From Sphaerodactylus townsendi (lineage: Eukaryota), in contig NC_059430.1 of the NCBI RefSeq assembly GCF_021028975.2, positions 114,576,001 to 114,640,000 on the forward strand: a DNA stretch of 64,000 bases, in the 5' to 3' direction. This document shows, piece after piece, positions 1 to 64,000 of the stretch; within the stretch, counting starts at the first letter, position 1; each line of letters begins with the position of its first letter. The translations under genes and the position numbers were made by a program. The notes beneath the pieces are model-generated. The model searched no databases. It worked only from the letters and a program-made list of their open reading frames with translations, and was not told the DNA's origin.

Positions 1-742
1 TCATGTGACTTTCAAATCAGACAGGAGCTGCAAGTTTTGCACTCAGTTCCCAGATACCCAGTCAACACTGGGACTGGGATGTTTAGGAAGAGGGGGCTGA
101 AGCCCGCCCTCCTCCCCATGCTGACTTCCCAACCTGAAATTGCCGCAAGGAGTTGCTATTTGGGGAAACCACCATGTAGCTGTCACGCCTGCTCAGGCAG
201 CATGGGAGGAAGAGAGGTGCTCAGTGGCAGGTTTTGGGTGTGACAATATGTACTGGGGGCTCTGAACTTCATACCTGGCCACGCACAGACTGGAGTAAAC
301 ATAGGGTGGACCAAGGACTTGGTAACATATAATTAGGCTCTGGAGGAGAACCACTGATTATTGCTAACTCAGCAAGCTTCAGGGCTGAGTGGATATTTGA
401 ACACAAGTCTCCCCGCTCCTAATCTGACAATCTTTTAACTACTATACCATCTTCAGTACGATAGAGAGCCAACAGCTCTCCCCTTGCCTGCTCCTCTGCC
501 TGCATAGTTATGATGAAGTGCAAGATTTTGACTGCATTAAACCAAGATTAGCAGCTACCCATAGCCAGGATTATAGATTACTTTAAGATTATAGTAATCC
601 TATAATGAGAGAGTAAACCTCACTTTTGTAACGAGGAGGAAGAGAAAGAGTTACCCATCCATTAATTCTCTCCACGCCATTCATTGTTTTACAAGTCATA
701 CCAGCAACTGGCATAGAGCTTGAAAAAAGTATGTGGTCTTAA

Positions 743-970
743 TAGGGTTGCCAGGTCCCCCCTGGCGATCGGCAGGGAATGGGGGTGTAGGGTTGCCAGA
801 CCAAAGCTGAGAAACTCCTGGAGATTTGGGGAAGGAGTCTGGGGAGGTCAGGGACCTCAGAGTCCACCCTCCAAAGCATCTATTTCCCCCGCAGAATGGA
901 TCTCTTTAATCTAATGATCAGCTGTAATTCTGGGGGGTCTCCAGATCTCACCTGGTAGCTGACATCCCAA
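743..970. mobile_element. hAT (Blackjack-like, TAGGGTTGCCA TIR) MITE remnant
   Basis: TAGGGTTGCCAG twice at the left end, degenerate right TIR; related copy in opposite orientation near 3400-3592. Confidence 0.6.
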
Positions 971-976
971 AGGCTT

Positions 977-1281
977 AACAACAACAACAAGAAGAGTTGG
1001 ATTTATATCCCCCTTTCTCTCCTGTAAAGAGACTCAAAGGAGCTTACAAATTCCTTTCCTTTCCCCCCTCACAACAAACACCCTGTGAGGTGGTGGGGGC
1101 TGAGAGAGCTCCAAAGAACTGTGACTAGCCCAAGGTCACCCAGCTGGCACGTGTTGGAGTGCACCAACTAATCTCGTTCACCAGACAAGCCTCCACAGCT
1201 CAAGTGGCAGAGCGGGGAATCAAACCCAGTTCTCCAGATTAGAGTGCACCTGCTCTTAACCACTGCACCACGCTGGCTCTC
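977..1281 (-). mobile_element. tRNA/CORE SINE (Squam3-like)
   Basis: A box TGGTG(C/T)AGTGG, B box GGTTTGATTCC, CORE-like GGTGACCTTGGGCTAGTCAC, (CTT/GTT)n tail. Confidence 0.85.
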
Positions 1282-2031
1282 CCACAAGCACAAAAGGACA
1301 TACCACAAATTCCCAGCACTCATTGAAAGCGAAACATTGCTGCACCAAACTGAGCAAAAGGTCTCATCCCTTTCCCCATTCCACAGGTGAAGTGGAGAAA
1401 AGAGACAAGAGAGTAACTTGGCCCACTGGTTGTCTGTTCCACAGGATCCATCTGCTGAGGAGACATCACCCCCCTACCTGCCTCACATACAATTTAAAGA
1501 GAAAAAAATTTTCCCCAGAGGGTCTCTGTATGCCAGTATCACAAAGAAAGGATCCTCAGGGAGAGAGAGAGCACAAGATGGAGGAGCTCCCTTACCTTCG
1601 TAGAGAGATGAAGACTCTGGAAGCACCACAGAACCGGCTACAAAATAAGCACTGGGAAACCCCAGGCATCTTTCTGGGAAATGTGGCATTCATTTCCCAA
1701 GAGCAAGAACAGGAAGTAGCTGTGGAGAAAGAGGGAGTGAGATTCTCAGGTAAGTGACTCACTGCCTTGAAGGCTCCTCAGCCATCTGAAACTTCTGTGC
1801 CTTTTGTGGCAGATGCTTCACATTCTGGGCAAGAGGCCAAAAATATTCCGCGCTCCTCGCTTCCTCACACAGCGAGAAGTTCCAGGGGCGGCGCTTCTGG
1901 GTGTTTCCTTTGGATGAGAGAACCCCGTTTTCTTTACTTAAAAATATCCCCACACACGTCATATCTGTCGAGAGAGACTCTGTACTGCAAGGCTTGCCAA
2001 TTGCGGTTCAGAGTGTTGGATTACAACTAGG

Positions 2032-2402
2032 GTGTGTGTGTGCGTGCGCTAATTGCCATAAAGTTGCTTCAGGCTCATGGTAACTCTATGAATCAAAGTC
2101 GTCCAGGATGTCCTATCGTTATCAGCCTTGCACAGGTCTTGCAAACTGAGGGCCAAGCTTTCCTTGATGGAGTCAGTCCATCTCATGCTGGGTCCTCCTC
2201 TTCTCCTGCTGCCTTCAACCTTGCCTGGCATTATTGTCTTGTCCAATGAACAATAGCTTCAGTCATTGTAGCTTCAAGGGTCAATTCAGGCTTGATTTGA
2301 TCTAGTACCCAGTTATTCGGTTTTTTGGCAGTCCACAGCATCCATAATGATCTTCTCCAGCATCACATTTCAAAGGAACCTACTCTCTTCCTGTCAGCTT
2401 TC
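2032..2402 (-). mobile_element. RTE-clade (BovB-like) LINE 3' fragment
   Basis: ORF 2049-2246 KTIMPGKVEGSRRRGGPSMRWTDSI resembles the RTE RT C-terminus; (CA)n-like tail. Confidence 0.8.
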
Positions 2403-2632
2403 TGGGTTCAAATTCCCACTCATTCACAGAGCTCCCTGAGGAATTTGGGGCCAGTCAGTCTCCCTAATCTCCCTCATAAGAGGTGAAGTTGTGTTACAGT
2501 ACAACCTGAGAACACTGTCTTGCACGTAACTAAATAGACTGGAGTAGGACTGTGCATAGATTTGCTTAGGATTGCTTGGTCTGTTGCAGCAAAACACAAA
2601 TGAGTCTTATGCATCTTCAAGATTTGGTTCTT

Positions 2633-2865
2633 GAGAGTCAGCATGGTGTAGTGGTTTCAAACAAGAAAACTGTAATCTGGAGTTCTGGGTTTGATTCCCC
2701 AGCCTTCCACATTAAGTCTTCTGAGTGACCTTGGGTTAGTCAGAGTTCTCTCAGTCATACCTACCTCACAAGGTGTCTGTTGTGGGAAGAGAGGAAGAGA
2801 AGGAGTTTGTATGCTGCTTGGAGACTCCTTTCAGGCGTGAATAGTAGGATATAAATCCATCCTCA
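2633..2865 (+). mobile_element. Squam3-like SINE (older copy)
   Basis: Same head and CORE motifs, diverged. Confidence 0.75.
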
Positions 2866-4242
2866 TTTTTAAAATCCCAGATTACCCTCTGTGGACTAGA
2901 GCCAACGTCTTCCGATACTTCAGAAGCAGTGAGCTCTGAGATACAAAAGCTAGTGCTGAGCTGAACATTTTCATTAGCCCTTTTGGATACCACCACTTAA
3001 TGTAAGCGTTAATTACTTTAGCACAACTAGTGAATGGCCTCTCCATTTTTTCAGACCTGGTTTAAAACTTCTATCTGGCTCTTACTGCCATATCAAGGCA
3101 TTTGAAACAGAGGATGTAGAACTGGGAAAGTGTGGTATGTTTTGTGCTAGTCATTCTCCCTCTAGAGCTGTTTACAAAGTATCCTTGAGAACTGCGGTTT
3201 TGAGGGGTAGCTGTTCAGCTATACTAGAACCCTGTAGGAAAACAGAGGACACCACTTGCCTGTCAAGCAGTATCAGTTCCCCAAAAGCAAACTGTTAACA
3301 AGCCCCATCCCAAAGCTCTAGCTTGTCGACCGGTTGCAAAGTTCAGTAGACTCTTGCTCATATTGGTGGCTGGCCAGCTGCCAGTCTAATAAGAATTACA
3401 GCCCCCAGGTGGGACCAGGGGATCCCCTGGAATTACAGCTTGCCTCCAGACCACAGAAATCAGTTCCTCGGGAGAAAATGGGTGCTTTGGTGGTCTGCCT
3501 CTATGGCACTGTACTCCGCAATGTTCCCCATCTTCCCCAAGCTCTACCTCCAAATCTCCAGGAGTTTTGCAACCTGGATCTGTCAGCCCTAGATCCTATA
3601 ATTCACCTCCTGAGGTGGTGAGATGCATTCAGTAGCCAATAACCCGCATCCATCTATTGCTTTGTACCTATTTCTAGCCACCAATGCCTATGCAAGACAC
3701 ATCTTTCGCTACCAAACTGATCCAAGAACTTAGAGGAAAACATCTCATTTTGCATGGAACCCAGTAAAATTACGTTGATTTTCCAAATTGCTACGGTCTA
3801 GTTTCTGAGTATTTTAGAAAGAGGTACATCTATTTCAAAGAGACTAACTTCATTTAAAAAAGGGACACATAGGAAGGATCCTTTATCTTTCCGAGCTTCA
3901 CTTTTGATCTAGACAAAATAGGTCCTGTAAATGTACAGTATTTGCTGTAAATAAAAATAAAATGTGTTTGTTGTCAAGCAACCACCTCTCACCTACTGCT
4001 ATCATGGCCCGAGCTATAGATGCAACCAGGTAGTCTTCCAGTGTACCTGGATCCAACACTGGCCAACAGTCCTCCTTGTTCCTAGCTGCCATCACAAACC
4101 AGAAGAAGAGGTGGCAGCCTGAATCCACTTGGCCAGCATGCTGAGGTCCAACATCACCTAGCAGCCCTTCCACTTCCTGTTGTAGACCAAGCAGCAGTCA
4201 CGCACCAGATGATCTCAGGCAGCTTCCCGTATTCCCTTAAAT

Positions 4243-4550
4243 CAGAGGTCCCCAAATCAGAGGAGCCCACAGGCACGTTTGGAATCCTGACACAGCACGA
4301 TGGGCACACCAACAAAATGGCTGCTACAAAATGGCTGCCTCAGCAGGCTGGGCCAGCCACAAAATGGTGACCACACTTAACTTCAGTGTGCTGTGGTTGC
4401 AGCTGCTGTAAAACATTTTAAAAACTCTGCGCAGCCATTCAAATTTCAATCAGAGGCCTTGCTGGGAAAAAGCCTGCCTGGCACCTCCCACTTCCTAAAA
4501 ACACTTGATGGGCACAATGGCACCCACTGGCACCATGTTGGGGACCTCTG
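4243..4550. mobile_element. hAT MITE
   Basis: TIR CAGAGGTCCCCAA / TTGGGGACCTCTG; TSD CCTTAAAT/CCTTAAGT. Confidence 0.85.
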
Positions 4551-5751
4551 CCTTAAGTCAACCATTGCTGGTTGCTCATCCACGCAGGAAAACAAGTGAA
4601 TGTCAACAGTTACGAGCAGAACCCACCTCTCTTTGCTCATCTGCCTTCTCCTCTGGGTGGCAGCTGTTGGTTCTAGGACTGAATAGGGCTCAGCAGCTTG
4701 GTGCACCTCCGATTGTCTATTCAGTAGGGGAAGGAAGGAGGCAACAGCCACCTTCAGAGAGAGAGAGGGTGCAAGAGGTGGCCACCAACGCTGCATAGCA
4801 GCAAGCCCTTCTAAGGCCCCAAGATCGTAGCAGTTTACTTCCAGCCCATATTTGGGCCTCCTAATGGGTGGGCCATTCAAGACCATTTGCACTTAACGAT
4901 GTTTAGTTTCCTCGGACGCTTCTCCAAGCACATGCTATATACGGATTGTGGAAGCTGGGCAGATGAGAGTGGGTTTGCCTTGGTACAAATCTGCAGTGTT
5001 GTAACCACGCTCCACGCACGGTGAGTCATTTCATTCGCTCGGTCGGGATGGGATTTCCAAAGACAGCTTTATGTGATTGCACAACTGAACAGTTTTGGCA
5101 AAAAACCAGAGGAGGAAGAGCTCTGGCAGCTGTTATAGCTTTGCAGATAGGAGCCAGAGAGTCGAGCCGTACGCCAGAGGAGAGCTCGTACCTGAGAGCA
5201 GCCGTCTCTACCCACATTAGAATGGATGGAGATTCTTTTCACTCCTCATTGCCGTACAGATTCTCACAGCTGACTGGGGAAAAACGCAAGGAATCTGATA
5301 ACACGGGTCCTAAATATTATTAGTTCTGCTACCCCACAATTTGGAGCTGCACAAACACAAGAGGAGCCTTTCTGGATCAGACTAATGATCCACCTAGTCC
5401 AGCATCTCGTTTCATACAGAGGCCAACCAAATGTATTTACTTGGAGACTCAAAGCAACTCGTATCATTCTCCTCTCCCGTTTTCTCCTAACAAAACTCCT
5501 GCGAGGTGGGCTAGGCTGACTGTGTGTGACTGGCCCAAGGTCACCCAGCAAGCTTCCATGAACAGGGATTCAAACCTGGGTTTCCCAGATCCTAGTCTGA
5601 GACTTTAACTGCTACACCACGCTGGCTGGAAAGCTCCCAGCAGGCCAAAGCTTCTTTCTCCCTGCAGCTGGCTGCCTCTTTCTCCCAGCAACTGGAAGAG
5701 CTCTATTGCCTTAAAATGGATGATTGACAGTTCACTTGTGGTTGGGATGTA

Positions 5752-6362
5752 CTTAAGAACATAAGAACATAAGAACTAGCCTGCTGGATCAGACCAGAGT
5801 CCATCTAGTCCAGCATTCTGCTACTCGCAGTGGCCCACCAGGTGCCTTTGGGAGCTCACATGCAGGATGTGAAAGCAATGGCCTTCTGCTGCTGCTGCTG
5901 CTCCTGAGCACCTGGTCTGCAAAGGCATTTGCAATCTGAGATCAAGGAGGATCAAGATTGGTAGCCATAGATTGACTTCTCCATAAATCTGTCCAAGCCC
6001 TTTTTAAAGCTATCCAGGTTAGTGGCCATCACCACCTCCTGCGGCAGCATATTCCAAACACCAATCACACGTTGCGTGAAGAAGTGTTTCCTTTTATTAG
6101 TCCTAATTCTTCCCCCCAGCATTTTCAATGAATGCCCCCTGGTTCTAGTATTGTGAGAAAGAGAGAAAAATTTCTCTGTCAACATTTTCTACCCCATGCA
6201 TAATTTTATAGACTTCAATCATATCCCCCCTCAGACGTCTCCTCTCCAAACTAAAGAGTCCCAAACGCTGCAGCCTCTCCTCATAAGGAAGGTGCTCCAA
6301 TCCTTCAATCATCCTCGTTGCCCTTCTCTGCACTTTTTCTATCTCTTCGATATCCTTTTTGA
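5752..6362 (-). mobile_element. CR1 LINE 3' fragment
   Basis: [43 protein letters not shown]; (TTCTTATG)n-type tail. Confidence 0.93.
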
Positions 6363-6886
6363 TAAAGTCAAGCTGGCATTTTTAGAGATTGGCAAAAGGT
6401 TTCCGAATGGGACTTACAGGAACAACCGTTGCTTAGCAACATGTAGGCAATGGCATGGAAGCAGCTCATAAAGGGAAAATGAAAAATCCACCCCGACAGA
6501 CTAAGGCAAGAAATGGTTCATGCCCTGAACCTCTGCTCAGCCTGCTTTAAGGTCTCACCAGACGTGCCAGTGTCATTAATAAAAGGCATCTGCACTGCAG
6601 CAATTGAAGAGGGCTACCTGTGGAATTTAGAACAAATGCACCAATGCCTCTCTACTGCAGCTATTTCAGATTTGCCCTCTTTGGCAGACTGCATTTCCAT
6701 TGTGGGTCTGGTGCAGAAAAAGGACTCCGTGGTGCAGCTATCATAGCCCCACACTTTGCACAACATCCAGAAATGGGCAGATGCCGTAAAAGCTCTACTG
6801 CCGGACATTTCCTTCACGTAACACCGTACATTCCTTGATGGGGCAGCAATCTCTAATGACTGCCCAGCATCTGCTGAAAATCACGT

Positions 6887-7158
6887 AGAAGAAGAAGAGT
6901 TTGGATCTATACCCCACCTTTCTCTCCTGTAAGGAGACTCAAGGTGGCTTACAAACAACAGACACCTTGTGAGGTAGGTGTGGCTGAGAGACTTCCGAAG
7001 AACTGTGACTAGCGCAAGGTCACCCAGCAGAAATGTAGAAGTGCGGAAACACATCTGGCTCACTAGATAAGCCTCTGCCACTCAGGTGAAGGAGTGGGGA
7101 ATCAAACCCGGTTCTCCAGATTAGAATCCACCTGCTCTTAACCACTATACCACGCTGG
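6887..7158 (-). mobile_element. Squam3-like SINE
   Basis: Same family consensus. Confidence 0.82.
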
Positions 7159-7348
7159 GTAGTTGCAGCTGGCTCCACAACGTCCAAAAAGCTGGCTATC
7201 CGGCTCTAACTCAGTTCGTAAACAATTCAAATAGTTGCAAAGGCCTTTCTTCAGAGAGGCTAAAAAGCAAGATCAAAACGTTCCGGGAGCAAAATGTATT
7301 TTGAATACAGAACATGGCCACTAACTGAATATTCAACGAGATATTTCT

Positions 7349-7358
7349 TTTATTTATT
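7349..7358 (-). terminator. Candidate DNAJC8 polyadenylation signal (overlapping AATAAA x2)
   Basis: TTTATTTATT on + strand, about 620 nt downstream of the stop codon. Confidence 0.5.
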
Positions 7359-7970
7359 TACAGAGGTTGACTGGCCCATCAAGCTAAGCAGATTGCCCCC
7401 CCACCCTCTCCCCCAAATCTGTGATCCTGGAAACCAGGAGCTGCCAGCCGGGAAATCAGGCAGGGGAGAATTTCAGCTCCATGCGGCCGAGTTGCAAGCC
7501 AAGCCGTACGTCTCTGCTTCCCAGCTCGAACCCTCGCCAACGACGAGTGGAGACCAATGCAGAGGAGGAACAAATGACCGACTTTAAAGTGAGCAAAGGG
7601 ATCACCAAGACAACACCTTTGAGCATCTGCCTCAGCGCGACACGTCTACAAATCAAGGCAGATGACCACTCTGAACAGCAAATATCCTTGGGAGTACAGA
7701 ACATGGAATTATGGGACTAAAAGGGAGACATGGCGGGCAGCTTCTGGCAGAGTCTTCCTATGTAAGCCAAGTGTTCTAAGATCAGTGGGGCCCTGCACGT
7801 CACACCATGAACCTCAGGCAAATGAGCAGAGTACGGGGTGTGGGGCGTGGGGAATACTTTGACCAAGAATTCAATCATACTGGAAAACAAAAAGATCCTA
7901 CTGGAAAAGCAAGAAAGGTTTAAATGCGATGGTACAGGATAGTCCTTTCAAAGCCTGGGAGAAAACCGGC

Positions 7971-8093
7971 TCATTCGCGCTGCTCCATCTTCACTTTCGG
8001 GGGCCTCAAAAAGGTCCTGTTTTTCTTCTCTTTCTTCCCTTTCGTATTTGCTTGGAAGTTCCTCCAGCTGTCGACACGGCCATCCCGACTCTC
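7971..8093 (-). CDS. DNAJC8: DNAJC8 last coding exon (ESRDGRVDSWRNFQANTKGKKEKKNRTFLRPPKVKMEQRE*)
   Basis: TAG acceptor, 123 nt ending in TGA; joined CDS is 753 nt = 250 aa with no frameshift. Confidence 0.97.
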   Translation of the reverse strand, partial: ESRDGRVDSWRNFQANTKGKKEKKNRTFLRPPKVKMEQRE

Positions 8094-8926
8094 CTACATA
8101 AGGGAGCAGATGAGAGAGGGAATAATAATGGACATGAGTTAGGAGACTGCAGCTTCCATTGCCTGCAGTCATCCAACAGGAAATTTGCTCCACGAAGCCT
8201 TTCTGAGGATATACCTGTGGTGGCAAACCTTTGGCACTCCAGATGTTACGAACTGCAATTCCCATCAGCCCCTTCCAACATGGCCAATCTGGAGTGCCAA
8301 AGGTTCGCCACCACTGCGATATACGATACAGCTCAGAGAAGTGCTTTGGGGGTCACAGCAAGGGCGAGCAGGTCACACACTTTCACAGTGTGTTTTACAG
8401 TAACAACTGGCAGATTGGCTGCAACCAAACAAAAACACCCATCTATAAACCACCTATAAACGTCTATGCCTCCCGTTCCGAATTGGCATTTGGGTTCCTG
8501 CTACAATCTTATGCCTTTTGCAGGCTGACCCTACTTCATCCAAACCTTTTCATTTCAACCCACCCACCCCACCCCACCGCTTCCTTTCTTCAAAGGTGCC
8601 TCTGCATATTTCCGCAAGCCAGCTTGCTGCATAGGAAAGTTTCCTAGGCACTGATCTCAAGGATTCCCTGCCATTTATATGGAAAGCAGCAGTTCTCTGG
8701 GCTCTTCTGCTTAGGGATAAGAGAGTGGTAAGTCTCCGTCACAAACTATTTGCCACCTCTTGCCAGATAACCAGCCAAAAAAAAGTTTGGAATGTGGCCA
8801 AGTTCTTCACGGAAGCTTTGAAAATCTCCAGGATAGAGCCAAAAAACAGTCCAGAGCCAGTGATTAGACCCTTAATTTCAACATAGTAGAAAAAAATTAT
8901 ATTTTAATGAGAGATCGAATTAATTA

Positions 8927-9842
8927 CCGTATATATTCTTGTATAAGTCGACCCGCATATAAGTCAAGGCACCTAATTTTACCACAAAAAATTGGGAAAA
9001 CTTATTGACTCGCGTATAAGTCGAGGGTGGGAAATGAAGCAGCTACTGGTAAATTTCAAAAATAAAAATAGATACCAATAAAATTACATTAATTGAGGCA
9101 TCAGTTGGTTAAATGTTTTTGAATATTTATTTCAAAGAAAAACAGTAAACTAGCTCTGTAAGTGGAAAAGAGGATCAACAAAAACAATATGGTCTCAACA
9201 ATAACTTTAAAAGTACAAAAACCTTAGCTTTTTTGTAAGGAAGGGTTTTAAACAATGGATCTTACAATAAAAACTGGAATGAACATGCCTGTTCACTGTG
9301 ACTCAAAACTACCCTGCTTTTTAAAAGAAAGTTCATTATTTTTAGTGTACATATTTTTAACATTGGACATGGCAGGTGTCATTTCAGAAGGGACATTCAC
9401 ACAACCTGTCAGGGGAGGAATGTTTATGTTAGCAGTACCAACATTTCAAAGTATCTTTAGGAGACCCTCCTGATGATACCACCCAGGTTTGGTGAAGTTT
9501 GGTTCAGGGGGTCCAAAGTTATGGACCCCCAAAAGGGTAGCCCCATCTACTATTAGCTCCCATTGGAAACAATGGGGGATGGGAGCACCCACTTTGGGGA
9601 TCCATAACTTTGGACCCCCTGAAACAAACTTTACCAAACTTGGTAGGTACCATCAGGAGTATCACCTGATGTTACCCTGAAATCTTGGTGCCACTAGCCT
9701 AAAAACTGCAACCCCTGGAGGCCGACAAAGTAAAAACCTTAAAATATTTTTTAAAATACAGCTGACTCGTGTATAAGTTGAGGGGGGCTTTTTCAGCACA
9801 AAAATGTGCTGAAAAACTTGACTTATACACGAGTATATACGG
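8927..9842. mobile_element. Tc1/mariner (Tc2-like) non-autonomous element
   Basis: TIRs CCGTATATA.TC.TGTATAAGTC / GACTTATACACGAGTATATACGG, TA TSD on both sides; internal inverted repeat at about 9440-9720. Confidence 0.88.
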
Positions 9843-10454
9843 TAATATTGTTTTAAATACAAATGTTATCTTATTTTATATCATTTTATAGATTATTGCA
9901 ATTCATGCCATTAAAGGTTTTTAAAATTGAAACTGAAGTCTCTGTAACACAGTGCACAGTTCTGAGATGAAATCATTGGCTGATGGTCAAGCTGAGATGG
10001 AGGTGGAAATATTGACCCGGGATTAATCCAATACTTTCGACTTGATAATCTTCTTCAGCCGCTCAAATCACTCTGGGCACAGTTTGTTAGCCCAATACAA
10101 TTCCAGCTCATACACATAAGGCATTTCGCTCTGGCCTCAAGCTCAACACCACAGGTCTGCCCAATATCCTGCCAGTATGTAAGAAAGTGGAAAGTGGCAC
10201 GCAGAAGGTCCCAGGTCCATCCTCTAGCATCTCCCGTTTAAACCAAAATCAGGTAGCAGGTGATGAGAAAGACCACAACCTGAGACTCTTGAGACTGAAC
10301 AAACAATACTGATCTTGTTACAACTCAGATTTACGTGGTCAAAGGGCATCAAATCTTAGGAAAGATTTTCATCAGGACCCCAGTGAGAGACTGCCAGTCA
10401 GAGAAGACAATATCAAGACAAACAAATAGTCTGTCTTGGTGTAAGGCACTTTCT

Positions 10455-10532
10455 AATGTTCTTAGCTTCTACTGGCCAGAAGAAATTCAGTTCAATGTTC
10501 TTAGCTTCTACTGGCCAGAAGAAATTCAGTTC
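10455..10532. repeat. Perfect 39-bp tandem duplication
   Basis: AATGTTCTTAGCTTCTACTGGCCAGAAGAAATTCAGTTC x2. Confidence 0.95.
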
Positions 10533-10905
10533 AGACCCTCGTATCTTCGAGACCGCATCACCCCATATGTCCCTACACGGCCTCTCCGTTTGGTTGAGGC
10601 CAATCTATTGGTGGCCCCTGGCCCCTCAATGATGCGGCTGGCCTCCACGCGGACCAGGGCCTTTACGGCTCTGGCCCCGGCCTGGTGGAACGCTCTTTCT
10701 CCAGCTGTCCGGGCCCTGCGGGACCTTGGCGAGTTCCACAGGGCCTGTAAGACGGAGTTGTTCTGCCGGGCCTTTGGAGGGACCAGCCGCTGAAGGTTTT
10801 AATTATATTTATACTTGTATTGAGATTTTATGCTGTACACCGCCCGGAGCCCCTTGGGGATGGGGCGGTATAAAAGTCTAAATAATAAATAATGAATGAA
10901 TGAAT
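10533..10905 (+). mobile_element. L2 LINE 3' fragment
   Basis: PSYLRDRITPYVPTRPLR...RAFTALAPAWWNAL...KTELF, followed by an L2-type 3' stem-loop (CCGCCC...GGGCGG) and AATAAAT/(TGAA)n tail. Similar 3' ends near 56195-56280 and 62670-62760 (-). Confidence 0.85.
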
Positions 10906-11320
10906 GTATTGTCTAAATTTAGTTCACTCCATGATGCTCCAAAAACGTTCTTGGGTAGAGCCAAGGGCCAGCAATAGAACACATACTTTGCATGCAAAAT
11001 GTTGCAGGTTCACTCCCTGACATCTCAGGCTGAAAGGTTGGAAAATACCATGATACTGTGGCAGAGAAGCCACAGGATAATTTAGGCTGCTTCACATTCC
11101 CCGATGGAAGGGACCTACTTGCAGGGACCACAAATAAAACAAGCCACAGAAAGATCTCCCTAGACCTCTGGGAGACCTATCTGAAGAAAGGACTTAATCA
11201 AACTTGCTGGGGAATGCTTGGCAGCACCATCCCAAACTTGTTTAATCAGAAGTAACCTCGCTAACTTTGATGGGACTTGCTCTCTAACTAAACATCTGAA
11301 GCTGCAAAGGCCGCTTAGAC

Positions 11321-11466
11321 CAGAGGTGTCCAACTCTGGCACTTCAGATGTTTATGGACTACAATTCCCATCAGCCCCTGCTGGCATGGCCAATCAGCCA
11401 TGCCAGCAGGGCCTCATGGGAATTGTAGTCCATGAACATCTGAAGCCCCAGAGTTGGACACCCTTG
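11321..11466. mobile_element. Palindromic ~140-bp hAT MITE (GGACTACAATTCCCATCAGCCCC family)
   Basis: Whole element is a hairpin; perfect TSD GCTTAGAC; lies 40 nt from the DNAJC8 exon 8 donor. Confidence 0.9.
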
Positions 11467-11505
11467 GCTTAGACAGAGCAGCAAGAGCTGCACAGGAACA
11501 ATTAC

Positions 11506-11581
11506 CTCAAAGTTCTTCTGCCACTCTCGCTCACGCTTGGCTTTCTCTTGTGCCTCAATCTCTTCTTCTCTCTGCCGCTTC
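11506..11581 (-). CDS. DNAJC8: DNAJC8 exon 8 (KRQREEEIEAQEKAKREREWQKNFE)
   Basis: 76 nt, phase complements exon 7, GTAATT donor. Confidence 0.97.
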
Positions 11582-12491
11582 CTGGAATAGAAGCCAAAGA
11601 AGAAACATTAACATTACCGTCCTCGAGAACAAAACGGGACTGAGGAATGCAGAATGTTGGACACCTAAGCTTAGCCAAGAGCTGGTTTAAGAATCAGCTG
11701 GGACCCTGCAAGAGAGATGGATGGAATTCAGTGGATTAAACGTTCTGCTTAATAGAAAGATGCAGAAGAATTTGGGGGACAGATTTTCACATATTTTGAT
11801 ACTTCCTGGCTATATCCGAACTTCCTCCCACCTTCCAATTTTCATTGTGTCCCTTTAGATACAAAAATAACATCTTCTCTACTGCCATATAAGGCTTCTC
11901 AGTGTTTAAGGACAAAATGCCCATTCAATGCAGACGCTGCTGTAGGGCCGTAAATGATTCCTAGGTAGAAGCCTGGATGAACGGCACTCATTGCCCACTG
12001 TTTTCTAACAAAATACTGTCATTGTATGATTGTCAACAAGATGCCTCCTCCTTTCTAACCAAAACAACCACTGTAAAATAACAGTTTGGACACAAGAGCT
12101 GAAACTTAGCCTATGGGAGACATGCACCAGTCGTTGGGTTGCTCTGCAGAGTTTGGTGGGTCTCAGGGCAAAACTCAGTACACAGACAAACCCACAGGAG
12201 GGGGCTCTTGATAAAGCAACAGGCCTGGCTTCAAAGCAAAGAACAAGAGTAAATTCAATCATTCGTGCCTTCGTTGGCATAATAGGAAAAGAAATATAGC
12301 AAGAGAAAGACTGATAAAACCACAGATAAACAAAGCAGAGAATAAAATGTTAAGTAAAAAGTTGCTGCTGGCTTTCGATAATTTCCAAAAGGAAATCTGC
12401 CACCATCACACATCTAAATAAGTCAGGGAGATCAGTTAAAAATAAAGGAGTAAGACTCACATACTTGGGTCTGATTTCCTAGAATCTAGAA

Positions 12492-12872
12492 CAGGGGTCC
12501 CCAAACTACGGCCCGGGGGCCAAATCAGGCCCCCGGAAGACATTTATCCGGCCCGCTGGGCAGAAGCGGATCTCTCCCTTCTCTATTTCCTTTTCCCCAG
12601 GTTTACAAACAGCCTCAAGCGCGGGCAACTCGCTGCTCATTCCAAGCGGCCGGAGGGGACCGTACCAATGCGGCAAAGGGGGGAGAGAGAAAGGCAGCGG
12701 AGCTTCAGGGCCGAATTGGAAGGGGACCGCGGGGGTGGGGGGCTTGGCCAGGGGCGGGTCGAGGGCGGATGGATGGCGCCCGCCCCCCCGCGGGTGGCAC
12801 TTGGTCCGGCCCCCGGCTGGGCTCTGGCCATGCGTGAACTGGCCCCCTGTTTAAAAAGTTTGGGGACCCCTG
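12492..12872 (+). mobile_element. hAT-Charlie MITE (OC1/OposCharlie-like) nested in the LINE
   Basis: TIR CAGGGGTCCCCAAACT / AGTTTGGGGACCCCTG; perfect 8-bp TSD ATCTAGAA. Confidence 0.9.
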
Positions 12873-15800
12873 ATCTAGAACAATACAATAACTGGTGGGC
12901 CAAAGATTTGACTAAGCCAGCATTACACGAGCACAATCTATTTGACTTTTCTTGATTGTTAATTCTACCATGTATCAAGGCAGAGGACATAACATTAAAC
13001 CTGGTGAGCATTACAGCTCTCCTTTGAGCAGGGTTTATTAAGCAATACAAGTAATGAGCCATGTGGCCCTGTTCAAATGGGACTGAAAAATACAGGGGAG
13101 TTCTCTTGGCTGCTGTGACTACAGTGGAAAACTCTATCCAATAATCAGCCTTTTAATTTTTTTATAAGCTTTTCAGTCGGACAAGGAACTGAGTGAATCC
13201 ACTGACAGTCCTATAGAAACCATTTTCTTTTCGATTATGGAAAACCGGGGGTTGGCTTGAGTATCCGAGAGCAAGCGATGGACCAGGGAATTGCAATCCG
13301 AGAGGTAGTGCATCTGCAGCCAGAATCCAAAGGCCCTTAGCTAAGCGACTGATTCCAAAGAGCTTTGACCTAGCTCGAGTTTAGGCAAAGGGCTGCAGAA
13401 GGCACACAAATTGGAAGTTCTGTTATCTTATGGGGAAAAAAATTGGATTGAAGAGAGTTCAAGGAGTGATTAGCAGCTTTAATTCAAATTGGGACTCCAT
13501 AGAGCAATTTCGAGGCGACTTTAGCATTAAAAAACTGAAGGGCTGGGGGTATAAAAGAATGGCTGCAGCTGTAGAAGGAACGTATTAGCGCATAAATATT
13601 ATTAGATGTGGCTAGGAGTGCAGCCTTCCGATGGGCGATCCATGAGAGGTTATAAGAAAACAAGAGGCCAAGATACTTATAGCACTTAACCTGTTCAATT
13701 CGGGTGCTGTTCATTGCCCAATTGAACTTCTTTAAGCACCTAGAGAAGACCAGTGCCTTGGTTTTTTTCATAATTAATTACCAGTCAATTGGATTCACAA
13801 TAGTCCACGGAGCACTTCATTAAACATCTAAGGCCAACTCTGGAACGGGAGAGTAAAACAGCATCATCTGCGTAGAGCAGAATTGATACATGGGATCTAC
13901 TCAATTTTGGGGAATGACTATTCACTACTGAAAGAGTAGAGGGGAGATCGCTCAAAAAGAGACTGAAAAGAGTAGGGGCCAGGACAAAGCCCTGTTGACC
14001 CCTTTGGGAATGGAACTTTTGTCTGACAAAAGGCCTTCTTGGGAACACTTAATCCAGCAACTGGTATTAGTGTGCAGTTGCCTTATTAAGAAGAGATGTC
14101 TGGCATCAATGTCAAGGGCAGCCTTTAAATCAATAAAGGCATCATAAAGTTAATTGTTTGCATTAAGGGTATATTTACTGGCTAAGTGTGATAGCACTAA
14201 GGCATTGTCCAAGGGCGATTTCCCTTTACAAAAGCCTATTTGTTCAGCCTCTGCACAAGAGTGGAGGAGCCACGACTGGAGTTTCTTCAGTAGTAATTTG
14301 GCATAGAATAGATCTTTCCTATCACCGAAAGTGGACTGATAGGGTGGAAATTGGCATGCCCTGAGCGATTCCCTTATTTAGAGACGGGAATCACGGCCAC
14401 AGACAGCCAACTCTTGGAAAACATACCTGAGTTATTTGCTTGGGTAAAAAGAGTAGCCAGGATAGGGGCCCACAGTCAATATGGAATTTCAGAATCTCTG
14501 GAATTATAATATCAGGACCAGGGGCTTTCCTTCCTCTAGCAGCTCAAATACTTCTTGTGTTGAGACAGGGGGCCAACTAGGGAAACCTGAGTGGGTAGAC
14601 GGAGGAAGTCCGTTACTTAAAATGTAATCTTTTAAAAGTTTGCAAAAATAATCGTGCCAAATATCAGGGGTAATACAAGTAGGGGTGGGTGGCTTTCTTC
14701 AATTAAAGTTGTTCAACACATCCCAGAGTAGCTTGGAGTTATTGGTAGTTACTGCTAAATGAAAGTGTTCCCATTGAGCGTTGACATATTTCATTTGTTT
14801 CTCTCTAATTAACAGACGAAGGTTGTTCCTACATTGTATTAATTGATCGAGGAGATCCAGGACTCCAGAATCCCTAAAGCTCCGATATAAGGAGTGAATT
14901 TGACTGTTATGCTCCAAGCACTCTCTGTCAAACCAGGATGTTCCCTTTCTGTTTTTGCTTGGTTCCCCCATGGTGGACGTTGAAAGACCATCCACAATTT
15001 GTTTAAGTAGGGCTTTAAACCTAATGATTGTCTCCTGGGGGGAATCATAGAGTTGGAGGAGACCACAAAAGCCATCAAGTCCAACCCCCTGCAATGCAGG
15101 AACACACAATCAAAGCATTCCCGATACATGTTCATCCAGCCTGTTTAAAAACCTCCAAAGGAGGAGACTCCACAACTCTCTGAGGCAGTGACGGTCAGAA
15201 AGTTCTTCCTAATGTTTAGGTGGAATCTCTTTTTTTGCACCTTGAATCCATTACTGTGTGTCCCAGTCTCTGAGGCAGCAGAAAACAAGCTTGCTCCCTC
15301 TTCCACATGACATCCCTTCAAATATTTAAATATCAATTCCCCCCTTAACCTTCGATTCTGCAGCAAGAACCGAAAGTTTGAGACTGGCTAGACTGGGGGA
15401 ACAAAGTAAGTTTTCAGCGGCTGAGGCCAACTTAAGTGACCAAACTAGTCTAGGTAGTGGTTCGCTGGGTGGTGATAGAACCACATTATCACCCTCCACG
15501 TAAGGCAAAACACGTCTAAGGGGAAGACGATCACCCAGCAAAAGGTCTCCAATTTGAAAAGATAAAACAGATGATCTTAAATTTTGAGAGATTAGGAGAT
15601 AATTGACAACACTACAGCCATGAGGAGAAACAAAAGTGAAATCTTGAGCATGGACATAACACTTTAAGCCAGAGGTGTCCAACTCTGGCGCTTCAGACGT
15701 TCGTGGAGTACAATTCCCATCAGCCCCTGCTGGTATGGCCAAAGTCGTTAAACCAGAGTTTGTTATGCTTGATGGCCAAATGAATTAATTTCCTACCAGC

Positions 15801-17058
15801 AGCATTGGACTGAGAATCCTTTGAGTCACAAAAGGCAGGGAGTAAAAGTGAATGGTGAGATTCATCATCAAAACCTTCCTGCTCAAGGAGGGAAGCTAAA
15901 TTAGCACCTACTCTTGCATTAAAATCCCCCATTAAAACAATTTCAGAGGAGGGATGACAGCGTTCAAGCTCCTCAATATAAGTGGATAGATTGTCCCATG
16001 TTTCGCTCAAGGTTTCTTCCTGAAGGTCTGCAGGAACATAAACATTAACGAGGATCAATGAAAAATTCCCCCAACAAATTAGCACAGCCTGGGCTGACTG
16101 AGAGAAGGAGGGAAGGGCCTGTGTGTGGATTGTCTGGGAAACTAGAAAACAAAGGCCACCAGAAAAGTGGCCAAACCTGGACAGTTTGGTTGCTGGAAGG
16201 CAGAAGGACTTATAGCTCTTAAAACCAATATGGTAATTAACCCACGTTTCCTGAAGAAGAATCACATCAGCCTCTCTAAGGTATTTACAAAAGTGAGGGT
16301 TCCTAGACTTATTCCCCCATCCTGAAATATTCCATGATAAAACAGAAAGGCCAGCTGGATATGGGCATCATTCAATAGGATCTAAGTCCACAATTCCAGG
16401 AATGTCAGGGAGGATGCAGTTGTTACTAAAAGATAGTAGGGGGCATGGTTGAGGGTCCCAATTCCAAAGCAGAGTTCTCAGCCAAAGTGATCTCTGGAGT
16501 ACATGAGTTAACTTGGAGATTGCAGTGATGGTGGATTTCTACTGTGAGTTGGTTAGGACAACCAGGGCCACCTGAGAGGAGCTTATCGACGCAACAGAAC
16601 GCTCAGGCTCAGAACAAAATGCCAAAGCCTGATCCCCTATTGCCAGGGACAAAGACTGCATAGGCTGAATAAGCTTAGAAGTAGTAGTTTCTAATTTAAC
16701 AATGATGGCTTTTTGTTCGGCACTTGGGAGATCCTGAAGCCCCGCAAGGACCGCCTCTTCCAGGGATTTGGAGGTGAGTTGGAGAGTAACATCATGGTTC
16801 TCCTCTCAAGACAAAGGATCCCCATGGGGCGTAGAGGAGACTGTATGCCAGCCAGGAGCTATAAGTAAAGATTGGGTAGTTTCTAATTTTTCAAGCTCCT
16901 TGGCCCAGGATTTATCGGGGGGGGGGGGGTGTTGGAGGGAATTCTTCCTGCTTAGCACCTTTGTTGAACGAAAGTCAACGTCCGTGTCCAATAGTATTAA
17001 CATCTCATGGAGAGTGCACTCACAAAATGAGAAATATTTGTGGAATTAGTAGCACTGG

Positions 17059-17105
17059 ATGAATGAATGAATGAATGAATGAATGAATGAATGAATGAAT
17101 GAATG
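17059..17105. repeat. (TGAA)n microsatellite
   Basis: About 11 ATGA units. Confidence 0.95.
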
Positions 17106-17939
17106 TAGTTAAAGGACGGCAGGGCTAGTAGATCTAGGAGAACTAGTGTCCAGACTGCACTGTGCAGGGGATCCAGGGTTGGGCTGGGACAAGTTCCTTG
17201 GGCCTTTCAGGTTCAAGGGTAGATTAGTTCGAGATGGCAGAACAGTTTCCAAGTCAGCAGTCATCTGCAAATTAGCAGAGGCAACATTCAAGGGAATCTT
17301 TGTCAAATGTTGGGATCTAACAGTCTTTTTAATTCAAAGTTCTAAGTTCTTCCACTCGTCAGTAAAGTTCTTGATTCTCACGGGCATGGGAATTAGATGA
17401 AGCTAAAGGTCCCGTAGAAGAAGCCTGCATTGTGAGATCTGGCTCCCTGACCCTCTCGTTCTTGCAGGCAGGAATCACAAGTTTGGGGGACTTGATGTTC
17501 TTAAAAAACTCATGTAAATATGATGTCACAATGATTGGCGAAGTACTCTTTCCGTCTGAGCAGCTTGTTAGGACAGCATGAAGTTACAAAATTTAAGATC
17601 GTCCTAGGGTGATTGTTATAATAAGGTAAACGTTCAAAAGACCTGATTCAGACCTTCCTCAGGTCACAGTTCAGTGGTTGACACAATGAAATCCGAATTC
17701 TGTGAAAATTAGACCATTTGCCAAGGTTAAACTTAGTGTCCCTTATTGCTACTGCCACCTGGTGTTTCTAGAGAACCAGAGACATAAGAGAGTTCATACA
17801 ATCTGAAAACAGATATGTAGGAGCTTGATAAGATAGAGTCTGCAGGAGGTATTAGGTTTTCTCCATAATTTGGGAGCATAGGAGAGCCTCAACTTTTGGT
17901 GTTTAAGGAGGCAGTTAATCAACAATAACTCAAAGGATG

Positions 17940-18163
17940 TTGTGTGGTTTCCAGGCTGTATGGCAGTGTTCTAGTAGCATTTTCTCCTGGCGTTTTGCCT
18001 GTATCTGTGGCTGCCATCTTCAGAGGATCTGATGGTAGTAAAGCAAGATGCCAGCCACAGATGCAGGCGAAACGTCAGGAGAACATGCTACTAGAACATG
18101 GCCATACAGCCCGGAAACCACATACCATCCCAATGATTCCAGCCGTGAAAGCCTTCAACAATA
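17940..18163. mobile_element. Penelope-like element remnant (inverted pLTR halves) with decayed hammerhead motifs
   Basis: Inverted copies of AAGATGCCAGCCACAGATGCAGGCGAAACGTCAGGAG; shares its 3' end GCCGTGAAAGCCTTC with 48180-48381. Confidence 0.7.
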
Positions 18164-19080
18164 AAATAACTCAGAGGTTTTGGAAATTAGAAAATCCTGC
18201 TTTGCTAAAAGTTCCGTTAAGATACACCTACTGGGAAAGACAGAATCATTTCCACCGTGAGCAGCAGCGTCACTAGTCTCTGTAACCCCTTCCACAATTG
18301 AGGATACGCCTTCATTAAGCTGAGAGGGGAAGACAGGCTCATTTCCATTCTCAGAAGGGAGAACTGAAGAACAATCCAAAACAGAAAATCTGTTGGTAAG
18401 TTTAAGCCCATCCGGTGGGGGAACGGAATGTTGACTGAAAGTAGTAAATTCTGGTTTGTTTACAAGATTTTTGACTTGAAGCTGGATTTGAATTAGAGTG
18501 GCAGCGTTTCCTTGCTTTCACTGCACGAACGCCGAAGCAGAGATTAAAACAAAGGCTATTAAAACTAACTCTTCAAGGCTGACTAGATGATTAAGATGCC
18601 TCTTCCAAGGCAAAGAAAGATTAATAGAAGTCTAGAGGAGTTAAAACCTGCTAGAGTCCTGTTAAAAAAACTAATTAAAACGACATTTAAAAAGAAGAGC
18701 TCACAAATTACAGCATCTCGGTTGCCGTCGCCATCTGGATTTCTCAGCCTACGAGGTAAGGCACACACTGCCGTCTAGAGTCAAGTCCTAAATGTTGCAA
18801 TGGAAAGACATCTATCACCCAATTTATTGCTTATCCAGATCCCACAATATGGACTCCATTCATTCCCCTGCATCTGATGGGAAGTGAGGGTGAGAACATG
18901 CTCTACCCAGAGTCTGCCTTCCCTGCCCTTGACTTACTAGTCATTTATATTGAACTTACATACATCGCACTAAGCTACACGACAGCTCTTTTATTCGAAC
19001 ACTCCCTCACAGGACAAAGCATCCTTAACCCAACCTCCAAAACTTATAAGTGCACAAGCAAGCAAACAAACAAACTCTAC

Positions 19081-19172
19081 CTTTCATGCATTTCCTTTGC
19101 TTCTCTTTCCTTCCTTTTGATTTCCAGTTCAGCAAAGAGCTTCATTGTCTGCTTGTAGACAGCTTGCTTGAA
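19081..19172 (-). CDS. DNAJC8: DNAJC8 exon 7 (FKQAVYKQTMKLFAELEIKRKEREAKEMHE-R)
   Basis: 92 nt, AG/GT bounded, matches DNAJC8. Confidence 0.97.
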
Positions 19173-19390
19173 CTGCAAGGAACACAGGTTTATTATAGGT
19201 GATGAGGGCCTCCCTTAAAACTTGGGGGCCACTGGCAAATTCCCAAGACTTCTACTTCTCTTCCACAGTGAAGTAGAAGTGGGCAGATACATTGCTGGTT
19301 GAGCTTCCAGATACCAGGACAGGCACCAAGGCCGATAAAAAACTGATGAACAGGCAATTCCTGACATTTTAGCTAAGTCAACAGCTCAGA

Positions 19391-19572
19391 TTAGCCCAAT
19401 CTCATCAGATCTTGGACGCTAGGGAGGAATGGTCCTAGTTAGTATTTGGATGGAAGACCAGCAAAGAAGTCCAGGGCTGCTACGCAGAGGCAAGCAATGG
19501 GAAACCATCTCTGCTCATCTCTGGCTTTGAAAACCCTTCAAGATCACCATAAATCAGCTTGACAACACTTTC
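19391..19572 (+). mobile_element. 5S rRNA-derived SINE (5S-Sauria-like)
   Basis: GCCCAATCTCATCAGATCTTGGACGCTAG...TTAGTATTTGGATGGAAGACC aligns to the 5S rRNA internal promoter region; Sauria/RTE-type tail (GCAATGG.AAACCA.CTCTG...TTGAAAACCC). Confidence 0.8.
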
Positions 19573-19743
19573 CACCCCTGGATTGGGAGGATTTGATCAG
19601 CAATCCACTAGACATAAAATTTAGTTTTCCTTTCTTAAAAGATTACTAATCCAAAAAGTCAAACACAATAGATCTCACCGGACAGTGGCAAAATTAGCCC
19701 CAGAGCATTCGAAAGAGAAAGATGCAAGCTTTCTCCCTCTGTA

Positions 19744-20036
19744 AAGAGAACCAACATGGTGTAGCGGTTAAGAGCAGGTGCACTCTAATCTGGAGAACTG
19801 GGTTTGATTCCCCGCTCTGCCACTTGAGCTGTGGAGGCTTATCTAGTGAACCAGATTAGCTTATGCACTCCAACACATGCCAGCTGGGTGACCTTGGGCT
19901 AGTCAAAGTTCTTTGAAGCTCTCTCAGCCCCCCTACCTCACAGGGTGTTTGTTGGGGGGGGGAAGGAGTTTGTAAGGCCCTTTGAGTTTCCTTACAGGAG
20001 AGCAAGGGGGGGATATAAATCCAAATTCTTCTTCTC
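19744..20036 (+). mobile_element. Squam3-like SINE
   Basis: A/B boxes, CORE, (TTC)n tail. Confidence 0.85.
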
Positions 20037-20189
20037 ATCTAAATGTGACTAGCGGTGGGATAGTGATGGAGCACAAGCTTTTCTAGGAGTAGCTCTCATT
20101 TCTCGTTGAAAGATGACAAGGAGGTTGTGTTGAAAAAAAGAACAGGGTATGTTCCAGAACTTGTGTGTGAACCCTGCAACCCAACTTAC

Positions 20190-20261
20190 TATTTCTGGAT
20201 CATCCTCTTCGACACTGGGTGGCTTGCCTTCTTTCTTTAACTGCTTCTTTTTCTCTTTCAC
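20190..20261 (-). CDS. DNAJC8: DNAJC8 exon 6 (VKEKKKQLKKEGKPPSVEEDDPEI)
   Basis: 72 nt, TAG acceptor after a T tract, GTAAGT donor. Confidence 0.97.
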
Positions 20262-20451
20262 CTAAAAAAACCCCAAACAGATGCACTGAATCCTCACCAA
20301 TTTCTCCTCAAGGCTCATGCTCAAGACTCATGCCACTTTCTGCACATAAAGGGCTGAATAAAGCCCTGTCGTCATGTATTTACTTACAGAATCGAGAATG
20401 GTTTAAAACAATCAAGGCAAAGAAAATACTCTGATGCTCTGAATGAAAAGA

Positions 20452-20760
20452 TGAAGGGATGTCATGTTGGGGAGGGAGCAAGCTGTTTTCTGCTGCTCCA
20501 GAGACTAGGACCAGAAGTCATGGGTTCAAGGTGAAGGAGAAGAGATTCCACCTAAACATCAGGAAAAGCTTCCTGATAGTAAGGGCTGTTCGACAGTGGA
20601 ATGCATTACCTCGGAGTGTGGTGCAGTCTCCTTCTTTGGAAGTTTTTAAACAGAGGCTGGACGGCCATCTGTCAGGCGTGTTTTGATTATGTGTTCCTGC
20701 ATTGCATGGGGTTGGACTTAATGGCCCTTGGAGTCTCTTCCAACTCTATGATTCTATGAT
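20452..20760 (+). mobile_element. CR1 3' fragment (second subfamily, ATTCTATG tail)
   Basis: LFSAAPETRTRSHGFKVKEKRFHLNIRKSFL...WNALP...LEVFKQRLD; CTATGATT repeats. Related copies at about 15045-15332 (-), 59331-59495 (-) and 24295-24368 (+). Confidence 0.88.
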
Positions 20761-21370
20761 CACCTTGTATGTGCATATTTGAAACACCCCCATGAGTACA
20801 TCACTTTACCTGTTGACAAAGTGGGCTCTAATCTATTAAGGCTTATGCTGCCATAGGTCAGCCTACAGTGGACCACTATACCCCCTTGGATGGTGGTTCA
20901 TGCCGCAGGAAGCTAACACGACTAACCTTCTGGAACTCACCATTCTATGCAATGGGAAACAGAACAGAAAGAAATAAAATGCCTTGCAACTTCTCCTCTC
21001 TCTATTGTATAATGCTATTCCGTTGAGCCTGTGCAGCTAGGAACCCAGCATTCAAAGGAAACAAATTAATTTCCATACACGCTCGTTTTCACAAAGCTGT
21101 CTCCTCAGCTCTGCAACATCCTGGGAAGGTTTCTTCTTATCAACCCAGAGCTGCAGGTGACAAAACCCCCCACAGTTTTTGGAAATCAAGGTAAGAGAAA
21201 CCCCAGGAAGTAGAATTCCTGTGTATATCTTATTTCCAGAATATTCCCAAGGTAATTTTAGACAACACACTGAAAGCTGAAGAGGTCAAAGTATAGCCGT
21301 CTATTCACATCCTCTGATAGCCCTTAGTACTGTAACTGGTATGAAGTCAAAATGATAGACTTCCAATCAA

Positions 21371-21672
21371 GGAGCAGCAGTGGCAAAGTGGTTAAGAGCA
21401 GGTGCATTCTAATCTGGAGGAACTGGGTTTGATTCCCTGGTCTGCTGCTTGAGCTGTGGAGGCTTATCTGGGGAATTCAGATTAGCCTGTGCACTCCCAC
21501 ACACGCCAGCTGGGTGACCTTGGGCTAGTCACAGCTCTACGGAGCTCTCTCAGCCCCACCTACCTCACAAAATGTTTGTTGTGAGGGGGGAAGGGCAAGG
21601 AGATTGTAAGCCCCTTTGAGTCTCCTACAGGAGAGAAAGGCGGGATATAAATCCGAACTATTCTTCTTCTTC
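21371..21672 (+). mobile_element. Squam3-like SINE
   Basis: A/B boxes, CORE, (TTC)n tail. Confidence 0.85.
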
Positions 21673-21911
21673 ATTTACTACATAAATATCTGGTTCCTAT
21701 ATTCTTTTTTTGTTATTTCTGAGGGCAACTGTGTTCTTTGTGCCATGTACAAAGACTTTGTGAAACGGGAGTTTTTTGTCCTGTTTTTTTTTTACCGAGA
21801 CCCCAATTCTGAGAGCTTGTTCTTAATTCCCCTCCTAGATGTTGATCAGATGCACCAGCAGTTTTCCAGATAGGATGTTGTACCATCTCAACACAATATT
21901 GAGTGGCACAT

Positions 21912-22429
21912 CAGTGGTGGGATCCAAAAATTTTAGTAACAGGTTCCCTTGCCAGCCCCCTCTCAGCAAAGGGGGCAGAGGCGTACCTAGGCAAACCTGA
22001 GCCCTGGGCAAAACCTGAGTTGGATGCCCCCCCATGGGCAGTCACCCCACCACGATCCCAAATTTTTTTTTGCACCAGGTCATTTCTAAATCATCATCAC
22101 ATTATAGAAAATACCCCAACTCACAAATCTGAACACAGCAATGGTAAAACACACAGGTTATTTGATAGACACTGGTGAGATAAAAGGTACTGAAAGGCTG
22201 AGAATCAATGAATTGCAGTACCTGAAAGGGATTAGCCCAGTTCAGGGAGTTACGTTATTAGTCGCAATTGATATATGGAACCTTCACATTCAAAGGCAGT
22301 ATGCCTCTCGGGGAGGCGAGGGCGTGGAGATGGAAAAGCGGACCCAATTAGTAACCCCCTCTCGGCACACACAAATAATTAGTAACCCACTCTCGGGAAC
22401 TGGGGAGAACCTGCTGGATCCCACCTCTG
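21912..22429. mobile_element. hAT MITE (TIR CAG[T/A]GGTGGGATCC)
   Basis: Perfect 8-bp TSD TGGCACAT. Confidence 0.92.
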
Positions 22430-22503
22430 TGGCACATAGCATGCAGTATGGCAACAGACCCTCACATCCCCAACTGGGAATCACTCGCGCACGTTCTACT
22501 TAC

Positions 22504-22598
22504 AATGTGCTCCACGTATTCCTTCCCTGCTTCAATCACGTCCAAGGCTCTCTTCTTCTGCTCCTGCTCTAGCAACAGCTTGTACGCTTTGTCAACAG
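22504..22598 (-). CDS. DNAJC8: DNAJC8 exon 5 (AVDKAYKLLLEQEQKKRALDVIEAGKEYVEHI)
   Basis: 95 nt, phase matches exon 4, GTAAGT donor. Confidence 0.97.
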
Positions 22599-22836
22599 CT
22601 GGCAAACCAGACATTTCCATCAGCACATCCACATAAACTAACGAATCTACATTGCTTAAGCGACTAGAGCTCAAGGCAAATTAAAATAAATAGGATAACA
22701 AAGCAACAACCACCCAAAACCACATTCACTTTCATAAATGCAACTGAGAGACACCATCAGTTTCTTTCTCCCTAGCTCCCTACAGTGTAGTCACCCAGAC
22801 CTGTTTGCACAATGCACACAAAAGACGTGGAAGTAC

Positions 22837-22903
22837 CTTCAAATGCTTTCTGGGCTCTGTCGGGATCATCCTGGTTTTTGTCAGGATGCACCAATATGGA
22901 CAA
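22837..22903 (-). CDS. DNAJC8: DNAJC8 exon 4 (LSILVHPDKNQDDPDRAQKAFE), J-domain HPD motif
   Basis: AG/GT bounded, 67 nt, contains the HPD signature. Confidence 0.97.
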
Positions 22904-23197
22904 CTGCAAAAGAAAATCAAAGGATTCCTATCACTAAAAAAATTAAAAAGTGCAGTATATGACTTTCATGGAAACAGGACACCCACCTTCTTACCCTGCA
23001 TAGTTTGTCAATAAAATGACACTCAGGCATTTGAAGGTAACTTTTCGTTCTTCGAGGAAAACACTTTCCTAGACCAGTCCCCTCCCCCCGCCCACCCCCC
23101 CACAAATTCAGCTTGTTAGTCAACCAGCTTCCTCCACTCTGTGCAATAATTCAAGGAAGTCACTTCCAACAGCAGTATTCACTAGTGTGGTGTATTC

Positions 23198-23732
23198 AAA
23201 GGTGGAAGCCTTCAGACTAGTTAAGAATAGGCTCTTGGATCTTGATTTTCATTGTTTGACTCTTGCAGCCAAGACAACCTGCTCCCCGACTACATTATTA
23301 ATCCCATGCCAGCGTGGAATCATGGCAACATATCTTTGTCTGCTGATTAATCCCACCCAGAGGAGAGCTTTGGCTACCGCAAGATGTAATGTGCTGCCAT
23401 CAGCTCTCCTGGAGGGAAGATTTAAGAATATAGAACGTTCTAAAAGGGTTTGTTCTTGTGATCTGGTTACAGTTGGAAACACAATTGGACCAGTTCTCTG
23501 CTCTGGTATGCCCTAAATATGATAAGATACGCATGAAATATATGAATTCTATTTTCTTGCAATGTTCTCAGAGGCAAGAGTGTTACAAGATACCCAACCT
23601 CCTGAACAGCTCTGATGTGCTCTTTTGCGAGACTGTTGCAAATTTTATACTGGAAATTAGTAATTTTACCTGTGTTTTTTAATCTTGTTTTACTTTTGTC
23701 CTGTTTTGTATGCCAATAAAGGCTTGTTGTTG
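23198..23732 (+). mobile_element. 5'-truncated LINE of the same broad family (3' end only)
   Basis: YLCLLINPTQRRALATARCNVLPSALLEGRF...RVCSC; AATAAA plus (TTG)n tail; 15-bp TSD TAGTGTGGTGTATTC at 23183-23197 and 23733-23747. Confidence 0.88.
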
Positions 23733-25070
23733 TAGTGTGGTGTATTCTTCTAGAGTCTGTGTTATCAAACAAATTTCCTTGAAGGAAGGCTCAACTTTTC
23801 TACTTTGACAGATTTATTGAGACCAGGAACAAAAACAACAGTTTAAAAACGACTAAAAGCCATCAGGAAGGCTATAAATGTTCTTTTATCAAAGTGCTGT
23901 TTAACAGCTCAGACAACAATGGTTTTGACGAAGCCGGCGCGTCAGTAAGATTCTTTAAGAGAATTTGCACTACTTCATAGTGTGGTCATGCGCTGCTGCA
24001 ACTTCTGATCCAGCCCGCATGACCACGCTGTCACCTTTTCCTGAGAAAGAGTATAGGTGACCAGGGGGCAGTCATCATTTCTCAGTCAAACCGAAGAGAC
24101 AAGGAGAGGTTGCCAAGATCCAGAGACACAAGAAAGTCTACATTTTTCTGTGAACTTAGCCAGATCATGACAGGAAGGGATAAGCCAGTGGTCAGTGCTC
24201 AAGGCCAGATTGGTCAGGGGTCCTACAGAGTTTGTTGGTGGGTTTTTTGCCTTCCTCTGTGCTGGGGTCACTTGCGGAGTAGAGAAGGTAGTTGTGAACG
24301 TCTTGGGCAGTGCAGGGGGATGGACTAGATGACCCTTGAAGTACCTTCCAGTTCTATGTTTCTATGTTTATGGTTACGTTGAGGATGCATGGCTGCGGTG
24401 TGCTTGCCCAGGAGGAGCTTGGCACGCTTTGCTAGATAATTAGCTGGTGGGGAGCAGAAAAAAAGCTCTCTCTTTCTCTTCCATTGAAGACCCCTTGGAT
24501 TTCATTGCTATGGCTTAAGCAGTAGATGCTGCAAAACAAGCTGGCGGGTGCTGCAGTGCCCCTCCAAGCCCAACCTGGTGGATTACTGTTGCAAGGAATA
24601 GTTACCCTGTTAACTTCCAACGTATGGCGAATGGAGACCCAGCTGAGACTGGCTAAGTCTTTGGTCGACTTACCAATGTGGTAAAATTTCAACTATGCAA
24701 TTCTTGTCTCATTTTTTTCATGCTTACTCTCTCTATAGCTCAACCCGAGAGACAATATGGAATGAGGCAAGTTGCTATTCATACACATTCTACCTATTAG
24801 TAGAGCAAATAAACCCCTTGGCTAAAATGTGGCCTTGTAATGTTTAAGGAGTGCAGGGTGCCGTTGGTCACATGTTCTGGAGACACAAAACAAACACCTT
24901 CTTTTAGCAGCAAGCCACACTCAACTTCACAGCCACAGTCGTTTCCCTCCACAGGCCCCAATTCTGGTTTCTCACTGAGCAAAAAGTACTTTCCCCTCTG
25001 CCCGTAGTTGGGTAATTAGGGTGTCTTCCAAGGCTCTTTATACTATTCATTTTGCCCTAGGGCCACACAC

Positions 25071-25127
25071 CTGACGGAATCTCTTTTTTATTTCTTCATC
25101 TGTCACTTCAGGATCAAGCTGCAATAC
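25071..25127 (-). CDS. DNAJC8: DNAJC8 exon 3 (VLQLDPEVTDEEIKKRFRQ), J-domain
   Basis: AG/GT bounded, 57 nt, in frame. Confidence 0.97.
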
Positions 25128-26170
25128 CTAAAAGAGATCAGCAGTGAAATGATAAGCAGCTGCATTTCCAAGTGGTTCTACATCTCCATAACTTCCCACG
25201 ATTTTCTCTGGCAAAAAAAAAGGGGGGAGGGAGCATCGTAACAGATATTATTGTGGCAAGAAATTACTAGCACGACACCTATGTTCGTCTTCCTAGAATT
25301 ACATGTAAGGTCATTAAACAGATATTCTTCTCTCTTTCTCTTATGGGTGAGGCTGAGAAATCAACAGGGGTCTTGACAAATGAAATGCCTTAGAAAACCA
25401 TTCCCATTCCAAGAAAGGAAGTTGTACTGCTCTACACGTGGGCTACAGGGATAACAGTTTATATACATATAAGAGCTCCACCAAACATAACACCCTCCCC
25501 AATAAGTGAAAAAACACCATAAGAAACGGGTGGGTCCTCTTTTTCTGCTGCACTCAATAGAATGCCTGTAATAAATAGCTGTTTACAAGGGTTTTGCAAG
25601 GGTTTCTGCACATTCAGCAACTCAGGCAGAAGGAGTGATGAAGATGTTTTCCCTTATCCACGTAAAAAAGGTACACAAAGTGAATGCTGGAACTAGAAAT
25701 CAAAGAGGTAGTTCCTATTGGCATGGAAGAAAGCATCTGCTATGAACTGGACCTGGCCTGTCAAATGAACAGTTCTCAAATAGCCTGTCAGTAGTGGGCA
25801 TCATACATTATATAGCAGCATGGTAATAATAACAACAGTTATGTGCCATCAAGTAACAACTGACTTATGGCAACTGCAGGACTACAGTGTTTTCAAGGCA
25901 GGAAAAGAGGAGGGGTGTTTCGCTACTGCCTTCCTCTGCATAGCAACTCCAGTCTTTCATGGTGGTCTCCCACCCAAGTACTACTGTGGCTGATCTTGCT
26001 TAACTTCCAAGCTCTGATAAGCTCAGGCTAGCCAGTACTATTCATGCTGCCACTAGTAGGACCAGCATTGTACAAATAAAAAATCCAGTGTCTGTCCCAA
26101 ATGCATTTTAAATCAAACAAGCAAACAGCCAGAAGGCCTAGCAGAATTGTAGTATGAAGACAATTCCTAC

Positions 26171-26272
26171 CTCAAATGGATTCAGGTTGAAATAGGATGC
26201 TCCAGGCCTAGTAAGCCTCTCGATCTGATTTTTTGATGTTAAGACAGAGTCTCGTTTTTCTATTTGTTTCAC
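26171..26272 (-). CDS. DNAJC8: DNAJC8 exon 2 (VKQIEKRDSVLTSKNQIERLTRPGASYFNLNPFE)
   Basis: AG/GT bounded, 102 nt, translation near-identical to vertebrate DNAJC8. Confidence 0.97.
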
Positions 26273-26700
26273 CTGCAACGTCAGATCCTCTGTTAATAAC
26301 ACCTACAAAGCTAGCTGATGACATTAATGGACAGTAGATTCAGGAAAGGGAAAAAGATACTACTTTACATATTGAACAATGAATTTTACAAATAGTTCTG
26401 TGGGTTAATTTTACTCAAGTCAAGATGGAACTTTAAAGGCTAACAACACTTATTCCAACATGTGTTTTTGTTAGTCTGAACTTGCTGCATCAAATGTGTG
26501 TAGTGGACATCCATGGAAATTTATTTTACATTTATCCACTCTGTGCATCTGATGCAGTGTACTTTTACTCACAAAAGCTCAAGACAGAATAAGGTGCCCC
26601 TGGATCTCTGCCAAACAGGATTAAGGAACTTGTGGAGCTCAGCGCCACACGCCGAATAAACAGTCAATTAAGCTTTAAAGAAGTGATTGGGCAAGTTTAT

Positions 26701-27017
26701 AGAAGTAGAAGAAAAGAGTTTGGATGTATACCTCACCTTTCTCTCCAATAAGGAATTTCAAGGCAGCTTACAAACTCAAAGGAACTTACAACTCCTTCCC
26801 TTCCTCTCCCCACAACAGACACCTTGTGAGGTAGGTGGGGCTGAGAGAGTTCTGAAAGAACTGTGACTAGCCCAAGGTCACCTAGCAGGCTTTATATGTA
26901 GGAGCAGGGAAACAAATCTGGTTAACCATATAAGAGTCCACTGCTCATGTGGAAGAGTGGGGAATCAAACCCGATTCTCCAGATTAGAGTCCAGTGCTCT
27001 ACAACACCACACTGGCT
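26701..27017 (-). mobile_element. Squam3-like SINE
   Basis: Same family consensus. Confidence 0.82.
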
Positions 27018-27128
27018 GCCTAAAAGAACACAATACCACACTGGCTCCCTAAAAGAAAGATTTATTAATGGTGAGTGGCCATGATCCTACACCCAGGAAC
27101 AGAATCTCTCTGAATACTCCCTACGTTT

Positions 27129-27416
27129 AACAACAAGAAGAAGAGTTTAGATTTATATCCCCCCCTTTCTCAAGGGGCTTACAATCTCCTTGCCCTTCCC
27201 CCCTCACAACAAACACCCTGTGAGGCAGTGGGGGCTGAGAGATCTCTGAAGAGCTGTGACTAGCCCAGGGTCACCCAGCTGGCATGTGCTGGAGTGCACC
27301 AACTAATCTAGTTCCCCAGATAAGCCAGCACAGATCAAGTGTCAGAGCGGGGAATCAAACCCGGTTCCCCAGATTAGAGTGCACCTGCTCTTAACCACTA
27401 CACCGCGCTGGCTCTC
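27129..27416 (-). mobile_element. Squam3-like SINE
   Basis: Same family consensus. Confidence 0.85.
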
Positions 27417-27479
27417 ATAGGATGAAAGAGCATGGTGGAGAGCTAAATGTAGAAGTGCCTTGGACTGAAAAGCTTTCAG

Positions 27480-28180
27480 TACCGGCCACACTCAGACGCG
27501 AGCCTGGCCCGCTCCCAAAACCAAAATCCACCAATTTCAGAAGCCAATTTCTGCCATGGCAACGACCGAAACAGGGGGACTAGACCCTTCCCTGCCCCAG
27601 GGAGAGAGACCAGGGCTTCCAGGCAGGCCTCCTCGCTCAGAGTCGGGCCCGCAGCTCATCCAAGAAAGGCAGAAATGGGAGACGGGGGGGCAAAGAGCGA
27701 CGGCGAACCGGCCGCGGGGGCGGGGCTCGGATCCCACTTGATACCTCGGAGTAGAAGGTGAGAAACGCCTCTTCGGCGCCGCCTCCAGCTTCTCGCTCGC
27801 CCGGAGCCGCCATCTTTTGCGCCACGTGACCTTTGCCCCTCCCGCCACGTGACGCGGTTCCGAAGGCGTCATCGGGATAACGTTCTCCCTCCACCTCTCT
27901 CGCTCTTCCCCCCCTTTCCTGTCTTCCTCTTTGACGACGCCTATGTTCACAAAACACTTCCGATCCCCTATCGACGCGGATTTACATTAGACCTGTCGGT
28001 TGGCTTTCGTAATGCGAGGCCTAAAGTAGCACCTAGAAATAGGGTTTGCTAAGAGAGGCGGAGGATGGCCTCCTTGTCCTTGGCCCAAATCAAAAGCCGC
28101 CCTCCCGCCCCAAAAACCCCTGTTTGATGCAGTTTTGATGGCTCGTAAACCAAGGAAGCCGGAGCGTCGGTTTTTAACCG
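27480..28180. promoter_or_regulatory. DNAJC8 CpG-island promoter with two GTCACGTGGC E-boxes and a YY1-type motif over the ATG
   Basis: CpG-rich; GCCACGTGAC at 27821-27830 and 27844-27853; GCCGCCATCTT overlapping the start codon. Confidence 0.75.
27745..27813 (-). CDS. DNAJC8: DNAJC8 coding exon 1 (MAAPGEREAGGGAEEAFLTFYSE)
   Basis: ATG at 27813-27811 in AAGATGGCG context; matches DNAJC8 N-terminus (EEAFxTFYSE); GT donor at 27744; 69 nt. Confidence 0.96.
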
Positions 28181-28644
28181 GAAATTTAAACTTAGTTTGT
28201 ATGAAACATGCAGTCTTCATATGTTTCTAACTCAATGGGCGGCTCCAGGTTTTTCAAAACAAAGCAGAAGTCGAGTGGCGCTATTTTATTTTGTATTAAA
28301 CATTGCATATTATTACCTACATTGCGTATTGCTTAAAACGATTGTTGTAGACTACCTATCTTTGCTGTGTTGGTTCTCTGATCTTGTATGGCAATAAATA
28401 TTGAACTGAGTGGCAATTTAAATTTGAAAGGCTTCAGGAACACCAGGCATTAATGATGCGTGTGCTGTCTAGGCCCCGCTGCAGGCGCGCCCGGCGCCCC
28501 GCTCCCCTCGCGCTCTTCTGAGCTCCCTGGCCCGAGCAGGGCGCCGCGCGCCTCAGGCAACCACCGGGCGGCTTCCTGCGCCACGCCCCGCGCGTCGGCC
28601 AATCGGCGCCCAGCACCCAACCCACGGTGCTCGGGAGAGCCGAC

Positions 28645-29028
28645 CCCTTTCCCGGCGCCCCTCCCCCGGACCACGGCCCCCTGAGCCTGCCGTGGTTAGA
28701 AGGGCGTTGCCACCGTTATAGCGATCATTGTATCGATCGATATACAGATCGGTATAGCGATCGGTATAGCGATCGGATTTGATTCCTTGAGGGGATCGAT
28801 CGTTCATTGGAAGCGATCGTTGGTATCGGATGAGCCATGTACTCGATCGCTTATACCGTGGATCGGTTATGCCTCTCGATCGGTATTATTACATATCGAT
28901 ACATGATCAGATAACCGATCGTTGTATCGATTGCTATAACGATCGCTATAACGATCGTTATAATGGTGGCAACGGCCCTTCTAACCACCGCAGGCTCAGG
29001 GGGCCGTGGTGGGGGAGCGGAAAAGGGG
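28645..29028. repeat. Foldback palindrome: GC-rich inverted arms enclosing a 12-bp-period CGATCG-NTATAN array
   Basis: Left arm CCACGGCCCCCTGAGCCTGCCGTGGTTAGAAGGGCGTTGCCACCGTTATAGCGATC matches the reverse complement of 28953-29009; GATC at 28723/735/747/759/771 and 28905/917/(929 GATT)/941/953. Confidence 0.92.
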
Positions 29029-29976
29029 CTGCTGCCAGTGTCAGCACAGTATCAGCTGTCTGAGAACGTTATAACAATGCTTAGAACCATGAGAATTAGA
29101 ACCTGAGAAATGGGGGGGGGGAGGTCGGCGCTTGTAATTCATGACTTTGGCCACCGGAGGGCAGCAGCGGCCCCCCTGCCCAAAGAGACTCCGACGACAC
29201 GCCACAACCTGGACGTGCGGCTTCGTGTGAAGGCGGCGCCTGGGAAAGGCCGCCCTGGGTTCTCGGCTCTATCGTCCAAACGGGCTGCCAGCTCAACGAG
29301 GCTTGGGAAGTTAGCGGAATCACCCCATCACATCCACCTGAATCACAAGATTTAGTTGTTGAACACTGAATATAATCTAGTTTTATAAAGTTAATATATA
29401 GTCTCCACACTTGAATATTAGATGATTTTAAAATACACTTTTATATTCCTAATATACTTTTATAAAATGTTAAAAGAAAGTATGTGGAACGGCCTGGCTC
29501 CAGGGTAAGAAAAGTTAAAAGCCTGCTATTGGATGGAATGCAGGAGAGATGGGAGTATGATGCTTATCATATCGCATTTGATTTGTGTATTTCTTATGTT
29601 TGTCGGTAAAAGCACACCTGCTCTAAGATAATGAGCTAGCAGAAGAAAAGGTCAAGGGTTAGAAGGGAATAATAGGTAATGTAGTCGTTTATAATCTTGT
29701 TTTTATATTTGAATGCTTTTATATTTTAGCTAATAATGAAACGTAAAGAATATGTTAATCACTCACGTTCAATGTATGTATCCTAAGTATGTTATATAGG
29801 CATTGAATGTTTCATGTGTAATGAATCTTTGTATAATCCTTTAATATGGTCAAAAGAAAATGTCTTTCAGTTTGAAGTGTAAAACATTTTGCCTCTCTGC
29901 AGAAGACCCTAATCAGTAAGATGGTGCTAGTAGGAGCTGTCCAGCAGAAACTCCATTTAGAAAATCTGATTGGGCT

Positions 29977-30848
29977 TCATAAGAACATAAGAACTAGCCT
30001 GCTGGATCAGACCAGAGTCCATCTAGTCCAGCATTCTGCTACTCGCAGTGGCCCACCAGGTGCCTTTGGGAGCTCACATGCAGGATGTGAAAGCAATGGC
30101 CTTCTGCTGCTGCTGCTGCTCCTGAGCACCTGGTCTGCTAAGGCATTTGCAATCTGAGATCAAGGAGGATCAAGATTGGTAGCCATAGATTGACTTCTCC
30201 TCCATAAATCTGTCCAAGCCCTTTTTAAAGCTATCCAGGTTAGTAATATCACCTCACCCTCCTGTGGCAGCATATTCCTAAACACCAATCATTGACATTG
30301 AAAGTGAAGAAGTGTTTCCTTTCTCTATTAGTCCTGCACTCCTTCCCCAGCATTTTCCCATGAATGCCCCCCTTGGTTCTAGTATTGTGAGAAAGAGAGA
30401 AAAAATTTCTCTCTGTCAACAACATTTTCTACCCCATGCATAATTTTTTTTATAGACTTTCCAATCATATCCCCCCTCAGACGTCTCCTCTCCAAACTAA
30501 AGAGTCCCAAACGCTGCAGCCTCTCCTCATAAGGAAGGTGCTCCAATCCTTCAATCATCATCCCTCAAGGTTGCCTCTTAATCTGCACTTTTTCTATCTC
30601 TTCGATATCCTTTTTGAGATGTGGTGACCAGAACTGAACACAGTAGTCCAAGTGCGGTCGCACCACTGCTTTATATAAGGGCATGACAATCCTTGCAGTT
30701 TTATTATCAACTCCTTTCCTAATGATCCCCAGCATAGAGTTTGCCTTTTTCACAGCTGCCATGCATTGAGTTGACATTCCCATGGAACTATCAACTAAGA
30801 CGCCCAAATCCCTTTCCTGGTCTGTGACTGATAGCACTGACCCCTGTA
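29977..30848 (-). mobile_element. CR1 LINE 3' fragment, same subfamily as 5752-6362
   Basis: ERDLGVLVDSS...KANSMLGIIRK...VRPHLDYCVQFWSP; 3' end nearly identical to the 5752 copy. Confidence 0.93.
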
Positions 30849-31009
30849 CTTCCTAGGCCTCTAGCTAATGTATAACCAAAGGAGCAGAAATAACTGTTTG
30901 TCCTGAATATATTTTTATTGACTTATATCTTATATGTTAACCCAAATATAAAGAAACATTTTAAAGTCTTTTTCTAAGATGCTCCTGAAGCCTGGATTCA
31001 ATAGTTATC

Positions 31010-31770
31010 TACAGTAAAGGAATGTGGGGGCCTCAGACCAAGAAGGTCTAAGTTCCTGTGTCAAGAGTCACCTGCTTTTAGAAGGCCCTTAGATTAGCCT
31101 AATGAGCTTGTTAAGGGGTGTTTGAAATATGATGGCATCTTCACAGTAAGATAAGACGTGGCAGGTGCGATATATATCAAGAAGACACTAATGAAAGGTT
31201 GACAACTGAAGAGAAGCAGGTACTAATTACAGGAAATGACCGTATAGAGATGTATGTAATTGAAGGAGATACCACATGGTATATGACCAGAGGTGGGATC
31301 CAACCAGTTCTTACCACTTCTCTAGAAGTGGTTACTAATTTTTTCTGAGTGCCGAGAAGGGGTTACTAAAGCAACCTCCCTGCCCAATAGGGACTGGAGG
31401 GGCGTGTGTGCGGCGGCGCCACTGTTTGAATCCCACCACCATCAGAACCTGTTATTAACTTTTTTGGATCCCACCACTGTATATGACATATGCCTAGAAT
31501 CTATTCTAGAATCTAGAATATGCCTAGAATCTAGGCCCTAGATGAATTGTAATAGGCTGTGGCCCTCTCATCTCCTAGCCAATGGAGAAGTGAGGGAGGG
31601 GTTGGGTGGTCCTGAAAAAGAAATATAAACTGTTGTAAAACAAAGGAAGGGTCTGCCCACCACTGGGTGGACACCCGGGCTTGCAAGTTTGTAAACCAAT
31701 AAAAGCTTTGTTGCCTGCTTCACCAAATTGGCCCAGTGTTTTTGGGATTCTTAGACCCACATTTCTAACA
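31010..31770 (+). mobile_element. Probable solo LTR (5' boundary uncertain), interrupted by a hAT MITE
   Basis: Ordered CCAAT (31579), TATAAA (31624), AATAAA (31698), ending ...CTAACA at 31770. No TSD found. Confidence 0.5.
31288..31479. mobile_element. hAT MITE, shorter relative of 21912-22429 in the opposite orientation
   Basis: Same TIRs; perfect 8-bp TSD TATATGAC. Confidence 0.92.
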
Positions 31771-33169
31771 CCCCTTTGCCTGATAGCCTCCCTTACTCTG
31801 AACAGGGACTGTTTGCTATTGCCTGCCTCTGTGTAGCGACCCTGGACTTCTTGGGTGGTCTCCTGCTCCAGTACCAACCAGAGCTGACCCTGCTTAACTC
31901 CTGAAATCTGAGGGCTATCCATGTCAAGGCAGAATACACATGGACTGCTCTGTCTTCCAACGGCTTATTGCATTAACAATGCAAAGCATGCGGTCAGAAA
32001 TGTTCCCCTGATTCAGTGGAGCGTAATATATGCCTGTCTATTGTAATATTAGTGATTTTAAAGTATAATCATAAGAATATATGTGTGTCACGTTGTTTAA
32101 TTCTCCCTTGCACAAAAACATTTCCTGAAAAAAGTAAATGAAATGGGATAGGAAGGATATTGAGAATTTCATCCCTACTTTAACTTTCCAATTGTGGGGA
32201 GTTTCTACATGTCACACCCTGAAATGATATTCCCTTTTCATGTCTCTGTCTTTTCCCAATCTCTGTCCTTTTTGGGGTAGAGATGGCAAGTGACTTTGAA
32301 TTATATTAATAAGAAATGGTGTGGAGGGAGCAGCAGCTCTATAGTGAAGCTGATGCTTACTGAGTTTTTAACATGGTCAATTCCACACAGCAAATGTATA
32401 ATGGGTTGCAGTCATAAAGGAACACATTTTCCTTTTTCCTGTTCACATGTGTGCTGTGCAGGCAGCAATTGGAGCCCATGGAAACAATCCAGATTGCTTT
32501 CACACCTGTGCATGTACACTCTTCTCTCTCTTTTAATTTCCTGAAATGCTTGCATACCTGTACAGGCATACAGAAATGAACCCCCACAGCCATGCCGATT
32601 GATCCAGAATACGATTGGCTGCACCTGCGTAACTGCGCATGTGCAACACACACAAAATAGTTTTAAAAGAGAAAGGAACCTCCCTGCAATGGCAGGGCAA
32701 TAATGCACATATTGCTGAGGCAAACGGATTCTCCCTGACTGTGAACGGTGCAGTGGAAGGGCGGGAAATAAAGCGCCTCCTGCCTGGCCATTTGCGCAGG
32801 AGCAGCTGCAACCCTGGATTTTGCAAAAGAATTGCTGGCTTAGTGATTTTTGAAAATCCCAGGTTAAGGGAGATAAAATGGGGCAGACTCTTTTTGGGGA
32901 CGGAACCTGTGCAAAGTCTTCCCCTCCGTGTTGTACATTTGCCCTTTGCAGAATCCACCTTCGTGTATAAAAATAATGCTGTGTATTTAATGCATTTTGC
33001 TGGCTTTTTATTGTGTCGCAAACGGTTTGGGACATTGTAGTTGAATGCTGGTTTCGACTAAGTGAAACAAAGCTTCCAATCTTATAAACATTTACTTGAA
33101 CATAAACCCCGTTGAGCTCAAGCATACATGAGTAAAAAAGTTTCAGAAAGAGTCCATGATGGTCTGCAG

Positions 33170-33467
33170 TAGTAGAAGAAGATGATTTTGGATTTATACC
33201 TTGCCTTTCTTTCCTATAAGGAAACTCAAGATGGCTTGCTAATTCCTTTCCCCTCTTCTCCCACAATGTACACCTTGTGAGGGAGGTGGGGCTGAGAGAG
33301 AACTGAGACAAGCGCAAGGTCACCCAGCAGGCTTCATGTGTAGGAGTGGGGAAACAAATTCAGTTCATCAGATAAGAGTCCACCACTCATGTAAAGGCAT
33401 GGGGAATCAAACCTGGTTCTCCAGATTAGAATCCACTGCTCTTAACCACTAGGCAACTCTGCCTCTC
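33170..33467 (-). mobile_element. Squam3-like SINE
   Basis: Same family consensus. Confidence 0.8.
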
Positions 33468-34029
33468 CAGAACAGCTAGATTCAAGTCCAGTAGCACTTA
33501 GAGACCGAGAAGATTTTGGGGGTATAAGCTTTTGAGAGTTAGACAAATAAATGTATACTCCCAAAATCTTGTTAGCCTCTAGGTCCTACTGGACTCAAAA
33601 ACATGCTGCGAACACGTTTGAACGTCCTCTGCCCAGGGATTGTTTTACCTCCAACACCACGACCTGCTTTCGATTCTACACCTTCATTTAAGGCAGTGAT
33701 GGCGAACCGTTTGGGTTCAGCTTGTTAAAAATGTGGAAAATGCCCAACTTGACTCCTTTGGTGATTCTCCACTCCCCACTCCCCAACAAAAGAGAAGCAA
33801 TTATTTGCACATTCATTTATTCAGCAAATAAAAAATACAGTCCAATCATGAGTGGTGCTATGCATTATATAAAGAAATGCCAAACAGTTGCAAAAATGAC
33901 TCCGACTCAAACAGGAAGAATAGTGTTGGTGAATCCAGGTGTCCGTGTCACCCAAAGCGTCACCTTTGACAGATTTGTCATAGGTTCACCATCACTGGTT
34001 GATGGTTTGTAAGTCGCTCTAGCCCCACC

Positions 34030-34111
34030 CTCCACTGCCTCTCTATGCTCTGTCTGCCTCACGACCTTCTCTCCGCTGCCTCTCTATGCTCTGTCTGCCT
34101 CACGACCTTCT
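34030..34111. repeat. 41-bp tandem duplication in the ATP5IF1 promoter
   Basis: CTCC[A/G]CTGCCTCTCTATGCTCTGTCTGCCTCACGACCTTCT x2, one mismatch. Confidence 0.95.
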
Positions 34112-34269
34112 CCAGACGGTCGTCCATTGCCCCGCCTCCTCTTCTTCCCGTGCCCTGATTGGCCCTTACCCTCTCTCCCCTAATGCCCCTCCTCGTCCGC
34201 TGTCACTCCGGAAGGAGTCTCCTGCGCTGGGAGGCGTGGCTTCCCATCTCCGCCAAGGGCAGACCTGAG

Positions 34270-34368
34270 ATGGCTGCGGTGGGGCTGTCTCTGAGGAGCT
34301 GCTTGCGGGGCGCGCTGGCATTGCCGGGCCAACAGCGGGCGTGGAACTCGGGTTCCGGCGCCGACCAG
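34270..34368 (+). CDS. ATP5IF1: ATP5IF1 exon 1 (mitochondrial presequence MAAVGLSLRSCLRGALALPGQQRAWNSGSGADQ)
   Basis: ATG in GAGATGG context, Arg/Leu/Ser-rich presequence, CAG|GTACGG donor, 99 nt. Confidence 0.9.
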
Positions 34369-34531
34369 GTACGGCGAGGCCCGCTCCCCTTTCCCTGAGG
34401 TTCGGGCCGGGAGGATTTGCCTGACCCCCGGGTAAGGAGGAAGAGGCGAGCCCTGCGGGGTGCGAGGAGGGGGCCGCGGCGGCCGGTGCGGTTCCTCCTC
34501 CTCCTTCCCGTCCTTTTCTCTTTCTCCTCAG

Positions 34532-34644
34532 TTAGGCGAGCTGGGCAAAGGTGCGGGCAAAGGCGGCGGAGGCGGCGGGACGATCCGTGAAGCTGGCGGC
34601 TCCTTCGGGAAACGGGAGGCGGCCCTGGAAGAGCGTTATTTCAA
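34532..34644 (+). CDS. ATP5IF1: ATP5IF1 exon 2 ([38 protein letters not shown]), inhibitory domain
   Basis: Strong pyrimidine tract plus CAG; IF1 signature IREAGGxFGKRE...EERYF; 113 nt. Confidence 0.96.
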
Positions 34645-35610
34645 GTAGGCGCCTCTGGCTGTGGTTCAGGAAAGGCTTGGGCTTGTGAACTGGGCAGGCT
34701 TGTCTCACTGGAAAGGCGGTGGGACTGTCAGCCTTCTGGGGCTTTCGCTGCGCTAAATTGCTTCGTCTTCCCCATGCATCAAAGTGTCTGTATTTCCTCC
34801 TTTGCTTTAAGTAAATTGGTTGTAAGGGCACAGGAAGAGCGCGTTTGGATCAGGCCAGGGGCCCATCTAGGCTGGCTTGCTGTTTAGTTCATGCGATTGC
34901 CCTGGAGCACAGGTGTCAAACTCGTGGCCCTCCAGATGTTCATGAACTACAATTCCCATCAGCCCTTGCCAGTATAACCAATGCTCATGTTGGAAGGGAC
35001 TGATGGGAATTGTAGTTCATGAACATCTGGAGGGACGACGAAGTAAGGCAGAGAGAATGAGGATCACCCCTGCTGCTGCAGCCTTTCAGCACTAGTAGCC
35101 AGTTCTCTCTATATGGGGGCTTATGGCTATTAGTCTTGAATATGTTGCAAAACTGCATGTTCTCCAATACATTGGTTTATGGTATTTTGGTCTGGTGAGT
35201 GGTAACCTTCAAAAAAGGCTTTTTCTGGCACCCAGATTCCATTTTTGTGTACTTTAAGGCCAGGGTAGCCCAATCTATGCCTATGAATGATAATAATAAT
35301 AGTCCTGAATGATTGAATAAATAATATTTAAATGAATGAATAATATTACACTCCAGAGGGCTTTCTGGTGGCGTGGGGAGGGTGAAACCTCCTGAAAACT
35401 GCGCTGCCAGAAAGCCCTCCAGTGGGCTTAATGGAGTTAAACCACCTGAAAAGTGGTATAAGTCCATGGCTGTGGTGTAAATGGCCGCAAATCCAGGGTG
35501 GAAGCCAACTAATATCTGCTCCACCCCTTGGTCATTTAATCCTCTTCATCAAGGGGGTTCATAAACAGGGACTTTTGCAAACTCAATCATAGCTCCAAAC
35601 ATTGTTGTCC

Positions 35611-35935
35611 GAAAGAAAGAAAGAAAGAGAGAAAGAAAGAAAGAAAGAAAGAGTTTGGATTTATATCCCCCTTTCTCTCCTGCAGGAGACTCAAAGGGGC
35701 TTACAATATCCTTGCCCTTCCCCCCTCACAACAAACATCCTGTGAGGTAGGTGGGGCTGAGAAAGCTCTGAGAAGCTGTGACTAGCCCAAGGTCACCTAG
35801 CTGATTTGTGTGGGAGTGTACAGGCTAATCTGAATTCCCCAGATAAGCCTCCACAGCTCAGGCGGCAGAGCTGGGAATCAAACCCGGTTCCTCCAGATTA
35901 GATACACAAGCTCTTAACCTCCTATGCCACTGCTG
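35611..35935 (-). mobile_element. Squam3-like SINE with expanded (GAAA)n tail
   Basis: Family consensus; microsatellite tail at 35611-35652. Confidence 0.85.
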
Positions 35936-38220
35936 AAGTTTTATTGGCAAAAATTCCCGAGGTTAAATCATCAGCTTCCCATATAATATATCAAACCTTA
36001 AAATAGATCGTGAATACCAAAATTAATACTCCAAACCACAGAGGTTAATGGAGGAAGGGAAAAAAATCGACCCTCAGTTAAACACAGCCTCCTCTGTCTC
36101 TTACTTCCCACCTGTTTTTAACAATCAGTTACTCGCATGAGGATGGACTGCCCCTTCTATCACTAAAGCCAGTAATAACCATTTTCAGGTGTCATTAGGC
36201 AAAGAACAAGATTGCAGGAGACAGTTCATCAGGTAGTCAACCCTCATGCAAGGCTGGCAGGAGTCAATCAGTTAGTCAACACCCCACAAGGCTGGCAGGA
36301 GTTTTGATGGTGCACTGAATGCTACATCTGGGCATCTCATGAGGCCACGGCCTCTGCCTGCAAACATATTTGCCCCTCCGCTGGGTACCATAAACCAAGG
36401 AAGGGCGAATCTGCTGGTGTAGGCCTGCGCTGCCTCCAGGAGTTGCTTCCCCCCACCCCACCGCACCCCTAAATCTTTAAGAATCTGTGAGTCTTTTTTC
36501 ATCAGTAAACAGTTAAGCATTAAAACTCTGGAAAATTCTTTATATTATTGTTTTTGTTGTGCTTTTCCTTTGTTATGCCTTAATTGGTGGTGGAAAATGC
36601 TGTTAAGTTTCAGCTGGTTTATGGGAACCCTGTAGGATGTTCAAGTCAAAAGACATTCAGAAGTAGTTTGCCAGTGACTGGGCTAAAGTTCACCCAGCAG
36701 ATTTCATGTGGAGAAATGGGGAATTGAACCCAGGTATTAATATTAGAGTCTACTCTTAACCAATACACCATGCTGGTTCTCTTCAATGCTTTCTTTACTG
36801 TCTTAATTAGTTAGTCTTTGCAGTATTGTGAAGACTCCATTTGTTTTGGCTGTAGTGAGCTAGCATAGCTACCATGTGGGAATTTATATTGATCTAAATA
36901 ACTATTTTTTCTCCTTTTGGAGCACTCACTTAATTTGGTGTGTATTACACCATTGATGTCAATTAGAACATGCAGTTCCTTTATACTAGCTCAGTTCATT
37001 GGTTTGTGTAGGTCAGTGTTGGCCACTCTTAGCATTGATTCGCCAGTCTTAGAGAAAAGTCTCTTCCATCACTTATTCCTTGGGATATTTTAAATGAGCA
37101 AAGACAGAGCATTTTAACTTTCCATGCAATACCTTCTCCCCATTAAAAACATACTTGCTAGATGGATAAGGTTATCTGAGCCTTGATATTTCAATTAATA
37201 ATTACCGGTAGGTATTAAAATCTCAGAACAGGAAGTGCCCAGTTATTCACAAACATGTCAGTATCTGGTGTTTTCCTTCTGGGTGATGAGGCCGCACCAT
37301 TGGTTTTGAAGAATTTCAGTACTTGTGGCAGAGCATGGGGCTAAGGAATCTAGAGTTCGTAGGGCCAAAAGGCAGCATTATTTGCCCAAGAGAAACATTA
37401 CTTCTATATTAATTTGCCTTAATCCTTCATCAGAAAACTGTTTCTTCACAAAAAGTTACTTAGGACATTGTCATTCACACTTGTAATAATAGTCTGACCT
37501 GAGGCTACAGTTCTAGATATTATTATTATTATTATTTGAATGTGCCATTGAATTTAGTCGCAAACTCAGTAAGCATGTCCTACATCCACTGAAAGTATTT
37601 ATTCACAATTTTTCCTTACCATTCTCATGTGTTTTGCAGGAACAATATATTACTTTAAATAATACCATGTCTTATAACAAGGAATTAGGAAGTGTAACTT
37701 CAGAACAGATCTGCACAACTCCCCCCCCCCCCCCCCCCCCCAGTTAGATGTCAAGTCCCCCTCAAGCATGTTGTAGCCTGCTAGGTATTTGACAAGTGCC
37801 CTTTTTTAAGGCAGCAAAAATAATCTGCTATACACGGCCAGCATTTTACATTCAGCCTGGTGGATCATTGTCTCAAGATATGCTTTGCGAAGAAAAAAAA
37901 TGCAGGGATTGAATTCTGTGTTCAGTTTGCAAAATAATTTTAGCTTTTTGCCAGCCCTCTTATGCCTTGGCGTGGAGGTCATGTGTATTACTTTTACAGA
38001 ATTGATGGCTGAGTTCAGCCCCTGATAGACAGTATGCATGGATGTGAAAACTGCAACTCTCACAACACAGATCTTGAATAGTAGCACTAAGGGCTGCAGA
38101 TCTACATGAGGGATGGATCAGTACCTTTGTACACTTCTCTGCTTTCTGCAGGTGGTCTTTACTGAGCTTTTTTTAAAAAAGGATGTTCCATTGCAATTAA
38201 TTAATATCATACCATTACAG

Positions 38221-38362
38221 GGAGAAAGAAAGAGAACAGCTAGCTAGTCTGAAAAAACATCATGAAGAGGAAATCAGTCACCATAAGGACGAAATAGAGC
38301 GTCTGCAGAAGGAAATTGAACGTCACAAGTACAAGATCAAGAAGCTGAAGGATGATGATTAA
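38221..38362 (+). CDS. ATP5IF1: ATP5IF1 exon 3 ([46 protein letters not shown])
   Basis: CAG acceptor, His-rich coiled coil of IF1, TAA stop; joined CDS 354 nt = 117 aa. Confidence 0.96.
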
Positions 38363-38469
38363 GTGGCTGGGGAATCGCGGTTGATGTGTTGCATATATGG
38401 CATCCCTTTGAAAATGGTGATGCCAGCCGACATTCAAGCATTTGCTGTTATCAGTGTGAAAATTTGTGA

Positions 38470-38475
38470 AATAAA
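38470..38475 (+). terminator. ATP5IF1 polyadenylation signal AATAAA
   Basis: About 110 nt after the stop, followed by T/GT-rich sequence. Confidence 0.75.
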
Positions 38476-38576
38476 AGAATTCACTCTCTTTACTGGTCAG
38501 TGTCTTTGCTGTGAATTGCTCGTTGCGTGACTATTCTGAATCACATTTAGCGGTTTGCAATATAGTTAATTGTCTT

Positions 38577-38745
38577 GATCTGGATGACCAAGGCTAGCCT
38601 CATCTCATCAGATCTTGGCTAGTAAGCAGAATCAGAATTGGTTAGCACTTGGATGGGGGACCACCGAGAAAATCCAGGGTCAGTGTCACTATGCAGAGGA
38701 CAGCAATGACAAATCACCTCTGTCTCTTGCCTTGAAAACCCTGCA
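38577..38745 (+). mobile_element. 5S rRNA-derived SINE
   Basis: Same 5S-like head and tail; further copies near 25840-26035 (-) and 31800-31930 (-). Confidence 0.75.
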
Positions 38746-41700
38746 TAGTTAATTACACTGAATGCTGGTCAACCCTTAGTTTATAGTGCTACATATAGGC
38801 TGCAGTTAAGGCACCTGTGTAGCCAAAACTTTCCTCCTTTGTGCCTCTTTACCTCTTAGCTATTGGTGGGGTGTTAAGTCATTTGTTTCTGTACCAGTGC
38901 AGTATAGGCACATACTGGAGACATGTGAATGCAAGAATATAAAAGCTACAGGGAGGACAAATTGTATTGATGACTTACAGTATTCAGAGAGCAACTTTTA
39001 AGTCAGGAGAATGTCTCCCGTGCTGCATTTTTAAATAATGGATTAGGCATTAACTGAGTTCTAAATTATGGATAAATATGTATATGCTGCTTGAAACAAC
39101 TTACCAAGGTGGAGAAAAAATGAACATAACAATTATCACTTATGAAACAAGACCTCAAGCAGTTGTCAGCCTAGAAGCAAACCTTAAAAATTGCTCAAAC
39201 CCTTGATTTAAAAATCTAGATCAAAAAGAAGGTTTTGGTGTGACTACTCAATAATATAAGGTAGCCCCCAGGAAAATCTTGAGGGGGAGCATATTCTGAA
39301 GGTGAGATGTCATAATTAAAAATTCTGCATTGGTAGCCATCTGCTTCACTTGGAGGCCAAGGACACAGAGCAGTGCTTAAGGAATCTCATAACTGGGAAG
39401 CTGGACAGTATGAGAGAGAATGGTCCTTAGCATCTTAAAGGTGAAAAACAGGACTTCAAATAGTGACTGGAACAAGATAATCTGTGTAGATGTGCCATCT
39501 AAAAGATGTTATCCTCTGTATCCAGCTTGCAAAAATAGCCTGACTGCCTCATTTTGCAAACTGTTTTCATTAGCAGCCCAATGTAATGCACATCACAGTA
39601 ATCTAACATAAATGTGCTCAGGACACGAATCACTGTAAACTAGTATTTCTGTTATTTTAAAAGGTATGTGCAGAATAAAAGCAGACTATTGGCGTGTGTA
39701 GGGGGGGATAGCATCTAGGACAGATGATGAAAAAAATTATGCTTCATTTATGTTCCTTTTTTATCCCTAATGACCATTCAAAGTCGCTTACATCATCCTC
39801 CACTTTATTCTCACAAAAACTCTATGAGGTATATTAGCGGGAAGAGTATGTGACTGGCCCAAAGTTCCCAGCAAGCTACCATGGCTGAGTGGGGATTCGA
39901 GCCTGGATCTCAGATACTAGTCTGACATTCTAACCACTATACAACATCAGCTGTCTCATAAGCATCTGTGTACCCACTCAGTTGCCTTCAAAGATGCTAT
40001 GGCTGCAACTCTGCAAGCATGTCAGTCTGTCAGATCTCTAATGCAAAACCAGGTATGATTTCAAAAGAACTTTGTTGCAGATGCTGGCTTATTGCTCAAA
40101 TGCTATTTCTGGGATTTTTATATTCAAACTTTAACATAGGCTCTGTAGTTAAAATGAGGGCTGCAGTTTTCTGTGCATAATGCGTTACTTTTTGCATCTT
40201 ATGTAGCTGTAATTTCAATTTCAAAACCTGTGTGAGTTTTTACAAAATTCAAAGTTTTCATAATCTGTGGGATTAATATATTGCCTGGAACTTCTTCAAA
40301 GGTGCTTGGCATAATTGTGGATTGCGATATGTAGAATGCTGTCTCTTGCATTGCTTGACACTTAGAGTGTGTTTGAAAAAAAGAAATCCCACCCCCCCCC
40401 CTGTGTTTTTGGGGTATGTATGCTTACCTCCTAATTAATACCCTGCATACAGGTGCTATCCCAACAAAGTGTGCCAAAATTAGTTTTTAAAGTGGCATGA
40501 GAATAATGTAAGAAAGACTTGGTTCACAATAACTATTGTGAACCAATTACTATTGTGAACCAGTGAAACTATTACTTGCTAATCTCAGAGTTGGAAAGGA
40601 CCACTGATGCCATCTAATGTGATAGTGGCATAGCTATGATATCAATATGTTCTTGCTGAGTTGCAAGTAAACAGAGTTCAAGCACTCTTGAATTATCAAT
40701 GAACCTTGCAGGAAAGTTAGATTGTTTTTTAATAGCTGTTAATAGTTGAGACTGGCCTTGTCTTGCTACATCAGATGTAACATCGTGTGCAAATGTCAAT
40801 TGGCTTATTTGCATTTATGTTGATTGGTTCATAACTAATAGCCCAATCCAGATGTGGGGATGAATGTCCTCAGGGAGTGGCAAAAGGGGCACCACCAGCG
40901 TCAGCAGAGAAGGCTGACGTGCTTGCAGTCAGCTGCCCCTCAGCTCCACAGTGGCAAAAGCTGGAAGTTCGGGCATAGAGGAAGGGGCTCCCAGGGTGTT
41001 CTTGGGTGTGGTGGGCTTGGGCATTCCACCCCAGGTTTGTGGCTGATTGAGCCACTGCCCAGGTCCTAGACACCACCCTTTTGGGTGGCTTAAGTCCACT
41101 GAGCCCTGTGGAGAACTTTCTAGCAGCGGGTGTCTTCTTTGGCTTTTGCCACCTCTCTGCACTGCCAGGAAAGCCCTCTATCTGGTTGTGATATTTGCTA
41201 CTTGTATGAGGTAACCAGTTATTTGATATTTCTCTATAAATGTGCACTCCTAGCAAATTGATGGAATTCTCTGAAAATGACTAGGTGAGATAACTGGGGT
41301 TTTGTTCAATAATCCCTAAAAAGCAATGAGACAGCCTGAAACCTGAATTGCTTTTAAAACTATTACTTGCTTTAATATGATTGAGCAATGCTAGGAACTT
41401 TGCTAATTCTTGCCTTTATCTTCACAGTAATTGTAGGGTTTATTTTTTCTGTCTTCAGTAACAAGACTATTTTCTTATCTCAATAAAAGACAGAAGTTTC
41501 TACTAGTTTTCTGTCTGGTTTGTGGGTTAATAGTTCCAAGAACCAAGCTCACTTCCCTTACTCTTCATCATTAATCTTTATTACAGTCATAAGACTAGAA
41601 TAAGGTTAATAAAATAAAACTAAAAGGATCAGGTATATTAAAACAGTAAATATATATCTAACAAGAAGAAACAAAACCTACTGGTAAAAAGAAATTGGGA

Positions 41701-41779
41701 ACACAAAAAAGTATGTGAACATAAAGGAGATAGGATAAAAGCATAAATACTAAAAGTAAAGGGAATACAAACTCTAAAA

Positions 41780-42167
41780 CAGGGGTAGGGAACCTGCGGC
41801 TCGAGAGCCGCATGCGGCTCTTCTGCCCTCGCACTGTGGCTCCCCGAGCCGCCGGCCCCATCCTTGCCCGCCCTGCAGGCAGCAGGGCGGGCGCACCAAC
41901 TGCCCACGGTCAGCTGGGCCGCGCCGCGGGCTTCCCCTCTCGCCCGCCCCGTTGGAGCGGGGCGGGCGCTTTCCCAGCGGCCGGTGAGGCCAAGCTGCCG
42001 GCTTCATCCTTGCCCGCCCTGCAGGCAGCAGGGCGGGTGCATCCATGCGCTTCTCAGAATGAGCCGAGTAAAAGGTAAAAAAACCCCCTATATATATAGT
42101 GCTATCTTTATTTAAAATGTCAAAAATTATTTGCGGCTCTTTGAGTGTTAAAGGTTCCCTACCCCTG
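41780..42167 (+). mobile_element. hAT MITE with GC-rich interior
   Basis: TIR CAGGGGTAGGGAACCT / AGGTTCCCTACCCCTG; perfect 8-bp TSD CTCTAAAA. Confidence 0.92.
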
Positions 42168-43674
42168 CTCTAAAAGAATTATAAAAAGGTGAATAGGCAT
42201 AGGGGAACAATGAAAGGGGTAAACTGGATCCTTACGCCCTTTTGTATTATCAGAACTAAAAGTTCTCTACTGGAAGCATGTTTTTTGAATACCTGCCATG
42301 GAGCTGTTCGGGAATGTAGCATGCGGGGATAGAATCCTGCATTAATTAGGTTAACAAAAGGGTTCTAATGGATACTGTGGACAGCTTTCATTAACATGTT
42401 GATTTAACTGTAATCGTGTTTGAGCACATGTGTGGGTCTGTCCACTCTTTGCAAATTTTTGCCCTTTTTCAAATGAACATCACTGCAGAAAATGCAAATC
42501 AATGGCTACTGTGGTTTTCCTGTGAATGATTTGATCTTATACAGGCAGCAAAATGCGGCGGCAGATTACTACTTCACAGTACAAGTGTAGGGGAGTCTTT
42601 TTTTTTAATCAAAGAGAAGATCAAAATTTTGCAAGTCAAAAGGTATCCCAGCAGGACACAAGACATGCTGGCTAGCATCCTCCCCACAATGATATACTAT
42701 TTCTAGAGAGCACTGCAACAACAACAACAAAAACAGTGTTCCATCAGTCTAAAAGTATGGACCATTTTACAAGGTAAGGAAAATTGAGAGGGTTGAAAAT
42801 AGTTTAGATGTATTATTTATTTACTTCATTAGTACTCTGCTTTTCTCCCCACTACAACCTTGTGAGGTAGGTTCAGCAGAGAGTATATGACTGGCCTAAG
42901 ATCATCCAGTGTGCTACAGCAGAGAGGGGATTTGAACCTGGGTTTTCCAGGTCCTAGCATGACATTCCAACCACTACACCCCACTCGCTTTCTGAACAAC
43001 CATGCCTTTACAAAAAAACAAACAAAAAAGATTTTGTAGACCACCGAGCCTTTCCATTTTGTAGCCAGCACTGGGTAAACTAACAGCGGAGCTGCCCTCC
43101 AAATTACAAGGAAAGAACAATGTTTTTCCAAGCATGTTTATGTGCATGTATTGGTTTGTTGCCTGCAAAATATCTGATTTCCTTGCAGCAGATATGTTGG
43201 TAGAAAGAAAAATGATTTACAGCACAACAAGCTAAGCAGGTTGGAGTCAGTGCAGTGTTGAATTCCTGTCAAACCAGATGTGCTAGTGGGGAAAAACACA
43301 TTTGGCTCCCTTGTCATTAGCAAGGGTGGTGTATGCCATGCATAATAAAATGATTGTCTGTGACTGAGATTGTTGGCCTGAGGCCTCAAGAAAAAGAAGC
43401 AACAATGGTGCTACAGACAATAATCAGAGAATCTGACTGTAAACATGTGTTTGTTTATTGTTAAAACCAGTAACTGGTTTTCATTCCTGTGACTCATGAA
43501 CCTTTTTTACAGTGCGGTCCACAGGGGGTGGAGGTGAGGGCTGAAAGAGTTGTAGAAGTGTCCTAAGGGTGCACCCGCACAAGTGCCACATATGCTGGCG
43601 CAAAGGGAAAGTACACTGGGGACTGGGTGCTATGCTGCTGCGTGGTGCCAGATTGCAGAAACTGCACTGGAGCT

Positions 43675-43909
43675 CCAGTCTAATCTGCAGAGCTGGGTTT
43701 GATTCCCCACTCCTCTACATGAGGCACAGGGACTCTTATCTGGTGAAGTGGATTGGTTTGCCCACTCCTACACATGAAGCCTGCTGCAGTAGTTCAGAAG
43801 CATCAGCCCGCCCACCTCACAAGGTGTCTGTTGGGGGGAAGAGTTTGTAAGCCGCCTTGAATCTCCTTAGGTTTGAGAAAAGCGGGGTACAAATCCAAAC
43901 TCTTCTTCT
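43675..43909 (+). mobile_element. Squam3-like SINE (internally deleted)
   Basis: B box GGGTTTGATTCC and family 3' end. Confidence 0.7.
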
Positions 43910-44059
43910 AGTTGACGGTTAATTCCAACAGTGAAAAGCGCATCCATTTATTATCTATCATTCCTGAATATTTTCATTTGATTTCTCCTATTCCAACCCA
44001 TTCAGGGGACGCAGATTTCATCTCCCTCCAACCTCAAAAACAGGGCTTCAGTTGCCCTT

Positions 44060-44960
44060 CCCGCCCGTTCTTTGTCTCCTTCCCTTGAATGGGAAAAGCG
44101 GGAAGGAGCCGCTTCTTTAAATACCCGGATCTTCATTCACTCCCTTCCCACACCGGCGCGCCACGACTTTTTTTTAATCCTTCAACCCGATTGGCGAGAA
44201 GCCTTCCCGCTTTGGATTGGACGCGGCATCCCCCGTCTCGTCCCGCCTGCGCCTCCCGATAGGCCCCGCTCGCTGCCTTTCCGCCACGCCGCCCTGGGGT
44301 TGGCTGCCGGCCGCCAGTCCCTGGAAACAGTTCCGGGAAACCCCTCGCGTCGCCGGGGTCGCTCTTGCTCGCCCATGAGGGAAGGGAAGAGGAGGAGCGC
44401 GCGCCATTTGCAGCCGCCGCTCCCGCCGTGCCGCGCAGGGCCCGCTCCGGTGAGTCCCGTTGGGGCCGCTCGGCCCGGGCCGCGAAGGCGGGAAAGGAGA
44501 GGGGGAAGGCCGGCCGCCGGCGGGGGCGGGCGAGGGAAGGGGCGGGAAGGCTGACCGCCAGTCACAGGCCCCGGCGCGGAGGCCGCCTTTTGTTGCCGCG
44601 TCGCGCCTGGGCGGTGCAGGCCGCGCTTCACGGCTACGGAGGTGGCCCAGGTGGGTGCCCTTCGCCGGACCTCCCGGATTGGGGGAGGCCTCCGCAACCG
44701 GGATCAGCAGCGCAACCGGGACCAGCAGCGCTCCGGATCGATTCCGAGGCGGCTGTTGCTGTGCGTGGTTTGTCCCCCCCCCCCCATCTGGATTGGATCC
44801 GGAGTATAAACAAACCCCGTGTGAACGGCTTCTGCATCGTTTTGGCGGGCCCGCCTTCTTTTTCCAAGCTCACCATTATTGGGGGCCGTTGGGGAAAAGT
44901 GGGTTCGCTCCTTCCCGCGCGCACGCCCACTCGGCAGCTCCCATGCGAGGTCTTTGGGAT
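44060..44960. promoter_or_regulatory. HNRNPR CpG-island promoter
   Basis: Very GC/CpG-rich; GATTGG (CCAAT) boxes near 44190 and 44216; YY1-like GCGCCATTT at 44401. Confidence 0.8.
44385..44449 (+). other. HNRNPR: HNRNPR probable non-coding exon 1 (5' end approximate)
   Basis: Consensus donor CCG|GTGAGT at 44449/44450 inside the CpG island upstream of the coding exons. Confidence 0.6.
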
Positions 44961-45236
44961 ACAATCCTGTTGCACGCTTTTACTTAGGAGTAAAAAAAGA
45001 AATAAACACATAATAGGGGTTTAACTCCCTAGGTTTTTTTTTAAAAAGGTTTGCACGCTGCCAAACGCGACTTTTGTCCCAGGAAAGAGAAGGGAAAACA
45101 TTGATTTACATTTCTGCCTTTGTGTGTTGGGTTTTTTTAAAATAGTTTGCATGCCTTTCCTGAGCAGCTGCAGTTAATTTGTTGTTTTAGCCCTATCTCC
45201 CCCCCCCCCCCCCCGAAATCAGCAAGTTCGAAGCTA

Positions 45237-45367
45237 TTTGATTGATTCTTTGTGGTTCTCTAGTTTAGGGGTGTAAGAAATAGCAAATCGGATTGTATAC
45301 TTTTGATTGATTCTTTGTGGATCTCTAGTTAAGGGCTGTAAGAGAGAGCCAGTCGGATTGTATACTC
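45237..45367. repeat. Diverged ~65-bp tandem duplication in HNRNPR intron 1
   Basis: TTTGATTGATTCTTTGTGG.TCTCTAGTT.AGGG.TGTAAGA...TCGGATTGTATACT x2. Confidence 0.85.
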
Positions 45368-47320
45368 TTAGTTATGGTTTTGTACTGTGGGGGTAAGAGG
45401 CAGGGGATGCTTTGGAGATTGGGAACAGTCATGCTTGTCTTTAACGAAAGTATTGGCGGTTCACTAGAATAGCCTTAACCGTTTGTGAAGCCTGTCAGCC
45501 AGCTTCCTGTAACATGTGCTGCTTTTGAGAAGGCTTTGCAAAGTCCCATGTCATATGTCGCATTCTCGATGTGATCCTTGAAATGCCTCAGTTTTACTCG
45601 TGTTCACGGCAGTAGTGCTAGGTTGCATCTGATCATTTGACACATGTGTTGATTGTAGGGAGAGGAGGTTGCTTTGCACTAAGTGGCTTGCTGACTTTTG
45701 TTTTGGGGAGGGTGGGAGAGGGTCTGCAGGTTCAGTGGTAGAGCATTGCTTTGCAGGCTGAGAGCCCCCGTTTCAGTCTTCAGCATCTGCAGCTAAAACG
45801 GCTGGGCAGCATGTGATGAGCAACATCTGCTTGTGACCCTGAAGGGTCACTGATAGTCAGAGTGGATGATTCCAAATGGGTATAAGGGAAGCTCATGCTG
45901 TATTGTCATTTTAGTGCCTGCACAGTTTGCCAACATATTTTCTGTACTAATGCACGATGATCTCTCTATTTAGATCTGAAGGGTTGGAGCCGAAGCTCCT
46001 TGTGACTCTTGATGTGGGCATCAAAAGATCCGAATGCAGTCTAAAATAAAGCAGAGTTAAATGTGTATATTTGTATACAAATAATGAAGCTGTATCGTTT
46101 GCTGTTTCCAGGAAAAGTTCCTTGACAAAATAATTCTTGGTTATGGTTCTGAAAGTGCATTTACAGATTTATCTGCTAAAATGGAGATCAGTAGTATTGT
46201 ATTATATGCATACCCTTCTTTTGGTAGTGATTTGGCTATGTCACAGCAGAGCTGCACTGTTACAACTGCTATATAAATTATTATTTGTGTCTCTCTTCAA
46301 GGTGATTAGCTTGAAAGTGTATGCAGGTTAATTTGGAAACGACAAATCTGTCTTGCTGGTTTTTCTACTGTAAAAGTAAAATACCATCTTAAGAAACAAG
46401 TATGCTTTCATCTTTATTGATTGGACTTTATTGATTGAACATTAGAGTAATTTAATGTAATGTCTATTTTGCTAAGTTCTGTCAGTACAGGGAAAATGGA
46501 AAAAAAACATTTAAACAACAGATCAATTTCATGTTACTTTGCATTTTGGGGTAGAAGCACATTTACTGTCTTATCTTGCTTAAGAAGTGACAGAACTGGA
46601 TGGTTATATTCAATTATGGTTATATTCAAGTATATTCATACTCGGTTGTAAACCTCAGTGAATACTGGGAGTTTTCTGTAGATCTGCTTAGGGTCATGCT
46701 GAAGGGGGCCTTGCTATGCTGTCAGGTTGTTTACCTCCAAATACTGTACTGTGCTGACTGTCATAGAAGGGATATGTTAGCTGGCGTCCTATCCAGTGTG
46801 AAACAATGTCTTAGATTTGAGAGCAATAACTCACTGTATTATTGTATGGGGTTCCATGGGATAACCAGGACATATACCAAGATGGACAAGATATATCTGC
46901 AGAAGAAACATCTTAACACAAGTCCCTTCCTGAAGATAATCTCTCTAAATTGAGCTCTCTAGTTTACAACGACCTTCTCAGGTTTGCAGACTACAGACTT
47001 TGATTGCCCAAACGTGAGTTAGGGTCAGTAGATCTCTGAGAAAAACATCTAAGTACTTGTGATGAAATAGAACATTTGCGCAGCACCAGTATAAAGAGAC
47101 CATGAAGTAAGTGATACTATGATGACAGGTTAGAAAGTAGGCAATTGACTAGTTTGCCCATGGCAAAAGCAAAGATAAAGTGTTGTCCATCTTATTTGGG
47201 AAATGGGCATTTTGAATATTGTAGCTAATTATTGTTTGCCACCAACCTGTCCCTCTCTAATTTTCTCTGACATGATCAGAACAGTGGGGTGCTATATTAG
47301 AGGTTCTCCTTGGTAACTAA

Positions 47321-47460
47321 GGCCCCTTCTGCACACGCAAAATAATGCGTTTTCAAACCACTTTCACAACTGTTTGCAAGTGGATTTTGCTATTCCGCAC
47401 AGCTTCAAAGAGCACTGAAAGCAGTTTGAAAGTGCATTATTCTGCATGTGCAGAATGAGC
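47321..47460. mobile_element. PIF/Harbinger-like MITE
   Basis: About 38-bp imperfect TIRs (GGCCCCTTCTGCACACGCAAAATAATGC / GCATTATTCTGCATGTGCAGAATGAGC) flanked by TAA/TAG. Confidence 0.7.
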
Positions 47461-48179
47461 TAGAGTGTTGTGTTTTGGAGGCATGCGGAACCTCTGACAT
47501 TTGAGACAAGGACAGAGAGATGGACATTGTCTGGAATTTGCTTGAATCTGCACTGCAGATTCCACAGTATGTTCTTGAGTACTTTGAAATCAAATGAAGA
47601 GCATCCCTTTTTCCTGAGTTCATATTTTGGGAATAAGTGGTATCTATCTATGGTTTTGTGCTGCCCCTTTGAAAGTTTCTAGTACCTTGGAAATGAGGTG
47701 AAGGATGAGGTAGCTACTAAGGGTGGGGAGAAGGTCTGTTTGTGTGGTGACCATGATGCAGGAACTTGTGGACTGTTGCGTGTGGGATGCAACTATTGGT
47801 AACATGCAGTAATCTGTTTGAAGCTGGCCTTGTCTTATGGTAGTAATACCAAAACAGAAGGCTGAGAAGAAGATCCTGATATATTAACATCTCTCTGATA
47901 CATTTCCTAGAGTGGGCTTTGTTTTGAAGTGTGCTGTTTATCATACTTTGAAAAGAAGACACCCAATGAGCATTTTCACAGAAAGGCAGAGTAGAAATTG
48001 AATAAATGCAAGAATAGTTTGGTTAGGACATTGTATTTGAATGTAAACCTTACTTTTGACTGAGCGGGTGGTTCTAAATGTTTGTAAACTTTAGTGTGGG
48101 ATGAGTCCCTCCTCTCTTTAGTGGTGTGAACTGAAGCCACAACAAACTTTGCAGCCTGTGAATTTTCCTGTTTCCTGAT

Positions 48180-48381
48180 TGTGGTGGATTTTCCAGGCTG
48201 TGTCCGAAGTCTGGTGGATCTTGTTCCTAACGTTTCGCCTGCATCTGTGACTGGCATGTTCAGAGGTGTATCACAGAGGGAAGTCTGTTACACACTGTGT
48301 CCAGATCCACCAGACCACGGCCACACAGCCCGGAAAACCCACACAGCCAGTTGAATCCGGCCGTGAAAGCCTTCGGCAATA
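48180..48381. mobile_element. Penelope-like element remnant with minimal hammerhead-like motif (48226-48266, - strand)
   Basis: - strand reads CCT-CTGAACA-TGCC...GGC-GAAACGTT-AGG; partially inverted structure. Confidence 0.7.
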
Positions 48382-49575
48382 TATTTTCCTGTTTCCAGTT
48401 ACATGGTCAAGAGTGATAGTATATACATTTGGCATAGTTAGAATCCTGACTTCAGACCTTGATTTATCACAGAGCTTGTTCATTCATCACTGAAGTACAA
48501 TTAGTACAGTTTTTAGGAACAGCTTATGGAGGTAGTTCTCAAGTCTTGCTTATTTTGAAATGGTACATGTGTTCACACATGGATGTATAATTCTTAGTTC
48601 TATAGAAATTAATATTATGGATATTTATTTCCCCCAAAATCAAGAGTTGTGTGATATTGCACACATACTTAGTTCTGAAAGTGTTTGGGGAGTAAACCAT
48701 TCAACATGACGAGTTTCTACCTGAGTATGGTTCTACAGGATGAGAACGTTGGTTTCTGTTGGATAATTTTCCTAAACCTTGAACTCCTTCCAAAAGCCCA
48801 AGATGCAAGGAAATATATATTCAGCATTCCCAACAAAAATAGTAACAGAAGGAAAATTTGGAGCTGCAGTTCTCAAAGAGGCACTGCCTTTGCAAAGAAA
48901 GTTAATCTTGGCTTTACCTTTTAAACAGACAGGGAGAAAACACTGAGAATCACACTATGTAGTTTGTACATATGTCGCATTGAGTACTGTGAAAGGTTGG
49001 GATTGCAGAGCTCCTAAATCTTCCAAAAGTATCCAATTACTAATGTGTCGTTTAGTTATACAAGAACCCCTCAGACTAGTTAGTGGGATAAAAGTTTTGA
49101 GAAATTCTTATTGGGCAAAGAAATGTAGTTGTGTTAGTATCTTTCCAATGTTAGTAGCTGGGTACATTGTTTTTCTGGGAACCATCTATGGAACATTATA
49201 ATCTAGGGTTGCCTTTTGGAAATACTGCTACATTATCCAAATCTGCCTGTAGAAAAGCCAAGCCCTGCCAGCAAGAGAAATGAACAGGAAATTTCTTGAA
49301 TTATTTGTATTTGTATGTTATGATTTCTGTGTTAATAGGCTGGCTAATCGCTCATATTCTCTCTCACTAGAATGCTGATAGACATGCTTTAAGTGAAGAG
49401 TCTAAATTTTTATTTCCCATTGAAGTTGGTTGCAGTGCCCTGAGAATCTTTATAAACGTGCATGTTTTGAAATCCCCTTGGGGAAAGAGACAGATTGAAA
49501 ATGCAAGGTCTGGAATAAGGACTTAGATGTTTTATTTCTGTTAGCAGTACACCACGGTTTCCCTCCCTGGATACT

Positions 49576-49735
49576 CATAAGAACATAAGAACATAAGAAC
49601 AAGCCAGCTGGATCAGACCAGAGTCCATCTAGTCCAGCTCTCTGCTACTCGCAGTGGCCCACCAGGTGCCTTTGGGAGTTCACATGTAGGATGTGAAAGC
49701 AATGGCCTTCTGCGGCTGTTGCTCCCGAGCACCTG
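49576..49735 (-). mobile_element. CR1 3' UTR fragment
   Basis: (CATAAGAA)3 tail plus the same 3' UTR as the 5752 and 29977 copies. Confidence 0.85.
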
Positions 49736-50335
49736 TTTACTCCTTTGATTCAGCAATGTTAGTGATCACCAAGATCCTTATTCCAGTCACGGTACAAGAT
49801 AAAAAGTGTATGGAAGAAAGGAGTATGTTTTAAATAAGATTAGATTTGTACCAACCTCGTTTCAGGTGGCTCCATAGTTCTCTGTGGAGGTGAGAGCTAT
49901 GTGTGACAAACTTTAGAGCAGGGATGTCCAACTCCGGCCCTCCAGATATTCATGGACTATGATTCCCATCAGCCCCGGAGTTGGACCCCCCTGCTCTAAT
50001 TAAAGCATGGGAGTTGTGTTGATTGTAATAGCTTCTCGGCCTTTTGGCTAATATCATGTGTAGCTGTTTCTTTGGTGCTATAAACATTTTGTTGCTATAA
50101 ATTTGGTACTGAGGTAAGGGTCCATGTTGTGCCACTGAAGAGTAAAACTAGCAGCCTGTCTAAATTCTGTGGTGGTCTTGACACTTGCATATTTTATTGT
50201 GTGAACATCAATTTTTTTGCATGTAAGTAAAATGTTTTTGAGTTGGTTCAATAAAGCAGCTAGTTTACAGACATGGTGTCACTGATGTGGATTAAATGGC
50301 TTCAGCTTGAAAGGAATTTGAGGCATGATCTAGGA

Positions 50336-50480
50336 CAGTGGTGGCAAACCTTTGGCACTCCAGATGTTATGGACTACAATTCCCATCAGCCCCTGCCAGC
50401 ATGGCCAATTGGCCATACTGGCAGGGGCTGATGGGAATTGTAGTCCATAACAACTGAGTGCCAAAGGTTCGTCACCACGG
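50336..50480. mobile_element. Palindromic hAT MITE (same family)
   Basis: TSD ATCTAGGA/ATCTAGAA. Other full or partial copies near 8215-8315, 15670-15740, 34908-35035, 49919-49993, 55993-56137, 58479-58619, 59189-59326, 59686-59838 and 62132-62200. Confidence 0.88.
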
Positions 50481-51634
50481 ATCTAGAAACTAACATGATT
50501 TTTTTGCAAAACCACTCAACAGAATTGTTTGTGTTTTTAAACACTGTCTGAGACAAGGAGTGGGGAAGCATCCGTTACAGAAATAGGTGGTGCTTCATCT
50601 CTTAGCCTATATAGCCCTTCGAGTAATTCCTTGATGCTGGAATCAGATTTATGACACAAAACAACTTTTTCCAAAATTGGACCATTTGCCAATGCTTTTT
50701 GGGCTGCTGTTGCATTAATTATGCCAAATGCTCCTGCAGTATCTGAAGGATAGTTTTTAGTGTCAGCTCCTTTTTTTCTAACGTGAAACTGTTGATTATT
50801 TCTTTCCCTTATCTAGTGGTTTATATTACCTGTGCTCCCTGACTGACTACTAAACGACTGTTGATTTTTCTGACAAAATAGACTAATTTTTGTATGGTAC
50901 ATTAGAAAAACCCGAGGAATTGATTGAAAAGATAGTGGTGCATTTTTGGTGCGTATCTTTTGCGGTCTCTTCATTTACTTTTGCATCAAGTCTTTCTCAT
51001 TGGTGTGGAAAACTGAGAATGCCGCTTTTTGTTTAAATCACCTTGTCTGGAATAATATGCTGTGCAGAGTTTAATACCAGTTCATCTTGCTGATGTGAAC
51101 TCCCATTCGTTTATCGACCGTTCCCCTTGTGCAAAAACCTAATGTAGAGTGTTCCTTTATAATGGCTCTGGCAACCAGTGTATTTTTTAAAGCAGCATGG
51201 CTTCTCTTGTGTAACATAATGTTGGGTTTGAAGGAAGACATGGAAGTCTGCCAGACAAAATATGGGAAGGATGGCAAGCAAGTTCTGATGTTTATATATT
51301 TAGCTGCCTTGCAGGCCTCTGTGTTGAATAAACTTAAAACCTCTTTGAGACCAGGGACGTTTGTCCATTCCAGCTTAACGCCCAGCCACTATGTCCACGA
51401 CAGAAACTTACTATTCAAAAGCGAAAGATATGCTGGAGGTGGCTTAAAGGTGTGCATCGTTCGTGTACACGGATTTTACAGTATTTCCAAGGATCTCCGC
51501 TTCTTTTTGTTCCCTCCCTGACTTAGGTGAGAGCTGCATTGTAAAGGCTTTCTCCAATATAGGTTGAATGCAAGTCCCTTGCAGCATGTTTACAAAATTA
51601 GTTTAGATAAATGCATTGTCCTACAAACTAGTTC

Positions 51635-51814
51635 NNNNNNNNNNNNNNNNNNNNNNNNNNNNNNNNNNNNNNNNNNNNNNNNNNNNNNNNNNNNNNNNNN
51701 NNNNNNNNNNNNNNNNNNNNNNNNNNNNNNNNNNNNNNNNNNNNNNNNNNNNNNNNNNNNNNNNNNNNNNNNNNNNNNNNNNNNNNNNNNNNNNNNNNNN
51801 NNNNNNNNNNNNNN
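51635..51814. other. Assembly gap (180 N) hiding the HNRNPR exon 2 acceptor and start codon
   Basis: Run of N directly followed by in-frame ERLDEIFQT. Confidence 0.95.
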
Positions 51815-51843
51815 AGAGAGACTTGATGAAATATTTCAGACAG
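51815..51843 (+). CDS. HNRNPR: HNRNPR exon 2, visible 3' part (ERLDEIFQT-G)
   Basis: RLDEIFQTG matches HNRNPR rather than the paralogue SYNCRIP (KLDEIYVAG); G|GTATAA donor. Confidence 0.9.
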
Positions 51844-52541
51844 GTATAATATGCATTTCTTGTTTCTGATTGGTTATGCAAGTGAAGGCAAAACGATTTT
51901 TGAAACTTTTTAGGTTTTAAAGTTGAAAAAAAATTGCTGTATTTTGAACTGTGTAGCTTTAAATGTATTGCTGCTTGAGGTCAAATTGGGTTTCATAGTA
52001 TGTTGATAGTCTCTTAGGTCTTCAGAATACTGTTTTCATAGACTTCCACAGACGTTTCATAGACTTCCACAGACGTTCCAGCCTGCTGAACTCTTTAATT
52101 TTTGTAAATGTTTGCCTGCCTCTGCTATGACCAACTTAGGGTGACTACGTGAAGCACTTCATGCTTTACTAGGTGGCTTATGGGGGTGGGTGGTAAGATA
52201 TAGCCTAGTTGGGCTGATTTGGGGCTGCTCTGGAATCCAGTCTGTTTGTGAATATGATGTCTAGCTCTTAGTGGGTAGCTCAGTCCTTATCAGTCGTTAC
52301 ACTGACCTGTCAAGTTTAACAATAATGGCTTGAATTATCTTTACCTTGCTTGGAGCAAGTGTCTTTGTGTATTTTTAAAGAGAGAGAGAGAGAGAGACTC
52401 TGATTTTGGAGACACATGTTCTGTGGTACAAAAGACTATTTTTTCCTTCCTCTTGAGTATGTGTGTTGAGAACATGCATACTGTAAATGGGAACTGCTTC
52501 ATTCCCTCAGATATCTTAGTTTTATCTTTTTTTTTCTAAAG

Positions 52542-52624
52542 CCCTCCAAAAATGCTACAGACTTAAAAGGCAGTACAATGCTGCGTCTGTCTCAAGTTGA
52601 TATTCTGGCTCACGTGACGGCCAG
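52542..52624 (+). other. Candidate cassette/poison exon in HNRNPR intron 2
   Basis: T tract plus AAAG acceptor at 52541, CAG|GTAGCT donor at 52624; in-frame TGA at 52598-52600 if spliced to exon 2. Confidence 0.45.
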
Positions 52625-53773
52625 GTAGCTTTCATGTCTTTAGAGATTCCCTTTTCTAAAGCTCTGTTATGAAATGCTCTTAGACTTAAGTATAGATAGA
52701 TGTCTGAGAAATGATCTTTTTCTGATTTTAGAATGTGTTACATGTAGGCTATGTTGTGAGAAGTTAGGTAAATTTAAAAGGCATTAATGTTTAAAATGTA
52801 CATTTGAATGAATTAACAAAAATTGTGCAAGCCTCTATGTGCAGAAGTGGTTCTTTGCCCCATTGGGGGTTCAATTTTCACCGTTTGTTTCTCCACTTCA
52901 TAGTTAAACCAACTCAGGGCTGAATTTTGTGACCTGCTGAGTTTTGTCCCTGTATTCAGGTTCCTTCCAGCATGCAGGATCAATTCTGAACTGCAGTCTG
53001 TTTACCACTATTTCTCCCTAACTTTGTGTTTAAAAGACTTTTCAGTGTTGTTATTTTAAAATCCTGGGGAGAAAAATCCCAAAATCTTATCTCTTAACAC
53101 AGATGGAATGAGCAGTGCTCTTCAGTTTTTTGTAAACCTGCTGCTAACGTTAAAATCTGTTAAAAGGAAGTACATGCAAATCTTTCAAAACAGGCACTTT
53201 AGAACTGGTCCTACTGTGTAAGCCTTATATTAGTGTACTTTGAAGTACATAACAGGGCTCGAAATAATATTACTGGCTGGAAGGTGTGTGGCAAAAGTAG
53301 CTATTTAACTATGAGTAAAATGTAAATTCATCCTTTTAGAGACATGGGGAGAGTTTTGCTCTGTGAAAGATGTGGGGATGGATGGGGGATGGGGCGGGCT
53401 GGCTTTATAAGTTGTCCCCAGTCACTGTTGTAGCAGATAATGGTCAGATGATGTGTAACTCTGTGTACGTAGCTTCTAATGGCTCCATTTAAAAGAGAAA
53501 AAAAATCTTAAAGCAGTCCTTTGAGAATGTGAGCCAGAATTCATTATTTCAAACCCTGATATGTCTTGTTGCTTTGTGCAACAAACCTTGATTCCCAAAA
53601 GTTTCTCAAACTGTTCCCTTTCTTAATATAAACTTTTAAAGTAAATAAGTGTAACGTATGCGTCAGCTCAAATTGTTTCAGTTTTAGCAAAGTTAAAATA
53701 GTGACTTAACCAAACTGTCTTGTCTAGTTAATAAATGGGAATCTGTAACTTTTTCTTTTTTTAATTTTTTTAG

Positions 53774-53892
53774 GATTGGTAGCTTATGTTGATCTTGATG
53801 AAAGAGCAATAGATGCTCTCAGAGAATTTAACGAAGAAGGAGCCCTCTCTGTATTACAACAGTTTAAGGAAAGTGACCTGTCGCATGTACAG
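53774..53892 (+). CDS. HNRNPR: HNRNPR exon 3 (GLVAYVDLDERAIDALREFNEEGALSVLQQFKESDLSHVQ)
   Basis: 119 nt, long T tract plus TAG, GTAAGG donor. Confidence 0.97.
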
Positions 53893-54323
53893 GTAAGGTG
53901 AGAGCTCCTCATATTGTGACCTTATTGGTTCACAAATATAGTATTCTTTCTGTCTTGAATATAGGAAGTACCAGTAAACCCACTAAGATTGAACGACCAT
54001 TTTTGCACTCTTTGCAATGTGTCTTTTATTAATTACTTAGACTATGCTGCTCTCCCGCTAAATTAAGTCTAGAGCTGCTTGCATAGTGTAAGACAAATTT
54101 ACTAGAATCTCAGTTTAGCTTGACGATTGTGTATGTTGCGTTTTTGATTTGAATGGAGTGGTACCTTGTACAATTTCAGATCACGTTATATTCTTCAGGA
54201 CACTGGCTGACATTTGGGTTAGTTTTGACAAATGGGCTGTGGCTGAGTGTTGTTCAAGGTTCAGTGGCTTCAGGTCACCTTTTATAGCTTCCAGTTGAAT
54301 TATTTTACTGATTGTACCTGCAG

Positions 54324-54431
54324 AACAAAAGTGCATTTTTATGTGGAGTTATGAAGACCTACAGACAGAGAGAGAAACAAGGAAGCAAAGTACAAGACTC
54401 AACGAAGGGGCCAGATGAAGCAAAGATTAAG
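54324..54431 (+). CDS. HNRNPR: HNRNPR exon 4 (NKSAFLCGVMKTYRQREKQGSKVQDSTKGPDEAKIK)
   Basis: 108 nt, AG/GT bounded. Confidence 0.97.
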
Positions 54432-56450
54432 GTAACACCTTCATATGCTGACATGCAAATGCTTTATTTGTAAGAGTAATAGACAAATATGCTAAACAGA
54501 TAAACTTCTACACAGGCTTGTCTGTGTTCACAGGGTGCACTTAAGAACTTGCACTGGAGTGAAGCATTGCATTCAGAGCATTTCTGTGCTGTCGTCCGTG
54601 TAAGCTTGTAGGAAGCTGAAATATCAGAGTTACGGCCCAAACGTAAAGGTTCTTTAAGTTTGCAACAGCAGAGTCTTTCTTCGTAAGCAATATTCATATA
54701 TCTGCCAATAACCACTGCAGGTGGGAAGATATTCAACCTGGCCTGTGTGAAGGCTCCAAACCGAGAGGGGATTATTAAATTATTATTTATTAATAATAAT
54801 AATAATTAATTAAGCTCGTAATATACTGGGCCATAGACCTCTCTGAGTAAAATAGACCATGGAAGCAGGTCTTATTTGCTCCAGCATCAAATGTCTGTTT
54901 TCCAATGTCCCAGATTCTTTTAATTGCCTGGAATGAATAGGCTTCACCAGAGTTGACAAGTGCTTCTAAGTCAATGCCAATGGTGTTAATTTTACGTTGA
55001 CCACAAGGTGTTGACCGGACTCATCACATCAGGTGAAGTACCCAACTGAATTTGGGGTACCAAGGATGTGGCGGAGAAATATTGCCTATATTTTTGTGGA
55101 CACAGTTCTCCATATTTGGTTTGGTTTGACCCCCAGAGTACCTTTGGGAAAAGCTCTTCCCATTGGAAGCCTCTTGTTTCTTGAGTTCTGTAGGGCTTTT
55201 TTCAGTAGCTGCCCCAACAGTGTGAAACCATCTCTTTTTTCCTCTTCTGTGGCTCCTTTTGCGTAAAAGACAAAGGCATCTTTAGCTCTCTAAACTTTGG
55301 GTTTGGTACTTAACTTTGTCCTAGTTTATTGCCATGATTTTGATTGAAACCTTGTGTTGTGTTGGTTTGGTGTGTTTGAATTGATTTGAATGTGTTGATT
55401 TAAAAAAAGTTGTTGCTTTTCATGTTAATTACTCGGGGGATCCTGCTGGCATGGTTAGAGTTGTGGATTGGGAAGTTCTGGGTTCATATTCTTACTCCAT
55501 CTTGAAGCTTAGTAGATGTCCTTGGGGCCAGTCACTCACACTCAGTTCAGCTTTGAGCTGTGGGGGTAAGTTGTCCTGAGCTCCTTGAAAGAAGAGTGGT
55601 GTTTAAAGGCAGGGCAAGGGGGGAAACTTTATCAGATGCCTATGTCCCTTGGGCACTTCATTTGGACACACTTGGCTACTCTGGAAGTCATAAAACCCAA
55701 AGTAAACCTCAAAGGAGATATTGTTCCCTCCCTTCCCAATTTTCCCCAGCAGGCTCAGCAACAGAAAACAAGTCCTAGGCACAACTCCCAATGAGATGAT
55801 ATGTCCTCAGACAAAGGATTAGCTCTTGGAGAGAGCTTATTCAGGGCCATCAGAGCTTTCAGTATTCCTTATGATGAGCCTCTTCCTACTTGCATGGATG
55901 CTGATTGAGTACATGTGGATTGTGTGTTTCTTTCTACGAGGCCTCAGCACAACCTGAAGCCTTCCCCAGCCACATGTCAGATGGCTTCATGCAGGGATGT
56001 CCAACTCTGGGGCCCCAGGTGCTCATGGTCTACGGTTCCCATCAGCCCCTGCTAGCATGACCAATTGGCCATGCTAGCAGGGGCTGATGGGAATCGTAGT
56101 CCATGAGCATCTGGGGCGCCAGAGTTGGACACCCATGGTTTAATGGGTCACTGGCCTACTGGAGAATGCGAGACAGTGGTGTAAACCTCAGATATTGTAT
56201 TTATTTATTTTATTTATAATTTGACTTATAGGCCACCCTTCCCTTGATGGCCTCAGAACGGCTTACCACAGTCTCAACCGTAAAAACCGTAACAAATTCA
56301 TAAGAGGTGTTTTATGGATATAAGAGAAGTTTTATGGATAGGACTGCTTTTGCTTATTCTCGTAGTCTTATGAGAGAAGATGGTGTTAATTGCTGTTCGT
56401 GTTTCTTATACAAATGTCTACTGTGATTTCTCCCTCCAAAAAACCTTCAG

Positions 56451-56564
56451 GCTTTGCTAGAGAGAACTGGTTATACTTTGGACGTGACCACAGGGCAAAG
56501 GAAATATGGCGGCCCTCCTCCAGATACTGTCTACTCTTCTTCCCAGCCTAGCATTGGCACAGAG
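56451..56564 (+). CDS. HNRNPR: HNRNPR exon 5 (ALLERTGYTLDVTTGQRKYGGPPPDTVYSSSQPSIGTE)
   Basis: 114 nt, symmetric phase-0 exon, AG/GT bounded. Confidence 0.97.
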
Positions 56565-57741
56565 GTTTGTATGCATAGCTTATACATAAATTACGGTTGT
56601 TTAAAATGGCTCTAGCCATTACTGTGCCAAATGAACTTACAGCTGTGGCTGCTTGTATCCATTGCCTCGCTCTGGCCCTAATGAAAGTGACTGTTTAATG
56701 CAGTTCTTTTGTAATCAAAGTTCTGGCCCTAAAGGCAAAAGAAAACTATTATGGGTAGGTTAGCACTGTAGGTATTCCAAGAAGTGATTTCCCCCCTCCC
56801 CCCTTCTTGGTAGAGAATACTCCGTTTTTCAGAAGAAGCCTCAAAAAGCTGTCACTTTGCTTGTTGAAGCTGAAGGCAGGTGACATTTAAACTGGTGAGT
56901 TATTCACTGGCAGGCACGATAATCGCAAATGACCCTTTGCTTTGGTGGAGTCTGTCACATATGAAGTGAATCGACTATGACCAAGTTAAAATATGGATGG
57001 GTATGTTTAATAAGTCATTAAATAGAATTTGCTACAATTGTAGAGCAAATCTGAGTTGAACACAAGGAAAAGGTAAACATTCAAAGACAGAACTACTAGA
57101 GGTTAATGTGGTTTAAGGACATGAGCACTGCTGGATTAGACCAAAGTCCATCTCATCCTTTATTTCCAGTCACAAGTAGCCATGTCCTTTTGAGAAGCCT
57201 TCAAACCATATATGGAGTGAGAAACTCTTCTCTGTCATATTCAGAGTTACTGTGTCACTAAATGTGAAGTTCGCATTTATTTGCCATGATTTGCCATTAA
57301 AGCTATTCTTCATGAAGTAACCACACAAAAAAAGAAAGGAATCTTTACAGTACCTTAAGGGAAAAAACCCCAAGTTATGTATACCAGAATGTTAGCATCA
57401 TCAAACCACTCTGTTGTTTGGTTCCACCCATATCCCTGATGTATTAACACAGGCAAGATCCAAGAGCTCAGCAAGGCCTTCAGCTTACTTTCTCAACTCA
57501 GAAGAGTTTCAGAAGCAGTATTTGCGATGCTCAAGAAGAGACATGATGACTCAAGTATAAAGAAGGCCAAATCTTGTTATGTTTGCTCTGAATCACGGTT
57601 GAGGTGTTTAAAGTGGGACTGATAGACTCCAACAGTAAAAGTATTTGAAAAGAGAGACATGGATCATGCTGTCATGTATAAAACATTTACATGTTTGTTT
57701 CTGAGTCATACATTTTGTTAATGGTTTTAATTGTCCTTCAG

Positions 57742-57918
57742 GTTTTCGTTGGCAAAATCCCCAGGGATTTGTATGAGGATGAATTGGTGCCTCTATTTGA
57801 GAAAGCAGGCCCAATTTGGGACTTGCGGCTCATGATGGATCCCCTTTCTGGGCAGAACAGGGGCTACGCTTTCATTACTTTCTGTAGTAAAGATGCTGCA
57901 CAAGAAGCTGTCAAGCTG
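57742..57918 (+). CDS. HNRNPR: HNRNPR exon 6, RRM1 ([59 protein letters not shown])
   Basis: 177 nt; RNP2 VFVGKI and RNP1 RGYAFITF; GTAAGT donor. Confidence 0.98.
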
Positions 57919-57988
57919 GTAAGTACTGTGTGATGGTACCAGATAAGTGGGTGGTTACAGTGGTTGCGACTTAGTGTGGACAAAACTT

Positions 57989-58648
57989 TTTTGAACATTT
58001 CTTTTTTTCTACAGAGTTACAAGAATATAAAAAAGATTTCGGAAAAAGAAGAATAGATACAAATGATAATGATAATATAATATGGATCTGTAATAGTAGT
58101 TATTTAAATTACTTAATTGTTTTCCTCTGTATAGCGGACCCAATAAAACATTTTTTTAAAAGATCAAAAATTAAAAATTCAGAAACAATGAGAAAAAAAC
58201 AAGGAAGATGAAACTAAAGAAAAAAAAAAGAGGTAAAGCGATTGTTCTTGAGGGAGGGGGCTTCTGACAAAAAACTGAAAGGATAGGGGCGGCACCTACT
58301 GCAGTCCCTGGATATTTTTCAAAACTAGTGGGTCTGTTAACAATCCCCAACTGATTCACCTGTCAGATTGAAGGTCCCCAGAACTCCTGGAGAGGCTAGC
58401 GATCAGACCCCGTCAGCCCTTCTGCCAGCAAGTTGTCACTTTCATTAATGTGTGGCAGAGAGCTTAAACCAGCTAAAGCATAGGTGTCAAACTCGTGGCT
58501 GTCCAGATGTTATGGACTACAGTTCCCATCATCCCCTGCCAGCATCATGCTGGCAGGGGATGATAAGGTCCGTATAGTCCATAACCTTCTGGAAGAACAC
58601 GGATTTATTTGACATCTATAATCCTAAAAAGCATCTCCTCAGAAGCGC
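57989..58648 (-). mobile_element. Short non-coding retroposed insertion with a 15-bp TSD (L1-type mobilisation)
   Basis: GTGTGGACAAAACTT at 57974-57988 and 58649-58663; A-rich 3' end on the - strand; contains a nested MITE. Confidence 0.7.
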
Positions 58649-59001
58649 GTGTGGACAAAACTTGTAGCTCGGTAGACGTGGTTAGATTTACTTCCTCGAC
58701 CGTACTACCTTGTTATGATCAAAACTGTTGAGCATCTATATGTTTCTTTGTGCATGAGTCTCCGCTGTCAAATAGAGGAATGGTTCTTAGCCAGGGGTAT
58801 GTGTACCATTGATGGAACTCAGAAGTAACTGGTTTGCAGGATTTTCATAACAGTTGCCAGGAATTTGCCCTTCCTTGGTTCCCATATCTGTGACCACCTC
58901 TAAATATGACATGCTGTCTTCTGCAGACCTGTCCTGCCACAAATTATCCATCTATAACTTTTGGGCATGCTGCTAGTAAGCTTGGACACTGTACTCCGAA
59001 T

Positions 59002-59171
59002 CAGGGACGTAGGTGTGTGTGTGTAGGGGGGGGGGGTTTCTTGGGTTCAAACCCCTCCCATTACATGTCCGGCTTGCTTGAAACAGTGCATGGAATGGAA
59101 CAGCCGGAAAGCCCCAGGAAAGCCCTCAGTCACCAAACCCACCCCATTAAAAATCTATACCCACGTCACTG
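59002..59171. mobile_element. hAT MITE
   Basis: TIR CAGGGACGTAGG / CCCACGTCACTG; perfect 8-bp TSD CTCCGAAT. Confidence 0.85.
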
Positions 59172-60161
59172 CTCCGAATCCCCTAGAAGATAGGTGTCAA
59201 ACTCACAGCCCTCCAGATGTTATGGACTACAGTTCCCATCATCCCCTGCCAGCATGTGCTGGCAGGGGCTGATGGGAACATGTAATCCTATAAACATCTG
59301 AGAAGGCATATGAACTGACACCTGTGCCCTAGAATCATAGAGTTGGAAGAGACCACAAGGGCCATTTAGTTCAACCCCTTGCCATGCAGGAACAGACAAT
59401 CAAAGCAGCCCTGGCAGATGGCCATCCAGCCTCTGTTTAAAACCTCCAAAGAAGGAGACTCCCCTACACTCCAAGGAAGTGTATTCCACTGTTTACTCTA
59501 CCCACCAACAAGTGGCTTTGATGTTAATCAGGAATGGTGAAATGTGAATTTGGCTGAGGTTCCTATTTGGGACTTCACACCAACTGTTCTAAGGTGACCT
59601 TCTAGACAACTGTATTATTGACCCACCATTTGACTTGCATACATTTAGCAAAAAACTTGATTTACGACTAGAAGACTACCTAGAGCAGGGGGGTTCACAA
59701 CCTGCGGCTCTCCAGATGTTCCATGGGCTACAGATTCCCATCAGGTCCCTGCCAGCATGGCCAATTGGCCATACTGGCAGGGGTTGATAGGATTTGTAGT
59801 CCATGAACATCTGGAGAGCCACAAGTTGCAGACCCCTGACCTAGGCTTCTGCAGAGGAAATTTTTCTTAACCAACCTTTTTTGAGTATGTTGATAGGGGT
59901 AATCCAGTATAGCAAGTGACCAAAAATGTCAAGGTTGCTTTTGGGAAGCTGCTTTATTGGAAATGTAAATCTTTCCCTGTTTGCATAATTTCTGCCCTCT
60001 CCCAGAAGTACATGTTTATTAAATTGATGATGGTGATGATGTTTATGTGTAAGGGGGTGGCACTGTATTAACAGATATTGCCACAGGGGGCAGTGTTCTG
60101 TCTGTGTTCTATTAAGTAAAGTCTTTAAACTAAGTGTTAAGTTAACTCCTTTATCTTTCAG

Positions 60162-60297
60162 TGTGACAACTATGAAATCCGTCCTGGCAAACACCTTGGC
60201 GTGTGCATCTCCGTGGCAAACAATAGGCTGTTTGTTGGATCAATTCCCAAAAACAAAACAAAGGAAAATATACTAGAAGAGTTCAGTAAAGTTACAG
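60162..60297 (+). CDS. HNRNPR: HNRNPR exon 7 ([46 protein letters not shown])
   Basis: 136 nt, AG/GT bounded, start of RRM2. Confidence 0.97.
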
Positions 60298-60454
60298 GTA
60301 AAGAGACCATACTGGCATGTGTTGGCCTCTATCCTGCCTGCTCCATTTTGCAAAGCTTAAAGGCTTCCTGCAGCTGAAGGAGTCTTCTTTCAGCTTTACT
60401 TCTTACCCTGTGGCTGAAGTGGCAGTTAAATTGGAGGAAATCTTTCTTCAGTTT

Positions 60455-60737
60455 TAAGAAGAAGAGTTGGATTTATATCCCCCCTTTCTCTCCTGTAAGG
60501 ACTCAAAGGGGCTTACAATCTCTTCCCCCCCTCACGACAAACACCCTGTGAGGTTGGTGATCCTGAGGGGGCTTCGAAGAGCTGTGACTAACTCGAGGTC
60601 ACCCAGCTGGCATGTGTTGGAGTGCACAAGCTAATCTGGTTCACCAGATAAGCCCCCACAGCTCAAGTGGCAGAGGGGAATCAAACTTGGTTCAGATTAG
60701 AGTGCACCTGCTCTTAACCACTATACCACGCTGGCTC
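60455..60737 (-). mobile_element. Squam3-like SINE
   Basis: Family consensus. Older MIR-like copies also near 5455-5627, 39745-39957, 42810-42980 and 55445-55600. Confidence 0.82.
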
Positions 60738-62236
60738 GGAAAATTTAGGAAGGCATTGAACATTGCTGAGTGGAACAGTAGGATATTGGCTGATGTCAAG
60801 ACTATATTGCAGCAAACTGGTGGTTGATAGCCATAAATCTGCCAGTTATGATGCTGAATTGCTTTTATAAACAACATTCAACTGTGTGGGGATCTTTGTT
60901 AGACTGGCTGCAGCAAATCAAGTTGCAAGGAGTTGGTGAAACTAATTCTCTCTTAGAATATCTGTGGCAGTGACACTGCGAGGCCTGGGATCCACATGTG
61001 GCTCTTTGACATGCCACCTGTGGTTCTTCTGAGCATAGTTTCCCATGACATCTGTCCCACATTCTGGGAGAGTGGGCAATTTCTTTAGAAATTGGGATTG
61101 ATTTCATCCTTACAGCCAGCCCGAGATACAGCTGTTTAATGTTTAAAGAGCTGCGCGACTTACCCATGCTGACTATATGAAGGTTGTGTAGAGGTAGGGT
61201 TTGTCTTTTTTCACGGCTGGGTTAACAAAAGCATCCGAATAACGTGGTGGAATCCAGCGTGCCAGTCTTGATGGCTTGGCATGAAGGCAACACTCACAGT
61301 AGTGGGGAACGATAACTCCAGATGCTCGGAGGCACTCTGCTGATTAAAAGGGTTATGTAATGCACAGTTAGTGTGTGGTTGGGGTGGTGCCCAGAAGTCA
61401 CATGACTCTTTCGCTGGATGGGAATTGCGAACGTGACTCTCCATAATCTAGGCTAAGTAGTACTGATCCACAGTTTTCAGGGTATAGATTGTGTACCTCA
61501 TGAAAATGAAGCTCTGTGAGAGAGTCGTAAGCCAGTCTCTTCCACTGTTTACCCCCTAGTTGTACGTATCTTTTTGAAAGGCCTACTAGGCATAGCGTGT
61601 GCATTCTCACACTGCCTTCTCTTCCTTGACAAAGCTGGAATTAGGGAACCTTGTTTCCCCCAAACTCCAGACCATCGCCATGAAGTCAGCAACTAACAGT
61701 GCAGTCCTATGCAGAGCTGTGCTCTTCCAGGTCCACTAACAGTAGTGAGCTTAGACAAGTATAGCTCTGCTTAGAGTTGCGCTGCAAGAGGCTTTGGGGT
61801 TTCCTTTCCATGGTGGCCCTGCAGTAACTGAACAGAGGCATGGCCGTGCAAGAAGAGAAAGTGCTGAGCTCAGAGCAGCAGAGGCAGCTGGGGTGAAACG
61901 GGGTCTCACCTGTGTGGCAGGCCAAGGACATTGCTTGTCAAGAATCTAATGAGATGGTGGTCAGCAAGAGCAAACAGCATGTGGAGTGCTCCTAGTGTTT
62001 GGGGTAGGAGTGAGGAATATCCCTCCAACTACAGGTCCTCCTGCAGGTCGTGATGAAGGGCATTGGTTTAGGCGTTGGCATGTAGAAAGCCAGATGCAAG
62101 GGGGGATAGCAGATGTTGTACATGCTGTAGGGCAGGGGTATCCAACTGTGGCCCTCCAGATGTTCATGGATTACGATTCCCATCAGCCCCTGCCAGCATT
62201 ATGCCACAGTTACATTCAGGTGTCTTGTGTTTATAG

Positions 62237-62442
62237 AGGGTTTGGTGGACGTGATCTTGTATCATCAACCTGATGATAAAAAGAAGAATCGTGGATTTTG
62301 CTTCCTGGAATACGAGGATCACAAATCAGCAGCGCAGGCTCGGCGTCGGCTGATGAGTGGGAAAGTAAAAGTCTGGGGAAATATTGTAACTGTGGAATGG
62401 GCTGATCCAGTAGAGGAACCCGATCCAGAGGTCATGGCAAAG
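62237..62442 (+). CDS. HNRNPR: HNRNPR exon 8, RRM2 (EGLVDVILYHQPDDKKKNRGFCFLEYEDHKSAAQARRRLMSGKVKVWGNIVTVEWADPVEEPDPEVMAK); gene continues beyond the window
   Basis: 206 nt; RNP1 RGFCFLEY; GTAAGG donor. Confidence 0.97.
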
Positions 62443-63084
62443 GTAAGGAAGCTGAAGCCATTATGAAATAAGCCTGTACCAAAACCTGTTTTTTTTTAAT
62501 TACCCACACCCGCCCTCAGAGGTCTCTTTGCTCTTTTTAAATAATCTGTTGAATCCTAAGAAGCGCAGAAAACAAAAAGAAATACCCACAATCCACAGCA
62601 TTCTTAAGCTATTGGTGAACTGTTATATCTGAGCAAAAGCAATTTATTTGTCGTGTGTTTGTGAATATTACATTTTATTTTATTTATTTTCAGATTTTTA
62701 TACCGCCCCTCCCTTGAAGGGCTCTGGGCGGTGTCCAACATAATTAAAACAACAATAATAGAACGTGTAATAACATATCACGTATAATACCAGCTCCACT
62801 GAGCATAACATTAAAACCCCATAAACAGCGTATCATACAAGATATATATTGGCGTCCAGCTTAAAATCTTAATAAAAAGAAACCCGCCCAGGAAAAAAAA
62901 GGAAAGAGAGCGGGGCCCCATAGATGTTAAGGGGCCCAAAGGAGAACAGAAGGAGAAATGGCATGTCCTGTATCATTTCCATGGATGATAACTTCGTACA
63001 TTTTAACAGCTTGTGATTATTTAAGAGTCTTTATTTAAACGAGTCCTTCCTGGCTACAGAGGTCGAGTGTCTGCTTTTCATTCA

Positions 63085-63248
63085 TTCAGAAGCTCCCAGG
63101 TTCAACCCCTGGCATCTCCAGTAAAAAGGATCAGGTAGAAGGCGATGTGAAAGACCTCAGTCTATGATTCTGGATAGCCATTGCCAGGCAGAGTAAGCAG
63201 ATCTGACACTGGTAGACCAGTATTCTGCCTTGGCATAAGGCTGCTTCG
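63085..63248 (+). mobile_element. tRNA-derived SINE with CR1-like tail (second family)
   Basis: B box GGTTCAACCCC then GGCATCTCCAG...GATGTGAAAGACCTC; related copies near 10195-10450 and 45725-45900. Confidence 0.55.
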
Positions 63249-63422
63249 TTGTCAGAATTATATGGCTGAATCAAGCAGCTGAATCAAAAGGCCGTAACCA
63301 CAATCCTGCTATTTATAGCACTCCCTTCTCCTAGCTAAGGCATCCTTGTGGGCTCCTTATCTGCTCCTCAGAGCTGATCAATGAAGGGCACTGCACCAGC
63401 TGTACCCAGCCTTGGATTAGCC

Positions 63423-63548
63423 CAGGGGTCTGCAACCTGCGGCTCTCCAGATGTTCATGGACTACAATTCCCAATTGACCATGTTGGCAGGGGCTGATGG
63501 GAATTGTAGTCCATGAACATCTGGAGAGCCGCAGGTTGCAGACCCCTG
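63423..63548. mobile_element. Palindromic hAT MITE (same family)
   Basis: Near-perfect hairpin; perfect TSD GATTAGCC. Confidence 0.9.
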
Positions 63549-64000
63549 GATTAGCCATTAAGCATAATAAGGATGTGCTTAGGGCACCTATGGGAAAGGG
63601 GGTACCACAGGAAGTGAAGAAGGGCACCACCACCAAAAAAAATTGCCTTGCCTAAAAAAATAAGGTGTGAAAGAGAAGCACCACCTCCACAAAAAAAGTT
63701 AGTTCAACTTCAGGTGAACTAGGGTCCCGCAAAGAAGGTCTCTGACACATATATGTATATCTTACAGATAGAAACACAGCCTTAACTAAAATGCATAAGG
63801 ATCGACATTCCTCTATTTGCATCTTAGGGGTCACTACCTATTACCATAAGTGCATTCATTGATTTTGGTTCAACCACTGGGAGCAACCATTTTACTTGCT
63901 TATATATGTTATCACAGTATCAATATAGGTATATACCGTATTTTCTACCGCCCAGAACTAGTAGTACACAAATAAATTGCTTTTTGCTTTAACGTGTTAA

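What the first reader, a model, noticed from the sequence alone, without database searches (positions are those of the whole stretch)
28645..29028. Foldback palindrome with a 12-bp-periodic CGATCG array in the DNAJC8/ATP5IF1 divergent intergenic region
Seen: GC-rich arms of about 60-80 bp are near-perfect inverted repeats. Inside each arm are five 12-bp units (GATC at 28723/735/747/759/771 and 28905/917/[929]/941/953). Each unit is a palindromic CGATCG plus a near-palindromic NTATAN (e.g. CGATCG-GTATAG, CGATCG-TTATAA), so the array is self-complementary at the unit level as well as overall. I count 10 intact CGATCG in about 225 bp. The variants CGATCA, TGATCA and CGATTG are the changes CpG deamination would produce. 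The mirror ORFs 28553-28807(-) and 28830-29063(+), both with DRYNDRYNGGN, reflect the symmetry. No TSD or transposase was found. Known: CGATCG has two CpGs and is rare in methylated vertebrate DNA; long palindromes can extrude cruciforms; foldback transposons have modular arms with tandem protein-binding sites. Inference: this may be an unclassified foldback/MITE family, a phased multi-CpG platform (a methylation-sensitive switch beside a housekeeping promoter), or a hairpin-RNA locus. I do not recognise it as a known element.
Basis: partly seen in the sequence, partly recalled or inferred. Interest (0 to 1): 0.8.

Follow-up and report, generated by a model that had tools for sequence, protein, structure and literature searches.

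The report
Foldback repeat with CGATCG arrays
The palindrome is real, but it looks like an old copy of a low-copy dispersed repeat built like a miniature foldback transposon, sitting in the CpG-rich zone upstream of DNAJC8; it is a curiosity, not yet a new kind of element or switch.

Summary
Window 28644-29028 is an imperfect palindrome. Each arm has a 65-73 bp GC-rich outer part (62 of 65 aligned bases identical) and five 12-bp units (TATAGCGATCGG type). A 126-bp spacer, also rich in CGATCG, separates the arms. Ten of the window's 11 CGATCG sites lie within 224 bp. It is not an assembly foldback: the arms differ by substitutions and indels, the two flanks are unrelated, and independent contigs cover the left arm in two species.

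Whole-genome contigs of three runs (two closely related species) pile up over 28540-29059 at roughly 5-25 times single-copy depth, although one run has no or sub-baseline depth over the spacer and right array. So this is one copy of a dispersed family, not a unique regulatory invention. Its class is unresolved: there is no TSD at the palindrome edges and no transposase. A weak 7-bp direct repeat brackets 28471-29054.

CpGs are kept (observed/expected 2.46). The simplest reason is its place about 0.85 kb upstream of DNAJC8 exon 1; ATP5IF1 is about 5 kb away. In one RNA run the palindrome is almost silent, but the GC-rich segment to its left gives minus-strand RNA. No repeat library (Dfam/Repbase) could be searched. 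Interest is modest.

The parts
28644..28716 (.). Left outer arm: GC-rich (74% GC), no tandem structure; the 'flanking domain' of the foldback
   Evidence: Aligns with the reverse complement of 28964-29028 at 62 of 65 identical bases, with 8 nt of indels. A 35-nt block, 28670-28704, matches with one mismatch.
28717..28776 (.). Left array: five 12-bp units TATAGCGATCAT / TGTATCGATCGA / TATACAGATCGG / TATAGCGATCGG / TATAGCGATCGG
   Evidence: Units printed in register; TRF period 12 and 24; GATC every 12 bp.
28777..28902 (.). Middle domain: a spacer that is not clearly palindromic, with six more (C/G)GATCG sites at irregular 4-30 bp spacing, one TATCGATA and a 16-bp-period stretch
   Evidence: Sequence; GATC list and spacing; TRF period 16 at 28842-28884. 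Mirror alignment of its two halves is only marginal: 55 of 1000 shuffles reach the score.
28903..28963 (.). Right array: five 12-bp units, read on the reverse strand as TTATAACGATCG / TTATAGCGATCG / TTATAGCAATCG / ATACAACGATCG / GTTATCTGATCA
   Evidence: TRF period 12 at 28911-28963. 47 of 56 bases identical to the left array.
28964..29028 (.). Right outer arm: GC-rich mirror of 28644-28716
28472..28643 (-). GC-rich segment (79% GC, CpG observed/expected 1.0) left of the palindrome. It is also multi-copy. On the minus strand it carries an inverted CCAAT box (ATTGG), GGGGCGTGG and CAGGAAGC, and it is transcribed on the minus strand in the sister species
   Evidence: Contigs of X1 and X5 both stop at 28501. 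Depth in 28540-28643 is 335/129/204, against single-copy depths of about 25 (X1), 10-20 (X5) and 26 (X8). At 28626, G>A is seen in 14, 9 and 18 contigs. RNA run X22 has first-mate-minus depth 2.4-4.6 over 28332-28643 (all). Motifs read; composition.
28464..28471 (.). Left copy of a candidate direct repeat, GCTGTCTA. It may be a target-site duplication of a 583-bp unit 28472-29054; weak evidence
   Evidence: the 7-mer is exact and the 8-mer matches 7 of 8. It coincides with the repeat start inferred from the unitig break (28501 minus 29 = 28472, assuming Logan's word length is 31). Chance estimate 0.05-0.12. There is no inverted repeat at these ends.
29055..29062 (.). Right copy of the candidate direct repeat, GCTGTCTG. 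It lies where depth steps up 4-6 fold into a different, more abundant repeat (29060-29787)
   Evidence: Depth 206 to 950 (X1), 30 to 188 (X5) and 328 to 1198 (X8) between bins 28956-29059 and 29060-29163.

Best explanation
The palindrome is the core of one old, immobile copy of a low-copy interspersed repeat family, roughly 5-25 copies per genome, shared by at least two closely related lizard species.

Its build is that of a miniature foldback-type element: two inverted arms, each with an outer unique domain plus a tandem array, around a non-coding middle domain.

The 12-bp units (a palindromic CGATCG core plus a TATA-like spacer, one unit per helical turn or so) are most simply read as multimerised sites for a dimeric sequence-specific DNA-binding protein of the mobile element, a transposase or accessory protein. 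Known parallels are the tandem repeats with extra transposase sites in Galileo and foldback TIRs, and the subterminal motif arrays of Harbinger and hAT elements. This step is inferred, not shown.

The copy landed, or was retained, in the CpG-rich zone 0.85 kb upstream of DNAJC8. Germline hypomethylation there would explain why its CpGs have not decayed. The GC-rich, also repeated, segment on its left now behaves as a small promoter-like block that gives minus-strand RNA running towards DNAJC8. The palindrome itself is nearly untranscribed.

Shown: the symmetry, the periodicity, the CGATCG enrichment, the extra depth (in two of the three whole-genome runs over the arrays), presence in a sister species, CpG retention and the flanking RNA.

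Inferred: mobility, the protein-binding role of the units, hypomethylation and promoter activity.
For: Anatomy.

Family. In three whole-genome contig sets (X1 and X5 have 0 differences in the flank; X8 is a sister species about 97% alike), summed contig depth over 28540-29059 is 129-368 (X1) and 118-725 (X8), against about 25 for the single-copy flank. At 28626, 14/9/18 separate contigs carry A where the window has G. Unitigs of X1 and X5 both break at 28501.

Not an artefact. The arms differ by 12 substitutions and 8-10 nt of indels. The flanks are unrelated to each other. An X1 contig covers 28656-28804 and an X8 contig covers 28582-28739.

Foldback layout. A flanking domain, a tandem-repeat domain and a middle domain without coding capacity are described for foldback elements, with tandem repeats thought to add transposase binding sites (PMC4079207). 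A 9-bp subterminal binding motif is reported for Harbinger3_DR (PMC9710019).

CpG. Observed/expected is 2.46 in 28717-28963, against 0.36 for the window. CpG columns are identical between the arms in 25 of 28 cases, against 84 of 93 for other columns. A CpG-rich zone runs from 27400 to 29300.

RNA. Minus-strand depth is 2.4-4.6 over 28332-28643, with the sister species' own variants at 28455 and 28481. It is 2.3 on DNAJC8 exon 1 and at most 0.56 per strand on the palindrome.
Against: No TSD at the palindrome's edges. No transposase or other element protein nearby: the ORFs have no Pfam family.

The multi-copy stretch is asymmetric. It runs about 170 bp beyond the left arm but only about 26 bp beyond the right arm, so the palindrome is not terminal in the unit that was copied.

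The only bracketing direct repeat (GCTGTCT) is weak (chance 0.05-0.12) and has no terminal inverted repeats.

Depth summed over short contigs is a rough copy-number proxy. One same-species run (X5) has no or sub-baseline depth over the spacer and the right array (0 and 4.9), so extra copies of the arrays are seen in two of three runs only.

No second copy lies in the 64-kb window, and no copy was seen directly with its flanks. Dfam/Repbase could not be searched.

The binding protein is hypothetical. Methylation was not measured.
Confidence: 0.6

Rival explanations
1. The palindrome is an internal module (U3-type enhancer/promoter region) of a larger repeat unit, for example a solo LTR of about 1.2-1.35 kb spanning about 28466-29814 in minus orientation. 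Transcription would start left of the palindrome and read out towards DNAJC8.
For: The whole stretch 28472-29787 is multi-copy. TG...CA ends are possible at 28466/29814, with a 5-bp flank matching 4 of 5, TGTGC/TGTGT. Depth falls in the last bin, 29788-29891. Minus-strand RNA begins left of the palindrome and crosses 28466 into unique DNA, as read-out from an LTR would. An earlier unchecked note says LTRs of this genome often carry inverted repeats at the TSS (s1-740307).
Against: The TSD match is at chance level: 4 such hits in the scan. All three whole-genome runs show a consistent 4-6 fold depth step at about 29060, which argues that 29060-29787 is a different, more abundant family. There is no AATAAA in the putative R region on the minus strand. 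R-U5 would be only about 90 bp.
Confidence: 0.13
2. It is a host cis-regulatory platform. The phased CGATCG/ATCGAT/TATCG sites would bind a cellular factor (CUT-homeodomain or BED-finger type) and act as an upstream activating, insulating or methylation-sensing module for the GC-rich promoter block at 28472-28643 and/or DNAJC8. The element would be kept by selection, whatever its origin.
For: CpG sites are no more diverged than other sites between the arms, and CpG observed/expected is 2.46. Mismatches between the arms fall mostly next to the CGATCG cores, not in them. The element sits directly upstream of a block transcribed on the minus strand. It is present in the sister species. Five of the window's six ATCGAT and its only TATCGATA lie in the element.
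Against: Multi-copy depth says the sequence was not built at this locus. CpG retention is expected anyway in an unmethylated CpG-island shore. One individual has a CpG-to-TpG change inside a core, at 28774. Conservation is shown only between species about 97% alike, which says nothing about constraint. No factor is known to me that binds CGATCG arrays in vertebrates, and paper searches found none.
Confidence: 0.15
3. It is a hairpin-RNA or small-RNA locus: the palindrome is transcribed and processed.
For: Strong predicted fold, z = -15.8. A weak mir-2001-like hit over the left array.
Against: RNA depth over 28644-29059 is 0-0.56 per strand in the stranded RNA run, lower than the minus-strand depth of the bins just left of it. 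The Rfam hit scores 21.8 bits against a gathering score of 74, E=0.26. The fold follows trivially from the DNA symmetry. Small-RNA libraries were not available.
Confidence: 0.04
4. It is an assembly or chimeric-read foldback artefact that is absent from genomic DNA.
For: Long-read assemblies do make foldback chimeras. One run (X5) has no contig over 28748-28851.
Against: An artefact would give near-identical arms, and flanks that mirror each other. Here the arms are 84-95% alike with indels, the middle is unique, and the flanks are unrelated. Independent short-read contigs cover 28656-28804 (X1), 28582-28739 and 29038-29167 (X8), and the unique flanks on both sides.
Confidence: 0.02

Closest known systems
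Foldback-type DNA transposons (Drosophila FB, Galileo, Tetris; Tm1 in nematodes)
   Same: Long inverted arms made of an outer unique domain plus an internal tandem-repeat domain, a non-coding middle domain, mostly non-autonomous copies and low numbers of complete copies. The tandem repeats are thought to add transposase binding sites (PMC4079207).
   Different: It is ten times smaller: arms of 130 bp against up to 1.7 kb, and units of 12 bp against 10-220 bp. There is no 7-10 bp TSD at the palindrome's edges. The repeated unit extends asymmetrically beyond the left arm. No linked MULE or P-type transposase was found. The host is a vertebrate, and I know of no described squamate foldback family (own knowledge, and one search found none).
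MITEs and non-autonomous hAT or PIF/Harbinger elements with subterminal binding-site arrays
   Same: Short, non-coding and hairpin-forming, with repeated short motifs inside the ends that recruit the element's DNA-binding protein (a 9-bp motif for Harbinger3_DR, PMC9710019). A candidate 7-8 bp direct repeat brackets 28471/2-29054, and 8 bp is the hAT TSD length (own knowledge). First-stage notes report modular foldback hAT MITEs elsewhere in this genome (s1-740402, unchecked).
   Different: There are no terminal inverted repeats at the ends bracketed by that direct repeat, and no TA, TWA or TTAA at the palindrome's edges. The inverted arms are internal on the left side. The motif is a CpG-rich palindrome, unlike the known hAT or Harbinger subterminal motifs that I can recall.
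Clustered CGATA / TATCGATA sites (BEAF-32 and DREF sites) between divergent housekeeping genes in Drosophila
   Same: A dense cluster of short CGAT-containing palindromic sites between head-to-head housekeeping genes. TATCGATA occurs once, and TATCG/CGATA occur six times, in the element. This is a resemblance recalled from own knowledge, not a test.
   Different: The dominant motif here is CGATCG, not CGATA. Vertebrates have no BEAF-32 (own knowledge). The recalled ZBED1 (human DREF) motif has a CGCG core, not CGATCG. No binding data exist. The sequence is multi-copy.

Membership tests
Foldback-type DNA transposon | Long terminal inverted repeats with an outer unique domain and an internal tandem-repeat domain around a middle domain | tested here: met
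   Arms 28644-28774 and 28905-29028, each an outer GC-rich part plus 5 x 12 bp; middle domain 28777-28902. The definition is taken from PMC4079207.
Foldback-type DNA transposon | Target-site duplication (7-10 bp) directly flanking the inverted repeats | tested here: not met
   A scan of all end combinations within 28625-28655 and 29018-29047, with k = 3-10, found nothing better than 6 of 8.
Foldback-type DNA transposon | Dispersed copies at different loci with different flanks | tested here: inconclusive
   Summed contig depth is 5-25 times single copy, and 9-18 distinct contigs share a variant at 28626. But no other copy was seen with its flanks, none is in the window, and run X5 has no or sub-baseline depth over the spacer and right array (0 and 4.9).
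Foldback-type DNA transposon | A related autonomous element encoding a transposase (MULE or P type) in the same genome | not testable with these tools
   The genome cannot be searched here. The local ORFs have no Pfam family.
hAT-type MITE | 8-bp TSD and short terminal inverted repeats at the element's ends | tested here: inconclusive
   GCTGTCTA / GCTGTCTG brackets 28472-29054 (7 of 8; the 7-mer is exact; chance about 0.05-0.12). The two ends bracketed show no inverted repeat, and the best outer inverted match is not significant: 88 of 1000 shuffles reach it.
Solo LTR | TG...CA ends with a 4-6 bp TSD, uniform copy number across the unit, and a polyadenylation signal in R | tested here: not met
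   Only a chance-level 4 of 5 TSD for 28466-29814. A 4-6 fold depth step at about 29060 in all three whole-genome runs. No AATAAA in the candidate R region on the minus strand.
microRNA / structured RNA family (Rfam) | Match to a covariance model at the family's gathering score, and expression | tested here: not met
   The best hit is mir-2001 at 21.8 bits against 74. RNA depth is at most 0.56 per strand over the palindrome. No tRNA-like part.
CpG island | CpG observed/expected above 0.6 with high GC over 200 bp or more | tested here: inconclusive
   The flanking segment 28472-28643 qualifies by composition (79% GC, o/e 1.0) but is only 172 bp long. The arrays have o/e 2.46 but only 42.5% GC, so the CpG comes from the motif, not from island composition. 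Methylation was not measured.

The most novel reading that the evidence does not exclude
The phased CGATCG arrays are a protein-bound platform that the host has kept in use. A repeat-borne module, recognised by a dimeric factor (CUT- or BED-finger-like), would sit directly upstream of a repeat-borne CpG-island-type promoter and set boundary or upstream-promoter activity between DNAJC8 and ATP5IF1. The family would then be a squamate-specific carrier of portable promoter/insulator cassettes.
Probability: 0.08. Interest if true: 0.6.

Novelty: new member of a known kind. Interest (0 to 1): 0.3.

Why it matters
If the family view is right, this is one more unclassified, low-copy repeat of a lizard genome, with an unusually tidy miniature foldback design. 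It would be useful for repeat annotation, and it is an example of how a CpG-rich repeat survives undecayed beside a housekeeping promoter.

It would matter more if the arrays proved to be bound and the adjoining GC-rich block proved to be a repeat-borne promoter feeding DNAJC8. That would be a clean case of a mobile promoter/insulator cassette in a vertebrate.

A 385-bp palindrome next to an essential gene is also a potential fragile or cruciform site. Neither point is established here.

Tried and rejected
- Other copies in the window: blastn of 28600-29100, 28300-28660 and 29030-29900 against the 64-kb window found none.
- Other copies through predicted proteins: the mirror ORF (28553-28807, minus strand) and the 104-aa ORF (29096-29410, minus strand) had no hit in the protein word search, so no related contigs could be fetched.
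- Exact-pattern scans: the conserved arm core was scanned in metagenome contigs, the two-unit array pattern in viral contigs, and the three-core array pattern in metagenome and prokaryotic genome contigs. All gave 0 matches, so there is no microbial or viral look-alike. These collections hold no lizard genomes, so the blanks say nothing about the family.
- Rfam gave nothing and ARAGORN found no tRNA-like part.
- Papers: searches for CGATCG with transposon, for GCGATCGC repeats, for the 11-mers of the unit, and for foldback elements in lizards returned only primers or unrelated work.
- A larger palindrome: the outer inverted match 28454-28467 / 29042-29054 is at chance level, with 88 of 1000 shuffles reaching it.
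- A relation between the two GC-rich flanks 28472-28643 and 29055-29375: none, direct or inverted.
- Mirror symmetry of the middle domain: marginal only.
- The Helitron reading was considered from the sequence and dropped. CTAG at 28469-28472 is followed by A, not T, on the relevant strand, and there is no TC start.
- The bacterial promoter/terminator scan is irrelevant to a vertebrate.
- Earlier-findings look-ups gave no note on this element or motif.

Full report
**What is there.** Reading 28300-29400 and aligning the left half with the reverse complement of the right half gives an imperfect palindrome, with arms 28644-28774 and 28905-29028.
- Each arm has two parts. The outer part is GC-rich (28644-28716 and 28964-29028): 62 of 65 aligned bases are identical, with 8 nt of indels.
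- The inner part is an array of five 12-bp units (28717-28776 and 28903-28963): 47 of 56 bases are identical.
- The commonest unit is TATAGCGATCGG on the left. On the right it is TATAACGATCG(C/T) on the plus strand.
- TRF reports period 12 on both sides.
- The 126-bp middle (28777-28902) is not clearly symmetric; 55 of 1000 shuffles reach its mirror score. It holds six more (C/G)GATCG sites at irregular spacing.
- Ten of the 11 CGATCG sites of the whole 64-kb window lie between 28734 and 28957. No shuffle of the region gave more than three.
- As single-stranded DNA the stretch folds at -129.5 kcal/mol, z = -15.8.
- The two mirror ORFs with DRYNDRYNGGN exist. They have no Pfam family and no relatives, so they are shadows of the symmetry.

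**Where it is.**
- DNAJC8 exon 1 (MAAPGERE...AFLTFYSEV) lies on the minus strand near 27750-27812.
- Further DNAJC8 exons lie at 26141-26302, 22775-22927 (a weak DnaJ Pfam match, E=0.0011, below the curated cut-off) and 7974-8093. The naming of these exons rests on my knowledge of the human protein.
- An ATP5IF1 exon (Pfam IATP, E=3.6e-14) is at 34436-34645 on the plus strand, inside a CpG island at 34000-34700.
- The intergenic interval is thus about 6 kb. The palindrome is 0.85 kb upstream of the DNAJC8 start codon and about 5 kb from ATP5IF1.
- CpG-rich sequence runs from 27400 to 29300 with a dip at 28200-28400.
- To the right lie other repeats, described under Noticed in passing.

**Not an artefact.** A foldback chimera would make near-identical arms and mirrored flanks.
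- Here the arms differ by 12 substitutions and several indels, and the middle is unique.
- The two flanks are unrelated, whether compared directly or inverted.
- In Logan contigs of public whole-genome runs, X1 and X5 match the left flank with 0 differences over 1002 and several hundred bases. They are therefore the same species.
- X8 differs by about 3% and is a sister species.
- An X1 contig covers 28656-28804. X8 contigs cover 28582-28739 and 29038-29167.
- The element therefore exists in independent short-read data and predates the split of the two species.
- X5 has no contig over 28748-28851. I read that as a dropout, since even the locus's own copy is missing there.

**It is multi-copy.** The contig sets total 1.5-3.7 billion letters, which I take to be about genome size.
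- The unique flank has word depth of about 25 (X1), 10-20 (X5) and 26 (X8).
- Over 28540-28643 the summed depth is 335/129/204.
- Over the four bins of the palindrome it is 271, 129, 368, 206 (X1) and 202, 118, 725, 328 (X8).
- At 28626, 14, 9 and 18 separate contigs carry A where the window has G. These are homologous copies, not random GC-rich matches.
- The unique contigs of X1 and X5 both end at exactly 28501. With words of 31 (Logan's word length, assumed) this places the start of repeated sequence near 28472.
- Depth then steps up 4-6 fold at about 29060 in all three runs, into a different and more abundant repeat (29060-29787, about 40-90 times).
- In that repeat, an X8 contig joins 29375 to 29544, so 29376-29543 is private to this copy.

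I conclude that the palindrome belongs to a dispersed family of the order of 5-25 copies.

Caveats:
- Summed depth of short contigs is a rough measure.
- The arrays' extra depth is seen in two of three runs.
- I never saw another copy with its flanks.
- The single calls allowed for finding runs and for laying reads were both used.

**What class?** The layout matches the published scheme for foldback elements: a flanking domain, a tandem-repeat domain, and a middle domain without coding capacity. In that scheme the tandem repeats are thought to multiply transposase binding sites (PMC4079207). Subterminal motif arrays that recruit the element's DNA-binding protein are also known for Harbinger3_DR (PMC9710019).

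Membership, however, fails or stays open.
- No TSD flanks the palindrome.
- The repeated stretch runs about 170 bp beyond the left arm but only about 26 bp beyond the right.
- There is no transposase remnant.
- A 7-bp exact direct repeat, GCTGTCT (28464-28470 and 29055-29061; 7 of 8 as an 8-mer), brackets 28471/2-29054. It coincides with both the unitig break and the depth step. Its chance probability is about 0.05-0.12, and the bracketed ends are not inverted repeats.
- A solo-LTR model (28466-29814) has only a chance-level TSD and conflicts with the depth step.
- Rfam, tRNA and pattern scans of viral, metagenomic and prokaryotic collections gave nothing.
So 'unknown to me' is not 'unknown'.

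**CpG retention.**
- The arrays plus middle have CpG observed/expected 2.46 at 42.5% GC, against 0.36 for the window.
- Between the arms, CpG columns are identical in 25 of 28 cases and other columns in 84 of 93.
- CpGs have therefore not decayed faster than other sites, as they would in methylated vertebrate DNA (established knowledge).
- The plain explanation is germline hypomethylation by position, in the shore of the DNAJC8 island.
- Selection on the cores, or arm-to-arm conversion, cannot be excluded.
- One X1 contig shows C>T at 28774, inside a core. It has 3 differences in 149 bp, while the flank has none. I cannot tell whether that contig is an allele or a close paralogue.

**Transcription.** In the stranded RNA run X22 (sister species; about 6% of the run was read), DNAJC8 exon 1 gives 2.32 first-mate-minus against 0.34 first-mate-plus. 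This calibrates the strand.
- The same orientation dominates over 28332-28643 (3.0, 4.6 and 2.4 against 1.3, 0.6 and 0.6).
- Those reads carry that species' own variants at 28455 and 28481.
- Depth is low between that block and exon 1, and it is 0-0.56 per strand over the palindrome.
- On the minus strand the GC-rich segment carries ATTGG (an inverted CCAAT box), GGGGCGTGG and CAGGAAGC. This is a TATA-less promoter-like set (inference).
- The segment just left of the palindrome therefore seems to start a minus-strand RNA heading towards DNAJC8. Its 3' end or splice partner is unknown.
- This argues against a highly expressed long hairpin RNA. It leaves open that the palindrome acts as an upstream module.

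**Verdict.** This is a real and neat structure. It is most likely one old copy of an unclassified low-copy repeat with miniature foldback architecture, preserved in CpG by its position beside a housekeeping promoter (confidence about 0.6). The regulatory-platform reading keeps a modest probability. The scan's earlier notes mention foldback MITEs and palindromes elsewhere in this genome, but none with this motif. Interest 0.3.

Noticed in passing
window 28332-28643, minus strand: A block of minus-strand RNA in the sister species (depth 2.4-4.6, at least that of DNAJC8 exon 1), separated from exon 1 by low depth. It may be an upstream non-coding first exon of DNAJC8 or a separate promoter-upstream transcript starting in a multi-copy GC-rich segment. 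No splice junction was listed.
   Followed up: partly
window 29060-29787: A different interspersed repeat, at about 40-90 times single-copy depth in three whole-genome runs and expressed on both strands. Other copies join 29375 directly to 29544, so 29376-29543 (AT-rich, 168 bp) is an insertion or variant private to this copy. Its class is unknown: the 104-aa ORF tested (29096-29410, minus strand) has no Pfam family, and there is no tRNA-like part.
   Followed up: partly
window 29978-30370 and 30379-30837: A very high-copy element begins sharply at 29978 (hundreds of contigs diverge just before it). Next to it, on the minus strand, are ORF fragments ending ...[23 protein letters not shown], which I recognise as the C-terminal motif of CR1-type LINE ORF2 (own knowledge; not run against Pfam).
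   Followed up: no
window 27820-27870, minus strand: The DNAJC8 proximal promoter / 5' UTR carries two copies of GTCACGTGGC (CACGTG E-boxes) about 35 bp apart, within about 45 bp upstream of the ATG.
   Followed up: no
window 28656-28804: An X1 contig at single-copy depth differs at 3 of 149 bases here (including a CpG-to-TpG change at 28774) and diverges after 28804, while 1002 bp of adjacent flank show no difference. The palindrome may evolve faster than its surroundings, or a 98% paralogue may exist.
   Followed up: no
window 51635-51814: A run of 180 N (assembly gap or masked).
   Followed up: no
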